Position numbers and translations under genes: made by a program. Below, in pieces: positions 1 through 64,000 of a stretch of DNA of 64,000 nucleotides. Location: NCBI GenBank assembly GCA_965207455.1, contig CBDBMJ010000001.1:1408001-1472000 (forward strand). Reading direction: 5' to 3'. The notes under the pieces are model-generated. The model had not been told where the DNA came from. It saw only the letters and a list, made by a program, of their open reading frames with translations, and did not search any database. The first letter of the stretch is position 1; the number at the start of each line of letters is the position of its first letter. The DNA comes from Bdellovibrionota bacterium (GTDB taxonomy: Bacteria > Bdellovibrionota > UBA1018 > CAIPTA01 > JAALKR01).

Positions 1-285
1 CAAAGAAAAAACACGGTCGTTTTTAAAGAGAAAATCATTCATCATATTTGCTCTCCAGCGAAAGCTGCCTATGGGGTTCGACTCCACAACAATAGGTTGG
101 TAATTAGAGGCATCTTTTCCATTTTTTCCTCGAATAGTGATATTTAACTTTGAGCCAACGGAAGAGCTTCCCTCTGCAAGATTAACCGTGGGATTCCATT
201 CCTTCCATCCGTTAAAATCAGTAAGCACTTTCCAAGTTTGATCCGCAGGTGCCAATATATGAATTTCAGTTTTGATTTCTCTCAT
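1..285 (-). CDS. SRPBCC (polyketide cyclase/START-like) family protein, 3' end outside window
   Basis: Hand translation from the ATG at 285: MREIKTEIHILAPADQTWKVLTDFNGWKEWNP..., a typical SRPBCC N-terminus. AAGGGGG RBS upstream. Not in the ORF track because it runs off the window edge. Confidence 0.8.
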   Translation of the reverse strand, partial: MREIKTEIHILAPADQTWKVLTDFNGWKEWNPTVNLAEGSSSVGSKLNITIRGKNGKDASNYQPIVVESNPIGSFRWRANMMNDFLFKNDRVFSL

Positions 286-381
286 GAGACCCCCTTGAAT
301 TAGGTTAGCCTAGATTTCTAGATAATCAAATAGAAAAATATGGGCAAGCCTGGGGAATACGCGCAGTGCGGAATCTCTTAC

Positions 382-2748
382 CTACAGTGAGCCTGTATCA
401 ATAAATGGAAGATTGTTATTTTGCTCACCACTATCATCTCCAAAGTGATTTATATTTCCTTGGCCAAGCTGACCATAGTTATTCTGTCCCCAGCAACGTA
501 ACCTGCCGTTATTTAAAATTGCACAGGTATGATTTTCTCCTGCGCTAATATGAACTGCCATATAGGGCACACCTATATTTCCTAAATCAATAAAGGAAAA
601 CCCCACTTCCCCTGCTTCATCTCCAATTGTATTTGTATGGCCTAACCCTAGCTGGCCGTAAGCATTCCCACCCCAACACTTAATTTGATTGTTATTTAAA
701 AGCGCACAGGTGTGCGAATAGCCTGTAACAACCATTTTGACAGTATAGGGATTATTGTTTTCGTCTGTTCCTAAATTAATAAAAGGTAAATTTGCACCCA
801 TCTCATTAGCTCCATCTCCCATAGTATTGAGGTGCCCTAATCCCAACTGAGCACTGCTATTTAGTCCCCAGCATTTAAGTAACCCCATAACAATATTATC
901 TGCTATTCCATCTGTGTCTAAAATTGCGCAAGTATGATTATTCTTCGATACGATAGCATCTATCTCATAATGATTACTGCTTCCATCTACTCCCAAATCA
1001 ACAAAATCTAAGTTATTCCCCATTTCCACTGCAGCATTACCGCCAGAGTCTAATCCATCTCCCAAATCGTTCGTATTTCCTTGTCCTAATTGACCATAGT
1101 CATTATATCCCCAACACTTCAATCGTCCATTACTTAAAACAGCACAGTTGTGGGCATACCCACTAGCAAGCTGTTCCACGGTATAGTCTGTTCCACTAGC
1201 ATTCCCAAGATCAATAAAAGATAAAGCATTTCCCATTTCAACTACAACCACATTACTGGAATTCAGACCGTCACCAAGGTTATGTTTACTATCTTGTCCC
1301 AATTGACCATACTTATTATGTCCCCAACATTTCATTTTATCGTTACTCAAAATTGCACAGCTATGATCAGAGCCAAGAGCAATTTTCTTTACAGTATAGT
1401 CACTACCACTTTCATTCCCTAAATCCACAAAAGGAAGATTATCACCCATCTCATTTACCAAATTGCCTTTATTGCTTACAGAATCCAGGCCGAGATTTCC
1501 ATAGAGATTCTTTCCCCAGCATTTCAATTTACTGCTACTCAAAATAACACAGTTATGGTATTCCCCTGTTGCTATTGCGCTCACCGTATAGGTGCTGCTA
1601 CCTGTGCCTCCCAGATCAATAAACGATAAATCATTTCCCATCTGATCAGGAGCACCACCAATGCCGTTTGAAGATTCTTGACCGAGCTGGCCTCGATGCC
1701 CTCTCCCCCAACACTTTACTCTTTGGTTGCTTAAAACAGTACAGGAATGGGAGCGTCCCATAGCTACGCTTTCTGAAAAAAGTGTATAATAGGCATAGAA
1801 AGTATCGGAATCGGTGCAATTAGAGGAGTTACCAGCTAAGTCCACTTGCTTACTATAAAAAGCATAAGTACCTTCAGCACTAAGAGTAAAGGAGAAATTC
1901 ACACTTGAGTTGCTAGCCGACTCAGTTACAACACTCAATTCATTACTGCAATTTTGATCGGAATAAAGCACAACTTTTGCACCGATTTCTACGCTAGAGA
2001 ATCTAAGTAAAACTGTACTGTTAATAGAGGGGCTTACGCTTATTACAAGTATACCGGAAACAACAGGCGATATAAGATCTAACTCATAGGCAATGCCAGA
2101 GCTGGAACAAATAGATTCATTTCCTGCAATATCAATTTGTTTTGAATAAATGATATAGGAAGTTTGGGAGGAGTCCAGCGCTGTGGAAATTTGAATTGTT
2201 ACTGGGTCTTGAGCCACAACAAGGGAAGCAATTTCTGAGCTACACATATTATCAGAATAGAGAAATACTGGCCATCCAATTTCTGTATTAGAAACACTAA
2301 ACGAAGGGTTTTGATTATTAGAGGGACTCGATCCTATTAATGAAAGTATTGGAAATTCAGGGGCTGTGGTATCCAATTCATACACAACTCCTGAAGATAA
2401 ACAACTCACGATATTTCCTTTCGTATCTGTATGCTTTATATAAATCAGATTCTCTCCCTCCAATGAAAACACATCAAGGGTTGCTTCTCCGTTACTTGTA
2501 ATTGTGCCCACTTTGTTTGCACAAAGGTTATCGTAATAAATTTCCACCTTTGCTCCATCGCGCAATCCCGAAACACGAATACGTGGTGTTGTATTATTCG
2601 ATGGTGTTTGGCTTATCAATTCAATAAGCGGCAAAGGATCGGCAGCAACTTTTTCATCACTACCACAGGCATTTAGAATAGCTATAGATAACAAGGCTAT
2701 AAAAAAAGTTTTTCTATGGGTATTTTTTAAGAATAATAAATGAAACAT
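382..2748 (-). CDS. Lipoprotein with three Ig-like repeats and a 7-bladed RCC1-like beta-propeller
   Basis: Lipobox LNAC. Three ~95-aa beta-rich repeats (YYDNLC/YSDNMC/YSDQNC...GN.S.C). Seven H.C..L.....KCWG...GQLG repeats. Confidence 0.85.
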   Translation of the reverse strand: MFHLLFLKNTHRKTFFIALLSIAILNACGSDEKVAADPLPLIELISQTPSNNTTPRIRVSGLRDGAKVEIYYDNLCANKVGTITSNGEATLDVFSLEGENLIYIKHTDTKGNIVSCLSSGVVYELDTTAPEFPILSLIGSSPSNNQNPSFSVSNTEIGWPVFLYSDNMCSSEIASLVVAQDPVTIQISTALDSSQTSYIIYSKQIDIAGNESICSSSGIAYELDLISPVVSGILVISVSPSINSTVLLRFSSVEIGAKVVLYSDQNCSNELSVVTESASNSSVNFSFTLSAEGTYAFYSKQVDLAGNSSNCTDSDTFYAYYTLFSESVAMGRSHSCTVLSNQRVKCWGRGHRGQLGQESSNGIGGAPDQMGNDLSFIDLGGTGSSTYTVSAIATGEYHNCVILSSSKLKCWGKNLYGNLGLDSVSNKGNLVNEMGDNLPFVDLGNESGSDYTVKKIALGSDHSCAILSNDKMKCWGHNKYGQLGQDSKHNLGDGLNSSNVVVVEMGNALSFIDLGNASGTDYTVEQLASGYAHNCAVLSNGRLKCWGYNDYGQLGQGNTNDLGDGLDSGGNAAVEMGNNLDFVDLGVDGSSNHYEIDAIVSKNNHTCAILDTDGIADNIVMGLLKCWGLNSSAQLGLGHLNTMGDGANEMGANLPFINLGTDENNNPYTVKMVVTGYSHTCALLNNNQIKCWGGNAYGQLGLGHTNTIGDEAGEVGFSFIDLGNIGVPYMAVHISAGENHTCAILNNGRLRCWGQNNYGQLGQGNINHFGDDSGEQNNNLPFIDTGSL

Positions 2749-2930
2749 GATAAATTTCCTCCTTGAACATTCGGCATTACAAATAGCATATCATAAACAA
2801 TATTAATTTAATCAGGTGGCACTGAAAATTATATATTCAAAACCAGAAATGGAATCATCTAAGTAGGGCGTGAGAATATTTTATTTTTCCTGTGTGCTTG
2901 TGTACTTGTGTACCTGTGCCAGTGGGAAGG

Positions 2931-4109
2931 TTAGGCAAACATCACATGGTGCTTTTCAGATTCATGGCGGTATGGATCTTTGAGCGGTGTCATGGAATGT
3001 TTTTTCCAAAACGACCGCAGCGTGAATACAAACAATCCTAAAAATCCCACAAGACAACCAAAATCCTGCCAGCCCAGTACAAATCCATTGGGTGCGTAAC
3101 TTGGCATAATCATCCAGTTTAAGTCCAGCCACTGGGAAAATAGCACCAACCCTCCCACACAGGAGAGGTAACCTATATTTCGTTTAGCTGCTCTAGGTAG
3201 TAAGAGTAAAAAAGGTAAAATGAATTTAATTAGCAATAGAAATAATCCCACATAGAGCCAAGAACCTTTTTCACGGTTAATAAAATAAAATGTTTCTTCG
3301 GGAAGGTTTGCGTACCAAATCAGCATGTATTGACTAAAACAAATATAGGCCCAAAAGATTGTCCATCCAAACATATATTTCCCTAAATCATGTATGTGAT
3401 CAGCGCGAACCTCTTTCAGGTAATTATACTTTTTCAAAAAGTATAGGCAGATGATAATAATAGCCGCGGAAGATTGCATAAAGCCGCTAAATAGATACAC
3501 CCCAAAGATGGTGCTAAACCACTTGGGTTCCAAAGATTTCAGTACGTCTATGGCAAATAGGGTAAGTAAAGGGCAAAATAAAACTAAAAATCCAGCGCTC
3601 AAGGGTTTTTGTTTCTGTCGAAGTTCTACGCCACCCTCTTCGTCCTGAAGAAGGGAGTTACGAATAACTTTTTGAGAGAAAAAAACAAGCACTCCTAAAA
3701 AAAGTACCAAGCGCAAAAACCAAAAACCTGAATTAAAATACCCTATTTTATTGTGCAAAAGATGGTCTGCCTCCATAAACTCGTGGTTTGTCCAAGGATA
3801 CAGATCATGGATCCCAATAAAGAGTAAGGCCGTGGCAAATGCAGCCACAATACAGTAGTTCACCATAGCCTCTGGAACTCGACGAATCAGTACAAACCAA
3901 CCACTCCCAGCGAGGTAATGAAAAACTAAAAAGAACATAGCCCCAATGCCAAAGCCTAAAAAAAGTAAATTATGTAAAAGATAGGCGCGCCAGAAGCGGG
4001 AAGCGTCGGTTACTAGACCAATGCCAAGGGTAAGAAGCCCAATGCCCATACATAAGATTAAAATAATATCCGTTTTTGAGGAAGACACTAACTTTTCCTG
4101 TGTAGCCAT
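2931..4109 (-). CDS. actF: Alternative complex III membrane subunit ActF
   Basis: Polytopic NrfD-like protein with WFSTIFG and FSQYMLIWYANLPEET motifs; last gene of the act cluster. Confidence 0.88.
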   Translation of the reverse strand: MATQEKLVSSSKTDIILILCMGIGLLTLGIGLVTDASRFWRAYLLHNLLFLGFGIGAMFFLVFHYLAGSGWFVLIRRVPEAMVNYCIVAAFATALLFIGIHDLYPWTNHEFMEADHLLHNKIGYFNSGFWFLRLVLFLGVLVFFSQKVIRNSLLQDEEGGVELRQKQKPLSAGFLVLFCPLLTLFAIDVLKSLEPKWFSTIFGVYLFSGFMQSSAAIIIICLYFLKKYNYLKEVRADHIHDLGKYMFGWTIFWAYICFSQYMLIWYANLPEETFYFINREKGSWLYVGLFLLLIKFILPFLLLLPRAAKRNIGYLSCVGGLVLFSQWLDLNWMIMPSYAPNGFVLGWQDFGCLVGFLGLFVFTLRSFWKKHSMTPLKDPYRHESEKHHVMFA

Positions 4110-4110
4110 T

Positions 4111-4692
4111 TTACCTACCCCCTACTTTTTTTTGTTGGTATTGTTTTATGTCGCTTTTTCTAGGGTGCTCTGATCGCTGAAGAACACGCAAATAGTGAAT
4201 AATAGCCCAACGATCTTTTCTGGAAATCTGTGTGGCATACGATGGCATCGTAGCCGACCCCTTGGTAATGACATGATATATATAGCCATCCTTCCTTGTC
4301 CTTATTTTATTACTTTGCAAGGACTTGGGTGTTGGAAACGGTGGCACCACAGGTCCATCTCCATAGCCCTTTTCTCCATGGCAAACCAAGCAATAGGTTT
4401 CGTAACGGTTCTGACCACGCCGTAACACTTCTTTTGTAATGGGCAAGGGATTTACCAATCTTCTGCCTGCCTCCACATCTGTGCGAATTTTATATGGCTT
4501 AAACCCACGGGGAATGGTTCCTTCTGGAGGCATTATCATGGACGATCCATCGCTTCGCCCCGCATACCCTCGCTGTGCCTTTAGCACCGGAGTATTGGAC
4601 ATGTGAGGCATATATTGCATGATTGGTGTTTCCGTCTCGCCACTACAGGCACTAAAAATAAGTGCAAAAAACATTGGAATTCTAATACTCAT
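4111..4692 (-). CDS. actE: Alternative complex III monoheme cytochrome c lipoprotein ActE
   Basis: Lipobox FSAC, one CLVCH heme motif, PPEGTIPRG and MPSYATQI. Confidence 0.88.
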   Translation of the reverse strand: MSIRIPMFFALIFSACSGETETPIMQYMPHMSNTPVLKAQRGYAGRSDGSSMIMPPEGTIPRGFKPYKIRTDVEAGRRLVNPLPITKEVLRRGQNRYETYCLVCHGEKGYGDGPVVPPFPTPKSLQSNKIRTRKDGYIYHVITKGSATMPSYATQISRKDRWAIIHYLRVLQRSEHPRKSDIKQYQQKKVGGR

Positions 4693-5210
4693 ACCGCTTC
4701 CCTAACCATACGAACCTCATGGGCTTTCTGTTTCTTCAAAAAATTCTCCACCTCATCCCTAGACTCTGCTTGTCCTTTAAAGGGAATGTATAGGGCAAAT
4801 TGGTCATTGGTAATATGGGGACTCAAAGGTTTTTTACTCGTCGGCAAGCCAATTAAGAAAAAGAGAAAAGCAACCGTGCCTAAACCACCAAAAAGCACTG
4901 TCAATTCAAACATGATGGGAATAAACGCAGGCAAGGAAATAAAAGGTTTTCCGCCGATGTTTAATGGCCAGTCCACAGCAGAAACCCATATCTGGAAGCC
5001 CGTTGCTAATAAAAATCCCGATAAAGCGCACAGGAATGTTGCCCAAGGAACAATGGAAAGTTTCAAACCAAGAGCCTCCTCCATACCGTGCACAGGAAAG
5101 GGAGTATAGGATTCATAATTCACAAGACCTTTTTGTTTAGCTGCCTTAGCTGCCACAAGAATTTCTTCCGGCGAATGGAAGTAAGCTATCACACCATGGG
5201 GGCTACTCAT
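4689..5210 (-). CDS. actD: Alternative complex III subunit ActD (DUF3341)
   Basis: [17 protein letters not shown] and [14 protein letters not shown] motifs. Confidence 0.9.
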
Positions 5211-6561
5211 CGGAACCTCCAGAAATTGCCTTCACCTCAGAGATGGCCACCATTGGTAAAAAGCGACAAAATAAGAGAAATAAAGTAAAGAACAGGCCAA
5301 AGCTGCCAAGAGTAATCGCCCAATCCGCCCAAGTGGGGGTGTAATAAGACCAGCTAGATGGAAGAAAATCCCTATGCAAAGACGTCACCACAATTACAAA
5401 CCGCTCAAACCACATTCCAATATTAACAAAAATGGAAATGACAAACATTAAGGCAATATTTCTACGAAAGCGACGTACCCAAAACACCTGAGGCACAATG
5501 GAGTTGCAAATAATCATGGTCCAATAGGCCCAGGCATACGGTCCCAACGCTCGGTTGATAAAGGCAAAGCGTTCAAATTCATTTCCAGAGTACCAAGCAA
5601 TAAAAAACTCCGTGGCGTAGGCAAGCCCCACCAGCATCCCCGTACACATAATAATCTTACACATGGACTCCAAATGGTTGACGGTAATATAGTCGGTGAG
5701 TTTAAACACCACACGGGCAATTACCATAAGGGTAACCACCATGGCAAAACCGGAAAAAATAGCCCCAATTACAAAATAAGGAGGAAATATGGTGCTATGC
5801 CAACCGGGAATAATACTCACTGCAAAGTCAAAGGATACAATGGTATGCACAGACAATACTAGGGGAGCACTCAAGCCAGCTAAAATACCGTAGGCTTTTT
5901 CATAATGATTCCAATGGCGACCAGCCCCTCGCCAACCCAAAGACAGAGCTCCATAAATAAATTTACGGATAGGGTTGATACACCTGTCCCGTACCGTGGC
6001 TAAGTCGGGAATTAATCCCAAATACCAAAAAACCAAAGAAATGGTAAAGTAGGTGGAAACCGCAAAAACATCCCATAACAAAGGAGAGCGAAAGTTTACC
6101 CACAGCGGCCCCATATTGTTGGGATAGGGAAGTAACCAATAGACAGCCAACCATGGCCTACCCGTGTGAATAATGGGAAAAATCATGGCAGCAATGACAG
6201 CAAAAATGGTCATAGCCTCAGCGGCTCGGTTAATTCCCGTGCGCCAGTTCTGACGGAATAAATACAAAATAGCCGATATTAACGTGCCCGCATGACCAAT
6301 ACCAATCCAAAATACAAAGTTGATGATGGCCACACCCCAACCATTGGGCTGCTGCAAACCCCAAATGCCCGTGCCCTCCCAAAACAAATAACCAATAACA
6401 GTAAATCCAAATAACATACAGGAAAGGGCTACGCCAAAGGCAATCATCCATGTTTTTGTGGGGAAACTCTCCAGCGGCTTACAAATATCATTTGTAATGT
6501 CGGAATAGGACTTTCTTCCCGTAACAAGGGCTTTACGTTTCATTTTCACTGCCTTAGTCAT
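5203..6561 (-). CDS. actC: Alternative complex III NrfD/PsrC-like subunit ActC
   Basis: [35 protein letters not shown] and GMWFERFVI motifs. Confidence 0.93.
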
Positions 6562-9500
6562 GCCTTCCCTCTTTATCTATTTTATGTTTGCTCCCAGCGG
6601 GACGATTCCAGATTTTTGTTAAATAGGTAATGGAAGGCTTTACGTTGAGTTCTTCTAAAACCGTAAATCCCCTAGGATTATTGCGCTGATGACTCACATC
6701 TGAGGAATTATTGTTTATATCTCCAAAAGTAATGGCGTTTGCAGGACATGCCGCTTGACAAGCAGTCTGTATATCTCCATCCACTACTTTTCGTCCTGCC
6801 CTCTTTGCCGTATTTTTTCCATACTCGATCCGCTGCACACAAAACGTACATTTCTCCATCACCCCTCGACTACGAATGGTCACCTCTGGATTTTTCGAAA
6901 ACGGTAGGGGATACTCCATCCCTTCATTCATTTTGGCATTGTACTCAAAGAAATTAAAACGACGGACTTTATAGGGACAGTTGTTGGAACAATAACGGGT
7001 ACCCACGCAACGATTATAAATCATTTGATTCAAACCCTCACTGCTATGAACAGTGGCAATCACAGGACAAACAGTTTCACAGGGAGCATTTTCACAATGC
7101 TGGCACAACATGGGCTGCATAACCGTTTCTGGATTTTCCACCGACCCTTTATAGTAGCGGTCGATACGAATCCAATGCATCTCCCTCCCACGGAGCACTT
7201 CTTTTTTTCCCACCACGGGCACATTATTTTCCACCGTACACGCCATCACACAAGCGCTACAACCCGTGCACGCATTTAAATCAATAACCATTCCCCACCG
7301 GTAACCCGTATACGCATGGGGTTTCCATTGGCTTATCGTCTCCCCATGACTCACAATCCCCGCACTGGGATTCGTACGGTACTCCTCATAGGTGGATTCA
7401 AACGTAACAGGACGATTCTCTAAACTATGGTGTTCTTGGGTAATGGCTAACGGATCATGGGCACCTGTTTTCCTAATGCTTATTTCGTTTGCCACATAGG
7501 AAAGAGTCCCTAGCCTAGATTCCATAAACTCAGTCAGTGCCACACCAGTAGTGTCCGAAACACGCCCACCCATGGTGCGCCCGTAACCTAAATTTGCCAC
7601 CAACACACCTTGAACCAAACCCGGTTGACGGTGAGCAGGCAACTCCACTCTATGGTGAGCATTGCCAATGGATAGCACATCACCGTCCTTCACACCCAGC
7701 TTGTCCGCAAAGATGGGCGACAGGGAAATACAGTTTCCCCAAGTAATTTTTGTAACCGGATCCGGCAACTCCTGCAAGTGGGCATTGTTCGCCTCCATGC
7801 CCATTCCCATGGGGATACTCGGTTGCAGTACTAAAGTAATATTCCCAACGGCTGGAGAGTTATTGGCCACTGCCACCGCACTACTCAAAGCACCCTTACG
7901 AAATTTTCTTCCTCGATGGTTCCCGTAATCTCGACGCCTTCTCATGGTATCGTAAAAACCCTTCTCCAAAGAATCCTCCCAAAAGGATTCAAAAGATTTC
8001 CTCACCCGGTGTTTTTTATAAATCCTCTTCCATTCCCCTCGCACTAACTCGTACGCATTTTTTGATCGAATGGGAAGCCCTGCCCGAGAACCAACGGCAA
8101 GAAGACACTCAGAAAAACTCTGGGTGGAAAATAGGGGACGAATCGTGGGCTGTACAATACTATACAAACCAGGCACAGGATGGGTGTCTCCCCAAGATTC
8201 AAAGGGGTGACTTTCTGCTGCCACAAACTTTGCCCTACGAGCCGTTTCATCATTATAACTCCCCACATAGACCACATTACCTACCTTTTGTAAGGCTTTT
8301 TCAAAACCCAGGTACTTGGACAAATGGTAAGAAGGACTAAAACCCTGAATCACTAAAGTGTCCACCACTCCCCTGTTCATGGCCTGGATGAGTTTCTCCA
8401 CTTGGGCAATGGAACCCTGAAAGGTACGGTAGGGACTGATGGAAGCGTCCACTGTTCTACCATCGTTACCCAGTAAAGAATTGATAAAATTCACCACATT
8501 TTGCAAAGCCACTGCATGGAAGGATTTTCCGCAAATACCCCCAGCGATTACCAAACCACGTCCTTTATTCTTCACCAATGCCTGGACCGTTTCCTCTAAA
8601 ATTTTTCTATCCACACCCGTAGCTGCTGCCACTTTCGATAAAGAGAATGGAGAAAGCTCTGGCATTTTTTTCCCAAGACTTCGGGACACTTCATGGGCCA
8701 AGCCCAAAGCAATTTTTAACTGGTGAGCTGGGTGAATGGGTACTCGTATATCCGCATTCTGACCCGTCAAGCGCATACTACTCTCATAGGCAATGAACTT
8801 CCCGTATACATTTTTTATCAACGAACGAAAGCGATGGAACTGACCCATATACTCCACTGAAGATGGTCCACTATCTAAAAAATCCCCGTCGATGGAAACA
8901 ATCACCCGTGCCCTGTGGATGCGATAACGGGGCAGTACGGGCGTACCAAAACTTTCTTTCTGCCCTTGGCGAATATCGTGGAAAGACATGGGATCAAATT
9001 GATAATGATTTTTAGAAAAGACATTGATCAACCCCTGGAGACTTGGGCTTGTAACTGTGGTGGTTAAAAAATACGTTCGCTTTTTGGAGCCTAACTCTGG
9101 AGCAAGCTTGTGGTAAAACTCCTCCCAAGAAACCTCTTTCCCACCTATCATGGGCTTACGCAAGCGATCCGGGTCGTAGAGACTGAAAATACTGGCTTGC
9201 CCAATGGCATCGAGTCCCTTTCCATTGAGAGGATGATCAGGATTTCCGTCTACCTTCACGGGTCGCCCCTCCCTCGTGGTAAGCAATAAGCCGTAACCAC
9301 TCACAGGGTCTGCCGACGTATAATGGTTGGGAACCCCAGGAGTAATCTCCTCAGGCTTGCTCACATAAGGAACGATTTTCTGCACAGGGCGACGAGTACA
9401 ACCTGCCAAGCTCGCCATCAAAGAACTCGCACCCATAATTTTTAAAAAGGATCGACGGTCGACAGTGCTCATCTTTTCCTCTCCCATGGGAGGTGAAAGA

Positions 9501-9610
9501 AACTCTCCCGACTTTGAGGAATCGGAAACCCTTTGATCCAAGCTCAACCAATATTTAGGTGGCTTCTGAGACGCTAACGATAATTTTTTCTTTTCTACCT
9601 TTTTTTCCAT
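6554..9610 (-). CDS. actB: Alternative complex III ActB (molybdopterin-oxidoreductase-like domain fused to an Fe-S domain)
   Basis: Tat signal DRRSFLK...[42 protein letters not shown] and EKCTFC cluster motifs. Confidence 0.93.
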
Positions 9611-9642
9611 ACTCTTTTTCTCTTACTCCTCTAGCCTCTCCC

Positions 9643-10173
9643 CTAACGGTGACAAGTATTACAATCCAAGGGAGCAGGGGGCTTTTGCTCTCGATGGCAA
9701 TTAACACACCAACCCATTGTGAGTGGAGACACTTGACGAACCACATCCATTGACTGCACATTACCATGACACTCATTACAACTAATACCGCTGGCAATAT
9801 GGGGGTCATGGCGAAAATACACATAGTCCGGCAATACATGCACATTCACCCACTGCACAGGTTCTTTTTTGTCCCATGCCTCCTGCAAACGCTTAATATG
9901 GGGGGAATCCGTCTTCACATAGCGATGGCAATTCAAGCAAACCTCCACACTCGGCACATTGGCGTGGGCAGAGCGAGAAACACTGGAGTGACAATACTGG
10001 CAAGCGATCTTGCGCTCCCCTGCATGGACCTTATGACTAAATGGAATGGGCTGAGAGGGTGCATACCCCACTCCCCTACCTGGACTTAAAAAGAAAGCAA
10101 ATACTCCAACAGTAAGCACTAAAAGAAAACTCCCCACAATTAGAAATTTTTTATCCATTTTCTCTTCTGCCAC
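9643..10173 (-). CDS. actA: Alternative complex III pentaheme cytochrome c ActA
   Basis: N-terminal TM helix, QPIPFSHKVH, five CxxCH motifs. GTG start with GGAGG RBS. Confidence 0.92.
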   Translation of the reverse strand: MAEEKMDKKFLIVGSFLLVLTVGVFAFFLSPGRGVGYAPSQPIPFSHKVHAGERKIACQYCHSSVSRSAHANVPSVEVCLNCHRYVKTDSPHIKRLQEAWDKKEPVQWVNVHVLPDYVYFRHDPHIASGISCNECHGNVQSMDVVRQVSPLTMGWCVNCHREQKPPAPLDCNTCHR

Positions 10174-10548
10174 GAACGTCCTCCAGTATCACTGTCTAAT
10201 ATAAAGCCTTTACACTCAAATGGCTAATGGAAATCAAAAGTTTCTATGTGAATAAGGCAGGAGGTCGACCCGATGCGACATCACCCGACTAAGGGAAAAG
10301 ACAATCATGGAGCAATACGAAAAGCCCTGCTATACTGGAAAAATGATCTCTGGAACCAGACCCTATAAAAAAAGCAAGGAGACAAAGACAGTCCCTCCAA
10401 AAAAAAGCCAAACCAAAGAAGTTTCTCGCCGAAAATACTTAAAAAATATCGTTCCCAGTTTGGGAACTTTTCTCGTATGGAAACTGCGATGGGAAGAAAC
10501 AGCCCAGCGGGAACTAAAAGAAAAACTCTCCTAAAGCCCTCTAAAAAT

Positions 10549-10577
10549 TAAAAAAAAGGGGAGCTAAGTGCCCCCCT
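10549..10577 (-). terminator. Probable intrinsic terminator downstream of the subtilase-like gene
   Basis: Imperfect GC-rich stem AGGGGAGC/GCCCCCCT followed on the minus strand by a T-run. Confidence 0.5.
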
Positions 10578-10619
10578 CTCTCTCTTCTATTATTCATAAT
10601 GCCATTGAACTTTGGAGTG

Positions 10620-13613
10620 TTATTGTGTACGACTACCTCTCGATTTTTCTGTTGGAGCAAATATTTCCAACTGCTTTCTCCTTAGCTCTTGAGCATCTGC
10701 AGGAAGTGGCCCCGTACTACACTCACCGAAAATCTTTTCAGCAGAATCTTCTATCGAGATCTTAGACCTTTTTTCTGAAAAGCCCTTTGGAGGATCCGTA
10801 ACTATTGCATCGTATACATAGGTTTTTTTACCTCCAATCAACATATCCAACCACTGATCAACACCATCTTTTTTATTTGTAGATTCGTAAACCCTAAATA
10901 TCACCGTCCCTAGTACTGGATTTAAAGCTTCAGCTCGAGCACGCAACATACGTACTTCCCCAGCAATGAAACACTCATATTTTCGTTTAGCTACTCCGTC
11001 ATTATTGATTACAACATTTGTTTTATCAACTCTGTACATGATACCATCTTTACCTGATTTAACAGCAGAATGTGTCTCTAGGTGTAGAAGACCATCCTCA
11101 ATCTTTTTACCATTGGCAAGACTTCCCTTTAAAAGCCAGATATTGTCCAAAGCCGCTAGACCTAATCTATCACCCTTCTCATCCTTTAATGCTACAAGTA
11201 CTCTTTGCTCCCCTGTATCCTTCGTTTCCTCTCGCATGTTCTCCACCCAAGCCTTAATTGGCAGACCATTATTATTAAATGCAAGAACTGGATCATTTTC
11301 ACAAAGCTTCATACCATCAAAACTCGATAAAGAACCCTTATATGGGTAACAGCCATCTTCTATATAACTTATATTAATATATCGTCCGGATTTACCCCCT
11401 TGCTCCCAATTTTTTATAGAATTGTAGCGTGTTGCTCCCCAGACTTCCTTATCATTAGAATGATCAGGACAATTGCTTCTAAGCGTATTCTCATCGCTAC
11501 CCTTAGCATACTCCACTGCCATACAAGCATTGACTAGACCAAGAGATTCAACCTTTTCCTTCAATTCATCTTGTGGAACATTACTTTTCAGCAAAATAGC
11601 ACGAAGTTCATCAACGCTTAAATTCGGATTTTCTCCCAATACTAGTGCTGCCACTCCAGCCATAATTGAGGCAGAAAAAGCAGTTCCCCAATTTGAAATA
11701 GTCTCATCTTTCGCTTCGGATTCGGAAAGAACATTTTCAAGAGATAAAGCTTCTACAAGTAATGGTGCCATAAGCTGAACATAGCGAGTACCATACATTA
11801 CATCAGTAGCAAGGCGACCATCAGGACTTGCTCCCGTTACGGCAAAAACATTATTATAGTCTTTAGAGAAACCTGCAGGATAAGGAACTGACCCAGATTT
11901 TGCAGCAAGATTATTTATCTCATCTATTGCCTTGTCTCTCTCTTTCTCAGATGTATTCTCGTCCACACCTAGTAATCGTAATGCATCTTCTCTACTCTTG
12001 CCCTTCAAAATTTCTTTATCTTGCTCGTAATAGTGTAAGTCTAAGGAAGCATTTTCAACAGCAGCAAAAATAGCAACATCATGTTTCTTAGCATACTCAA
12101 CGGCTTCTCGTAAATTATCTAGGTGACCAGCAAGCCTATGAAAACTACCAAATATTGGTGTAATAATAATTCTAACCCCCTTATCCACAGCATAGCGAAT
12201 TGCTTCAGGAAGATACTCTTCAAAAATCTTATATACTCCTCCATTACCGCTAATAGATATTGGAAGTATTTTTGCTCTAGGCGCTACGCCAAAGACAGGA
12301 GAGGCAGCAACACTGGCTACTTGAGTTCCGGTACCTTCACTATCATTAGGCATGGCATTGTTGAGAGCAAAGTTCCATCCAGCAATATCATCTACATAAC
12401 CATTCCCATCGTCATCCAATCCATTTCCTGGAACCTCACAAGATCCTGTTCGGACGTACTCACCCATACTGCTTTCACAAGAAGAATTGAGAATGTTTTG
12501 GTTGAGGTACTCACTATTATAAGCAACACCTGTGGCAATAACAGCTATGGCTACGCCATCCCCTTTTTTTGATCTCTCCCAAGCTTCCATACCACTGATC
12601 TGGTGTAAATGGGGATATTGTTTCACAAGGGCTGTTTTGTCCGATGGTGGCTCAACTCTAGTTGCCAAGGTTGAAAAAAGTTCTCCGCTTTCCACATGAA
12701 CTTTCTTTGAAACCATATTACATCTTCCATTTCGCGTATCTTTTGCGATAATATAAACTGAGTATGTTCCCACATCAGGAAATGAAAAATTAGCAGACCG
12801 AGAGTTGCTTCGAAAAACAACTAAATCCTTATTACCTTCTCCACAATACTCCACGCCATCCTTCTTAACGTGTTCGTTAGAGGGACAAGTGCTAATTACC
12901 CAAGTATAGAGTCCTTTTTCTTCCAACGAAGATAACTTCTTAAGTTTTTTATATTTATTGAACTCTTTCCTTGTATTGAATGAACTTTTCTGTATCTTAT
13001 TAGCATTATAGTTCGCATCACTGGAGAGCAAAACGTTCATCCCTTTAAAAATAGGCATGCTACCATCTTTATATTTTTTACCATTCATCGACCCATAGGC
13101 TGGATCATTTAAGGTTATAGAAGTATTTATCTTCAACGATATTTGCGCAGATCGTCGAGCAGCGCATTGAAACTCTTCTTGCATTCTGACTCCCAACATT
13201 GCTCCAAAGCTCGATGCCTGATATACACCTAGCAGCGCTTGCCTTTTGTACGTTGCAGTCTTTTTTGCCCTAGTATGTACGAATTCTCTTTCAAACGCCT
13301 CTTTAAATTTTTCCTCAAGGTCTTTATCGCTCATACCAAAAAGTGTGGGATCCTCTATCTTTTGTTCGTCAATGTAGCGAGTGATCTCTTTTTCATAACT
13401 TATCTTTATGTCACGTTCTCTATTAGAGTTTACAAGTTCCAAAATAGATTCTATGCGCTTGTTTTTTTCTGCTTCCAATTCCTGTAACAGTGCTTTCCCT
13501 TCTCTATGAAAAGTACCAGCCTCTATTGATGGTTCAGTGACAGCAACGCTTGCTTTTTGACAACTGACTAAAAAGAGCAAACCAACCCCTAAAATAATTT
13601 TTTGTGTTTTCAT
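10620..13613 (-). CDS. S8 subtilase-like lipoprotein with a degenerate catalytic triad (probable pseudoprotease)
   Basis: Start moved to MKTQK (AAGGAG RBS, lipobox LVSC). S8 motifs VAIAVIATG, DDDGNGYVDD.AGWNF, GTGTQVAS, GVAPRAKILPI and GTAFSASIMAGVAAL. Confidence 0.85.
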   Translation of the reverse strand: MKTQKIILGVGLLFLVSCQKASVAVTEPSIEAGTFHREGKALLQELEAEKNKRIESILELVNSNRERDIKISYEKEITRYIDEQKIEDPTLFGMSDKDLEEKFKEAFEREFVHTRAKKTATYKRQALLGVYQASSFGAMLGVRMQEEFQCAARRSAQISLKINTSITLNDPAYGSMNGKKYKDGSMPIFKGMNVLLSSDANYNANKIQKSSFNTRKEFNKYKKLKKLSSLEEKGLYTWVISTCPSNEHVKKDGVEYCGEGNKDLVVFRSNSRSANFSFPDVGTYSVYIIAKDTRNGRCNMVSKKVHVESGELFSTLATRVEPPSDKTALVKQYPHLHQISGMEAWERSKKGDGVAIAVIATGVAYNSEYLNQNILNSSCESSMGEYVRTGSCEVPGNGLDDDGNGYVDDIAGWNFALNNAMPNDSEGTGTQVASVAASPVFGVAPRAKILPISISGNGGVYKIFEEYLPEAIRYAVDKGVRIIITPIFGSFHRLAGHLDNLREAVEYAKKHDVAIFAAVENASLDLHYYEQDKEILKGKSREDALRLLGVDENTSEKERDKAIDEINNLAAKSGSVPYPAGFSKDYNNVFAVTGASPDGRLATDVMYGTRYVQLMAPLLVEALSLENVLSESEAKDETISNWGTAFSASIMAGVAALVLGENPNLSVDELRAILLKSNVPQDELKEKVESLGLVNACMAVEYAKGSDENTLRSNCPDHSNDKEVWGATRYNSIKNWEQGGKSGRYINISYIEDGCYPYKGSLSSFDGMKLCENDPVLAFNNNGLPIKAWVENMREETKDTGEQRVLVALKDEKGDRLGLAALDNIWLLKGSLANGKKIEDGLLHLETHSAVKSGKDGIMYRVDKTNVVINNDGVAKRKYECFIAGEVRMLRARAEALNPVLGTVIFRVYESTNKKDGVDQWLDMLIGGKKTYVYDAIVTDPPKGFSEKRSKISIEDSAEKIFGECSTGPLPADAQELRRKQLEIFAPTEKSRGSRTQ

Positions 13614-13626
13614 TGTTATCTCCTTT

Positions 13627-15861
13627 CTACTCTTTGTTTTCATTATTGCTCCCTTCTGCATTTAAGCGTTGTTTCTCTTGTTCTCGAATTTCAATAAGAT
13701 CTCTCATTATATTCACCGCTTCCATTTCGTGCATTCTTGTCTCTAAAAAAGTAAAATTAACCGAAGATGCTAAATCTTTCCGACGCTGCAACTCTTCTGC
13801 AAACTCTGCAACGCTTTCTTCCCCACTTCTCGATTTCTTATAATATTCATCAAGAGCCTTTATTTCATTTTTAATTTTTTGAAATCCTTCATTATTCATC
13901 ACACGATCTCTAGACCTGAGATGGAGTTGCGAAATTTCTTCAGCACGCATACGATCCCACAAAGTTCCTGCACCTGTCTCTGTATCAGCAGATAGAAACG
14001 GATCTATGGAGTATTCTTTCACTTTTTCAAGCCTCACTTTCCTTTTTTCTTGTGATTCAATGGTATTATAAATACTTGGAATAGATATATCAGATTTCAC
14101 CCCTCTTACATTTGGACTATGACCACTAGGAGTATAAAATACTGCAGTATTAATTCTGAAAAACCCATAAAGAAAACTACCTTTATCAGCTCTTTGATTA
14201 CCATTGACAATACCTTGCACAGAACCTTTTCCAAATGTGGTACCTGTCCCTACTATCAAAGCACGACCATAATCCTTCAAAATACCTGAAAATATCTCAG
14301 CGGCAGATGCACTAGCGCCATTTACAAGAACAATCATGGGACCATTATAATGGGCACTTAAATCATCGACTTCATCTGCATAACGTACTACTTCTGGCAA
14401 CTCATCAGAATAGAGACCATCATCAGTAAGAGGTGGTCCAAAATAATCATGAGTAGCAAGAGTTATTCCTTTTTTTATAAATAAATTAGAAATTCCCACA
14501 CCTGTGCTTAAACCTCCACCGCCATTATTTCTGAGATCCACAATCAAGCCATCGGCTCCCTGCTCATGGACTTCTTTTATTCCAGCCTTGACGTCCAAAT
14601 AACCTTTATTACGTTTTCTCCTTTTGCCATATTCAAAAACAGAAAGTTTAATATGAGCAATTTTTAATACCTTATTATCTGCTGTAGGTATAGAATGAAA
14701 CTTTACAATTGATCTTCCAACATCTATTTTTTTGCGTACCAAACTTACTATAAAAGGTTCATTCACTCCAGAACGACGAATCTGCAAGCGCACAATAGAA
14801 TCTTCTTTTCCTGTTATTAAATCCACAACTTCTTGGATATTTTTTTTTCGCAAGCTCTCCATTGCGCCGTCTTCTCCCTGTCCAACAGCAAGTATTACAT
14901 CAGTACTTTGAAATTTTCCCGATTTTTTTGCAGGACCACCCGGTATTAGTTCTTGAATCAGCACTTCTTCATTTAACATACCAAGCTGAGCTCCAATACC
15001 TGTTATCTTTTCAGTCAAAATAAACTCACTATCTTTAATTTGAAATATATTATAGCCGTCTAAACCTTGACCATACGAAAATTGAACCATCTCTAATAAT
15101 CGTACTTCACCCATTTCTTTCGCTTCTTTCAAAGTACCTTCATAAGTAGAAAGAATCTCATCTTTTATTTTTTGTAAATTCTCTTCTCCTCTGCTGCTTA
15201 ATTCTTGAACAATTCTGAAGTGAGTATTTGATCGAATTCTATCTTTTTGATCCTCCAGATTTGATGCCCAACCTGTTTTACCATGATCTCTTTTTACTGT
15301 CATATCAAGAGCATAGTTCCGCAAAATTTCCTTCACATTTTCTAATTGTCTTTCTTCTGCCTCTACTATTACTTTTTTCATGGGATCAATCCACTTGGAG
15401 CAATTGTTTTCACTTTTCGACAAAAGACCCTCAAAATAACTGCCTAAGTTTTGTGCAAGATAACTGGCCTCATCAATAAAAAACATCTTCTTGTCTGGAT
15501 CCAGTACTTTAAGGAATTCAACTCTAGCGTTCTCCATGTTCTTATAAAAACCATCGACCGTTTCACTCCACGCCTGCTTTGGTGTCAAGTCCCCTTCCCC
15601 TACTCTTTTAATGCGCTTGGCGTGTTCTAGGCGAACGCTAAATTCCCAATTCCACCTAGAAAAGACTGAGTTCATATACTTGCAGTTCTTTCCCCCTGTT
15701 GTTTTTATTTCCTTTGGATCAGTTACACTACTGTCTGGAGCTGACCCATCATTGGATTGCCCTGAGCAAGCAGATAGGAATACTAATGCCAAAGCAAATG
15801 TAGCTTTTTCCATCCTATTACGACCAACTTTTATCAATCTCAATAATGTAACTTTTTCCAT
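13627..15861 (-). CDS. Carboxy-terminal processing protease (S41A, Prc/Tsp-like) lipoprotein with PDZ domain
   Basis: GIGA and PGGPAKKSG (PDZ), DLRNNGGG, SASAAEIF and TFGKGSVQ; lipobox LSAC. Start at 15861 has a GAGGAGG RBS; alternative start at 15813. Confidence 0.88.
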   Translation of the reverse strand: MEKVTLLRLIKVGRNRMEKATFALALVFLSACSGQSNDGSAPDSSVTDPKEIKTTGGKNCKYMNSVFSRWNWEFSVRLEHAKRIKRVGEGDLTPKQAWSETVDGFYKNMENARVEFLKVLDPDKKMFFIDEASYLAQNLGSYFEGLLSKSENNCSKWIDPMKKVIVEAEERQLENVKEILRNYALDMTVKRDHGKTGWASNLEDQKDRIRSNTHFRIVQELSSRGEENLQKIKDEILSTYEGTLKEAKEMGEVRLLEMVQFSYGQGLDGYNIFQIKDSEFILTEKITGIGAQLGMLNEEVLIQELIPGGPAKKSGKFQSTDVILAVGQGEDGAMESLRKKNIQEVVDLITGKEDSIVRLQIRRSGVNEPFIVSLVRKKIDVGRSIVKFHSIPTADNKVLKIAHIKLSVFEYGKRRKRNKGYLDVKAGIKEVHEQGADGLIVDLRNNGGGGLSTGVGISNLFIKKGITLATHDYFGPPLTDDGLYSDELPEVVRYADEVDDLSAHYNGPMIVLVNGASASAAEIFSGILKDYGRALIVGTGTTFGKGSVQGIVNGNQRADKGSFLYGFFRINTAVFYTPSGHSPNVRGVKSDISIPSIYNTIESQEKRKVRLEKVKEYSIDPFLSADTETGAGTLWDRMRAEEISQLHLRSRDRVMNNEGFQKIKNEIKALDEYYKKSRSGEESVAEFAEELQRRKDLASSVNFTFLETRMHEMEAVNIMRDLIEIREQEKQRLNAEGSNNENKE

Positions 15862-15998
15862 AATTTGCCTCCTCGCTCTATGTAAAAAATTCACAATACT
15901 ATATGCCGCATTAGATGTCAAGCGTAATTTCTAACTATATGCATTTTACATGCATTTATTTTCAAAAAATTGTAAACAATTGAAATTAAAGGATTTTT
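15847..15998 (-). promoter_or_regulatory. Duplicated promoter/leader region, copy 1 (sigma70-like TTGACA-N17-TATTGT)
   Basis: -35 at 15916-15921 and -10 at 15893-15898. Core 15881-15928 is 47/48 identical to 16985-17032. Confidence 0.75.
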
Positions 15999-16289
15999 CA
16001 GACCTGACCCTTATCCGCTTTCGCTAAATTCTCCTGATGCAGCGGGACTAAATTGGTGGGACGACGAGTTAAGATAATTATTTGCGATGCGATATTATAG
16101 GGGCTTCCTCCCAATATCTCCAGCACTAGAGAGGCCATGAGAACGTTCAATCAAAAAACTCAGCAAAAGGTCATAGGTTTTGAAAAGCAAGCACTGATAT
16201 TATGCAGCACCCATAGCTTAATAGTTTTAAAAATTTTTTCTCCTCTTGAATAGAAATAAAATAAACTACAGAGTTACGATCATCGCAGA

Positions 16290-16916
16290 TTATTCAGTTG
16301 GTGGCGTCTTGCTGCATGGAGTATTAAAATCACCACATACCTCATCAGGTTGATAACCTAACTGCCCATATCTGCCATCTCCCCAACATTTCAGTTCCGT
16401 AATAATCCTCTCCTTAGAATAAGCTTTTCCAACATTAAAATTTGCACAGCTATGATTTCTACCTACATGAAGTGTAACAGCTTCTTTTATGCCCAAAACC
16501 AAAACAGCTGTCATTATTGGGCTATCCTCTGTAGTACCATTACCTAACTGTCCAAAGTCATTCTTTCCCCAACATTTCATGGAGCCTTTCTCATTAACCT
16601 CAGGAGTCTCTTCATCATCATCGATAACTGCACAGCCATGAGTCATCGTCCAGGAAACATTAGTCGCATTTTTTATACCAGAAACCAATACTAATAAATC
16701 CTTATCATTAGTTTTATACCAGCACCCTACAGAACCCTTCCCATTAACTTTAACCATTTTTTTATTATCATCTAAAATTTCACAGTATTTAATCTTGCCA
16801 TAAGCACTTAAATCAATGGCGTTCTTTACATCAACGTCATTACTTTTCTCATCAGCCCCACCACAACCAATCAGTGTAGTGATGGCAAATACGCTCACTA
16901 TAATTATATTTTTCAT
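16290..16916 (-). CDS. Short RCC1-repeat lipoprotein
   Basis: Lipobox LIGC; KCWGKNDFGQLGNG and KCWGDGRYGQLG repeats; only about 2-3 blades. Confidence 0.75.
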   Translation of the reverse strand: MKNIIIVSVFAITTLIGCGGADEKSNDVDVKNAIDLSAYGKIKYCEILDDNKKMVKVNGKGSVGCWYKTNDKDLLVLVSGIKNATNVSWTMTHGCAVIDDDEETPEVNEKGSMKCWGKNDFGQLGNGTTEDSPIMTAVLVLGIKEAVTLHVGRNHSCANFNVGKAYSKERIITELKCWGDGRYGQLGYQPDEVCGDFNTPCSKTPPTE

Positions 16917-16950
16917 ACTATTTACCTCTTTCTTATAATCCAGTTAATCT

Positions 16951-17103
16951 TGTAACTTTTCCCATAACCTATCTCCCATCACCGTGTAAAAAATTCACAA
17001 TACTATATGCCGCATTAGCTGTCAAGCGTAATCTTTGAATATATACATTTTTACACACATTTATTTGCTAAAAATCATAAATAACTGAAATTAAAGGATT
17101 TTT
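16951..17103 (-). promoter_or_regulatory. Duplicated promoter/leader region, copy 2
   Basis: -35 at 17020-17025 and -10 at 16997-17002. Also shares TGAAATTAAAGGATTTTT and TGTAACTTTT.CCATAA with copy 1. Confidence 0.75.
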
Positions 17104-17209
17104 TAATTTTGATTTTTATCTGCGCTGCCCAAGATTTCTTGATGCGCCATAGCTAATTTTATGGAGCGACGAGCTATGGATGCAATTTGCGTAGCGGCAT
17201 AATAAGGGC

Positions 17210-18907
17210 TTATACCGCAGATGAGCGGCGTCGAAAGAGAAGGGCACTGTAAGCCACAAAAATAACCTGTACTGCGGAATATAGAAACACCCCAGGATTT
17301 CCGCCGCTAGAGAATCCATAGCTATGTAAGCCTGCCCCTAAAACAAAGTTCACTCCGTACCAGGCCATAAGCACCAGTAAAAAGGCAAGAATACACCAAC
17401 ATAAAAAACCAAAGTCCCCTACCATGCCTCGAAAACGGGCATGCACTAGGGCCACATAACCCAAAAATGCAATTAAAGCCCAGGTCTCCTTAGGATCCCA
17501 ACCCCAGAATCGTCCCCATGAGTAGTCCGCCCAGACACCTCCAAGGATAGTGCCTGCCCCTAAAAGCACCACCCCCACCTGCACGGAACGATATGCATAG
17601 TGGGCCATCTCTTTGAGACTTTGCTTGCTGGGAGTACGTCCAAAAAAAACAATGGGCGCGATGGCTATATTACTAATGGCAAGAGAAAGGGCAAAGGCTG
17701 CATATCCCAGCGTAATGGTAAGAACATGAATAAGGAGCCAGAAGTTACTTCTCAGTACTGGCTCTAGGGGATGGATGCTCTCGTCCAAGATGGTTGTGAA
17801 CGTGTCCGCAAGAAGCAAACAAAGAACGGAAAAGCCCAAAGCACAAATAGAAATAAGAGGTTTTTTATAAATAAATTGTAGGATGGATCCAAAGAGCAGG
17901 CAGCCAAAGGCCACCCATACTACGGATTCGTACATGTTGGAAACGGGTGGACGACCAGCAATCAGTACTCGTAAAATAAACCCATAGAGCATCAGAAGAA
18001 AGGTAAGTGCTAGGGTGGTATTGCCCAAATAGGAATATATTTTTTTTTGACTAACGACGAGAAAGCTTAGAAAAATCATAGCCAACAAACCCACCACCCA
18101 GGACCAACGGAATGGACGAAAGTGGTTATAGTGAACCTCTATAGCCATCTTCCAATGGGGAGGGTAAACGTCAGGATTCACCTTACTTACTATTGCCGTA
18201 AAATCTTTTATTTTTTCTAGGGTGCGCGCCTGAACTAAGGGGTCTTTATTCTCAAAGGTAGCAATAATTAACCAAAAGCGAATATTGGCATCGCCCTTGA
18301 GACTCTTGAGCCCATTCCATGGAGCCTCTCTGGGGCTTCCCTTGGGGGGAGGAAAAAGTCGAAAGGCGTCCCCAGAGGTGATTTGCTGAAAAAAAGAAAC
18401 CTGATCCCGAATGCGAGCCACGCCTTGAAAGTAGGCATCTAGTTTTTCCGACTTGTCTTCCTTCTGCTCTAAGGTTTGAATCAATGGAAAGAAGGATGGA
18501 CTTGTTGTGAGTTCTGTTATGGAAAAGGTTTTTTTGTCGGTCGGAAAGCCCAGATCCTCTTTCAATGCACGGTGGGTGACGGAAATAAAGGGATGTTTTT
18601 GCCAAAAGTCCGGCAGGAGGAGCATGGTAAGTATCAACTCCACTGGACTGCGTCCCCCTAGGCTCTCTTTGCCATGGAGTAGTTTCATGCCTTCACGGGC
18701 AAAAGTATCTAGGGGCTTGATGCGTCCGCCTGATTGTAGGGGCATGAGTCCTAGGGCTTCTACTGCGGCAGTGGGGCGGGCAGGGCGCTCTAAGGGGTTT
18801 TTTTCTATGTTCTTTGGTGTGTTTTGGGCGAATAGGTGGGCTGTGGGCAATAGGAAAATACTGCACTGGAGGAGAGAGAGAAGAACGATTTTTAATTTTT
18901 TTCTCAT
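17210..18907 (-). CDS. ccsA: System II cytochrome c biogenesis protein CcsA/ResC
   Basis: WWD-domain motif WADYSWGRFWGWDPKETWALI; GLHSYG; P.SNMYES. Confidence 0.92.
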   Translation of the reverse strand: MRKKLKIVLLSLLQCSIFLLPTAHLFAQNTPKNIEKNPLERPARPTAAVEALGLMPLQSGGRIKPLDTFAREGMKLLHGKESLGGRSPVELILTMLLLPDFWQKHPFISVTHRALKEDLGFPTDKKTFSITELTTSPSFFPLIQTLEQKEDKSEKLDAYFQGVARIRDQVSFFQQITSGDAFRLFPPPKGSPREAPWNGLKSLKGDANIRFWLIIATFENKDPLVQARTLEKIKDFTAIVSKVNPDVYPPHWKMAIEVHYNHFRPFRWSWVVGLLAMIFLSFLVVSQKKIYSYLGNTTLALTFLLMLYGFILRVLIAGRPPVSNMYESVVWVAFGCLLFGSILQFIYKKPLISICALGFSVLCLLLADTFTTILDESIHPLEPVLRSNFWLLIHVLTITLGYAAFALSLAISNIAIAPIVFFGRTPSKQSLKEMAHYAYRSVQVGVVLLGAGTILGGVWADYSWGRFWGWDPKETWALIAFLGYVALVHARFRGMVGDFGFLCWCILAFLLVLMAWYGVNFVLGAGLHSYGFSSGGNPGVFLYSAVQVIFVAYSALLFRRRSSAV

Positions 18908-20439
18908 ACTGTTGTGTCCCCCATTTTAGCGGCCCCCATTTTAGCGGCCCCCATTTTAGCGGCCTCTATTTTGGCAGCCTTTCGTTTTTTTAGAAATTTA
19001 CTTTTGCCTGAATAGATGGGGCGAAAATAAAATAAAAGTAGGATGCCGGTGATTAGAAAAACACATCCGAGGTATTTAAGCAAGCGACCTGGGTCTCGGT
19101 TGACGGATAGTACGGAAATCACGGGCTCGCCCGTTATGTCTGTGGAATAGCTTGCCTGATAAAATGTAAAACTACGGTGCTCTAGAGGCTCGTTCATGCT
19201 GATGCGAATGTCCTTGTCGCCAACATTTACCAAACTGCTATAGGACATGGCTCGTCGGGTTCCTGGGTAAAACTCCACTTCAAAGTCCTTTAAGGTAATC
19301 TGGAAATTTAACTCCACCTCTTTCCTTGCATACTGGACGTAAAATAATTCTTTTCCCTTGAAAATCTGAATCGCTGTACCCAACTCAATCCAACGTTTTT
19401 CTCCTTCCACGTCCATGTGAATGACCTCTACGGTGCCCTTGCCAGCAGTGGGACTCTTTTCATACTTCACATGGGGAATGGCCTGTTCATAGAACTCCTC
19501 CACAACAATTTGAAAATCCATCCATCCAAGGGAAAGGGGTTTGCCTTGGCGGATCCTGCCCTTGGGTTCCAGTTGGACGCTCCCGGGTCGCACTATGGCT
19601 GCCTGGAGTACGGGCTTTTGTTTTGGTCCGGATTTCTTAGGGTCGAAATATAAGTACAGCACATGCTTCTTTGGCGCTTTCAATAGTTCAGGTCTGCCTT
19701 TTTGAAAGTGGACAATAGCAGGACCCAGATCAATAAAGGATCTTCCGTTTAAAAAAAGCCATTCGTTGATGTTGGCCCGGGAGCCGTCCATACGAAAATG
19801 TATGGCAGGCACGCCCCTGTCCGGAACGTCGGAAAACTTCACACCTATCTTTCGTTGGGCATGGGACCACCAATCCAATAACTGCACCGTCAATAAACGC
19901 TCCTTAGGTGAATCAGGACTTACTATCTTCTGAGGAATAGAAACATTCCACACAGACGGTGTATCCAAAGAAGCTATTCCCAGCGCCTGACTAAAAATCA
20001 ATTCATAACTCTTCTGCTGATTCGCTAAAAAAATATTCAAATATTTCTCTTTCACCTGCACCCGACTAGCGGATTCTCCCTCTCCCAATACCACTGTTCC
20101 ATCCACGCCCCAGTTTCGGGTAAGAAAAGAACCAATTAAAATAACAAGAATACCCAAGTGGGTGACGAGAAAACCAATATGATGTCTTTTCCAAGGGATT
20201 CGGCTAAGGGCTGCAAATAAAACATTGACGAAAAAAAAAATCAGCACAGTGGTAAACCACCAACTGTGATAAACAACAGTTTGAGCCTCCTCCATTCCAT
20301 GGCGAGCTTCATAGATTGTCCCCCAAGCAGAGAGAAACGCTATGGAGAGAATAATAAAAACAGCTAGTTTCAAGGAGGAAAAAAAATCAAATAGGATCTG
20401 TAGGTAGTGCCAGATGCTTTTATGTTTTCCAGTAGTCAA
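18904..20439 (-). CDS. resB: System II cytochrome c biogenesis protein ResB/Ccs1
   Basis: FSSLKLAV, GFLVTHLG, ISMNEPL...FTFYQASY and VNRDPG motifs; overlaps the ccsA start. Confidence 0.88.
   Translation of the reverse strand: MTTGKHKSIWHYLQILFDFFSSLKLAVFIILSIAFLSAWGTIYEARHGMEEAQTVVYHSWWFTTVLIFFFVNVLFAALSRIPWKRHHIGFLVTHLGILVILIGSFLTRNWGVDGTVVLGEGESASRVQVKEKYLNIFLANQQKSYELIFSQALGIASLDTPSVWNVSIPQKIVSPDSPKERLLTVQLLDWWSHAQRKIGVKFSDVPDRGVPAIHFRMDGSRANINEWLFLNGRSFIDLGPAIVHFQKGRPELLKAPKKHVLYLYFDPKKSGPKQKPVLQAAIVRPGSVQLEPKGRIRQGKPLSLGWMDFQIVVEEFYEQAIPHVKYEKSPTAGKGTVEVIHMDVEGEKRWIELGTAIQIFKGKELFYVQYARKEVELNFQITLKDFEVEFYPGTRRAMSYSSLVNVGDKDIRISMNEPLEHRSFTFYQASYSTDITGEPVISVLSVNRDPGRLLKYLGCVFLITGILLLFYFRPIYSGKSKFLKKRKAAKIEAAKMGAAKMGAAKMGDTTV
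18918..18977. repeat. 15-bp coding tandem repeat CCCCCATTTTAGCGG x3 plus one degenerate copy (AAKMG repeats at the ResB C-terminus)
   Basis: Read directly from the sequence. Confidence 0.9.
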
Positions 20440-20492
20440 GGTGTGTGTTACCTCTTATTTTAAGTCCTTTGGGTATTGGTAGTGAGAGAGGG

Positions 20493-20852
20493 CTACTGCT
20501 TGGATGGCGCTTTCTTCTTGCCAGCTTTACCTTCTGCTTTGACCTTTACTTTGGCCTTGGGTTTCTTGGGCATAGCTTCACTCGAGGCCTCAGGAGTAAA
20601 ATCATCAAATACGGATTTTTTAGAGGAGGATCTCTGGATACGGGTGAGTGTTATCGCGCTAATCACCAAAAGTATGGCTAGTATACCGGTAAGTTTTGTA
20701 AGAAAGTTACTGGCCCCAGTGGTACCAAATAACGACTGTGATGTTCCACCACCCATTATAAATCCACCGCCCTTGCCTGGCTGTAATAATACTGTAATGG
20801 TAAGAAATATAGCTAAAATCGCATGGATGATTACGATAACGTTCACTGACAT
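20493..20852 (-). CDS. secG: Preprotein translocase subunit SecG
   Basis: VLLQPGKGGG...SQSLFG...NFLTKLT; follows tpiA. Confidence 0.93.
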   Translation of the reverse strand: MSVNVIVIIHAILAIFLTITVLLQPGKGGGFIMGGGTSQSLFGTTGASNFLTKLTGILAILLVISAITLTRIQRSSSKKSVFDDFTPEASSEAMPKKPKAKVKVKAEGKAGKKKAPSKQ

Positions 20853-20919
20853 ATTTTCGCTCCTTTTTTCTGCTTCTTCCCTAGAGCCCTTAAGAGAGCT
20901 AGAGAGTCACAGACTAGCA

Positions 20920-21705
20920 CTATTTTCTCCCCCTAGCAATTAGCAAGAAAGATTCTGGGTTGAGGCTGGCTCCTCCCACTAGGGCTCCATCAATATTAGG
21001 GCAGTTCATGAGTTCTGTACCCGGCTTTACGCTTCCTCCATAGAGAATCCTCACCTTATGGGCAGCCTCCTGGCCCCAAACCCCCTTTAGCAAGTCGCGC
21101 AAATAGGCGTGGACCTCTTCTGCTTGATCCGCTGTGGCAGTTTTGCCTGTGCCAATGGCCCAAACGGGTTCATAGGCAAGGGTGAAGCCATCGGGATAGG
21201 TGGAGCTCATGGCAAAAAATGGCTCACACTGGGCTCTCAATACGGGAAAAACATTTCCGCTGTCTCGCTCCTCCAGGGTTTCTCCCACGCAAAAAATCCC
21301 TCTCATTCCATTCTGGTAGCTACTAAAAGCACGCTTAGCCGCAGTCTCGTTGGTCTCTGCAAAATAAGCTCGACGTTCGGAGTGACCCACTATTGTATAG
21401 GTGCAGCCCAGCTCTTTCGCTAAAATGGGGGAAAGCTCCCCCGTAAACGCACCCTCATTTTTCCAATGGATATTTTGCACGCCCCAAGAAATATGAAATC
21501 CATTGGCACGATCCTTTAGACCTTTCTCCCAAGCCATATACAAAGAACCAAGGGCTGCTGCTTGAGGAAAAATCCCATACTCTGCCAAAGGGTCTCCTTC
21601 TCCGTTATGGAGCCTGTCTAAAAAGTCGTTGAAAAATAATACGGTTTCTTTCGCTGTTTTATGCATTTTCCAATTGGCTGCGAAGAAAGGTTGGCGTTTA
21701 CTCAT
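20920..21705 (-). CDS. tpiA: Triosephosphate isomerase
   Basis: ANWKM, GHSERR, AYEPVWAIGTG, YGGSV and LVGGASL. Confidence 0.97.
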   Translation of the reverse strand: MSKRQPFFAANWKMHKTAKETVLFFNDFLDRLHNGEGDPLAEYGIFPQAAALGSLYMAWEKGLKDRANGFHISWGVQNIHWKNEGAFTGELSPILAKELGCTYTIVGHSERRAYFAETNETAAKRAFSSYQNGMRGIFCVGETLEERDSGNVFPVLRAQCEPFFAMSSTYPDGFTLAYEPVWAIGTGKTATADQAEEVHAYLRDLLKGVWGQEAAHKVRILYGGSVKPGTELMNCPNIDGALVGGASLNPESFLLIARGRK

Positions 21706-22960
21706 AGCTTTTTTTCCTCCTCATGTCGTTTTCCTCTTCCTCGTCCATGGGTTCAAATTCTCTTTTTTGTATATTTTTTAAAATACTTAGGGCTGGCAGG
21801 GGCTTTCCCTCTAAATAGGCTAGGCTTGCGCCACCACCTGTGCTGACTAGGTCAAAGGCTCTATCGCTGTTTATGATCGATCCATTGGATTTGATTGCGC
21901 GAACGGTATCTCCTCCACCAGCTATTTTCAATGCCGACAAGCCAGCAATACAAGCTCCCAGTTTTTCTGTTCCCTTTGCGTATTTTGGGTTTTCAAAAAG
22001 TCCCATGGGACCGTTCCAAAAAACACTCTCTGCTTCTTCCAGTGCTGCGGTGAAAATACGTATTGTCTCTGGACCAATATCCAAGGCTATCGCATTGGAA
22101 GGAATGGATTGGACCACACGGGGAGATTGAAACTTTGGATCCTTCTCTGGATCCACCACCAAATGATCCACGGGTAAGATAACTCTCACACCCTTTCTTT
22201 TGGCTTTTCTTAAAATCTGTTGGGCTGCTGCCACTCCTTTGTGCTCGCATTTAGATTTTCCAATCTCCTTGTCCTGGGCTTTTAAAAAAGCATACGCCAT
22301 GGCTCCACCCACCAGTATCGTGTTGGCTGTGTCGATTAAATTATCCATCGCTAACAGTTTATCCGTTACTTTACTTCCTCCCACCACAAGGAAAAAAGGC
22401 CTGGGCGGTTTATTTAAAAGACGATCCAAATATTTCAATTCCTTTCGAATGAGGAAGCCCACACCACACTCGGAGAGTCGGGAAGGAAGGGCATGCACAG
22501 AGGCGTGCTTGCGGTGACAAACACCAAAAGCGTCGTTGATATATACCTCTCCAAGTCGACTCAGTCGTCGAGCAAAATCCTTGTCGTTGGCTTCTTCCCC
22601 GGCATCAAAGCGAATATTTTCTAAGAGAGCCACACTTTTATCCACACCATGGGAAACAAAATGCCCCACTCCCTCGTCAAAACCCTCCACTAAAACAACT
22701 TCCCAGTTGAGCATTTCTGCCAAGTAGGCGCCCACTGGCTCTAGGGAATATTGAGGATCTTTTTTCCCCTCGGGGCGTCCCAGGTGGGAGCAAATAACAA
22801 GGCGAGCGGCTCGCTCCAAACAGTAACGAATGGTGGGCAGGGCATTGTCGATTCTTGTGGTATCCATTATCTTTCCATCGTCGGAAAGAGGTACATTGAG
22901 ATCCAAGCGAAGAAAGACAACCCTTCCCTTTAAATAGAGCTGTTCCATGAAAGAGATCAT
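21698..22960 (-). CDS. pgk: Phosphoglycerate kinase
   Basis: RLDLNVP, SHLGRP, LLENIRF, WNGPMG and STGGGASL. Start moved to MISFMEQ, just after the gap stop. Confidence 0.96.
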   Translation of the reverse strand: MISFMEQLYLKGRVVFLRLDLNVPLSDDGKIMDTTRIDNALPTIRYCLERAARLVICSHLGRPEGKKDPQYSLEPVGAYLAEMLNWEVVLVEGFDEGVGHFVSHGVDKSVALLENIRFDAGEEANDKDFARRLSRLGEVYINDAFGVCHRKHASVHALPSRLSECGVGFLIRKELKYLDRLLNKPPRPFFLVVGGSKVTDKLLAMDNLIDTANTILVGGAMAYAFLKAQDKEIGKSKCEHKGVAAAQQILRKAKRKGVRVILPVDHLVVDPEKDPKFQSPRVVQSIPSNAIALDIGPETIRIFTAALEEAESVFWNGPMGLFENPKYAKGTEKLGACIAGLSALKIAGGGDTVRAIKSNGSIINSDRAFDLVSTGGGASLAYLEGKPLPALSILKNIQKREFEPMDEEEENDMRRKKSYE

Positions 22961-22962
22961 TC

Positions 22963-23958
22963 CTATTTCCTCAAGAAAGTGGCAAGGTCCAGTAGACGAG
23001 CAGAATAGCCCGTTTCGTTGTCGTACCAAGAAAGAACTTTTACTAAATTTTGATCCACCACCTGAGTGCTAAGAGCATCGAAGCAGGACGAATGGGTGTC
23101 TCCATTATAATCACTACTCACTAACGGTGCATGGGAGTAACGAAGAATTCCTTTTCGGTTTTTGGAGGCTAACTCCATGGCTTTATTGATGGCTTCCACG
23201 CTCGTAGCTTTTTCCAGTTCAACCGTAAGATCCAAAACGGAAACATTGGGTGTGGGCACTCGAATGGCAAAACCGTTAAGTTTTCCCTTTAAGCGAGGAA
23301 GCACCTGACCAATGGCTTTCGCTGCCCCCGTGGAGGTGGGAATCATGTTCAAGGCCGCTGCCCGGGTACGCCTAAGGTCTGTATGGGGGAGGTCCAGAAT
23401 TTTTTGATCGTTGGTATAGGAATGAATGGTGGTCATTAATCCACGACGAATACCAAAATTTTCATCCAGCACTTGGGCCACTGGAGCAAGGGCATTGGTC
23501 GTGCAACTCGCATTGGAAATCACATGGTGTTTCGAAGGATCGTAGTCACTTTCATTAATGCCCATACAAATCGTTTGATCCGCATCTTTCGAAGGAGCTG
23601 AAATAATAACTTTGGACGCTCCCGCTTGGAGGTGGGCCGCTGCCTTTTCCCTTGCTGTAAACACGCCTGTACATTCAAGAACAATATCCACCCCTAAGGA
23701 TTTCCATGGAATGGAGGCTGGGTCCCTCTCTGAAAAAAACCGCACAAATTGACCATCTACTTCCATGCCGTTGTCTGCCAGCTCTACTGAAGCGGAAAGT
23801 GGACCATGGACAGAGTCGTACTGAAAAAGATGGGCTGAGGTGGAGGCGCTCCCCAAATCATTGACTGCCACCACATCCACGTCGTCACGCAACAGCGACA
23901 AACGCATAACCTTGCGTCCAATTCGTCCGAATCCGTTAATGGCAACCCTTAAAGACAT
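22963..23958 (-). CDS. gap: Type I glyceraldehyde-3-phosphate dehydrogenase
   Basis: INGFGRIGR, SNASCTTN and WYDNE. Confidence 0.97.
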   Translation of the reverse strand: MSLRVAINGFGRIGRKVMRLSLLRDDVDVVAVNDLGSASTSAHLFQYDSVHGPLSASVELADNGMEVDGQFVRFFSERDPASIPWKSLGVDIVLECTGVFTAREKAAAHLQAGASKVIISAPSKDADQTICMGINESDYDPSKHHVISNASCTTNALAPVAQVLDENFGIRRGLMTTIHSYTNDQKILDLPHTDLRRTRAAALNMIPTSTGAAKAIGQVLPRLKGKLNGFAIRVPTPNVSVLDLTVELEKATSVEAINKAMELASKNRKGILRYSHAPLVSSDYNGDTHSSCFDALSTQVVDQNLVKVLSWYDNETGYSARLLDLATFLRK

Positions 23959-24058
23959 CTACCTCTCTATTAACCATTAATTCCACCTAGACACAAGAGG
24001 ACAAACCCCTTTCAGCCCCTTTTTTTCCAAACTCCCCTATAATCTCCCGCGTAGCTTT

Positions 24059-24084
24059 GCTACTATCGGCCTATAGGCTGTCCT
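24059..24084 (+). repeat. Direct repeat, left copy (GCTACTATCGGCCTATAGGCTGTCCT)
   Basis: 24/26 identical to 25050-25075, which spans the ileS start codon. Confidence 0.85.
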
Positions 24085-24166
24085 AGAGCTACGCACTATT
24101 GCCATAATCCAAGCGAAATTCTTATGGCTCGCATAAATGAAGTGTTTACGATAATATTTATTTCCA

Positions 24167-25042
24167 ATGGCATTCAACTATATTGATAGAAAAGATGTTG
24201 AGGAAATTCATCAGTGCATTTCAAAAAAAGCAATGGGGACTAATGACCCGGTAACTCCATCTGGTCTGAAAAGCCTTCATTTATTAGAATCAGCAATATC
24301 TAGACAATACACTTCTATAGGTACATTGCTAAAATACAACACTGTAGAGAAACTTGCAGCAACTATTTTATTTGGCATTTCTAGAAACCATCCCTTTCAT
24401 AACGGTAACAAAAGAACTGCACTTGTTTCCTGTTTAGTTCTGCTGGAAAGAAATTATTATTTACCTAAAAAAGAACGTAACGTTACTCATAAAGATTTTT
24501 ATGATCTAGTATTAGCAATAGCTTCACCAAGAAAAAATATAAATAAAAAAGAAGCGGCTCTTCGTCGTATTGCACTTAATGAAGGATTACGAAAGAATGA
24601 ATTTCGTCGATACAAAGAGCAATATCCAAGAGACGACGATGATGAGTTAGATATTATTGCTGATTGGATAGGGCGTAAAACAAGAAAAGCTAATATGCAG
24701 GATAAGGTTCTCACTGTTAATAAATTAAAAAAAATACTGCAAAATCAAAAATTAAAGAAAATGCTGCAAAAACAAAAGCTGCCCGAAATTACTATTGAGA
24801 TAAAAAAAGGCAAATTGAAGATAATGCAGGATATAAATATTTTTAAAAAAATAAAGCATTCCATGAGTTGCTCTAATGAACATATGGAGTTAAATGCAAA
24901 TAGGGTAAGGGAAATAAGAAAGAAATTTTCATTAACTCCTGAGCACGGAGTAGATTCAACAGTATTTTACTCTAAAGACATAGTTATTGACAGTATCTTA
25001 TCTGAATATAGTAATATTCTGAATAAACTTTCAAAAACATAA
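24167..25042 (+). CDS. Fic/Doc (death-on-curing) family protein with a C-terminal extension
   Basis: LLESAISR and HPFHNGNKRTAL (Doc-type Fic motif); visibly more AT-rich than gap and ileS. Confidence 0.88.
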   Translation: MAFNYIDRKDVEEIHQCISKKAMGTNDPVTPSGLKSLHLLESAISRQYTSIGTLLKYNTVEKLAATILFGISRNHPFHNGNKRTALVSCLVLLERNYYLPKKERNVTHKDFYDLVLAIASPRKNINKKEAALRRIALNEGLRKNEFRRYKEQYPRDDDDELDIIADWIGRKTRKANMQDKVLTVNKLKKILQNQKLKKMLQKQKLPEITIEIKKGKLKIMQDINIFKKIKHSMSCSNEHMELNANRVREIRKKFSLTPEHGVDSTVFYSKDIVIDSILSEYSNILNKLSKT

Positions 25043-25049
25043 GCTGTAA

Positions 25050-25075
25050 GCTACTATCGGCCTATGGGCTTTCCT
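25050..25075 (+). repeat. Direct repeat, right copy, containing a TACTAT -10-like box and the ileS ATG
   Basis: GCTACTATCGGCCTATGGGCTTTCCT. Confidence 0.85.
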
Positions 25076-28000
25076 GAATATGGCAATACCTATCAATTTT
25101 CCTCCTTTGAGTCGGCAGTTCGTCAGTACTGGAAAAAGCAAAAAGTTTTTCAGCGAGTGATTTCCAAGGGGAAGGGCAAAAAAGCTTTTGGCTTCTACGA
25201 TGGTCCTCCTTTTGCTACGGGCACGCCCCACTATGGACACCTTCTGGCTGGCACGATCAAGGATATTATACCTCGGTATTGGACCATGAGGGGTTATCAT
25301 TGCGAGCGTCGTTTTGGTTGGGATTGCCACGGGTTGCCTGTGGAGTTTGGTGTGGAGAAAGAGCTAAAACTCAAGGGTTCTCAGGAGATTATTCAGTACG
25401 GAGTTTCCAAATTTAATGAAGCTTGCAGGGGTGTGGTTTTAAAGTACACAAAAGAATGGCGAGAGACTGTGGAGCGAATGGGACGTTGGGTGGACTTGGA
25501 CAACGACTATAAAACCATGGACCCCGACTTTATGGAGAGTATTTGGTGGGTTTTTCACGAGCTATGGAAAAAGGGATTAATCTACCAGGGAAAAAAAGTA
25601 GTTCCCTATTCATGGAGAATCACTGCTCCCCTTTCCAACTTTGAGGCTGGCTTGAATTATAAGTCTGTCCAAGACCCGGCCATTAGTGTGTTGTTTTCTT
25701 GCACTCAAAATCCTAAGGAGGCTTTTCTTGCTTGGACCACCACTCCTTGGACGCTTCCTGGAAACCTAGCCCTATGTGTGCACCCCGATCTTCTTTACGT
25801 TAAGGTAAAAATAAAAAAGCACCTTTCCCCTAGTGCTATTGAAACTGTCTGGATTCTGGAGAATCGTCTCTCAGTCTATGAAAAAGAGTTGGACTCCAGT
25901 CCATTGGAAAAAGTTTCGGGGAAGGATTTAATTGGAAAAACATATGTGCCGTTGTTTCCTTTCTATAAAAATCAAAAGAACGCGTTTCAGATTATTCAGG
26001 GGGATTTCGTTACCGATTCAGATGGAACGGGAATCGTGCATGCGGCTCCCAGTTTTGGAGAGGACGACTTTCACACCTGTGCCGCTGTGGGGATTGAGCC
26101 CGTGGACCCCACAGACAGTGCTGCTCTCTTTACCCATGAGGCTCCTCCCTACGAGGGGAAATTCGTAAAGGATGGGGACAAGGACATTATTCGGGACTTA
26201 AAAGCCAGTGGGCACCTGTTACAGCAAACAACGATTCAGCACAATTATCCCTACTGTTATCGCTCTGAGACTCCTCTTATTTATAAAGCCATTTCCACTT
26301 GGTTTGTAAAAATGGAGCCTCTTCGAGAGAAAATGATCCAGCATAATCAGTCCATACACTGGGTGCCTTCCCATTTAAAGGATGGTCGCTTTGGTCAGTG
26401 GCTTGCCAATGCAAGGGATTGGTGTATTGCTCGTAATCGTTTTTGGGGCACGCCCATTCCCGTTTGGATTTGTGAGAATTGTGAAAATACTTTTGTGGCT
26501 TCTTCCAGGGCCTCTTTAGAGGAAAAAGTTCAAGAAAAAGTGGAGGATCTCCACTCCCATTTCATCGACAAGTACATTCTAGACTGTGAAAAATGTGGAA
26601 ATTCCAAGTCCATGCGGCGCACTCCAGAGATTTTGGATTGTTGGTTTGAATCGGGTTCCATGCCCTACGCTCAGTTGCACTATCCGTTTGAAAACAAGGA
26701 AAAATTTCACGATTCTTACCCCGCAGATTTTATTGCTGAAGGTTTGGATCAAACTAGGGGTTGGTTCTATACCCTCACTGTTCTAGCAGCTGCTCTTTTC
26801 GACAAGCCTGCCTTTCGTAACTGTGTGACCAACGGAATTGTGATGGCAGAGGATGGGAAGAAAATGAGTAAAAGTTTAAACAACTATCCCAATCCGAATA
26901 CGCTTTTAGATAAGCATGGAGCGGACGCCCTACGCTTATATTTTATGCAGTCTCCGGGAGTGTACGGTCAGGAGTTGCAGTTTTCAGAAAAACAGTTGGT
27001 AGAGCATATGCGTTCCGTTCTTCTACCGATATGGAACACTTATAATTTCTTTGCTTCCTATGCAAATATCGACGGTTTTACAAAAGAAATAAAAGCACCG
27101 CCCGTAGCCCAACGTCCCTACATGGATCGTTGGATACTTGCCTTACTCCATGAAATGGAGGTTGAGATACACACCACCATGGAGAAATACGCCCTAGCCC
27201 CCGTATCTGCCCACATTGCAAGCTTTGTGGATAATCTCACTAACTGGTATATTCGTCTCAACCGTTCTCGATTTTGGGCAGAAAAAGAAGGGGATTTTTC
27301 TTCCGACAAGCTCGCTGCCTACAGCACCACCTGGGAAGTGCTCCATGGCTTGAGTAAAATTATGGCGCCCTATTTACCATTTTTTTCCGAGTGTCTCCAT
27401 GCCAGCCTCCAATACAACCTGCACCCCAATGACTTGGGTAAGGATATGGAGAATATACTTAGCGTTCATGAAACAACATACGATGTGGGAAAAAAAATAA
27501 CAGAAAACAAAACCCTTCTAGAGGAGATGCGTACTGCTCAAAAAACCATTCTTCTGGGTCGCAGCCTCAGATCCAATGCGAAGATTAGTTTACGCCAGCC
27601 TTTACAGAAAATCACCCTAGCGGGGCTTACGAAAACTGAGGAGAAAAACCTTTTTGAATTGGAGGAGCTTGTTCGACGGGAATTAAACATTAAAGAGATT
27701 AAAATCATGAAGGACACTTCCAAGCTTGTGATAGAAAGTGTAAAGCCCAATCTACCGAGGGTGGGAAAGCGAGTAGGAAAAAAAATGGGTCTCTTCCAGA
27801 AAGAGCTCCGCTCCTGGGGGGTTTTAGAAATTAGTGCCTTTGAGGCTAAGGGTGTTGCCACTGTAGCAGGAATAGACTTGGATCGGGAAGATCTCTTTAT
27901 TCACCGGGAGGCTGTGGAGGGAAAGTGTGCTGGAGCCCTCAACGGGCTTGTGGCAGAACTCCATACGGAAATAACGGAATCGCTTCGTAAGGAAGGTATT

Positions 28001-28267
28001 GAAAGAGAAATTATCAACCGAATCCAACAGCGAAGAAAGTCCATGAACTTCCACCTTGCAGATAGAATTCAAGTGCAGTGGGTGGGGGAAAATACTACCC
28101 AAGAAGTTTTACAAAAAGAGTCCAAAGCATGCGGCATGATTAGCAATGAAGTATTAGCTGTGGAGTGGGTAGAGAAAAAAATACAGGATTTAGCTGACCA
28201 GGAAAAAGTTAAACTTACGGAGCAGGAGTGGTTTGCCTTTTCCCTACAGCAATGGAAGGAGAAATAA
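25064..28267 (+). CDS. ileS: Isoleucine--tRNA ligase, type 2 (IleRS2)
   Basis: [46 protein letters not shown] and KMSKS. Confidence 0.97.
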
Positions 28268-28269
28268 AA

Positions 28270-29064
28270 ATGAAACAGTACCTAGACCTACTAAAGGACG
28301 TATTGGAGAAGGGAGAAAGGAAGGGGGACCGCACGGGCACGGGCACACAAAGCCTCTTTGGCTATCAAATGCGTTTTCCCTTGGAGGAGAGTTTCCCCCT
28401 AGTGACCACAAAAAAATGCCACCTACACTCCATTATTCACGAGCTTCTATGGTTTTTAAAAGGGGATACCAACATCCAGTACCTAAAAGAAAATAAGGTG
28501 CGGATTTGGAACGAGTGGGCAGATGAAGATGGAAACTTAGGTCCCATATACGGTCACCAATGGCGATCTTGGCCTACTGGGGATGGGAGGTCTATCGATC
28601 AAATGAAAGGCGTAGTGGAGGAAATACAAAGCAATCCTGATTCGCGTAGGTTAGTGGTAAGTGCATGGAATGTGGGAGACTTGGACAAGATGGCCCTTCC
28701 CCCCTGCCATGTGCTCTTTCAGTTTTATGTGTCCGAGGGTAAGCTCTCCTGCCAGCTCTACCAAAGAAGTGCGGATATTTTTCTGGGTGTGCCTTTCAAT
28801 ATTGCCAGTTACTCGCTCTTAACCATGATGGTGGCTCAAGCCTGCAACCTCAAGCCGGGCACGTTTATCCACACTCTAGGGGATGCCCACCTCTATCAGA
28901 ACCATTTGGAGCAAGCTCAAGAGCAGCTCAAGCGCGAGCCCTATCCGTTGCCCACCATGCATTTGAATAAAAAGGCGCGGGACCTTTTTTCTATGGAAGA
29001 AAAAGATTTTGAGTTGAAGAACTACCAGTGCCATCCGCCTATTTCGGCACCGATTGCTGTGTAA
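28270..29064 (+). CDS. thyA: Thymidylate synthase
   Basis: DRTGTGT, MALPPCH and [14 protein letters not shown]. Start at MKQYL with a GGAG RBS. Confidence 0.97.
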
Positions 29065-29219
29065 ATGGATTTTTTTCAGGGGGGGCTTAAAGGGGGTACT
29101 GAAAAACGTGAAGGGGCAAAAATGAGATGCTTTCTTACATCTCCTAAGACCCTAAGCGCTTTCGCCTCTAAGCCTTTTCGCCCCTTCGCCGTGTACTCTA
29201 TACCGTTATAGCAAAGAAA

Positions 29220-29483
29220 CTATGTGGTAATAAAATCGTGGGCACGAACAGTTTTACGACCGTTTGCCTTTGCTCGACCTGCAGCTTGGGTAATGTGCCA
29301 GTGCAATATTTCATTTAGGCCAGTAATTGCATCAGAGGATGTATTACAGCCAAAGTTCCGTATAGTGGTTTTCACCTTACTGCTCACAGCAAGAGTCTCT
29401 AAGGTCTTTGTTGTACGCTTAGGGGTTCTTGTTGTTTTTGTTGTTTTCGTTGTTCTCTTTGTTCCGGTTTTTTGTCTTGCCAT
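29220..29483 (-). CDS. Bacterial histone-fold protein with a basic N-terminal tail
   Basis: Core ETLAVSSKVK...NTSSDAITGLNE...RAKANGRKTVRAHDF contains the histone RKTxxxxD motif and resembles Bdellovibrio and Leptospira histones. AAAGGA RBS. Confidence 0.9.
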   Translation of the reverse strand: MARQKTGTKRTTKTTKTTRTPKRTTKTLETLAVSSKVKTTIRNFGCNTSSDAITGLNEILHWHITQAAGRAKANGRKTVRAHDFITT

Positions 29484-29550
29484 ATCTAATATTTCCTTTC
29501 ATGAAATTAAGACGAATGTTTATAACGTTAATAACTATGTAACAGACTAA

Positions 29551-29579
29551 AGGGTAAATGCTTGTTTCTCACAGGTCAA
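29551..29579 (-). promoter_or_regulatory. Candidate histone-gene promoter TTGACC-N17-TACCCT
   Basis: Consensus-like hexamers with 17-bp spacing, about 70 bp upstream of the ATG. Confidence 0.45.
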
Positions 29580-29588
29580 AGAAAAAAA

Positions 29589-29624
29589 GCAAATAATGCA
29601 AATAATGCAAATAATGCAAATAAT
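29589..29624. repeat. Perfect 9-bp tandem repeat (GCAAATAAT)x4
   Basis: Read directly; lies between the divergent histone and receiver genes. Confidence 0.92.
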
Positions 29625-29717
29625 GGCAGCACACTGCTTCTTTAGGCAAAATTCCAGGGTTCGATTAGGTCTAGGAATCCCATTTGAAAGTTGCTATAAT
29701 TAAATAAAATAAGTTTT

Positions 29718-30350
29718 ATGAATAATGAAGCAAAAAAATATAAAGTCCCACGTATTTTAATTCTGGACGACAACAGCGATTTAGTGGACGTGTGTGCAGA
29801 CACGCTCCACGAGCTATACCATGTAATCAAAGCCACCTCTCCCTTTGAGGCTCTCAATTTAATGCTGGGAAGCAAAGGTGCCATAGATTTAATCCTTTCG
29901 GACTATATTATGCCTGGTATGAACGGGATAGAGCTTATAAAAAGGCTTCGTAAGGAAGGAATATATACACCAGCCATTCTATACTCTGGAAAAAAGATTG
30001 AAGAGCAATCGGATGAGTTTATTAAAATCATGGAGAAGCCATTTCGCATGAAAGAGTTAATGGAGGAGGCAGCCCGGGCCATTCATGTTATCCAGCAGGA
30101 CAGGAATTTTTCTGGAGAGTTCTCCGGTGCCCTCAAGCAACTGGATACAGCTATTCACAGTTTAGAGAAATTTCTAATGCACAAGCATAAAAACTTTTCA
30201 TCCTTAACTCCAGAGATGGCTCTTATTGCCCTAAAGAGCGACAGTACCTATGATGTTTTTGTGTCTTGGCATTCCCTCAAGCAAATGCAATTAACGATGA
30301 CGAGACCGTCTTCTGACCCGTCTGACCCGCCCGTTTCGCTTCCCACCTAG
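29718..30350 (+). CDS. Response regulator receiver protein with an unknown helical C-terminal region
   Basis: ILILDD, ILSDYIMPGMNG and KPF. Confidence 0.88.
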   Translation: MNNEAKKYKVPRILILDDNSDLVDVCADTLHELYHVIKATSPFEALNLMLGSKGAIDLILSDYIMPGMNGIELIKRLRKEGIYTPAILYSGKKIEEQSDEFIKIMEKPFRMKELMEEAARAIHVIQQDRNFSGEFSGALKQLDTAIHSLEKFLMHKHKNFSSLTPEMALIALKSDSTYDVFVSWHSLKQMQLTMTRPSSDPSDPPVSLPT

Positions 30351-30913
30351 AGGTCGGCAGTAATCCCCACCTTGATGGCTTCCCAGTTATGTTTATTATC
30401 AAGATCCCTGCTAGCTCCGTTATTACTTATCTCGCCATAACTTAAAGAGTCGTAGCTGAGACTGAGTTTTATAAACGGTGCTACGGTGAGTGCGGCCATC
30501 AGGCGAATTCCTGCCGGGCTTGTAACTTCATCTCCACCTAAGTTTCTAATATTATCAAACGTATATGCACCAATGGGGGAGTAGACTCCCATAAAAAATA
30601 AGGGGCCAACGTGAATAGAGGCTGCCCCACCCACAAGGTAACCGCTCCCTGAAATATCCGTATTACTTGATTCATTGAAAGTCCTAAACTGCGAGGAAAC
30701 ATGATACTCAAGGTAGGGGCCTATGGATAAAAGAGGGGTAACACTAATTCCTGGGCGAACATAAAAGCCGTAAGTGGTGGCTAGACGAGAGTCCAGGCCA
30801 TCATCCTGTGCGTAGCTACCCACTCCCGCAAAAAATCCTCCATTGAGGCCTAAATTGCCTAAGGCATACTGGGGAGCAAGCAAAAAAATAAGTATTATGG
30901 ATATTCGAAACAT
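30347..30913 (-). CDS. Probable small outer-membrane beta-barrel protein
   Basis: Signal peptide from MFRISIIL (GGAG RBS), alternating beta-strand pattern, terminal strand IKVGITADL. Confidence 0.6.
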   Translation of the reverse strand: MFRISIILIFLLAPQYALGNLGLNGGFFAGVGSYAQDDGLDSRLATTYGFYVRPGISVTPLLSIGPYLEYHVSSQFRTFNESSNTDISGSGYLVGGAASIHVGPLFFMGVYSPIGAYTFDNIRNLGGDEVTSPAGIRLMAALTVAPFIKLSLSYDSLSYGEISNNGASRDLDNKHNWEAIKVGITADL

Positions 30914-31276
30914 TGGGTTCTCCTTTTTGTTATTTACTTTGACCATCTTAATATTAACATAACTCCATTCACGAATCCTATACTACACGTCCAGCCCCAT
31001 TATCCTACTTGCTAGCGTCCTTGAAAAAGAACTGCTGTGGAAAAGGGTAAAGATATTCAAAGGGAGTTTCTTGCCTTCGATCTCAGGAAGAGAGCAGTCC
31101 GACGAAAGAAAAATCATTAATAAAAACAATAGTTTAGAAATTTTCGACAAAATGAGTCGAAACAGTACTTGACTATTATTATCCGCTGATGTATACTGTA
31201 CTCGCTGCAACTGATAGTGCGCAGCACAATTTCGGCAGTGCAACTTAATACTACATAAAGGGAGGAAGAAATAATT

Positions 31277-31936
31277 ATGAAAAATCGAAGCAATAAAAAT
31301 CTAACAACGGTGGTAGCAATGATATTTGCAATTGCCATAACGTCGCCAGTATATGGACAGGAGGAAAATCCTGCTTTAGATAAAACAGCCGAAGTAATCG
31401 TCAAAATAGTAGAAAATGCTGCAAATTTGGGAAAGGCAAAGGGCAAAGAATTCGAGGAAACAATAGTAAAAGCAGTTTCAGAATCGATGACTGAAGTAAT
31501 AACAGTATTCGGACAATCAATGGCAAAAGCAACAGCAGAGGCACTTGAAGAAACAGCGAAAGAAGCACTGGCTAATTTCGTATCGAAAGAAAAATCAACT
31601 GTTGTGGTAGCCGGCATATTGGAACAAATGTGCGGTAGTGGTGAGCCAACACAATTGTCTGACCTCAATAATAAATCAATGCCAGCATCAGAAAATGCAT
31701 TTCAATTTTCCTGGGTTATATTGGCATCTGGACAACTCCAAGGCAAGGCAGTCTCTGTAAAATCCGATCCTCCTCACTCCAATAATAAAGTACTTATTAA
31801 TGGTTCTCCGATCAATGAGGGCAACGACTTTGATGTGTGTTATGACTATTCAAATCCTGAGAAAATGGTTGATGATGTTGCAAGTAAACTTACTGAGGAC
31901 GCTAGAGGTCTTATTTCAAGGGCATACGCTAAGTAA
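31277..31936 (+). CDS. Secreted hypothetical protein
   Basis: GGAGG RBS, Sec signal ending VYG-Q, helical N-terminal half. Confidence 0.7.
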   Translation: MKNRSNKNLTTVVAMIFAIAITSPVYGQEENPALDKTAEVIVKIVENAANLGKAKGKEFEETIVKAVSESMTEVITVFGQSMAKATAEALEETAKEALANFVSKEKSTVVVAGILEQMCGSGEPTQLSDLNNKSMPASENAFQFSWVILASGQLQGKAVSVKSDPPHSNNKVLINGSPINEGNDFDVCYDYSNPEKMVDDVASKLTEDARGLISRAYAK

Positions 31937-32002
31937 TCAGCGAGTCTTGAAATTAAAGGAGCTTTTTTTATGCCTTAACTGTTTGAGGATTTGAGAAAGT
32001 TT

Positions 32003-33385
32003 TTATCTACCTGTCATTTCTTCTGGTCGGATCCATTTGTCAAATTCTTCCTCGGTCACATACGCCAGTGCTAGTGCGGCTTCCTTGAGGGTGGTGCCTT
32101 CCTTATAGGCTTTCTTAGCAATCTCGGCTGCTTTTTCATAGCCAATATGGGGGTTGAGTGCGGTTACCAACATAAGAGATTTTTTTAAATTTTCCTCTAT
32201 TCGCTCCTTATTGGCTTCAATTCCTCCCATACAGTTTTTTGTAAAAGATAGGCAACCGTCGGAGAGAAGACGAACGGATTGTAAAAAATTATAAATTATT
32301 ACGGGTTTAAATACATTTAATTCAAAGTTACCTGAGGCTCCCCCAAAGGCAATGGAAGTATCGTTACCCATTACTTGTACACAAAGCATGGTGAGTGCTT
32401 CACATTGTGTTGGGTTTACTTTTCCCGGCATAATGGAGCTGCCTGGTTCATTCTCTGGAATACGAATTTCTCCCAAACCAGCTCGTGGACCTGAGGCGAG
32501 CCAGCGTATATCGTTGGCAATTTTAAATAAGGCTCCTGCAAGTGTGCGTAGTGCTCCATGGGCTGCCACAAGGGCATCATTGGCTGCCAGTGCTTCAAAC
32601 TTGTTGGGTGCGGTTACAAAGGGAAGGCTTGTGAGTTGAGCAATTTCTTGGGCCACGGCTTTGTCATATCCTTCCAGTGTGTTGAGTCCAGTGCCAACGG
32701 CTGTGCCCCCTAATGCAAGCTCATGGAGGTGGGAGAGGGCTCTCTCTATATGTTCAAGAGATTGGGCCAGTTGCCTGCTATAACCGGAAAATTCCTGCCC
32801 CAGTGTGAGGGGGGTGGCATCCTGGAGATGGGTGCGACCAATCTTTACCACGTTTTCAAAAGCAGCGCTTTTTTTGTCAATGGTCGCTTTTAGTTTTTTC
32901 ACGGAAGGAAGGAGGCCCTGGATTGCTGTAACCGCAGCAATGCTCATTGCTGTGGGAAAAACATCGTTAGAGCTTTGCCCTTTATTGACATCGTCGTTGG
33001 GATGCACGAGTCGATCGCTTCCCCTGGATCCGCCCATAATCTCACTAGCACGATTAGCAATCACTTCATTTACATTCATATTTGTTTGGGTGCCGCTGCC
33101 TGTTTGCCAAACGCTCAAGGGAAATTCTTCTTCATGTTTTCCCGACAAAATCTCATCTATGGCAGCGCAAATGGCTTGTCCCTTTTTCTTATCCAAAACC
33201 CCTTGGCGCATATTGATCGTGGCTGCTGCTTTTTTTACAGTCGCTAGGGCCAGAATTAGTTCGTAGGGCATCTTCTCGGTGGAAATAGCAAAATTTTGCT
33301 TGGATCGTTGGGTTTGAGCTCCCCAAAGCCTATCTGCAGGAACCTCGATAAAACCAAAGGTGTCTTTCTCTTTGCGTACAGTCAT
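32003..33385 (-). CDS. fumC: Class II fumarate hydratase
   Basis: [22 protein letters not shown] and [11 protein letters not shown]. Start at MTVRKEKD. Confidence 0.97.
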
Positions 33386-33514
33386 ATTTCCTTTCCTGTA
33401 CCTCCTTTTTATCAAAATCCACCACTGCCTTCAAGGAGTTAATGTGCTGGAAAAACCTAGCGTCATTGCGGTGTGGCTATTGAAATCCGCACCCCAACAG
33501 GGTAAAAGCAAGGA

Positions 33515-34558
33515 ATGAAGCATAGTTATACCTATGGAGTCCATTTAAAACGTGTCAGTCGTAGTTTTGCTTTTTGTATAGAGCAGCTACAGCCACCCCA
33601 CAAGGAGTGGATGGGTTTAGCCTATATTTTGTGTCGCATACTGGATACGATAGAGGATGCCCTTTGGGCAGACCCCAGCCAGCAAAAGGAAGCCTTCCAT
33701 CAATTCAATCATTTTATTTCTGCCGACCCCAACCCTCAGGAAGTACGCCAATGGTTACGGACGTTTCCCACCACTATTCCCAAAGGGGAAGCCTTGCTAT
33801 TGGAAAAAGCCGACCTATTTTTTGAAGATCTCCATTCCCTGCCCCTCCCCTTAAAAAAACATTTTCAAAATAGTATTCTGACCATGAGCCAAGGGATGGA
33901 GCATTTTTGTACCCATAAGCAACACAACAATGAGTTGCATTTCCAGTCCATGGCTGAAGTAAATCAATATTGTTTTTTTGTTGCCGGTGTGGTGGGTGAG
34001 CTACTCACCAACGTGTTTACTTTTGTGGAGCCGGACTACGAAGTTACTCCTGAGGTTATCCTCAATGCTTTCCATTTTGGTCTATACCTACAAAAAGTGA
34101 ATATTCTAAAGGATCAACTGGGCGACGAATCTGAGGGACGACACTTTATTCACTCCAGAGAAGAAATACGCAAAAGCCTGGCCACCAACGTGAGAGGAGC
34201 CTTTCGCTACCTCACATCCTTGCCCCTATTGCAGAAAAATTACCGAATATTTTGTGGATGGTCCCTTTTTCTTGGGCTTGCCTCTCTACCTTGGATCGAC
34301 CGGTCTTGGAAAGTAAAAAAATTGGTAAAAATATCCAGACTGGAAACAGCGGCACTGCTGTCCAAAGTAAAATCTGTGATCAACGACAACGAGGCTCTAG
34401 AGAATTTATTCAAAGAGTATATAGATCAATGCGCATTAAAAATCGGAATGGAAACCAAGACACAAGAAAGTAAATCAGTCCAACAGCCCTGGTTTCAAGA
34501 TTTATATACGGGTAAGCTCTCCCCACTGGACATGAAAACTCTTGCCATAACCGAATAA
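33515..34558 (+). CDS. Squalene/phytoene synthase family protein
   Basis: VSRSFA, CRILDTIED, YCFFVAGVVGE and FGLYLQKVNILKD...D..EGR. Confidence 0.87.
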   Translation: MKHSYTYGVHLKRVSRSFAFCIEQLQPPHKEWMGLAYILCRILDTIEDALWADPSQQKEAFHQFNHFISADPNPQEVRQWLRTFPTTIPKGEALLLEKADLFFEDLHSLPLPLKKHFQNSILTMSQGMEHFCTHKQHNNELHFQSMAEVNQYCFFVAGVVGELLTNVFTFVEPDYEVTPEVILNAFHFGLYLQKVNILKDQLGDESEGRHFIHSREEIRKSLATNVRGAFRYLTSLPLLQKNYRIFCGWSLFLGLASLPWIDRSWKVKKLVKISRLETAALLSKVKSVINDNEALENLFKEYIDQCALKIGMETKTQESKSVQQPWFQDLYTGKLSPLDMKTLAITE

Positions 34559-35470
34559 CTATTCAGACTTCCAAGCACTGTGGTATCGAGAGGGCAGGTG
34601 AATCTCTAAACTCTGGGCCAGTTCCTCCACAGCGGAACACACTTTGGTTATATCCACACCTGTGGAAAAATCCATTCCATGAAGCATATATAATAAATCT
34701 TCGGTGGCAAGATTTCCAGAAGCTCCCTTGGCATAAGGACAACCACCCAGTCCTCCAGCAGAGGCATCAATTACGGTAATGCCCTCGTCTATGGCACGAA
34801 GGGAGTTGGCAATGGCAGTGCCCCTTGTGTCGTGAAAGTGTACAGCTAGGTGATCCTTCTTGGGGAAGGTTTGTAAAACTTTGGAGACTTGCTTGGGGGT
34901 TGCCACGCCAATAGTATCTCCCAAGGAAATTTCTTCCACACCCATATCCAATAGCTTCTGTGTGATCGTAAACGCTTTTTTAGGATCTGTGGCACCAGAA
35001 TAAGGACAACCCCATACGGTGGAAATATACCCACGAACTTTTATTTTATTTGCTCTCTTCACAATGGACTCAATTACTTGCAGCGCTTTGGTTAGAGACA
35101 TTTGCACATTTTTTTCACTAAACTTTTCACTCGTGGCTGTAAATACAGAAATGTGTTTTGCGCCTGCCTCCAGAGCATTATCTAAGCCTTTTTCATTGGG
35201 CACCAAACACCAAAAACGTTTTTTCTTCCATAGTTCTGGATACTCCAAGGATAATTTTTTTACCACTTCCCCTGTGGCTGCCATCTGCACCACACGATCG
35301 GGACGAACAAAGGCTCCTGCTTCCACATCTTCCAATCCAGAACGAGCCAGTTCCACAATAAACTTCGTTCGCTTTTCCACAAGTTCCTCTTCTGAAAGAA
35401 AACGAAAATTATGCTCGTTTTGCAAACCGTCCCTTGGACCAACCTCTACTACTCGTATTTTTTTTTTCAT
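34559..35470 (-). CDS. liuE: Hydroxymethylglutaryl-CoA lyase
   Basis: EVGPRDGLQNE, HFHDT and GLGGCPYA. Confidence 0.93.
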   Translation of the reverse strand: MKKKIRVVEVGPRDGLQNEHNFRFLSEEELVEKRTKFIVELARSGLEDVEAGAFVRPDRVVQMAATGEVVKKLSLEYPELWKKKRFWCLVPNEKGLDNALEAGAKHISVFTATSEKFSEKNVQMSLTKALQVIESIVKRANKIKVRGYISTVWGCPYSGATDPKKAFTITQKLLDMGVEEISLGDTIGVATPKQVSKVLQTFPKKDHLAVHFHDTRGTAIANSLRAIDEGITVIDASAGGLGGCPYAKGASGNLATEDLLYMLHGMDFSTGVDITKVCSAVEELAQSLEIHLPSRYHSAWKSE

Positions 35471-35471
35471 T

Positions 35472-35801
35472 TTATTTATCTATTTTCCAACGAACAAAGA
35501 GAGTACCTTCTTCCAGCACTTCACCTTCCTTCACTAAAACCATATCCACAGTGCCATCACGGGGACTGTCATAAGTATACTCCATTTTCATGGCTTCCAC
35601 ACTTACCACCGCATCTCCACAGGAAATCTTTTGTCCCGAACTTACATGGAGTTTTACCACTTTACAGGAAAAGGGAGCTAGGAGTTCGTTTTCTAGCTTC
35701 CCGCTCTCTACCCTTTTCTCTGGACCACAATAGACCCTATAGATCCTACCTTCGTGCTGAATCCAAAGATCGTTGCCTTGTCTTGTTGCCATAGTATTCA
35801 T
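35472..35801 (-). CDS. Stand-alone biotin carboxyl carrier protein
   Basis: EAMKME biotinylation motif. Confidence 0.88.
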   Translation of the reverse strand: MNTMATRQGNDLWIQHEGRIYRVYCGPEKRVESGKLENELLAPFSCKVVKLHVSSGQKISCGDAVVSVEAMKMEYTYDSPRDGTVDMVLVKEGEVLEEGTLFVRWKIDK

Positions 35802-37291
35802 GGAGCATCCCAGGGAGAGGCAATCTGGTTTGTGATTTGGCCTCCGTTATTTATACTTCTGCTTTTTGAGGAATGAAACAAAGCCTTGGCCTTTTCCTCT
35901 AGCGACTGCGGAATTTCATCCACCCAAGAATAGGAGTCTAAAAATTCCACATGCATGGTTCCCGAACGAAACTCCGGGGTTTGAAGAATATCCTGTAGGT
36001 AATTTATATTGGTAGTTACTCCAAACAATATGGTGTGTTTCAAAGACCACAACATCTTCTCTATGGCTCTTTCCCTATCCACTGCCCAAACCGTAAGCTT
36101 GGCAATCATGGGATCATAGTCCAATGTAATGGTGTGGTTCTCTGGGCTAAGTGCTGTGTCCACTCGAATGCCCACACCCATGGGCCAAACCATTTTCAAT
36201 ACATTTCCTGAGCAAGGAATAAAACCTTTGCTCGGATCTTCGCCGTAAATGCGCACTTCAATGGAGTGACCACGGGGCTTCCAATCCTGATCGGGAAATA
36301 TTTCTGCTAACGGTGTTTTTTCAGCTAAACGAATCTGAGCGTGTACAATATCCACTCCCAAGATGGCTTCTGTTACTGAGTGTTCTACCTGTAAACGAAC
36401 ATTCATCTCAAGGAAATAAAAATTCTCTTTGTCGTCCATTAAAAACTCCACCGTTCCCGCGTTGCTATATTCTGCTGCCTTTCCTATTCGTACGGCTGTC
36501 TGGCAAATTGCTAAACGTGTTTTTTCGCTAAGATGGGATGCGGGAGCCTCTTCAATTACTTTTTGATGACGACGCTGGCTCGAACAATCCCTCTCCCCTA
36601 AATGAATAATCTCTCCCCCATGGTCTCCCAAAATCTGCACCTCGATATGCCGTGCCCTAGAGATATATTTTTCTAAAAATAGGGTGCTGTCTCCAAAAGC
36701 AGACCCTGCCTCCCGTGAAGCACTCTCCACGGCTTTTAACAGATTCTCTTTCTTCTCCACCAAGCGCATTCCCTTACCGCCACCTCCCGCAGATGCTTTT
36801 ACCAAGAGGGGATACCCTATTCTCTCTCCAGCCCCATGGAGATCGGTTGTGCTCTCCACCTTTTCCCAGGGCAATATGGGTACTTGCGCTTTTTCCTGTA
36901 CCTCTTTGGCTAAAATTTTATCCCCAAGGGCTTGCATACTTTTACTTTGGGGACCGATCCATACTATTCCTGCTTGGGTAAAAGCCTGTGCTGCCTGAGA
37001 CTGCTCGGAGAGAAATCCATAACCGGGGTGAACTCCGTTGCATTTTGCTTCCATCCCAATGGCTACTAATTTTTTTATATTCAAGTATGTTTCTTTACTG
37101 TCGCCATCGCCGAGCGAAAACGCTTCATGGGCCAATTGAACGTGACGGGAATTTTTATCCACCTCACTATAAACAGCCACAGTGGTTCTGCCCAGTTCTC
37201 CACAAGCTTGAATTAAACGACAAGCAATTTCTCCTCGATTAATAATAAGGATGCGCTGAAGTTTGCCTTTAACCTGAGATTTATTCCCCAT
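35798..37291 (-). CDS. liuD: Biotin carboxylase, alpha part of methylcrotonyl-CoA carboxylase
   Basis: NRGEIA, HPGYGFLSE, GGGGKGMR, RLQVEH and YDPMIAKL. Confidence 0.88.
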   Translation of the reverse strand: MGNKSQVKGKLQRILIINRGEIACRLIQACGELGRTTVAVYSEVDKNSRHVQLAHEAFSLGDGDSKETYLNIKKLVAIGMEAKCNGVHPGYGFLSEQSQAAQAFTQAGIVWIGPQSKSMQALGDKILAKEVQEKAQVPILPWEKVESTTDLHGAGERIGYPLLVKASAGGGGKGMRLVEKKENLLKAVESASREAGSAFGDSTLFLEKYISRARHIEVQILGDHGGEIIHLGERDCSSQRRHQKVIEEAPASHLSEKTRLAICQTAVRIGKAAEYSNAGTVEFLMDDKENFYFLEMNVRLQVEHSVTEAILGVDIVHAQIRLAEKTPLAEIFPDQDWKPRGHSIEVRIYGEDPSKGFIPCSGNVLKMVWPMGVGIRVDTALSPENHTITLDYDPMIAKLTVWAVDRERAIEKMLWSLKHTILFGVTTNINYLQDILQTPEFRSGTMHVEFLDSYSWVDEIPQSLEEKAKALFHSSKSRSINNGGQITNQIASPWDAP

Positions 37292-37292
37292 A

Positions 37293-38096
37293 CTACTCTC
37301 GCCAACCCGGAGAACGCTTTTCTAAAAATGCCTTCAAGCCCTCCTGAGCTTCCTCCTGAGTACGAAGTTGGGCCAACGCCTTGGCTGAAAAATCTAAATC
37401 CCTCTCCACCACTTCCTGAGTATCCACCAATGTATGGATTAAATTCTTTGCTGTCCTGATGGCATGGGCACCACCCGTGAGCATTTCTTCCACCCTTTGC
37501 TGGAGGCAGGACTCTAAATCACCGCTTGGAGCCACCTCGTGTACCAAACCAATGGCTTGAGCTTTTTTACTATCAAAGCGCTCACCAGAAAGAAACAGGG
37601 ACCGACAATGACTGGATCCAATCTTTTTCAACACAAAGGGGGCAATACAAGCAGGAATTAAACCCAGCTTTACCTCGGACAAACTAAATACACAGCCCTC
37701 CTCAGCAATCACATGATCGCAAACACTCACTAAACCCACACCACCGCCAATGGCATAACCATGGATCAAACCCAAAACAGGCAAAGGACATTGATCAATG
37801 GCTAAAAACATTCGAGTGAGCACCTGGCACTCTTTAAAATTTTCTTCCTCGCTCAAGCATAAACTATCCTTCATCCACTGGAGATCCCCTCCTCCACAAA
37901 AGGCCTTTCCTTCTCCTCGAAGCACCACAAGACGTAATTTTTCATTGTCTTTTTGCTCCAGTGCCAGCGATGTGAATAAAAGTCGCAATTCCTCAATTAA
38001 ACCCTGATTAAAGGCATTTCTTTTTTCTGGGCGACTCAAAGAAACACTCAACACCCGTTTGTTTTCCACATTTAATTTAATATATTTATATTCCAT
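37293..38096 (-). CDS. liuC: Methylglutaconyl-CoA hydratase (crotonase family)
   Basis: FCGGGDL, AIGGGVGL and LSEVKLGLIPA; operon context. Confidence 0.87.
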   Translation of the reverse strand: MEYKYIKLNVENKRVLSVSLSRPEKRNAFNQGLIEELRLLFTSLALEQKDNEKLRLVVLRGEGKAFCGGGDLQWMKDSLCLSEEENFKECQVLTRMFLAIDQCPLPVLGLIHGYAIGGGVGLVSVCDHVIAEEGCVFSLSEVKLGLIPACIAPFVLKKIGSSHCRSLFLSGERFDSKKAQAIGLVHEVAPSGDLESCLQQRVEEMLTGGAHAIRTAKNLIHTLVDTQEVVERDLDFSAKALAQLRTQEEAQEGLKAFLEKRSPGWRE

Positions 38097-38120
38097 TTTC
38101 TTCTCTCCATCATAAATAGC

Positions 38121-39704
38121 TTACATACGAAAAATTCCATATTCAACGGGGTCTAGGGGTCGGTTGTCCAAAGACATGGCTAGGGCTAGGGCTAGTTTTT
38201 CCCGGGTTTGAGCAGGGTCGATAATACCGTCGTCCCAAAGCTTAGCCGTACTATTATAAGGGCTACTTTCCTTTTCGTATGTGGCAAGTATCTTGCTCTC
38301 TAAAGCCGCCTTCTCTTTCTTCCCACCTGAATATACGGAACCTAATACTTGGGCTGCCTGCTCTCCCCCCATTACAGAAATCTTTGCATTGGGCCACATC
38401 CAAAGCAATCGAGGTGAATAAGCCCGACCACACATACCGTAATTGCCAGCACCAAAGGAACCACCAATGATCACTGTAAACTTAGGAACCCTGGCATTGG
38501 CCACAGCCATCACCATCTTTGCTCCATCCTTTGCAATTCCACCATGCTCTGCTTTTCCTCCCACCATAAAGCCCGTAATATTTTGAAGAAATACGAGAGG
38601 AATCCCCCGCTGGTTGCAAATCTCAATAAAGTGGGTAGCCTTTAATGCACTCTCGGAAAACAACACTCCATTGTTGCTAATGATCCCAACGGGATAACCC
38701 TCGATATGGGCAAAACCACAAACCACGGTGGTGCCATAGTAGGACTTAAATTCATGGAAGCGACTCCCATCTACTAAGCGAGCAATGACCTCTTTGGAGT
38801 CATAGGGCTTGCGCAAATCCTTGGGTACAATTCCATAGAGTTCATTGGCTGGATATAACGGTTCTTCCGGTTCCTCCCGTTTATATTCTGCGGGGCTTGC
38901 CTTTCCTAAACCATTAACGATCGTGCGTAGAATTTCCAGTGCGTGGGAATCACTTTGAGCATAATAATCCGCAACACCACTGCGCTTACAATGGGTATCA
39001 GCTCCACCCAATTCCTCAGCACTAATCTCCTCTCCTGTAGCTGCTTTTACCAGTGGAGGACCCGCTAGAAAAATTGTAGCTTGGTTTTTCACCATAATGG
39101 TTTCATCGCTCATGGCAGGAATATAGGCCCCTCCTGCGGTACAACTTCCCATTACCGATGCAATCTGAGGAATCCCCTTGGCACTCATCTGCGCTTGATT
39201 ATAGAAGATGCGTCCAAAGTGTTCTTTGTCGGGAAATACCTCACTTTGTAGGGGCAGGTAGGCTCCTCCAGAGTCAATAAGATAAATACAGGGCAGGCGG
39301 TTTTCAAAAGCAATTTCTTGGGCACGGAGGTGTTTTTTCACTGTCATGGGAAAATACGTTCCTCCCTTTACAGTGGCATCGTTGGCAAGAATCATCACCT
39401 CTCGACCACTAACTCGTCCCACACCCGACACAATTCCCGCACAAGGCGCATCTCCCCCATACATTCCATACCCAGCCAAAGATGATAGCTCTAAAAAGGG
39501 TGTGCCCGGATCAATTAGCTTTTCAATGCGATCCCGTACAAATAACTTTCCCCGATCCTCATGTTTTTTTCGAGCACCTGGACTCCCTCCCTGCTCCACC
39601 TCTCGCATTTTCTCTTGTAATCCCGAAACTAATTCCTGATTGTGTCGACAGTTCTCTTGAAAAGCCGCTCCCTTGGTCTGCACTTTCGATTCAATAACGG
39701 ACAT
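38121..39704 (-). CDS. liuB: Methylcrotonyl-CoA carboxylase beta (carboxyltransferase) subunit
   Basis: [32 protein letters not shown] and [12 protein letters not shown]. Confidence 0.93.
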
Positions 39705-39888
39705 AAACTCTTTCTCCTCAGTAACCCTAGGTGCACTTTACAGGATTAGCCTGTATAAAAAAACCTAAATTACGCAGATGGATACGTAGAGTTAAATTTT
39801 ATTGCCATACCCTTCGAGAAATGCAGGCGCCATCATGACGAAAGGCGTCTACACAAGTATAATAAGAAGGAGAATCTTTGAGAGAGGC

Positions 39889-40431
39889 TTATTCCGTTAT
39901 TTTTGTCACCACTAAACGAAAGCGTTTATAGCCCGCAAGCCCTGCGGTATACATTACCCTTCGGATAAGTTGGTAGGGAACTGTTTTATCCGACTGAACA
40001 AGGAGATCTCCTGTCCACCTCTTCATGTTTTTCTTATCTCCACTACGACTAGCCAGTAGCTCATGGTTGGCTTTCTTTTGCCTTAGAACATCAAATAAAG
40101 GCAGGATTCTTTTATCCTTTGTTGTGGCTGAGCTGGGTACTTGAAATCTTGCCTTTCCCGGTGTTGGCACAAATTCCAAAATCATCTGATTGTCGAAAAA
40201 CATTTTTTCCTTCGTAATCGCCAATATGAAACCCTCGCCTGATATTGCTCTCATGGTAGATATGGGAAGATCGATAACCTTGGAATGTTGGATATTCATG
40301 CTGGATGTGCCGAAGCTTTTCAATAAAAAGACAACAATAATAATTAAAGAGTCCAGCAAGCTCGTCAGTTGTAAGGTAAATCCTTCATCAATTCTATGCC
40401 TGCGACGAGTTCGTTTACGAATAGAAGACAT
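39889..40431 (-). CDS. ExbD/TolR family protein (AglS-like)
   Basis: TM segment LTSLLDSLIIIVVFLL with the conserved Asp; QSDKTVPY. Confidence 0.85.
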   Translation of the reverse strand: MSSIRKRTRRRHRIDEGFTLQLTSLLDSLIIIVVFLLKSFGTSSMNIQHSKVIDLPISTMRAISGEGFILAITKEKMFFDNQMILEFVPTPGKARFQVPSSATTKDKRILPLFDVLRQKKANHELLASRSGDKKNMKRWTGDLLVQSDKTVPYQLIRRVMYTAGLAGYKRFRLVVTKITE

Positions 40432-40434
40432 TAT

Positions 40435-40977
40435 CTACGCTCCACCTAAAATATTTCCAAAAACCACTGCGGGAAATAAATCTGTTATTATTTTATCATC
40501 TCCATTTGCATCTTGAATGTACAAAGGAGCGTCTCCTCTTAAAATAAGTCTACTGGCGTCCATGATGTTCACAATATCATTATAGGGAATATTATCATCA
40601 GGCATAAAAACAATTTGGCGTTCATAGGGATATTTTCTCTTAATCTCCAACAGCACTGCATGGAATTTATATAAATTATATTTTTTTTCTGTGCGAACAA
40701 TCCTCAGGACAGGAATACGGTTAAAGGAACTACTGAGTTCAATAAAGTCCGAGTGGATCCATAGCATTAGGGAAAGGGGCTTTTTGTTCTTGGGGAGCTC
40801 TGCTTGGGTGGATACAATGGGTACCGGCGTATCAATCAAGGTTACTGCTAATAGAGAGGTGGCCATCAATAAAAAAGCCACCAGGGTAATAAGCACGTCC
40901 AGCATGGGAATCAAAGGTAAATCCCCTTCACCTTGCCGACTCCTGTCCGCTCTATATGCAGAAGGTTTTCTTAACAT
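40435..40977 (-). CDS. ExbD/TolR family protein (AglQ-like)
   Basis: TM segment LIPMLDVLITLVAFLL; IPYNDIVNIMDA. Confidence 0.85.
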   Translation of the reverse strand: MLRKPSAYRADRSRQGEGDLPLIPMLDVLITLVAFLLMATSLLAVTLIDTPVPIVSTQAELPKNKKPLSLMLWIHSDFIELSSSFNRIPVLRIVRTEKKYNLYKFHAVLLEIKRKYPYERQIVFMPDDNIPYNDIVNIMDASRLILRGDAPLYIQDANGDDKIITDLFPAVVFGNILGGA

Positions 40978-40992
40978 AAACCCCTCGTGTAC

Positions 40993-41661
40993 CTATAAGG
41001 AACTTTCCGTGGAATGTTTATAAGATTTCATCGTAAGCAAATCAATTATTTTCACACCAAACTCGTCCACCTCGTCGATGAGGGCAACGGATCGTGCTCC
41101 CAACAAGGAATGGAGTAGCATGGTAGTAATTGCCACGATTAAACCAAATGCTGTACAGTTTAGGGCTTCAGAAATACCTGCTGCAAGAATTCCCTGTCGC
41201 TCCGATGCCTCTGCCACCGCAATTCCTCCAAAGGAGTGTATCAAGCCTGCAATGGTACCCAACAAACCCAGCAAAGTAGCCACATTGGCAATCAAGGCTA
41301 AATAACGAAGCCTGCGTTCGAGCTTGGGAAGCACCTCCAAGGAAGCTGCATCCACCGCATTTTGAATTTGAGTTTCATTCTGTGAGGCTCGCTTCAATCC
41401 AGCTTTCAATACCTTGGGAAGAAGGGCACTGCCCGAACTATTACAAAGGCGTATTGCCCCATCCAGGTCATCGGCTAAAACATATTTTTCTATTTCAAAC
41501 ATAAAGCTACGACCATCCACTCCATACTGAAACATCAAGCGAATAAATCGCTCAAACGCAATCGCTATTGCCACTGCAAAAGCAAACGCTATGGGATGCA
41601 TAAACCACCCCCCCAACTTATATTGAATCAATAAATTCTCTAAAAAACCTTGATCTAGCAT
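40993..41661 (-). CDS. MotA/TolQ/ExbB proton channel protein (AglR-like)
   Basis: ATLLGLLGTIAGLI and GISEALNCTAFGLIVA. Confidence 0.9.
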   Translation of the reverse strand: MLDQGFLENLLIQYKLGGWFMHPIAFAFAVAIAIAFERFIRLMFQYGVDGRSFMFEIEKYVLADDLDGAIRLCNSSGSALLPKVLKAGLKRASQNETQIQNAVDAASLEVLPKLERRLRYLALIANVATLLGLLGTIAGLIHSFGGIAVAEASERQGILAAGISEALNCTAFGLIVAITTMLLHSLLGARSVALIDEVDEFGVKIIDLLTMKSYKHSTESSL

Positions 41662-41718
41662 GATTTTCCTCCTTAAAATTATACCTTTTTCCTAGTAAAA
41701 ATACTAAAAACCCAATGG

Positions 41719-42051
41719 TCAGATCAGTACTTTCTTAAATAAATCGTTCTCAATCTTATCCTTGGACTGGTTTCCCACCATTTGCTCGAACGTTTTCCCA
41801 TCTTTAAACGCAAGCAAGAACGGCACTCCACGAACCTCATATTTCTGAGCGATCCCTGGGCTTTCGTCCACATTCAGCTTTACCACCTTTACCTTACCAG
41901 AATACTGCTCTGCTAATGCTTCTAGTGTGGGCGTCAAGGCCCGGCAAGGACCACACCACTCTGCCCAGAAATCTACGATCACTGGACCATCATGGCTCAA
42001 TACATCCTCTTGAAAAGAAGCGTCTGTTGTATTAAAAATAAATTCCGACAA
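41719..42051 (-). CDS. trxA: Thioredoxin
   Basis: DFWAEWCGPC. Confidence 0.96.
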   Translation of the reverse strand: MSEFIFNTTDASFQEDVLSHDGPVIVDFWAEWCGPCRALTPTLEALAEQYSGKVKVVKLNVDESPGIAQKYEVRGVPFLLAFKDGKTFEQMVGNQSKDKIENDLFKKVLI

Positions 42052-42142
42052 TGTTATTTCCTTTCTTTATGTTCTATCTTCCAGTGTAAAACGATAGTAG
42101 ACTATTAGGCAATGGGTTTTAGTGATTAAATAAGAGAGGAAC

Positions 42143-42739
42143 ATGGAAACAATACCTCCAAGCGCTATCCAAAAACGGATTACCGATCAGGTGGAGGAGT
42201 CTATCCGTGTACAAAGGGATTTTTTTAAAAAAGAGAGTTCCCGACTAGCACAGGTAGCTGAAAAAATGTCCACCACCATCGCTTCGGGCAATAAAATACT
42301 GATCTGTGGAAATGGGGGATCGGCTGCCGACTCTCAGCATTTTGCTGGCGAAATGGTGGGGCGGTTCCTCTCCGAAAGAAGGGCCCTGCCTGCCATAGCC
42401 CTAACCACAGATACATCCATACTCACTGCCATAGGCAACGATTATGGCTACGAGGAGGTGTTTTCCCGACAGGTCGAGGGTCTGGGTAGGTCCGGCGATC
42501 TGCTCTTTGCCATCTCCACCAGTGGCAACTCTCCCAACGTTCTGCGGGCCGTGGAGGCAGCAAAAGGGCTCGACATACCAATAGTGGCACTTACGGGTCA
42601 AGATGGGGGAGAGCTGGGTAAACTGGCAGATATTCATTTAAATGTAGCTCTGGGGAAAAATTCTCCTAGAATTCAGGAAACTCATATTATGATTATTCAT
42701 ATACTGGTGGATTTGTTGGATACGTATTTCCATAAATAA
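42143..42739 (+). CDS. gmhA: Sedoheptulose-7-phosphate isomerase
   Basis: CGNGGSAADSQH, ISTSGNS and RIQETH. Confidence 0.95.
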   Translation: METIPPSAIQKRITDQVEESIRVQRDFFKKESSRLAQVAEKMSTTIASGNKILICGNGGSAADSQHFAGEMVGRFLSERRALPAIALTTDTSILTAIGNDYGYEEVFSRQVEGLGRSGDLLFAISTSGNSPNVLRAVEAAKGLDIPIVALTGQDGGELGKLADIHLNVALGKNSPRIQETHIMIIHILVDLLDTYFHK

Positions 42740-42740
42740 A

Positions 42741-43208
42741 ATGAAAGAAATGAAAACAAATGAAAGTTTAGAGAAAATAAAGGAAGCCTTTAAGGATGCT
42801 TTGGGCCCTCCCTTATTTCTCAATCGTATTGTGGGAAAATCCATAGACTTGGTGATTGCGATTGCTCTGTCTTCAGCAATCTATCCTGCTGGTCACCTCG
42901 CTGCTTTTTTATATATTTTAATTGCCGACGGTCTCAAAGGACAAAGTATTGGGAAAAAAATAGTACGAATCTATGTAATTAACACGGCAACAGATAAGAA
43001 AACACGTTTTCGTGAATCAATCTTACGCAACTCGCCTATCGCTTTAGTGTTATTATTCTTGTTAATTCCTCCTATCGGGTGGATACTATTATTTATAATA
43101 GGTTTACCTGTCATCGCTATGGAAATTTATCTTATGAAAACTGTGGAAAAGCAGCTTCGATTAGGAGATACTATAGCTGATACTAGGGTGTTGGAACTGA
43201 ATGACTGA
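42741..43208 (+). CDS. RDD family membrane protein
   Basis: RIVGKSID, GQSIGKK and RLGDTIADTRV. Confidence 0.85.
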   Translation: MKEMKTNESLEKIKEAFKDALGPPLFLNRIVGKSIDLVIAIALSSAIYPAGHLAAFLYILIADGLKGQSIGKKIVRIYVINTATDKKTRFRESILRNSPIALVLLFLLIPPIGWILLFIIGLPVIAMEIYLMKTVEKQLRLGDTIADTRVLELND

Positions 43209-43241
43209 AAGGTCGCAAAGCTTCAAGGAAGGGGCAATAAT

Positions 43242-43574
43242 ATGAGTAACGCAAAATCTGGACCATGGAACGCAGAAACAATCCGTCAATCGAGGAAAAC
43301 CCGAGGGTTGACACAAGCCGAGCTAGCAGAGGCTCTCGGTTGTCGACAACAAACAATCAGTGAATGGGAGTTGGGTATGTACGAACCCAAGAACGCTTAT
43401 CAAAAGCTGTTATCCTTATTCTTCGGATCCACACCCGTGGTGAAAGAGGAAGTTCCTGCCGCATCAAAGGGCTGGGACTCCGTAGAGACCGTAACGCAAA
43501 CGCCAGCAGAAAAAGATTCGACTTCTATCGGCATAGAAACTGAATTTAATGCTGAACGCCCAGCATCAGAATAA
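43242..43574 (+). CDS. XRE-family HTH protein with an acidic low-complexity tail
   Basis: GLTQAELAEALGCRQQTISEWELG. Confidence 0.85.
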   Translation: MSNAKSGPWNAETIRQSRKTRGLTQAELAEALGCRQQTISEWELGMYEPKNAYQKLLSLFFGSTPVVKEEVPAASKGWDSVETVTQTPAEKDSTSIGIETEFNAERPASE

Positions 43575-43617
43575 TAAAGTACTAGAGCTTCGCCGCGCTT
43601 TGTATTAGTTCCATAGT

Positions 43618-46344
43618 ATGGAAACAAAGCGTAGCGTGTTCTGTATTGTAGATGCCAGCTCGTTCATTTTTCGAGCGTACTATGCAATACGACAACTAAA
43701 TACGAGCAAAGGCCTCCCTACCAATGCAATCATGGGTTTTGCCAATATGGTTGTAAAGGTATTGGAGGACCTTTCTCCCAATTATCTTGCCATCGTCTAC
43801 GACACAAAATTTCCATCCTTTCGTAAGGAACTCTATCCTCTCTATAAGGCGAACCGTTCTGCTATGCCGGAAGATTTGGTGCCTCAGATACCATTCATAA
43901 AAAAATTTGTGGAATGTATGGGTCTTCCTCATTTTGAAAAAAAAGGATTCGAGGCCGACGATATTATTGCCACCCTTGTGGAGTTCAGTCAGAAAAAAAA
44001 GCAAGATCAGTTTATTTATATTGTCTCCAGCGACAAAGATCTTATGCAACTTGTGGATAATAAAACCCACCTCATGGACACCATGAAAAATAAAGTACTG
44101 GGCCCCAAGGAAGTAAAAGAAAAGATGGGCCTGCCCCCTGAAAAAATTAAGGACTACTTGGGGCTTGTGGGAGATGCGAGCGACAATATCCCTGGCGTCA
44201 AGGGTATTGGTCCCAAGTCAGCGGCCATTTTGTTGGAAAAATTCCATAATATACAGGGAATTTACGACAACCTAGAGACCTTGCCAGCCAATAAGCAGCG
44301 AGAAAATTTAAAAAATCATAGAGACAATGCCTTTCTCTCCAGAGAGTTGGCAACTCTCATCTACGATGTGGACTTGGAATATAGCTGGAAATCTCTAGAG
44401 TGTTCTCCAAGGGCAGGCACTGAGCTTATGGGTCTTTTGGAGGAGTTGGAATTGAGGGCTCTAGCGAGTCGCTTAGAGAAATGGCAGCCCAATAAAAAAT
44501 CCAATGGCTCCCAAAAAGATACAGCAAAAGATAGACCCCAATACACATGCATACAGTCCACAGGGGAACTTAAAAAGGTTTTTAAAGAATTAAAAAATAC
44601 AACAGAGATAGCATTGGATACGGAAACCACTCACCTGCACCACAAGAAGGCTCAACTCGTGGGCTTTTCTTTCTCTGCTGGAAACAATAAGGCTTGGTAT
44701 GTGCCCCTTATCCACGAAACGAAAGAAAAACAATGCCACCAAGGGGAGGCCATCAAAGAATTAAAGGGGTTTCTCCGTGGAAAGAAGCTCATTGGTCAAA
44801 ATATTAAGTTCGACAGGAACATATTGAGAAAGTATGACGTGATCATCGAGGAAAAGGATATTGCCTTTGATACGATGCTTGCCTCTTATGTGATCGATCC
44901 CAGTGCCCGACACAATATGGATTCCCTAGCCCTACGCTACCTCAACCATAAAACCATAGAATATAGCGACATCTGTGGCACAGGAAAAAAAGAAATCACC
45001 TTCGACAAGGTGGAGTTAGACAAAGCCACTGAATATGCTGCTGAAGATGCTCTCGTTACTTGGAGGCTTTATGAAAAGCTTTCTCCTCTTTTAGAAAAAG
45101 AAAAGGATTTAAAAAAAATATTCTACACTATTGAGTTGCCTCTCATACCCGTACTTGCCGATATGGAGTGGGAAGGAATTGCCGTGGACACAGGCCACTT
45201 ACAGAAACTCTCGAAACAATTCACCAAGGAGCTTGCCCAGTTGGAGGCCCATGCCCACGAATTAGCAGGAGAGGAATTTAACCTAGCTAGTTCCAAGCAG
45301 TTACAAGAAATACTCTTCACAAAACTAAAGCTCCCCTCCATAAAGAAAAACAAAACAGGATTTTCCACCAACGTGGATGTGCTTTCGAAGCTAACTCACT
45401 ACCATGAGTTACCGTCGGTTATACTGAGTTATCGAGAAATTGCTAAATTGAAGAACACATACGTGGACGTAATTCCGGGCTTGGCTGAGGAAACGGGTCG
45501 CGTGCATACAAGTTTTAATCAAACAGTCGCTGCCACAGGACGACTATCCAGTTCCAACCCCAACATGCAAAACATTCCCATACGAACAAAAATAGGCAAA
45601 GAGATACGAAAAGCGTTTGTGGCTCCTGAAGGTTCCGTTCTCTTAGGCGCGGATTATAGTCAAATTGAATTAAGAGTTTTAGCTAGCCTTAGCCAAGATT
45701 CTGTCCTTATAGAAACGTTTAAAAATGGAGAAGATATCCATTTAAATACTGCTGCTAAAATTTTCCAAGTAAGCCTTAAAAAAGTAACGGAAGATCAACG
45801 AAGAAAAGCCAAGGCCATTAATTTTGGTATTCTCTACGGCAAAACCGCCTTTAGCCTAGCCGAAGAATTGGGCACCACCCGAGCTGAGGCCACTGAAATT
45901 ATTGAAGACTATTTTGAGCAATACCCCACTGTGGAAAAATTTTTAGCAAGTCTGGTAAAAAATGCTCAAACCAAGGGCTATTCCCAAACCCTATATGGAC
46001 GAAAAAGAACGATTCAGGGAATTGAGTCCAAAAATAAAATGGTGCAAAACATGGCTAACCGTATGGCTGTCAATACTCCCATACAAGGCACTGCCGCTGA
46101 TCTAATCAAAGTTGCCATGACAAAACTCGCAAATATCTTAAAATCCAAAAAATATAAAGCTCGACTCATCCTCCAAGTGCACGACGAGCTAGTACTGGAA
46201 GTGCCCAAAAACGAAATAGAAGAAATAACCAAGCTAGTACAGAATCAAATGGAAATGGTGGGCACGCTCCCCTCCTTCCCAAAAGTCCAAGTGCCCCTAA
46301 CGGTAAGTATAGGCACAGGAAAAAACTGGCTTGAGCTAAAATAG
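43618..46344 (+). CDS. polA: DNA polymerase I
   Basis: 5'-3' exonuclease (FRAYYA, GDASDNIPGV), 3'-5' exonuclease (DTET, YAAED), and ADYSQIELR, QVHDEL. Confidence 0.97.
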   Translation: METKRSVFCIVDASSFIFRAYYAIRQLNTSKGLPTNAIMGFANMVVKVLEDLSPNYLAIVYDTKFPSFRKELYPLYKANRSAMPEDLVPQIPFIKKFVECMGLPHFEKKGFEADDIIATLVEFSQKKKQDQFIYIVSSDKDLMQLVDNKTHLMDTMKNKVLGPKEVKEKMGLPPEKIKDYLGLVGDASDNIPGVKGIGPKSAAILLEKFHNIQGIYDNLETLPANKQRENLKNHRDNAFLSRELATLIYDVDLEYSWKSLECSPRAGTELMGLLEELELRALASRLEKWQPNKKSNGSQKDTAKDRPQYTCIQSTGELKKVFKELKNTTEIALDTETTHLHHKKAQLVGFSFSAGNNKAWYVPLIHETKEKQCHQGEAIKELKGFLRGKKLIGQNIKFDRNILRKYDVIIEEKDIAFDTMLASYVIDPSARHNMDSLALRYLNHKTIEYSDICGTGKKEITFDKVELDKATEYAAEDALVTWRLYEKLSPLLEKEKDLKKIFYTIELPLIPVLADMEWEGIAVDTGHLQKLSKQFTKELAQLEAHAHELAGEEFNLASSKQLQEILFTKLKLPSIKKNKTGFSTNVDVLSKLTHYHELPSVILSYREIAKLKNTYVDVIPGLAEETGRVHTSFNQTVAATGRLSSSNPNMQNIPIRTKIGKEIRKAFVAPEGSVLLGADYSQIELRVLASLSQDSVLIETFKNGEDIHLNTAAKIFQVSLKKVTEDQRRKAKAINFGILYGKTAFSLAEELGTTRAEATEIIEDYFEQYPTVEKFLASLVKNAQTKGYSQTLYGRKRTIQGIESKNKMVQNMANRMAVNTPIQGTAADLIKVAMTKLANILKSKKYKARLILQVHDELVLEVPKNEIEEITKLVQNQMEMVGTLPSFPKVQVPLTVSIGTGKNWLELK

Positions 46345-46418
46345 CCCTTTCACTTTCCCACCTTATCCTTTACTATAAACCGTGAAGGGATACACATTAT
46401 GAAGGGCGAATCTATACT

Positions 46419-46889
46419 ATGAAAGGCGAAGCTAGAGTAATTGCAGTTCTCAATGAAATTCTCACGGGTGAACTCACCGCTATTAGTCAATACTTTCTCC
46501 ACGCACGAATGTGCAAAGATTGGGGCTACTCGCAAATAGCAAAAAAAGTATACGAAGAGTCCATTGATGAAATGAGGCACGCCCAATCTCTTATCGATCG
46601 CATTCTATTCTTAGAGGGACTCCCTAACATACAAAACCTTGGATCTATAAGTATAGGAGAAACTGTGCACAAGCAGTTGAAAGCTGACCTTGCCCTAGAA
46701 ATGGACGCCATCCCCAAGCTTCGTAAAGGAATAGAGTTGTGCTACGACGCAAAAGACCATGTTTCCCGAAAGCTATTGGAAAAAATACTTTCTGACGAAG
46801 AAACTCACACGGATTGGATCGAATCTCAACTCCATATGATCAAAGAAATTAGCATAGAAAATTACCTCGCAGAACAAATGAAAGAGTAA
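46419..46889 (+). CDS. bfr: Bacterioferritin
   Basis: ELTAISQYFLH, ESIDEMRHA, RILFLEGLPN and EETHTDW. Confidence 0.95.
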   Translation: MKGEARVIAVLNEILTGELTAISQYFLHARMCKDWGYSQIAKKVYEESIDEMRHAQSLIDRILFLEGLPNIQNLGSISIGETVHKQLKADLALEMDAIPKLRKGIELCYDAKDHVSRKLLEKILSDEETHTDWIESQLHMIKEISIENYLAEQMKE

Positions 46890-46902
46890 AAATAGGGTCT
46901 TG

Positions 46903-48345
46903 TTATAACGAAACAAAAGGAATAGCATTTCCTATCTTGCCTTCCTCATCTCCATAATTTATTGTATTGCCCAAACCCAATTGACCGCTAGAATTATTAC
47001 CCCAACACTTCACCCTTCTATTGCTAAAAGAAGCACAGGTATGCCCGGAACCATTATTACCTCCAGAACTAATAGACCTTATTGCATAGAGAACACCACC
47101 TGATCCCAGCAAACGAGCATATGGAAGATTGTCAGCCATTTCATTAGCATCATCACCACGAGAATTCGTATCTCCCAGCCCCAATTCTCCATTACCGTTG
47201 TCGCCCCAACACTTAACAAGGTCGCTATAAGAAACTGCACAGACGTGCCGAAATCCTAAACTTAATTCCTTTGTAAGAAGCAAACCTGATGATCCTTCGA
47301 GTCCTAAGTGAACAAATCGAAGGTAATTTCCCATTTCATTGACTCCGTCACCACGGGAATCCACATCTCCCTGCCCTAGCTGCCCATAATAATTGATACC
47401 CCAACACTTCACTCCTCCGACCTCAATCAATGCACAAGTAAAACTGGAACCAGAAAAAATACCTGCTACCTTAAACTTTGTGCCAGAAGCATTAGTTCCT
47501 AGACTAATAAAATCAAGGTTATCTCCCATTTCATTGGATCCATCGCCACGAGAATCCGTATCTCCTTGCCCCAGTTGCCCATAATTGTTGGACCCCCAGC
47601 ATTTTGCTTTTCCATTCTCAAACAATGCGCAGGTATGGTAAGATCCGGCAGAAATTGCTGTAGCAATAAGCGGCTGTTCATTTTCCATACCTAAGTCAAC
47701 AGAGGGAAGGTTGTTTCCCATTTCATTGTCTCCGTCGCCACGAGGATCCAAATCTCCCAGCCCCAACTGACCAAATCGATTATATCCCCAGCACTTCACT
47801 CTTCCATTCTCTGATAATGCGCAGACATGACTCCCTCCCACAGAAACTGCTTTAGGAATAAACGGCAATCCAGTTTCCGTACCATCTTCCGTACCTAAAT
47901 CAACAGAGGGAAGATTACTTCCCATTTCATTGGCTTCATCGCCACGAGAGCTCATATCTCCCAACCCAAGTTGTCCGTAAGTATTGTCCCCCCAGCACTT
48001 GATCTCCCCCAATTCTAAAAGAACACAAACGATTCCTCCAACAGAAATTGCCTTTACTGTGCTAGATCCAAGGTCAATAAATTGGAGATTATTTCCCATT
48101 TCATTGGCCGAAGCACCACGAGGATTCGTATCTCCCTGGCCCAGTCGTCCATCTCCATTTATTCCCCAGCACTTCACTTTTCCATTCTCAAACAATGCAC
48201 AAGAATACCCCGGACCAGCAGCTACTTCTTCAATAAGCATGTGAAAAGATTTTCCGGTATCAGTCTTGCCGCTACAATTAATCAGCAATATTAGCGATAC
48301 AATAAAAATTGATAAAAGCGTAGACTTTGTTAATAATTTATTCAT
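46903..48345 (-). CDS. 7-bladed RCC1-like repeat lipoprotein
   Basis: Lipobox-like LINC; seven C.L.....KCWG...GQLG.GD...RGD..NEMG.NL repeats. Confidence 0.87.
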   Translation of the reverse strand: MNKLLTKSTLLSIFIVSLILLINCSGKTDTGKSFHMLIEEVAAGPGYSCALFENGKVKCWGINGDGRLGQGDTNPRGASANEMGNNLQFIDLGSSTVKAISVGGIVCVLLELGEIKCWGDNTYGQLGLGDMSSRGDEANEMGSNLPSVDLGTEDGTETGLPFIPKAVSVGGSHVCALSENGRVKCWGYNRFGQLGLGDLDPRGDGDNEMGNNLPSVDLGMENEQPLIATAISAGSYHTCALFENGKAKCWGSNNYGQLGQGDTDSRGDGSNEMGDNLDFISLGTNASGTKFKVAGIFSGSSFTCALIEVGGVKCWGINYYGQLGQGDVDSRGDGVNEMGNYLRFVHLGLEGSSGLLLTKELSLGFRHVCAVSYSDLVKCWGDNGNGELGLGDTNSRGDDANEMADNLPYARLLGSGGVLYAIRSISSGGNNGSGHTCASFSNRRVKCWGNNSSGQLGLGNTINYGDEEGKIGNAIPFVSL

Positions 48346-48389
48346 AAAATTTCTTCCCTTAACTCTTTGAACTGATTCAAAAATTATAA

Positions 48390-49349
48390 CTATTTCAAAT
48401 AGGAATCAGTCCTACAGTTTTTACTAAAAATAGATGGCACACCTTCAGAACAAGTCAAAGTAAGATTTCCTGGTGTACCAGTAAAAATGCTCGATGAACT
48501 TGTCACTTGATTTATATCCCAACCAGTTACATTAAGATCAGTTAAGGCAGAAGCACCATTAAACATAGAGCTCATATATTCAACTTTAGAAGTATTAAAA
48601 TAAGATAAATCAAGCGACGTCAAACCAGAGGCACCATAAAACATAAAGCTCATGCTTGTTATTTTAGAAGTATCAAAACTAGATAAATCAAGCGACGTCA
48701 AGCCAAAAGTACCATAAAACATAAGGCTCATATTGATAACGTTAGAAGTATTAAAGCTAGATAAATCAAGCGACGTCAAACCAGAGGCATCACGAAACAT
48801 TCCAGTCATAGTTGTTATTTTAGAAGTATCAAAACCAGAAAATTCAATTTCTTCCAGACTAATTGTCGAATTAAACATGTTCTGCGCTTCTGTCACTTCC
48901 GACGTGTCTGTATCGCCTGCAACAAAGCGAATTAAATTTGAGCAACCCTGAAAAGCACTTTGCAAGCTTTTCCAACCTAGCCTACCTAAGCTCTGAACCT
49001 CTATTAGTTTATCTTTATCCCCTCCATTATAAAAAGACCATGCTGGCAAAGTTCCAGAAATTTTAATGGTGTAGTCTCCAGACTCAGCATAGGTATGAGT
49101 AATATTATGGGTTGTTACTGCTTCTGATGAGCCGTCTCCCCAGTTCACAGTAAAATTATATGTAGAGTTAGAAACTAGTGGAAGAGTCACATTTCGGTTT
49201 CCATTCCCAAATCCAATCGTACCTACTCGCCAAACTGATATAAAACTACTAGGGGTGCTTGACTCTTCGTCGCTACAGCTAATAAAGAAAGGGATGCTTA
49301 AAGAAATAAAAAGTAATAAAAACGCACGACTTAACAATAATTGTTTCAT
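48390..49349 (-). CDS. BspA/DUF285-type 25-residue-repeat surface lipoprotein with a PKD-like domain
   Basis: Start MKQLL (GGAGG RBS), FISC lipobox, VNWGDG...HTY, and repeats FDTSKITSMSFMFYGASGLTSLDLS. Confidence 0.87.
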   Translation of the reverse strand: MKQLLLSRAFLLLFISLSIPFFISCSDEESSTPSSFISVWRVGTIGFGNGNRNVTLPLVSNSTYNFTVNWGDGSSEAVTTHNITHTYAESGDYTIKISGTLPAWSFYNGGDKDKLIEVQSLGRLGWKSLQSAFQGCSNLIRFVAGDTDTSEVTEAQNMFNSTISLEEIEFSGFDTSKITTMTGMFRDASGLTSLDLSSFNTSNVINMSLMFYGTFGLTSLDLSSFDTSKITSMSFMFYGASGLTSLDLSYFNTSKVEYMSSMFNGASALTDLNVTGWDINQVTSSSSIFTGTPGNLTLTCSEGVPSIFSKNCRTDSYLK

Positions 49350-49581
49350 ATCCCCTCCATGGAGAAAGCCCAAACAATTAATCTTTGAACTAATTAACAC
49401 ACTCGAATTAAAATAATAACAGTAAAGGGCGACTTAGATCAACAGTGCTAGGGAAAAAAAACAAACTAACGCATCACAATAATTCTAAAAGTTCTTCAAC
49501 ACGCATTAAATACACGATTACTCTTGATATTTTTACTTCAATTGTGTTGACTAGAGACCACATACAAGCCTGGTTTTTTTA

Positions 49582-49671
49582 GGAGAGATGCTAGAGTGGC
49601 CGATTAGGCACGCTTGGAAAGCGTGTAGACGGGCAACCGTCTCGAGGGTTCGAATCCCTCTCTCTCCGCCA
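49582..49671 (+). tRNA. tRNA-Ser(GGA)
   Basis: Acceptor stem GGAGAGA/TCTCTCC-GCCA, anticodon arm CACGC-TTGGAAA-GCGTG, long variable arm, T-arm GAGGGTTCGAATCCCTC. Confidence 0.97.
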
Positions 49672-50350
49672 AAAACTAACGCTTCGTATCTAAAGGTGAG
49701 TATTCTCCAACAAATGCGATAGCAAGCAGGGATTCGAACACGGAGCAATGACCCGCGCTGGTTCCGAGTGAGCGAGGAACTAGTGAGGGGAAAAAAATCC
49801 TGGAAGATTTTTTAAATTGCGTAGGAGAGCCTACGCAGGGAAATCCCCTGGAAGGGATTTCGTGTAGTAGGTCGAGCCCTCTCTCTCCGCCAAAAACTAA
49901 CGCTTCGTATCTAAAGGTGAGTATTCTCCAACAAATGCGACAGCAAGCAGGGATTCGAACACGGAGCAATGACCCGCGCTGGTTCCGAGTGAGCGAGGAA
50001 TTAGTGAGGGGAAAAAAATCATTGAGGATTTTTTGAATTGCGTAGGGGAGCCTACGCAGGGAAATCCCTTGGAGGGGATTTCGTGTAGTAGGTCGAGCCC
50101 TCTCTCTCCGCCAAAAACTAACGCTTCGTATCTAAAGGTGAGTATTCTCCAACAAATGCGATAGCAAGCAGGGATTCGAACACGGAGCAATGACCCGCGC
50201 TGGTTCCGAGTGAGCGAGGGAACTAGTGAGGGGGAAAAAAATCATTGAGTCCTCTCTCTCCGCCATTTTTTGAATTGCGTAGGGGAGCCTACGCAGGGAA
50301 ATCCCTTGGAGGGGATTTCGTATAGTAGGTCGAGTCCTCTCTCTCCGCCA
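49672..50350 (+). repeat. tRNA-linked tandem repeat array: 221 + 221 + 237 bp units, each ending in the tRNA-Ser 3' end
   Basis: Units 49672-49892, 49893-50113 and 50114-50350 are near-identical. tRNA 3'-end copies at 49877-49892, 50098-50113, 50250-50265 and 50335-50350. Confidence 0.95.
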
Positions 50351-50489
50351 AAACAAGGTGCGTCGCTTTTAAAAAGAAATATAATCAAATAAACACAACA
50401 AAACCGGGAGGTTCGGAAAATTAAGTCAAATAGAATATATTTTTGTATTCTAAGCTGAAAACAGCTTACATCAGGGCAAATCAGGGCCT

Positions 50490-51422
50490 TTGATTATTTT
50501 GTATCTTTTCCCTGATCATTCAAAGCAAAATCATACGACTGGAATAGTCAGACGTTTCTTGGGTGTTATTGAATCCATCCCCGTCAATCGTGATGTTGAA
50601 GGCATTGTCGAAATGATACTAGATGCTCGACAAGAGTGTTCCAAGCCACTGACGAAAAATCGACTATTTGCTTGGCATGCAGCACTCTTTCCAACAGGTT
50701 ATTCCAACATGCGCCGCATTTCTGCTGGCTGTTGGCGCACAATTGATGCTGGACCGGTGCAGGTTGTTTCAGGATCCATAGGTCGAGAGAAGCTACACTT
50801 TGAAGCACCAAGTGCCGAGAGGCTGGAAGCAGAAATGGCCATCTTCTTGACCTGGTTTAATAAACAAAATGATATTGATCCTGTTCTCAAAACAGGCATT
50901 GCCCATCTTTGGTTTGTAACTGTTCATCCCTTTGAAGATGGTAATGGTCGCATTGCTCGAGCGATTAGCCACATGGCACTGGCACGATCGGATGGAACAT
51001 CTGATCAATTTTACAGCCTATCCAGTCAGATTGAGTCGGAACGTAAAAACTACTACAAGCAGTTAGAAAGAACCCAGCGTAGCACACCAGAAATCACAGG
51101 CTGGTTGGAATGGTTTTTGGACTACCTCGGACGAACCATATCTAGTGCCGAGAAAACACTGGGCAAGGTTCTATTCAAAGCCCAACTTTGGGAGAAGATG
51201 AATCAAACCCCCGTCAACAAAAGGCAGCGCTTTATCATCAACCGCATGTTGGAAGATGATTTTAAAGGCTATATGAACACATCCAAATATGCCAAGCTGA
51301 CCAAGTGCTCAAGCGACACAGCTTTGCGAGATATTCAGGAATTAAAGATGCATGGTACTTTCATTCAAAATCTCACTGGAGGGCGCAGCACCAGTTACCG
51401 GCTGACTGACAAGGTAACGTAA
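50490..51422 (+). pseudogene. Fic family protein (DUF4172-Fic-HTH type), probably 5'-truncated
   Basis: Intact HPFEDGNGRIARA motif and C-terminal TALRDIQEL...GGRSTSY HTH. Similarity seems to begin only near RRFLG...RDVEGIVEM; weak TTG start with no RBS. Confidence 0.6.
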
Positions 51423-51498
51423 TCACTGCTCTTAAAGCTATTTCGGTGACGTTTTTTGTGAGTTAACTCGCAATTCGTAAGGAAAATCAAAGAAATAC

Positions 51499-51527
51499 TT
51501 GACAATTTAAATAATTCAAGGCACAAT
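51499..51527 (+). promoter_or_regulatory. sigma70-like promoter TTGACA-N17-CACAAT for the hexapeptide gene array
   Basis: Consensus -35, 17-bp spacer, about 65 bp before the first ATG. Confidence 0.6.
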
Positions 51528-51592
51528 ACGATGCCTGATGAATTTTATGCGCAATGCGTCTTTATAGTGAAAACCAAGCAAGGGAGAGAAAA

Positions 51593-52042
51593 ATGAAGAA
51601 GATAAAGGTATTATTAATAATTGCTCTTACGGCTCTTTTTACATGTGGTTTTGCACTAAAACCCACAGGTGAAGACACTGGCTGCGGTCCTGGTGTGGAA
51701 ACAAAACCTCATCCCAATGGTGGTGGTGCAGTGGCAGTAACAGCTACTGTCCATGAAACTGCATATGTGGGGCAAAACGCTAAAGTTTGCGACAGTGCGG
51801 AGGTTTCTGGCAATGCAAAGATTTCTGGCTATGCGAAGGTTTCTGGCAATGCAAAGATTTCTGGCAATGCGCAGGTTTCTGACTATGCGCAGGTTTATGA
51901 CCATGCGTGGGTTTTTGGCAGCGCAAAAGTTTTTGGCGATGCGAGAGTTTTTGGCAGAGCGAAAGTTTTTAGCGCTGCGAGAATTTTTGGCAGTGCGAGA
52001 ATTTTTGGCTTTAAAGAGATATCAAGTGGCAGATATGAGTAG
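51593..52042 (+). CDS. Secreted hexapeptide-repeat (left-handed beta-helix-like) protein, paralog 1
   Basis: Signal peptide MKKIKVLLII..., HPNGGG cap, 13 [VI]x[GD]xAx-type units counted from VCDSA. Confidence 0.85.
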   Translation: MKKIKVLLIIALTALFTCGFALKPTGEDTGCGPGVETKPHPNGGGAVAVTATVHETAYVGQNAKVCDSAEVSGNAKISGYAKVSGNAKISGNAQVSDYAQVYDHAWVFGSAKVFGDARVFGRAKVFSAARIFGSARIFGFKEISSGRYE

Positions 52043-52112
52043 AAAAAGATTTGCCTAGATTCAACTGGTTAACTTGATGCAGTAAAATTAAACAAAAACA
52101 AAGGAGAAAAAA

Positions 52113-52811
52113 ATGAAGAAGATAAAGGTATTATTAATAGTTGCTCTTGCAGCTCTTTTCACAAGTGGTTTTGTAAAACCCACAGGTGAAGACACCGGCT
52201 GTGGTCTTGGTGTGAAAACAAAACCTCATCCCAATGGTGGTGGCGCAGTGGCAGTAACAGCTACTGTCGCAAAAACCGCATATGTGGGGCAAAACGCTAA
52301 AGTTTGTGACAGTGCGAGGGTTTCTGGCGGTGCGCAGGTTTATGGCAATGCAAAGGTTTTTGACAATGCGAAGGTTCATGGAAGAGCGCAGGTTTATGGC
52401 AATGCGAAGGTTCATAGAAGAGCGAGGGTTTTTGACGATGCGGAAGTTTCTGGCAATGCAAAGATTTCTGGCAATGCGCAGGTTTCTGGCTATGCGAAGG
52501 TTTCTGACAATGCGAAGGTTCATGGAAGAGCGAGGGTTTCTGACAATGCGAAGGTTCATGGAAGAGCGAGGGTTTCTGGCGGTGCGAAGGTTTCTGGCTA
52601 TGCGAAGATTTCTGGCAATGCGCAGGTTTCTGACTATGCGCAGGTTTATGACCATGCGTGGGTTTTTGGCAGCGCAAAAGTTTTTGGCGATGCGAGAGTT
52701 TTTGGCTATGCGAAAGTTTTTGGCGATGCGAGAGTTTTTGGCAGAGCGAAAGTTTTTAGCGCTGCGAGAATTTTTGGCTTTAAAGAGATATCAAGTGGCA
52801 GATATGAGTAG
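52113..52811 (+). CDS. Secreted hexapeptide-repeat protein, paralog 2
   Basis: Same architecture with 27 units; AAGGAG RBS. Confidence 0.85.
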   Translation: MKKIKVLLIVALAALFTSGFVKPTGEDTGCGLGVKTKPHPNGGGAVAVTATVAKTAYVGQNAKVCDSARVSGGAQVYGNAKVFDNAKVHGRAQVYGNAKVHRRARVFDDAEVSGNAKISGNAQVSGYAKVSDNAKVHGRARVSDNAKVHGRARVSGGAKVSGYAKISGNAQVSDYAQVYDHAWVFGSAKVFGDARVFGYAKVFGDARVFGRAKVFSAARIFGFKEISSGRYE

Positions 52812-52881
52812 AAAAAGATTTGCCTAGATTCAACTGGTTAACTTGATGCAGTAAAATTAAACAAAAACAAAGGAGAAAAAA

Positions 52882-53700
52882 ATGAAGAAGATAAAGGTAT
52901 TATTAATAATTGCTCTTGCAGCTCTTTTTACATGTGGTTTTGCACTAAAACCCACAGGTGAAGACACTGGCTGCGGTCCTGGTGTGGAAACAAAACCTCA
53001 TCCCAATGGTGGTGGTGCAGTGGCAGTAACAGCTACTGTCCATGAAACTGCATATGTGGGGCAAAACGCTAAAGTTTGCGACAGTGCGAGGGTTTCTGGA
53101 AAGGCAGAAATTTATGGATATGCAAAGGTTTCTGGCAATGCAAAGATTTCTGGCAATGCGCAGGTTTCTGGCGGTGCGAGGGTTTTTGACGATGCGGAAG
53201 TTTCTGGCAATGCAAAGATTTCTGGCAATGCGCAGGTTTCTGACAATGCGTGGGTTTATGATAAAGCGCAGGTTTATGGCTATGCAGAGGTTTCTGGCTA
53301 TGCGAAGGTTTCTGACAATGCGAAGGTTCATGGAAGAGCGAGGGTTTCTGACAATGCGAAGGTTTCTGGCTATGCGAAGGTTCATGGAAGAGCGAGGGTT
53401 TCTGACAATGCGAAGGTTTCTGGCTATGCGAAGGTTTCTGACAATGCGTGGATTTCTGACAATGCGACAGTTATTGGCAGTGCGTATGTTCATGGCTATG
53501 CAGAGGTTTCTGGCTATGCGAAGGTTTCTGGCAATGCGAAGGTTTATGGACATGCAAAGGTTTATGGACATGCAAAGGTTTATGGACATGCAAAGGTTAG
53601 TGGGTTAATGCAAATTATTGATAATATGAAGTTGTGTGGACTTGTGTGGTCTGTTCGCCATGTGGTGGTTTGTGGTAATAGACCACTTTCTGGAGAATGA
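52882..53700 (+). CDS. Secreted hexapeptide-repeat protein, paralog 3
   Basis: Same architecture with about 31 units and a distinct Cys-containing C-terminus. Confidence 0.85.
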   Translation: MKKIKVLLIIALAALFTCGFALKPTGEDTGCGPGVETKPHPNGGGAVAVTATVHETAYVGQNAKVCDSARVSGKAEIYGYAKVSGNAKISGNAQVSGGARVFDDAEVSGNAKISGNAQVSDNAWVYDKAQVYGYAEVSGYAKVSDNAKVHGRARVSDNAKVSGYAKVHGRARVSDNAKVSGYAKVSDNAWISDNATVIGSAYVHGYAEVSGYAKVSGNAKVYGHAKVYGHAKVYGHAKVSGLMQIIDNMKLCGLVWSVRHVVVCGNRPLSGE

Positions 53701-53740
53701 CGAGATAGATGCACAGGAAATTGAGCATCCTATAGATTCA

Positions 53741-56700
53741 TTACTTCAGCTTTAGTTCTCGTTCTCTCCAAAGAGCAAATATGGCTGGGTAGACTAACAG
53801 TTCTAGGAGGAAGGATGTAAAAATCCCTCCCACCATTGGAGCTGCCATACGTTTCATCACATCTGCGCCGCTATCAGCGGTGCTGGCCCATAGAATGGGA
53901 AGTAAGGCTATGAAGGTACTGAGCACGGTCATCATCTTGGGTCGGATTCGTTTTACAGCTCCGGTATGAATTGCTTCTTTTAGGTCGGAAAACTGATTCA
54001 TTTCTCCGGCTGCTTTCTTTTTGTTGTAAGCAAGGTCGAGGTAGAGAAGCATGAAGATTGCTGTTTCTGCGTCCACTCCAACGAGGGCAATCAAGCCAAC
54101 CCAAACGGCGATGCTCATATTGTAGTCCAAAATATAGAGTAGCCAAATGGCGCCGATAGCAGAGAAGGGGATCGCCAGGAGGACGATCGACGTTTTCATT
54201 GCCGACCCTGTATTTATATAAATAAGCATAAGGATAAGAAGAAATACGATGGGGATCACAACTTTGAGTTTTTCCTTTACGCGTTCCAGGCTTTCGTACT
54301 GGCCACTCCAGATAAGGGAGTATCCAGAGGGGAGAATTAGTTTCTTAGCGATAATTTGTTTCGCTTTTTTTACGAAACTTCCCAAATCTGAGGTATGAAG
54401 ATCCACGTAGACGTATCCCGTGAGAAGGCCATTGTCGTTTCTAATCACCCCTGGTCCGTTTAGCATTTCAATGGTTGCGACTTCGGAGAGTGGAATTTGG
54501 TATCCTTTTGGAGAGTCTAAAAGGATTCTTTTAATATCTTCTTTGTTTTGTCTAAATCCTCTAGCGTATCTCACATTAATAGAGTACCTTTCCCTTCCCT
54601 CTATGGTGGTGGTGACGTTCTTACCTCCTAAGGCAGTGGCTAGGGTCTCTTGTGCTTGATGGATGGATATTCCATGCCTAGCTAGAGCTTCTCTATTGAA
54701 ATTAAAGTCAAAGAAAAATCCTCCAGCCACGCGTTCGGCAAAAACACTTCGGACCTCTTCCACGTTATTCATAATTTTTTCAATTTCAACGCCGATACGT
54801 TCAATTTCTTTTAAGTCGGATCCTGAAACCTTAATCCCTATGGGTGTTCTGATCCCAGTGCTCAGCATATCGATTCGACCTTTAATCGGGAGGGTCCAAG
54901 CGTTTGTCAGTCCGGGAAATTTCATTTTCTTATCCATCTCTTTGATAAGTTCATCCCAGCTCATGAAGTTTGGGGTGATTATTTGAAATGGCCATTCCAG
55001 AAAATCAGGTAGGAATGAGTACCAGCGGTCTACTTTTCTCCATTCCCGTTGATCTTTTAAAACAACAACTGTTTCCATCATGGAGAGTGGTGCGGGGTCT
55101 GTTGCCGTTACTGCTCGTCCAGCCTTTCCATGAACACTTACTACTTCAGGAAAACTTTTTAGGATTTTGTCTTGTCTTTGAAGAATATTTTGTGCTTCCG
55201 TGACTGATATTCCTGGCATAGTGGTTGGCATGTAGAGGATAGTTCCTTCATTTAGGGGGGGCATGAATTCCGACCCTAGCTTGAAGTATATGGGTATGGT
55301 GCCAATGACCATACAGAGAGCGATTGCCACAACTTTTTTTCTGTTGTCCACCACCCAGTCTACCGTTGGGCCATATACTTTAAATAAAAACTTGCTAATG
55401 GGGTGTTGCGCCTCAGTACGTTTATTCGAAGCAAACAAAAAATTGACAGATTTCGTGAACCATGTTGGTCCAACCGTAAGTTCTTTCGTTCTAGTAAAAA
55501 TAATGAGTAAAGCTGGCACTAAAGTGATCGACAGAAAAGATGCAACAAACATGGCCAGTGTTTTAGTATAGGCAAGTGGTTTGAAAAGCCTTCCTTCTTG
55601 GGCTTCGAGTGCAAAGATGGGTAAGAAGGCGACTGCTATAACAAGTAGGGAATAGAAGCCTGCTGGTCCCACTTCTTTAATGGCTCCAATGATAACTTCG
55701 CTAACTTCTCCTTTTTGTCCATCCGCTTGCCATTCTTCCATTTTCTTATGGCAATTTTCAACAACAACAATGGCAGCATCCACCATTGCACCGATGGCAA
55801 TAGCAATTCCTCCAAGCGACATGATATTTGCAGACACATTCATCAGGTACATAAAAATAAAGGATATAATCACAGCAGCAGGGAGTGTAATAATTGGGAT
55901 GATTGCGCTGGGAAAGTGAAGCAAAAATATAATAATAATCAAAGCCACCACAACCATTTCCAGGATCAGTTCATGGGTTAGAGTCTTGATAGATCGTTGA
56001 ATTAAATCTCTTCGATTATAGGTCTCAACAATTTCAACTCCCTCTGGTAAAGATGGCTTTAGCTCATCGAGTTTCTTTTTAACACGTTCAATAACACTTT
56101 CGGCATTTTCCCCAAACCTCATAACAACAATGCCACCAACAACATCTCCCATTCCGTTGAGATCTCCCACACCTCTTCGAATCTCTGGACCTTTTGCCAC
56201 TTTAGCCACATTTTTCACATATATGGGAACTCCGTTTTTGCTTACGCTCACAACGATGTCTTCTATGTCTCTGCGTTTTTTTGCGTACCCCCTTGCGCGG
56301 ATCATGTACTCCGTACCTGTGAATTCTATTACTCTGGCACCGGTTTCGCTATTCCCTTGTCGGATGGCTTCCGTTACCTTAGTAAGAGGAATATTATACG
56401 CTCTTAGGGATTCTGGATTAACTTGTACTTGGTATTGGTTTTCAAACCCACCAAATGAAGCCACCTCTGAGACACCGTAAACCGATTGGAGTTGGTACCT
56501 TAAAAACCAATCTTGAAAGGATCGGAGTTCAGCCAGTGAATTTTTGCCCGACGTATCTTTAAGAGCGTACTGATAAACCCAGCCCACACCTGTTGCATCT
56601 GGACCCAGCTCTGTTCGCACTCCCTTGGGAAGTTGAGGAATGATCTTTGATAGGTATTCCAATATCCGCGATCTTGCCCAGTAGATATCCGTTCCATCTT

Positions 56701-56989
56701 CAAAAATTGCATAAACGTAAGAAACTCCAAATGCTGAAATTCCTCTGATATCTTTTATTTTTGGAACACCAAGAAGACTGGTAACAATGGGATAGGTCAC
56801 TTGATCTTCAATAATATCTGGGCTAACGTTCCATCTGGAGTAGACAATTACTTGAGTGTCCGAAAGATCGGGGATAGCATCGATGGGAATTTCCTTCATG
56901 CTAAACAAACCGCCTACCAGTAAAATGGCCACAGCAAAGAGTGTGATAAATCTATTTCTCGCGCAAAATTCAATTACTTTTATTATCAT
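53741..56989 (-). CDS. cusA: CusA/SilA-family heavy-metal RND efflux permease
   Basis: DAIPDLSDTQVI, LGPDATGVGWVYQY, GSEFMPPLNEG and RIRPKMMT. Confidence 0.92.
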   Translation of the reverse strand: MIIKVIEFCARNRFITLFAVAILLVGGLFSMKEIPIDAIPDLSDTQVIVYSRWNVSPDIIEDQVTYPIVTSLLGVPKIKDIRGISAFGVSYVYAIFEDGTDIYWARSRILEYLSKIIPQLPKGVRTELGPDATGVGWVYQYALKDTSGKNSLAELRSFQDWFLRYQLQSVYGVSEVASFGGFENQYQVQVNPESLRAYNIPLTKVTEAIRQGNSETGARVIEFTGTEYMIRARGYAKKRRDIEDIVVSVSKNGVPIYVKNVAKVAKGPEIRRGVGDLNGMGDVVGGIVVMRFGENAESVIERVKKKLDELKPSLPEGVEIVETYNRRDLIQRSIKTLTHELILEMVVVALIIIIFLLHFPSAIIPIITLPAAVIISFIFMYLMNVSANIMSLGGIAIAIGAMVDAAIVVVENCHKKMEEWQADGQKGEVSEVIIGAIKEVGPAGFYSLLVIAVAFLPIFALEAQEGRLFKPLAYTKTLAMFVASFLSITLVPALLIIFTRTKELTVGPTWFTKSVNFLFASNKRTEAQHPISKFLFKVYGPTVDWVVDNRKKVVAIALCMVIGTIPIYFKLGSEFMPPLNEGTILYMPTTMPGISVTEAQNILQRQDKILKSFPEVVSVHGKAGRAVTATDPAPLSMMETVVVLKDQREWRKVDRWYSFLPDFLEWPFQIITPNFMSWDELIKEMDKKMKFPGLTNAWTLPIKGRIDMLSTGIRTPIGIKVSGSDLKEIERIGVEIEKIMNNVEEVRSVFAERVAGGFFFDFNFNREALARHGISIHQAQETLATALGGKNVTTTIEGRERYSINVRYARGFRQNKEDIKRILLDSPKGYQIPLSEVATIEMLNGPGVIRNDNGLLTGYVYVDLHTSDLGSFVKKAKQIIAKKLILPSGYSLIWSGQYESLERVKEKLKVVIPIVFLLILMLIYINTGSAMKTSIVLLAIPFSAIGAIWLLYILDYNMSIAVWVGLIALVGVDAETAIFMLLYLDLAYNKKKAAGEMNQFSDLKEAIHTGAVKRIRPKMMTVLSTFIALLPILWASTADSGADVMKRMAAPMVGGIFTSFLLELLVYPAIFALWRERELKLK

Positions 56990-56997
56990 TGGATCCC

Positions 56998-58125
56998 TTA
57001 GTTATCTGTATCTGAGGAGGATTGAATCACAGATTTTAAGCGTGACTCGGAGTTGAGCATAAAATTTCCACCCACTACAATTTCGTCACCTGGTTGAACC
57101 GGTCCTGTAATTGCTGCCTCAGTATCTGTTTCCAAGATGATGTTAACTTTTCTAGGCTCAAACCTTCCTTCGCCTATTTTTACAAATACAAAGGCCTCTC
57201 TTCCCGTATCCATAACAGCCTCAAGGGGTACGGACGTATGTTCTCCAACAGGGGCAAAAATAGTAATATTCACATAAGATTCTGGTCGGATGGAAACGTC
57301 TTGCTTTAGGAGTTGAATACGAACTTTGGCTGTTCTTGTATTTGGATTGATCACCCGATCCACTGAGATGACCTTACCCAACAGAGATTTACCTTGCAGA
57401 AAGTTAGCTGTGATTTTTACAGAAAGCCCCTTCTTGATGTAAGGAATATCCACTTCGAAAATATCGGCGTAGATCCAACTGTCTTGCCCCTTACCACTCA
57501 CTAGGAGTCCTTCGGATTGAAAGCCCTTTTTTGCCAAGTCTTTAATTTGACCCTCAGACAGACCTAAAACTTTCAGTCGAATCTTAGATGAGTTGATCAT
57601 CTGCTGAGTGTTTCCCCTTACATCTTCTAGGGGAGAGTCTTTCACGCGCTTCCATTGTTTTAAAGCTTCCAGGTATTCGCTTTGAGCAGTGTAGAGTTCA
57701 GGATCAAAGGCAACTCTCCCGGGTGCTCGTATGGATTTAAAGAGTTTCTTTTTCTGAGCTTTGTCGATCTTTATTCCGATCATCTGCTGCTTCTCTAAGG
57801 ATAGTCTGAAATTTGCGTGCCCAATGGGTGTTTGCGATTCTTTGTTCCCTTCATCGTCAGCCATATTCTTGTGTTGTTCGTGATCTCCATGCTCTTCTTC
57901 GTCTTCAGTTAAAACTAAGTCCATTCCACAAACAGGACAAGCGCCAGGTTTATCGGAAGTAATCTGTGGATGCATGGGACAGAAATACTGGGAAGATTTG
58001 TTTTTTGCTGTTTTACCATAATTATGAGTGTCTGAATCCATATTGTGATGACGTAAAAGGAACCATCCAGTTCCCACAGCTAGAAGAACCACGACGGATA
58101 CTATTGCTTTCATTTTTATTTTCAT
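56998..58125 (-). CDS. cusB: CusB-like RND periplasmic adaptor with a heavy-metal-binding domain
   Basis: YFCPMHP...CPVCGMDL, TRTAKVR and GNFMLNSES. Confidence 0.87.
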   Translation of the reverse strand: MKIKMKAIVSVVVLLAVGTGWFLLRHHNMDSDTHNYGKTAKNKSSQYFCPMHPQITSDKPGACPVCGMDLVLTEDEEEHGDHEQHKNMADDEGNKESQTPIGHANFRLSLEKQQMIGIKIDKAQKKKLFKSIRAPGRVAFDPELYTAQSEYLEALKQWKRVKDSPLEDVRGNTQQMINSSKIRLKVLGLSEGQIKDLAKKGFQSEGLLVSGKGQDSWIYADIFEVDIPYIKKGLSVKITANFLQGKSLLGKVISVDRVINPNTRTAKVRIQLLKQDVSIRPESYVNITIFAPVGEHTSVPLEAVMDTGREAFVFVKIGEGRFEPRKVNIILETDTEAAITGPVQPGDEIVVGGNFMLNSESRLKSVIQSSSDTDN

Positions 58126-59372
58126 TTCTGCCCCTTATTTTTTGATTCCAGATCGGATACCGTAAACCCCAACTGTGCTTCAAGTTCACTCAAATAATGA
58201 ACGTACTGACTTAGGGATTTATAAAAACCTGCTCTCACACGAAAAAGTGAACGCTCGCTATCCAGAAGATCCAAGAAGGAAGTTTTATTAGCTCGATAAG
58301 CTCCACGAATGGAGTTGTAGGCTCCTTGCGCCTGAGGGATGAGGCTGGTTTTATAAATGCTCAATGTCTTTACTCCCACTTGAACCTTTCCCTTTAGGTC
58401 TTTAACTTTTGCAATTAACTTTTGAGTGGTGTTGATGGTACGAAACTCTTGGGCCATTCTCATGGACGAGGCTGCCGACGCCTCAGAACCTTTCTTCCAA
58501 AACCAAAGAGGAAACGTAATGCCTATGGAATAAATCCTTGAATCTTCAGGGCTACCAGAAATTCTTTGCTGGTATTGAATTTGAAGGTCAGGGGCATATT
58601 CCCATTTTGCCAGCGAACTCCTGTACTCTGCTTCTTTCAAAAGGTGCTTCTGTGCTTTTATCTGTGGGGATTTTCTCTGTAGCATGGAGGTAAGACCAGG
58701 GACTGAGTTCACAACTTGATTGGAATAAAACTTAGGAACTTGAAGGCTTAGCCCCAATAAGTTAAGTCTTTCCAAGCTGGGGTAATTCACTACTGCTTTA
58801 AAATTATCCTGAAGAGCATCTTCTTTTTGCTGTAAACGAATTAAGTCCAGCTCCAATCGTGTAAGTTCAAAGTGAGCTTTCATGGAGTCGCCCTGTGGAG
58901 ATTTTCCTGCTGCGTACTTTTTCCCAGCCACTCGTGCAAACTCTTTTAATGCTTGTGCATTGGCTTTAGTGAGTTGGATGATTTTTTGAGCAGAGTAAAT
59001 GGCATAGTATAGGGAGGTCACTTGCTGCCGAACCTCAAGCCGTTTCATGCGTAATTTTGATTTATGGTTATCAGCACGACTACTTTGAGCCCTAGCTTCG
59101 AGAACATACTTCATGGGAAACCGAATCTTTTGAGTGATGGTACCATATTGTGTTTGGGCGTTCCGATTAAGAGTAGAGAGTCCAATCATGGGATCATCGA
59201 GTGTTGCCTTGGCCATAATCAAGGATTCTTCCGCATCCAATGTGTAACGACTCGCTAAAATTTCCGGGTTATTCTGATAAGCCAGATCGAGAACTTCTTG
59301 GAGAGTTCTTGCCTCCCCCGCAAAACCTAAACGGGCAAACAATATCGCAAGCGCAATTAAATATAGACCCAC
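58122..59372 (-). CDS. TolC/CusC-family outer membrane efflux protein
   Basis: Signal peptide, OEP helical repeats, FLDLLDSER; first gene of the cus operon. Confidence 0.85.
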   Translation of the reverse strand: MGLYLIALAILFARLGFAGEARTLQEVLDLAYQNNPEILASRYTLDAEESLIMAKATLDDPMIGLSTLNRNAQTQYGTITQKIRFPMKYVLEARAQSSRADNHKSKLRMKRLEVRQQVTSLYYAIYSAQKIIQLTKANAQALKEFARVAGKKYAAGKSPQGDSMKAHFELTRLELDLIRLQQKEDALQDNFKAVVNYPSLERLNLLGLSLQVPKFYSNQVVNSVPGLTSMLQRKSPQIKAQKHLLKEAEYRSSLAKWEYAPDLQIQYQQRISGSPEDSRIYSIGITFPLWFWKKGSEASAASSMRMAQEFRTINTTQKLIAKVKDLKGKVQVGVKTLSIYKTSLIPQAQGAYNSIRGAYRANKTSFLDLLDSERSLFRVRAGFYKSLSQYVHYLSELEAQLGFTVSDLESKNKGQK

Positions 59373-59573
59373 ATTGCCTCCTCACTGCTCTGTATGGACA
59401 CAAGCCCATCTTACCCTAGTTTAGTGAAGATTATTTAAGTAATACAGCACCAATGCGAAAATGTGCGCGTCAAAGAAAGGGTGAGCAATAAACGAAAAGA
59501 AAGGACACCCAAGAGACTTAACTCTTGAATGCCCTTTTACTTAACATAACAACAATAACAATAAATAAACTTT

Positions 59574-60086
59574 TTACTCGTCACCAAGTTCGGAAGGCAT
59601 GATATGTAGTTCTATATTCTCTAAAAGATAATCATTACCCCAGTCATAAGAACAGCCTCCTGTTGAAAACCACGCCATATCTCCAGAAATTACCTCCAGC
59701 GCATCAGCATAATCCTCGCAGAGTTTACGATTCCCCTTGCTAGTACCTCCGGAAAACTTAATATTATTTAACTTAATTGTTCTAAATTTATCATTAATGC
59801 CGTCGAGAATAAGTACCTTGGGTTCTCTTAAAACGTACCTACTAAAGGATTGGTGGCATCCTCTTGATGTCAAAGCAACTTTATCATTAGTAAAAGATTT
59901 AAGTATATTATTAAAAACACGACAAAATCTCCTTGCATGTTTTAAACCACGGGAATCATAACGAGATAATTCCGATAATTCAACTGCCCTAATTCCACTC
60001 GTTTCATGATCTCCCTGTTCACTAGCAAATGCAGGGGTACTGCCCAGTGCCATTACAAATCCGATTAATACTATTATTTTTTTCAT
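59574..60086 (-). CDS. Secreted hypothetical protein with four Cys
   Basis: AAGGAG RBS, signal peptide ending AFA-S; two weakly similar halves (C...TSRGC and C...STGGC). Confidence 0.7.
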   Translation of the reverse strand: MKKIIVLIGFVMALGSTPAFASEQGDHETSGIRAVELSELSRYDSRGLKHARRFCRVFNNILKSFTNDKVALTSRGCHQSFSRYVLREPKVLILDGINDKFRTIKLNNIKFSGGTSKGNRKLCEDYADALEVISGDMAWFSTGGCSYDWGNDYLLENIELHIMPSELGDE

Positions 60087-60217
60087 ATTCTTTCTCCTTT
60101 TTATATAGTTAATTATTAATGTTTTCCTTGGTAAGGCTAAAGCTGAAAAATAAATTTGTCAAGACAAGGTAAAGAAAATTAGTGACCGTCTGCAACGCAT
60201 AAACTTGTTTGCTGTCC

Positions 60218-61156
60218 CTAGTAATTCCTTACTAATATTTCCTTCAGCGCACCTCGCCCAGAGGGATTGGAATTGATCCGACGTGTGGCGTCGACTCGAC
60301 GAATGGAAAACTCTCCGTACAGTCGATCAAAAAATAAATCATGCTTACATGGGTCTGAATTACTCAGTAATTGGGGCACACCGTTGGCATCCTGCTTCTT
60401 ATAAAAACTAGCAAGCCGTGTCTGTGCTTCGTCGCCAAATTCCTCTTTAGAGTAGGAACGAAAATTTGCAGTTTCACTGACAGGTCTATACGGCGGATCG
60501 TAATATATAAATGTTTTGTCCGATATATATTTTTCACAGTCTGAAAAGTCGCCCATAAAAATTTCAGCACCTTGTAGAGCAATGGCAGCAGATCGTAACT
60601 TATTTTCAAACACTATGGTTGGATTTTTATATCGACCATGGGGAACATTAAACTCACCTTTTTTATTCACACGAAAAAGTCCATTAAAACATGTTCTATT
60701 GAGAAATATGGTAATCGCTGCTCTACGGGGGTTAACAGAATTCTGCTCAAAGGCCTTATGGCACAAAGGCATCTCATTGTTATACTGTTCTCTTATGGCA
60801 TAAAAATATTTTTGACGATCGTCGCTGCCTACTTTTGATAAATATATGCTAGAGATTTCTAATAATTCCTCTATCACTTTGTCAACACTTGCCTTCAATG
60901 AGTTATATAAAATGACAAGATCAATGTTATTGTCGAAAAGATAGGCTTTCTTAAAATTAAATGTATTAAAAATGTTAAAAAAAACAGCACCACCACCCAC
61001 AAACGGTTCAATATAGGTATCTAATTTCCCCTCCAACAACGCTTTAGGAAAATTATTATGCAACGTTGGTAAAAGCTGTGTTTTCCCACCAGCCCATTTC
61101 AAAACTGGCCCGACAATAACTGTTTTTTCATTCCCTGTTTTTTCAGTTTTTTTCAT
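60218..61156 (-). CDS. Dam-family (D12 class) N6-adenine DNA methyltransferase, apparently orphan
   Basis: LKWAGGK, YIEPFVGGGAV, FNGLFRVN..G.FNVP.G and YYDPPY. Confidence 0.93.
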   Translation of the reverse strand: MKKTEKTGNEKTVIVGPVLKWAGGKTQLLPTLHNNFPKALLEGKLDTYIEPFVGGGAVFFNIFNTFNFKKAYLFDNNIDLVILYNSLKASVDKVIEELLEISSIYLSKVGSDDRQKYFYAIREQYNNEMPLCHKAFEQNSVNPRRAAITIFLNRTCFNGLFRVNKKGEFNVPHGRYKNPTIVFENKLRSAAIALQGAEIFMGDFSDCEKYISDKTFIYYDPPYRPVSETANFRSYSKEEFGDEAQTRLASFYKKQDANGVPQLLSNSDPCKHDLFFDRLYGEFSIRRVDATRRINSNPSGRGALKEILVRNY

Positions 61157-61314
61157 CTATGGGGAGTAAATTAACATAAAGGAAGAACAAGCTCCATACT
61201 TAACGCGTTGATGGCACTTGAAACCCACCGACCACAGGCAAACACACCCTTAGGGGTTTAAAAAATATACCACCTACGGTCCAAACCCACACCACTTTCT
61301 AAGAAAAATTAAGA

Positions 61315-61362
61315 TTGACAAGCCAATACCAAAGAGATAGATTGTTGTTTCAGAAATACAAC
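61315..61362 (+). promoter_or_regulatory. Promoter TTGACA-N17-TAGATT with an adjacent operator GTTGTTT-N5-ATACAAC
   Basis: -35 at 61315-61320, -10 at 61338-61343, palindrome at 61344-61362. Confidence 0.7.
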
Positions 61363-61374
61363 GAGGAAACACGA

Positions 61375-61746
61375 GTGACTTTTGGAGAATTATTTAAGAA
61401 ATTACGAATCCGAACGAAAATGACCCTACGCCAGTTTTGCAAAAAAAACGAGTTCGACCCAGGCAATATCTCTAAACTAGAAAGAGGCATCCTACTAGCC
61501 CCCCATGATGAAAAAAAACTCAAATCATACGCCAAGGCTTTAAAAATCCGACCAAGTGACAAAGAGTATATGGAGTTTTTTGACCTAGCCGCCGGTTCCA
61601 ATAAGAATTTCCCCATCAAGAATATAAAAGATCAAAACCTATTAAATAAACTTCCAGTCCTGTTTAGAACATTGGATAGAAAGGATCTTACCGAGGAGAA
61701 ACTTGAAAAAATCATTCAAATTATTCGGAATGAGTCCATCGGATAA
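61375..61746 (+). CDS. XRE-family transcriptional repressor (ImmR/CapH-like)
   Basis: GTG start after GAGG RBS; TFGELFKKLR...TLRQFC......GNISKLERG. Confidence 0.87.
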   Translation: MTFGELFKKLRIRTKMTLRQFCKKNEFDPGNISKLERGILLAPHDEKKLKSYAKALKIRPSDKEYMEFFDLAAGSNKNFPIKNIKDQNLLNKLPVLFRTLDRKDLTEEKLEKIIQIIRNESIG

Positions 61747-61751
61747 ACATT

Positions 61752-62327
61752 ATGACCTACGAGACAGTGGAAAAGGAAGCCATACACTTTCTAAATAAAT
61801 ATAATCCCCAAAGAATAATCCCCATTCCCATTGAAAAAATTGTGGAGCTAAAACTAGAAATTTCCATTGTTCCAATCATGGGACTGTTAAAAAATGAAGG
61901 AATTGACGCTTTTCTTTCCCACGACTGCACAGAACTATACATTGACCACGATCACTACATGGGCCAAACCAATCGAAGCCGATTCACCCTTGCCCATGAG
62001 GTTGCCCACTATGTTCTCCATAGGGACGCCATGGCTTCCATGGAAAACCTGGATAAGTGGAAAGCTCTCATTTTGAGCAATAGCGCAGAGCAAACGATGC
62101 ATGAAAACCATGCCGACAATTTTGCTGCATGCCTAATGATGCCAAGACCAGAGTTAAATCAAGAGTATAGGACGCGGATTGCCACAGCCAGTGCTAGACT
62201 CAGACAAGTCGGCATAAATAAACCAGATACAAAAATGCTAATCTCCTTTATCTCTGAAGAAATTGCCCAAAAATTTGATGTATCCCCCAGGGCAGCAAAA
62301 ATACGACTCTCAAAAATCTTCCTGTAA
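61752..62327 (+). CDS. ImmA/IrrE-family zinc metallopeptidase
   Basis: RSRFTLAHEVAH, E.HADNFAACLMMP and IAQKFDVS. Confidence 0.9.
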   Translation: MTYETVEKEAIHFLNKYNPQRIIPIPIEKIVELKLEISIVPIMGLLKNEGIDAFLSHDCTELYIDHDHYMGQTNRSRFTLAHEVAHYVLHRDAMASMENLDKWKALILSNSAEQTMHENHADNFAACLMMPRPELNQEYRTRIATASARLRQVGINKPDTKMLISFISEEIAQKFDVSPRAAKIRLSKIFL

Positions 62328-62329
62328 TC

Positions 62330-62384
62330 GTTGTAATTGCTTTACAACACTCCAGTCTTATGTTGTAATTAAATTACAACATAA
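62330..62384. promoter_or_regulatory. Two palindromic operators GTTGTAA-N5-TTACAAC
   Basis: At 62330-62348 and 62362-62380; the second lies inside a perfect 13-1-13 inverted repeat at 62358-62384. Confidence 0.8.
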
Positions 62385-62399
62385 CAACAGGAGGAAAAA

Positions 62400-62624
62400 A
62401 TGAAAAAGAAGAAGCTACAGAAAAGCCATAAAGTACCTAAAATAATTACCGCAGAACTTAAATTAATAAAAATTTTTACAGCCATTATTGAGAGGAATTT
62501 AAAAAAACACGGATCACCTAAAGAAGCATCTCTCCAAGAGGATCTCCGAGAAGATCTCCAAGAGATTAGTAAAATACTCATTTTAATCGCCTACAAGCAA
62601 GAGGCCCATAAAGGAAAGGATTAA
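62400..62624 (+). CDS. Small basic hypothetical protein
   Basis: Strong AGGAGG RBS; sits directly behind the operator pair. Confidence 0.65.
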   Translation: MKKKKLQKSHKVPKIITAELKLIKIFTAIIERNLKKHGSPKEASLQEDLREDLQEISKILILIAYKQEAHKGKD

Positions 62625-62764
62625 TACACCTTGGTATCCCGTAAAAGAGCAAGAGCCCCACCCAGCAAAAGCCCTAAAAGGGCATATAAGCAAAAAAGCT
62701 TGAATAACGAATTTTTTATTCCTACTTATAGGCATAAAGCTTGAATAAAAACTGAACCCATTTA

Positions 62765-64000
62765 CTAATTTTTCTTTGTGGAGCACAGATAATTTAAGGA
62801 AGAACCCGCCTGAAACCAATGTATTTGATCCGCATTGAGAGTATGGGCCAGCTCAATAGTCGCAGTGGAATGATCTTTATGCAAAATTTTTGCTGTAACT
62901 TTTTTACCCGGAGCCAGCGACTTTAAATCCAATACACTGATCGTATCTCCCACTCGCACAAGATCGTAATCCTTCGGATCGACAAATGTCAGAGGAAGCA
63001 CACCCTGTTTTTTCAAGTTCGTTTCGTGAATACGAGCAAAGCTACGAACAATAACAACAACAGCACCTAAAAATCGAGGACTCATGGCTGCGTGCTCTCG
63101 ACTGGACCCCTCCCCATAGTTTATATCCCCAACAACAACCCAAGAAAGCCCTTGGGCCTTATAAGCCCTTGCCACTTGAGGAATAGGCTCATGCTTTTCC
63201 GTTAGTATATTCAATGTTTGGCCAGCCTCTGGAGAAAATTCGTTTATCGCTCCCGTAAACATATTGTCGCTAATATTATCCAAGTGCCCCCGGAATTTTA
63301 ACCATTTCCCCGCAGGGGAAATATGGTCCGTGGTGCACTTACCTTTTGCTTTTAACAAAACGGGAAGCTCTAAAAAATCCTTACCACTCCAAGAATCAAA
63401 GGGCTTTAGTAGCTGAAGCCTAGTGGAATCCTCTTCGATAACCACAGGCGCACTACCACCTTGAGGAGCCACGTGCCCCTCACTAGCAAAGATAAAACCC
63501 TTGGCAGGTAAGTCCGGTGCAGGTGCTGGTGCCTGGAGCCGAAATTTTGTTCCATCGGAAGATTCCAGCTCATCATGGAGCGGATCAAAAAAGATGGACC
63601 CACCAATACCTAAAGCCACTGTAATCTCTGGACTGGCTAGAAAGGATTGAGTGGAACGGTTCCCATCGTTTCTACCAGGAAAATTTCGATTAAAACTGGA
63701 AATAATGGAGTTGACCTCCCCCTCTTTCCTATCATCCCTATGCCACTGGCCAATGCATGGCCCACAAGAGTTCGTAAAAACAACTCCCCCTAATTTCTCT
63801 AAGGCATCCAACTGACCATCTCGCTTTACCGTTTCATATATCTGCTCACTACCCGGAGAAATATTGAGAGGCAACTTTGTTTTTAAACCTTTTCGCAAAG
63901 CCTGCTTTGCCACATCAGCAGCACGACTAATGTCTTCATAGGAAGAGTTTGTACAACTACCAATTAAGGCTGCTGTTAACTCCGAATACCCCTCCCTCTT
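62765..64000 (-). CDS. Aconitate hydratase (mitochondrial-like type), 5' part outside window
   Basis: Frame open to the window edge: LIGSCTNSSYED, CGPCIGQW, CTTDHISPAG, NYGEGSSREHAA. Confidence 0.93.
   Translation of the reverse strand, partial: KREGYSELTAALIGSCTNSSYEDISRAADVAKQALRKGLKTKLPLNISPGSEQIYETVKRDGQLDALEKLGGVVFTNSCGPCIGQWHRDDRKEGEVNSIISSFNRNFPGRNDGNRSTQSFLASPEITVALGIGGSIFFDPLHDELESSDGTKFRLQAPAPAPDLPAKGFIFASEGHVAPQGGSAPVVIEEDSTRLQLLKPFDSWSGKDFLELPVLLKAKGKCTTDHISPAGKWLKFRGHLDNISDNMFTGAINEFSPEAGQTLNILTEKHEPIPQVARAYKAQGLSWVVVGDINYGEGSSREHAAMSPRFLGAVVVIVRSFARIHETNLKKQGVLPLTFVDPKDYDLVRVGDTISVLDLKSLAPGKKVTAKILHKDHSTATIELAHTLNADQIHWFQAGSSLNYLCSTKKN

Follow-up and report, generated by a model that had tools for sequence, protein, structure and literature searches.

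The question raised by this locus is whether a bacterial histone carries a long, basic N-terminal tail and, if so, what such a tail does. Bacterial histones are a young field: HBb and HLp alone have been characterised both biochemically and structurally, and both are almost tail-less. In the window (the whole 64,000-nt stretch of DNA that was analysed), an earlier note had picked out a small gene as a histone with an H3-like, possibly modifiable tail, and had proposed tail-regulated chromatin, a proposal that is purely conjectural.

The gene and its tail-plus-fold sequence were re-derived from the window identically to the earlier description (Table 1). Translation from ATG to TAG gives an 87-aa product that reads MARQKTGTKRTTKTTKTTRTPKRTTKT, then LETLAVSSKVKTTIRNFGCNTSSDAITGLNEILHWHITQAAGRAKANGRKTVRAHDFITT (beginning LETLAVSSKVK... 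and ending RAKANGRKTVRAHDFITT). It is not a chance frame: 125 proteins of a 90%-clustered database match it at E ≤ 0.01; the alignment of 120 family members has 14 invariant core positions. The ATG is the first start codon past the in-frame TGA, and the position of this TGA means that no longer histone N-terminus is possible.

Table 1. Features of the histone locus, with positions in the window and residue numbers in the 87-aa product.
Feature	Position	Strand	Evidence
Histone gene, 87 codons plus TAG stop	29220..29483	-	ORF listing, translation, 125 homologs
N-terminal tail, residues 1-28	29400..29483	-	composition, AlphaFold2 (AF2)
In-frame 9-bp tandem repeat	29425..29464	-	Tandem Repeats Finder, period 9
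Histone fold, residues 29-87 (59 aa)	29223..29399	-	AF2, Foldseek, invariant columns
Shine-Dalgarno-like AAGGA, 10 nt 5' of ATG	29494..29498	-	read from sequence
In-frame TGA, 6 codons 5' of ATG	29499..29501	-	stop-to-stop frame of 92 codons versus 87-codon ORF
Terminator-like hairpin and T run, ~77 nt 3' of stop	29124..29143	-	consensus scan, pattern match only

The tail would not be made at all if translation started inside the ORF and yielded a bare fold. There is precedent for such an error: HLp has a 77-aa database form, and the Shine-Dalgarno position led to a corrected length of 63 aa (Hu et al., 2025, PMC12701072). Of the 16 database homologs extended by 20 aa or more, at least 7 seem to have over-called starts, with a non-basic stretch before an internal MAKK or MS, and most long non-basic N-termini of the family give the same impression. 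The AAGGA of our gene is also weaker and more distant from the start than the GGAGG of most homolog loci, a weak match that counts against our own preferred reading below. On the other side, no in-frame ATG follows codon 1, and start-type codons in frame elsewhere in the first half of the ORF are limited to the GTGs at V33 and V37. These sit within helix alpha1, adjoining the invariant S35-K36, and a start there would lose the nearly invariant E29 together with the beginning of alpha1. Moreover, the MAR start matches the MA[KR] start common to tailed and short homologs, the 9-bp repeat preserves the frame, and the peptide shares its basic character with confirmed family tails. The search for a start downstream of the tail thus left one plausible start codon; we consider a bare product highly improbable, and the tail belongs to the histone protein as far as sequence can tell.

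Family libraries alone would miss this histone: Pfam gave no match to the protein at E ≤ 10, and NCBIfam gave only a weak archaeal-histone match (E 0.013, 15.9 bits versus a cut-off of 50). Using phmmer against all PDB chains, we found the best solved relative to be 9qt0 (E 7.3e-9, query residues 28-84), a chain deposited as 'DUF1931 domain-containing protein' that is HLp of Leptospira perolatii. HBb/Bd0055 (8cmp/8fvx) followed at E 1.3e-5 and archaeal histone A at E 0.05; in bits, HLp scored 38.7 versus 28.4 for HBb. AF2, given 120 homologs as input, modelled the core at pLDDT above 90 (94-97 over residues 31-80), with alpha1 at residues 34-43, alpha2 at 50-73 and a one-turn alpha3 at 81-83. 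The top Foldseek hit of this model was 9qt0_A (TM 0.97 on target, rmsd 0.6 A, 50% identity), and HBb (TM 0.86-0.91) and the archaeal face-to-face (FtF) histone HTkC (0.88-0.89) ranked lower. These results uphold two claims of the earlier note, that the core is a histone fold and that its likeness to the Leptospira face-to-face type exceeds that to Bd0055.

According to Schwab et al. (2024, PMC11390915), FtF histones are defined by a predicted ring tetramer, the conserved residues 48/52/54/56/61 of the FtF profile are R, N, R, T and D, and bacterial dimer histones are without R48 and N52. The profile residues correspond here to R70/N74/R76/T78/D83 with identical spacing, and none of the five varies across the 120 aligned sequences. 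They comprise the dimer-dimer residues R70 and N74, four apart as in the profile, and the RxTxxxxD motif (R76, T78, D83); the histone fold has the truncated alpha3 of the FtF alpha3 class. Membership of the HBb/Bd0055-type dimer class, for which no confident multimer larger than the dimer is expected, was ruled out by R70 and N74, by the predicted tetramer described below and by the lower phmmer score. We conclude that the protein is one of the FtF alpha3 histones, whose representative is HLp of Leptospira perolatii.

The likeness to HLp (PDB 9QT0-9QT2) extends to the predicted assembly. Four copies of residues 26-87 were predicted together with a score of 0.92, against 0.17 for the best of three controls; 20 of 30 proteins solved as one-chain pairs reach the mark for this score, compared with 1 of 23 proteins solved as single chains. 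Contact agreement between runs was 100%, with partner pLDDT of at least 93. In addition to the histone handshake, the scored copy contacted a third copy through residues 65-66, 69-70, 72-74, 80, 82-83 and 85-86, and in the model this second interface is the HLp-type dimer-dimer surface. The HLp and HTkC tetramers have already been solved, so the prediction may reflect model memory or likeness. The conserved HLp tetramer residues R49, N53 and R55 (Hu et al., 2025, PMC12701072) align with R70, N74 and R76. On the other hand, two substitutions at the interface, A73 and H82 in place of S52 and T61 of HLp, count against an HLp-like tetramer, and RKT stands here where HLp has RTT. The same paper attributes 52% of the DNA-binding energy to R59, K21, K15, S14 and K17, which align with R80, R42, K36, S35 and K38. 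All five are kept here, as is the RD clamp, and conserved counterparts of HLp's DNA-contact residues are S35, K36, K38, R42, T48, T78 and R80. We infer by homology that the protein would form tetramers in vivo and would bind and wrap DNA non-specifically.

Ahead of this core lies a segment of 27-28 aa with 12 T, 6 K, 4 R and no D or E (residues 1-28), net +10 compared with +4 for the core, which agrees with the earlier description of a basic, low-complexity tail. Mean AF2 pLDDT was 52 over residues 1-10, 50 over 11-20 and 65 over 21-30, and no secondary structure was modelled before residue 34; the tail is thus predicted to be disordered. Tandem Repeats Finder detected 3.3-4.4 imperfect copies of the 9-bp unit with 87-90% matches, the codons ACA ACG AAA / ACA ACA AAA / ACA ACA AGA specifying TTK/TTK/TTR. 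This detectable repeat covers only 10-13 of the 28 tail residues. The peptide contains TTK three times, KRTTKT twice and TPKR once, and we compared these counts with 100,000 composition-preserving shuffles of the tail. The earlier claim of a repetitive tail held in part: two copies of KRTTKT exceeded chance (reached in 4e-5 of shuffles), but three of TTK were marginal (5%). The KRTTKT copies differ in their Arg codon (AGA versus CGT), which is not what a recent DNA duplication would give.

Two other parts of the earlier description did not hold up. TPKR had been singled out as an S/TPxK/R motif of H1-type tails, but a [ST]Px[KR] match arose in 16% of the tail shuffles, so that TPKR is without statistical weight. 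Across the family the motif was not enriched either, occurring in 4 of 49 basic tails versus 2.1 expected, a count that 16% of shuffles reached and that leaves out P0182, a tailed protein with two motifs that the anchor missed. A likeness to H1-type S/TPxK/R tails was therefore rejected as not going beyond composition. Occasional S/TPxK motifs and repeats do occur in the family tails P0133, P0182 and L112. The conserved N-terminus of H3 is ARTKQTARKS..., and the earlier note had likened the start of the tail to that of H3 (MARTKQT). Only M-A-R-x-K is common to the two, and this is a generic start of the family (MAKK/MARK/MATR); with Pfam blank as above, homology to the eukaryotic H3 tail was rejected.

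We surveyed tails across the family, counting as tail the residues ahead of the position aligned with E29. HLp has 7 by this measure, and its seven N-terminal residues (about 6-7) are invisible in the crystals (PMC12701072). Relatives are numerous: a 50%-clustered library held 1467 representatives at E ≤ 0.001, 220 of them at E ≤ 1e-10, and a pattern scan of 185,579 species genomes gave 533 matches, of which 488 encode a relative, at loci mostly labelled Elusimicrobiota, Bdellovibrionota or Myxococcota and otherwise scattered. In 120 database proteins taken as called, the median tail was 8 aa, and tails of at least 10, 15, 20 and 25 aa were present in 49, 28, 16 and 10 proteins, respectively. 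With Shine-Dalgarno-guided starts at 79 of the best 80 loci (our own locus, L001, was excluded, and L060 was dropped since the start heuristic gave a 238-aa GTG frame), the median was 6 aa, typically MAKKKM or MAKKM. Tails of at least 10 aa occurred at 14 of these loci, at least 15 aa at 10 and at least 20 aa at 5, one of them (L051) probably over-called and trimmed for the motif count; only L112 (37 aa) and L091 (29 aa) reached 25 aa. The tail studied here ranks third in length among the 80 species-genome loci with its own counted, and about fifth among the 120 database proteins; the 80 loci had been ranked with a query that included the tail, which may favour tailed members. The representative search added tails of ~30-50 aa in P0194, P0142, P0182, P0133, P0166 and P0146, so that family tails range from 2 to ~50 aa.

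Conservation of the tail had been set beforehand as a test of the earlier note, and it was not found: the closest core relatives (73-79% identity) carry differing tails of 3-12 aa, namely 10 aa in P0002 (79%), 12 aa in P0003 (75%) and 3 aa in P0011 (73%), and P0004 (71%) has 23 aa. Core identity and tail length showed no correlation (Spearman rho 0.11, p 0.22, n = 118). In five genomes of the same order an FtF-type gene was matched at E ≤ 1e-17, each with a stub of the MAKKK(K)M or MAKKSKKM type, and the single genome of the same family (88% complete) gave no match with this histone query. Among loci L001-L032, tblastn of the ileS C-terminus, thyA, the response regulator and the downstream ORF matched our own locus alone; gene order therefore cannot back orthology of the short-tailed genes of the order. 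These results suggest that the tail is a lineage-specific N-terminal extension, intrinsically disordered according to the model.

Such a pattern could arise without selection, repeat slippage having expanded the short MAKK stub of the family into a neutral by-product with no function of its own. The in-frame 9-bp tandem repeat, the wide length range with no conserved sequence, the independence of tail length from core identity and a filler residue that follows genome GC (see below) would all fit. However, the long tails of the family are almost always strongly basic: we collected 49 distinct members with basic tails of 15-52 aa that carry a net 0.25 charges or more per residue and differ in sequence. 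Drift would not hold charge so consistently, and the part of this tail outside the detectable repeat is more than half of its residues. A purely neutral origin thus seems unlikely to us.

The existence of charged tails on bacterial FtF histones is already in print; their function is not. Schwab et al. (2024, PMC11390915) describe tails on bacterial FtF histones as frequent, as positively charged and 'H3-like' in most cases and as sharing no conserved sequence, and the FtF group as present in Bdellovibrionota, Myxococcota, Planctomycetota and Spirochaetota. This disagrees with the view of bacterial histones as bare folds from which the earlier note had started. Hocher et al. (2023, PMC10627809) state that most bacterial singlet histones are without long disordered N-terminal tails, and our full-text literature searches turned up no experimental work on the tail of a bacterial histone. 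Our protein fits the account of Schwab et al. in how common tails are, in their charge, in the absence of a conserved sequence and in phylum range, but its tail is among the longer ones and unusually Thr-rich. It is a striking example of a tailed FtF histone, not a new kind of chromatin protein, and is notable only for the length and Thr content of the tail.

We examined the Thr content against the composition of the host genome, a small one (2.4 Mb, 40% GC) that probably belongs to Bdellovibrionota. Across 17 tails of at least 9 aa, some of them kin and so not independent, the Ala fraction rose with locus GC (Spearman rho 0.75, p 5e-4), and the Thr fraction, in the same 17 non-independent tails, tended in the opposite direction (rho -0.46, p 0.07). 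Both low-GC long tails are Thr-rich, ours with 43% T at a locus GC of 44% (3.3-kb locus) and L112 with 35% T at 38%; P0008 has 8 Thr among the 27 residues of its tail. Within the genome, Thr makes up 5.4% of the long ORFs. Among 6214 mechanical ORFs of at least 60 aa, only four combine at least 8 T with a net charge of at least +8 in some 28-aa window; the best window of the histone has 13 T, and those of the other three ORFs have 8 T each. The tail is therefore the most Thr-rich basic segment of this genome, and an explanation by composition alone was rejected, since it accounts for the richness only partly. The excess over other basic tails is likewise not fully explained by base composition together with the generic idiom of such tails.

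The tail could be a platform on which Thr residues, including that of TPKR, are phosphorylated by Hanks-type kinases or Lys residues are acylated, so that modification lowers the charge of the tail and adjusts compaction in the manner of the H1 and H3 tails of eukaryotes. The Thr enrichment relative to the genome, the Thr-rich long tails of L112 and P0008 and the KRTTKT peptide, kept twice despite different Arg codons, are consistent with this idea, and two genes of the genome pass the Pfam cut-off for the Pkinase family. However, two such kinases are ordinary, the same search being positive in 11 of 14 control genomes, and no modification machinery was linked to this tail. The shuffling results for TPKR and for the family motif speak against a regulated platform as well, as does a tail sequence that is unconserved even in the closest relatives, and low GC together with an ACA-ACA-AAA unit can give Thr without selection. 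We consider regulation of this kind quite unlikely. A still more specific form, in which the Thr content (12 of 28) was selected for and the tail is a multi-site phospho-switch by which Hanks-type kinases release or tighten FtF-histone chromatin, is in our judgement very unlikely; if true, it would give bacteria a counterpart of H1/H3 tail phosphorylation, with tail length set by the copy number of the 9-bp TTK unit.

The reading that we prefer, and consider likely, is that four disordered +10 tails add non-specific electrostatic DNA binding to an HLp-like, DNA-wrapping tetramer, any role of the tail being one that we infer. By homology, two histone-fold dimers would close into a ring tetramer through R70, N74 and R76, around which DNA would wrap non-specifically; the length wrapped by HLp is ~60 bp. 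The tail would leave the fold a few residues ahead of S35-K36, which align with S14-K15 of HLp, a DNA contact of the 'paired ends of helices' type. With exits so near this contact, the four tails would add about +40 of charge per tetramer at the DNA surface. They would most likely strengthen non-specific binding, with charge neutralisation or bridging of neighbouring DNA, in the manner of H1-type and HU-type lysine-rich tails. The tail grew at least in part through expansion of the in-frame 9-bp repeat, and Thr in place of Ala as the filler fits a low-GC genome.

Known systems resemble this arrangement in part. The N-terminus of HLp is also disordered, but it is a 7-residue stub where our protein has the full +10 tail. 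HBb/Bd0055 of Bdellovibrio bacteriovorus shares the alpha3-truncated fold (~40% identity), yet HBb-type histones form dimers that bend DNA, without the R and N seen where dimer meets dimer and with no long basic tail. The tailed histones of Asgard archaea and eukaryotic H3/H4 likewise have a disordered basic extension before the histone fold, but these tails have no sequence relationship to ours beyond M-A-R-x-K, and those histones stack through nucleosomal four-helix bundles, whereas the FtF tetramer is a ring. The tails of H1, chlamydial Hc1/Hc2 and mycobacterial HU/MDP1 are low-complexity, rich in K/A/T/P/S and disordered, and they add non-specific DNA affinity; they are carried by unrelated folds (winged helix, HU) or make up the whole protein, and most are C-terminal. 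With its HLp-like core, unambiguous start and tail more highly charged than the core, our protein is a clean natural test case for tail function, and a comparison of the full-length protein with residues 28-87 would reveal any effect of the tail on wrapping, bridging or compaction.

The tailed histone is one of several nucleoid proteins in its genome, given a second histone of HBb type and three HU/IHF-family genes. The second histone gene (L002/L120, C1:293221-293424, plus strand) encodes a bare 62-aa protein of the HBb/Bd0055 type that reads ...AAKADGRKTIMDRDI, without the FtF residues R and N (...EAAKADGRKT... versus ...GRAKANGRKT... in the tailed protein). One genome thus has both a tail-less dimer-type and a tailed FtF-type histone. 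Leptospira is reported to be without HU/IHF and a second histone (PMC12701072), whereas this genome has both. A third histone-like match at C1:1361655 (E 0.023) was excluded as spurious, being a 62-codon frame without a start codon.

Other K/T/R/A low-complexity segments occur in the same genome, for example an 80-aa basic C-terminal extension of ribosomal protein L21 and the end of a 140-aa protein, KKKRTTKKTTKKKTTRRKKKR. Low-complexity proteins of this type are encoded at L113-L118 (C1:565819-566241, 1159143-1159460, 1593912-1594415, 1071868-1072548, 172244-172795 and 1508710-1509669). The set includes a 105-aa protein consisting almost wholly of KKATR-type repeats and three lysine-repeat proteins of 167, 226 and 319 aa with no Pfam family; together with L21 and the KKKRTTKKTTKKKTTRRKKKR protein, its members may be H1-like nucleoid proteins.

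The family survey also turned up variant architectures. Doublet forms of 114-150 aa with two matched stretches (P0121-P0130 and others in the representative library) are probably covalent pseudodimers of the FtF-like fold, and P0240 is a 650-aa protein with a histone fold at its C-terminus. At L013, L020, L021 and L027, loci of relatives in the same class, a Cys-rich segment (CSSCKK...YW.CNVSTCN...) lies upstream of the histone fold in the same open frame. These look like the ZZ-type histone fusion of Schwab et al., a likeness drawn from the description in that paper.

The histone gene stands by itself: thyA converges on it, and a response-regulator gene at 29718 diverges from it. A sigma-70 scan found no minus-strand promoter within 29484-29717. 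This 234-bp divergent intergenic region contains a perfect 9-bp tandem repeat, GCAAATAAT x 4.1, at 29589-29625, about 106-142 nt 5' of the histone ATG, which may serve as an array for regulator binding or as an A/T-tract element. Downstream of the gene, the terminator-like hairpin, as a pattern match, has a 7-pair stem and a 6-nt loop followed by ATTTTTG. The spacer between thyA and the histone gene (29065-29219) also has a 16-bp direct repeat (1.9 copies at 29152-29182) and two arms, one G-rich and one C-rich (GAAGGGGCAAAA ... TTTTCGCCCCTTC), whose possible pairing would enclose a loop of ~50 nt, and it may be a shared bidirectional terminator region.

Follow-up and report, generated by a model that had tools for sequence, protein, structure and literature searches.

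The array examined here raises the question of what multiplies the end of a tRNA gene together with a backward copy of it. In the window, by which we mean the whole 64,000-nt stretch of Bdellovibrionota DNA that was analysed, the gene for tRNA-Ser(GGA) is followed, from the base right after its CCA, by three tandem units (Table 1). TRF, run on the window, reported a period of 221 with 3.1 copies and 93% matches. Each unit closes with the end of the tRNA (its last 16, 16, and 15 nt, respectively) and carries AGGGATTCGAAC, the exact reverse complement of a segment of the tRNA T-arm, for which ~3e-5 chance matches are expected per 680 nt. The unit lengths, CCA-closing ends, and antisense segments given in the original prediction were confirmed, as were its three hairpins, the A-tract hairpin being intact in units 1 and 2 only. 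Units 1 and 2 differ at nine positions, and the predicted concentration of such differences in hairpin loops was borne out (6/9). Unit 3 owes its greater length to an additional copy of 15 nt of the tRNA end inside its A-tract hairpin; this copy may be a misplaced template switch or an assembly error. The fold of unit 1 scored z = -3.2. A GGA triplet is present in the P5 loop of all three units and in the P3 loop of unit 1 only. The proposal that the last hairpin loop echoes the serine anticodon did not hold, as a TTGGA(A) loop also occurs in units behind tRNA-Gln and tRNA-Met.

Table 1. Coordinates of the features of the tRNA-Ser(GGA) array in the window.
Feature	Position	Strand	Basis or remark
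tRNA-Ser(GGA), host gene	49582-49671	+	ARAGORN
T-arm segment of tRNA-Ser(GGA), target of the antisense arm	49648-49659	+	Sequence comparison
Unit 1	49672-49892	+	221 nt; tRNA-end copy 49877-49892
Unit 1 leader, 56 nt, without terminator-like hairpin	49672-49727	+	Unit alignment
Unit 1 antisense T-arm, reverse complement of tRNA positions 53-64	49728-49739	+	Host-matched across loci
Unit 1 structured core	49740-49872	+	Folding, covariation
Unit 1 hairpin P2	Within core, 49740-49872	+	Folding
Unit 1 A-tract hairpin P3	49792-49813	+	
Unit 1 lineage-specific hairpin	49818-49837	+	
Unit 1 helix P4	49829-49834 with 49867-49872	+	Encloses P5
Unit 1 GGA-loop hairpin P5	49840-49861	+	
Unit 1 forward copy: degenerate T-loop from position 55, then 16 nt of tRNA end with CCA	49872-49892	+	
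Unit 2	49893-50113	+	221 nt; antisense arm 49949-49960; tRNA-end copy 50098-50113
Unit 3	50114-50350	+	237 nt; antisense arm 50170-50181; tRNA-end copy 50336-50350
Unit 3, additional 15-nt tRNA-end copy within the P3 hairpin	50251-50265	+	

In sequencing run X1, which may be the source sample of the window, the unitig over the leader had a depth of 74 versus 24-29 on the unique flanks, which fits about three copies. In runs X2-X4, coverage at the array was essentially that of the tRNA alone. A promoter and terminator scan at the array remained at chance level. An Rfam scan of the window at the gathering score returned no match, a weak blank given that the clear tRNA-Ser(GGA) was also missed.

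The genome from which the window comes (G000, 94.7% complete) carries the same core, of ~165 nt, behind 10 of its 33 tRNA genes, namely Ser(GGA), Ser(TGA), Ser(GCT), Met(CAT), Arg(CCT), Pro(GGG), Glu, Trp, Gln, and Pro(TGG); this count includes Trp with one partial 5′ unit, Pro(TGG) with 3′-half remnants, and Gln, where the array is displaced by an island. These ten loci hold 1-4 units each. Complete units close with the 3′ end of their own host, so that the suggested search of other tRNA loci for locus-matched ends was successful. The antisense arm also tracks the host, reading TTTGAAC for Met (A57) and GGGCTCGAAC for Arg, and matches it over 10-14 nt, while the forward copy has a more degenerate T-loop than the arm. 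A TTCRAATCC T-loop was found in 9/10 hosts versus 6/23 non-hosts (Fisher p = 0.0015). Leaders are common to some of these loci, and whole units have therefore moved. Core identity was 94-99% within a locus (3 pairs) versus a mean of 87% between loci, and the tandem copies thus look like local amplification, not the product of repeated integration that they had been taken for. The description of repeated integration at the 3′ end in the original prediction is too simple, since the junctions lie in the T-loop.

A BLAST-type search of 40 relatives yielded only three weak hits, one of them spurious, and a covariance model was therefore needed. The model was built from 16 units, a biased seed in which eight rows came from G000 and six were found via conserved motifs. 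It matched 46/127 genomes of the class and 25/151 of the phylum. The core was not found in the one genome of the same family (88% complete), and its distribution across the class is patchy. A pattern scan of genomes gave six hits, of which one lay inside a coding region and another had its T-arm masked; tRNA-linked pattern hits were present in records titled Bacteriovoracaceae, Bdellovibrionales, and Desulfuromusa. The four pattern hits of a viral scan were not tRNA-linked. Searching 100 of the 109 fetched loci produced 116 matches, of which 86 have an upstream tRNA within the fetched DNA and 30 do not, many of the latter lying at contig ends or having a tRNA-like tail.

In the consensus fold, a closing helix P1, formed by the antisense arm and the forward copy, is stacked on helix P4 (GCCTAC and GTAGGT), which encloses hairpin P5; P2 and P3 are further hairpins. 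Double changes were observed in 26/40 pairs of the seed alignment, where 94% of the cells pair versus 32-49% in slid controls, and in 38/40 pairs of the alignment of all 116 matches, itself fitted to the model. The covariance model proposed in the original prediction thus revealed structural covariation. The hairpin formed by TGCGTAGG, also described there, is present but lineage-specific, the conserved partner of GCCTAC in relatives being the GTAGGT that immediately precedes the forward copy. At the foot of the fold lie conserved motifs (GTAG-type and GAA). The GGA triplet occurs in the P3 loop of 87/116 matches and in the P5 region of 84/116, CAGGATG being the commonest form; since the GAA anchor and the GGA loops belonged to the model or the filter, their frequencies are partly circular. 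Each unit is a gene-free folded element with a backward copy of the host tRNA's T-arm end on one side and a forward copy on the other.

The array is real and is not a local duplication. An origin by simple local duplication or assembly error, to which the putative extra 15-nt copy in unit 3 might point, has a probability close to nil and is ruled out for the array as a whole by the occurrence of the same core at ten loci of the source genome and in 45 other class genomes, by the covariation, and by a unitig depth of about three copies.

The junctions were compared at 72 loci from 30 genomes and 27 anticodon types, obtained by dropping two matches without the GAA anchor and keeping the first unit per locus. 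At positions 57-65, the arm matched its own host at 8.11/9 nt versus 5.30 ± 0.13 after permutation (reached in 0/5000 permutations); arm positions 54-56 were fixed by the filter. The forward copy matched its own host at 8.18/9 nt (permuted, 5.25). T54 was kept in 0/72 forward copies. A 2-nt register between the two copies was observed in 63/72 loci, with the arm extending to G53 and the forward copy starting from T55 in 21 and the arm extending to T54 and the copy starting from C56 in 42 (off-class, 9/72); these classes follow core subfamilies and kin, so that p = 1e-10 overstates the effect. The antisense match mostly stops at positions 62-66, the T-stem boundary (49/72), and the acceptor part is matched (6-7/7 nt) in 46/72 loci. 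At six loci, pairing is lost at positions 57-58 and kept at 54-56. At 71/72 loci, pairing of the arm is stronger with the host than with the unit's own copy, partly by construction, as T54 is missing in the copy.

The spacing from CCA to the arm is 53-80 nt in 42/72 loci, under 30 nt in 6, and over 100 nt in 24. In many relatives, the arm is preceded by a terminator-like hairpin, and an inverted repeat was detected in 17/42 leaders of 50-85 nt. The backward copy crosses the CCA and 8 nt of flank in 7/64 loci, compared with 1/4032 cross-locus control pairs, and three loci (L045, L047, and L096) contain near-perfect palindromes of about 44-53 bp starting from T54. These long palindromes and backward copies into the flank indicate that the arm can be copied from local DNA. 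Inverted repeats in leaders >100 nt were left out of the target-copy counts. Long inverted and long direct copies were negatively associated by the Fisher test (p = 0.01) and not by rank correlation (p = 0.28), and this comparison was not used as evidence.

Among the leaders of 100-220 nt, 21/22 contain an inverted repeat, mostly from the first base past the CCA, around a second structured insert (L032, L038, L046, L078, L079, L081, L095, L101, L128, and others), which is possibly a second tRNA-end element. A tmRNA also acts as a host (ARAGORN call in L184), and tmRNA-like tails were found in L087 and L056.

The design resembles that of the tRNA-linked repeats (TLRs) of E. coli, as the original prediction had recognised. 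According to PMC8144298, which cites Egan and Landy 1978 and Rudd 1999, E. coli has 22 such units at ten loci, including the tyrT repeats with RttR/rtT (RF00391) and rrA/rrB/rrF, and TLRs, known since 1978, were without a known function by 2021. They are likewise gene-free structured units right behind a tRNA, with 1-5 per locus, closing in the 3′ end of that tRNA. The antisense arm proved to be no specific feature of our array, as we found it 46-62 nt past the CCA (9-10/12 nt) in the K-12 TLRs at tyrT, tyrV, proK, serX, and two lys loci; these arms were read from the unit sequences, the scripted best hit at tyrV, proK, and serX being the same arm in the second unit. The K-12 arms are mostly of a GAGAA variant, as in six relatives' loci, and the K-12 forward copies are without T54. 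In the arg units, the arm lies at +23, and the short lys units have no clear arm (7/12). In contrast, the core is unrelated at a detectable level, with no match of the core covariance model R1 to K-12 at E <= 1 under strict filters. The tRNA-end identity block is 15-16 nt here versus 18-19 nt in E. coli, and the unit length is 221 nt versus about 100-180. Judged by sequence, the Bdellovibrionota element has the layout of a TLR with a different core and falls outside the RtT sequence family (RF00391).

Our literature search found no description of this core family or of an antisense arm in TLRs, although Rudd 1999 or supplements may have one. This analysis adds the measured junction rules and the antisense arm common to E. 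coli TLRs; as such, the array is a further example of a widespread kind. The rules hold across many tRNAs and comprise a host-matched arm, no T54, a fixed register, a matching T-loop bias, and occasional long palindromes. Since the same arm occurs in several K-12 TLRs, the origin and function of TLRs are directly testable in a laboratory strain.

Folding predicts two partners for the antisense arm, either the host T-arm or the forward copy of the unit itself. In a calculation for unmodified RNA without tertiary contacts, the cross-paired fold (arm on the host T-arm, tRNA 5′ end on the distal copy) lay 4-13 kcal/mol below the separate folds at 7/7 loci of the source genome. The pairing with the tRNA put forward in the original prediction is thus supported by the model, in which the arm is predicted to prefer the host T-arm over the unit's own copy.

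We tentatively explain the units as non-autonomous selfish elements of the TLR kind that spread by T-arm pairing, have their ends re-copied by template switching, and multiply in place by slippage, and we give this explanation a little less than an even chance of being correct. The antisense arm would pair with the T-arm and in this way find tRNA genes, similar T-loops guiding moves to other tRNAs. During replication, template switching would renew both ends from the sequence of the new host. The nascent strand would fold back downstream of the CCA, copy the tRNA end backwards, and re-enter at the antisense arm, which would produce both the long palindromes and the host-matched arm. Tandem units closing in CCA could arise when the strand slips back from the forward copy onto the T-loop of the host, multiplication in place occurring via slippage between the tRNA-end copies, and in single-stranded DNA the cross-paired state would align the two direct copies. 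The inner copy in unit 3, if real, would represent a misplaced switch. Read-through transcription might incidentally yield CCA-ended RNAs of ~220 nt, as has been reported for the TLRs of E. coli.

Fold-back copying is known from quasi-palindrome template switching, which perfects palindromes and yields direct-inverted-direct arrangements. This process, together with tandem inversion duplication, resembles the proposed route in its fold-back and outcome, but it is known as a sporadic route of mutation, whereas the element here is conserved and has a fixed T-loop junction. The source genome has no reverse transcriptase, Y1 transposase, or stand-alone GIY-YIG gene, which suits a route that relies on host machinery. 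Several observations count against the selfish reading. The fixed register of 2 nt and the absence of T54 from 72/72 forward copies look enzyme-like, and neither a circle nor an empty site nor a copy-number variant was observed. The GGA in the P3 loop of 87/116 matches and the terminator-like hairpins of many relatives also weigh against it. The fold and several unpaired bases are kept across the phylum and into the Desulfuromusa record, which suggests a function with a protein or RNA, not passive copying. Furthermore, the leaders in the source genome travel with the core, so that only the last 10-14 nt are adapted, which selection could also achieve.

Alternatively, the units could be kept as a functional RNA, co-transcribed with the tRNA and cut at the CCA copy, to serve as a CsrA-binding sRNA coupled to growth and/or as a folding switch in which the antisense arm, by briefly holding the T-arm of the pre-tRNA, delays maturation. 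We regard this as somewhat unlikely. It is consistent with the covariation in every helix, and the GGA-bearing P3 loop and P5 region resemble the CsrA-binding consensus; however, units 2 and 3 have no GGA in P3, and the GGA and GAA frequencies are partly circular. CsrB/RsmZ-type sRNAs likewise display GGA in hairpin loops, but the present units have just two such loops, tied to tRNA ends, and CsrA binding by them is putative. While csrA is present in the source genome, it occurs in 75/75 good class genomes and the element in 27/75, and it therefore does not discriminate. The six loci that lose pairing at 57-58 keep positions 54-56, which the host tRNA alone offers, and the antisense match mostly stops at the T-stem boundary, both in favour of a functional RNA; against it, the host tRNAs vary freely (27 anticodon types), and the arrays have ragged ends or are cut off by IS-like DNA. 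PMC8144298 describes transcription, processing, and binding of CsrA and Hfq for RrA/B/F of E. coli, these three rRNA-linked TLRs being the ones for which CsrA binding is demonstrated, whereas the 19 tRNA-operon TLRs have a CsrA-binder score below 0.01. If RNA pairing matters, the arm would represent a new layer of tRNA maturation control. The register would instead be accounted for by a dedicated trans-acting enzyme (HUH, GIY-YIG, or other) with specificity for the core. It would make cuts staggered by 2 nt in the TΨC motif and link the core to each of the two strands of the end lying downstream; replication would then leave the tRNA end, the backward copy, the core, and the forward copy. We consider such an enzyme unlikely. 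The two register classes (21 and 42 loci, with 9/72 off-class) point to it, as do the conserved motifs (GTAG-type and GAA) at the foot of the fold and the use of a tmRNA as host (L184), but the p-value of the register is overstated, and a coaxial P4-P1 stack explains the register as well. No gene family recurs as a neighbour in L030-L138, and the four viral pattern hits are without a tRNA. A co-occurring nuclease or recombinase, sought as the original prediction had advised, did not emerge as a mobilising enzyme in the source genome, the class genomes, or the sampled GIY-YIG loci. Searches of the source genome for RVT_1 (reverse transcriptase) and for a Y1 transposase gave no match, and the sole GIY-YIG match lies within a UvrC-sized, 610-aa frame. 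Y1_Tnp was found in 30/46 genomes with the element and 55/81 without it (hand count); the corresponding GIY-YIG counts are uninformative because UvrC is near-universal. The core was present at 0/20 short or mid-length GIY-YIG loci, sampled among the 150 matches listed, and one of these has a tRNA ~530 nt upstream, but without the core.

IS200/IS605 elements choose their target by base pairing of a guide at the hairpin foot, and a base-paired choice of target is likewise proposed for the element here. With these and the REP/REPIN repeats of RAYT (TnpA-REP), it shares the form of a short non-autonomous hairpin repeat with a GTAG motif beside the hairpin, but it differs in being tied strictly to tRNA or tmRNA ends and in having its ends copied from the host; unlike REPIN/RAYT, it is not associated with a Y1 transposase in the source genome or across the class. 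Another parallel, which speaks for the enzyme, is the Ssn system (GIY-YIG, cd10448), whose nucleases cut single-stranded DNA near NTS/SRM hairpin repeats (PMC11893778); the hairpin repeats here could likewise be cut by a small trans-acting nuclease, although PMC11893778 makes no mention of tRNA and no core lies beside the 20 sampled GIY-YIG genes. If an enzyme is behind the element, it would constitute a new guided insertion system. An extension of the enzyme hypothesis, which we consider improbable, is that TLRs from E. coli to Bdellovibrionota are the traces of one class of mobile element directed at the universal TΨC motif, inserted with a 2-nt stagger by an arm-guided enzyme through a dumbbell single-stranded DNA intermediate, whose stem would be the host tRNA's own end, with the T-loop opened and then capped with the folded core. 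If true, it would describe a reprogrammable, base-pair-guided insertion system. Islands that use the T-loop might also have left integrase attachment sites, of which the units would be remnants or decoys, but this is very improbable. In its favour, the source genome has nine tyrosine recombinases, an integrase island separates tRNA-Gln from its array, and gene-bearing cassettes at tRNA-Pro(TGG) close in the core 3′ half. However, the array at Gln already existed when the island split it by means of 14 nt of the tRNA end, and attachment remnants explain neither the host-matched backward copy nor one core at 27 anticodon types. A retron or other retroelement was rejected, as RVT_1 has no match in the source genome.

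Other features of the element-bearing genomes were recorded alongside. Array ends in the source genome are often partial units or IS-like DNA. At Ser(TGA) and Ser(GCT) (G000:C3:316800-316870 and 370450-370510), 17-19 nt of leader past the last unit lead into one and the same IS-like sequence, and another IS-like end cuts the Arg(CCT) array (G000:C1:1189500-1189780). The Gln island measures 10.7 kb (G000:C1:1227653-1239018) and lies between tRNA-Gln and its three-unit array; its translations read as a tyrosine integrase, a methylase-like ORF, TIR-like ORFs, and IS3-like ORFs. Behind tRNA-Pro(TGG) (G000:C3:34600-40660, minus strand) are cassettes with small ORFs (100, 95, and 206 aa) that have a common N-terminal signal-like stretch. 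Two of the cassettes close in the core 3′ half and the tRNA end (copies at 39308 and 35900), and a transposase-like ORF pair lies between them. The locus looks like a cassette array built on the core element. In an element-bearing genome, an 84-aa GIY-YIG ORF is located ~530 nt behind tRNA-Arg(CCT), with no core between them (L166:197-1040).

In the window, no mobilising enzyme is encoded near the array, in agreement with the original prediction, and the neighbours are DUF285, RCC1-like, Fic, and solenoid-repeat genes. These neighbours and the near-identical leaders also led us to reject a CRISPR-like or integron-like array. Upstream of tRNA-Ser(GGA), on the minus strand, are an RCC1-like repeat gene (46903-48345) and a DUF285 (BspA-like) gene with a 78-bp repeat (48390-49400). 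Right behind the array is a Fic-domain ORF with a TTG start, possibly 5′-truncated (50490-51422), and run X1 contains a diverged second version of 50417-50567. Further downstream, three tandem paralogous genes (51554-53700) have a common signal-like start and 18-bp repeats, and the one of them that was scanned matches YdcK beta-solenoid and hexapeptide models.
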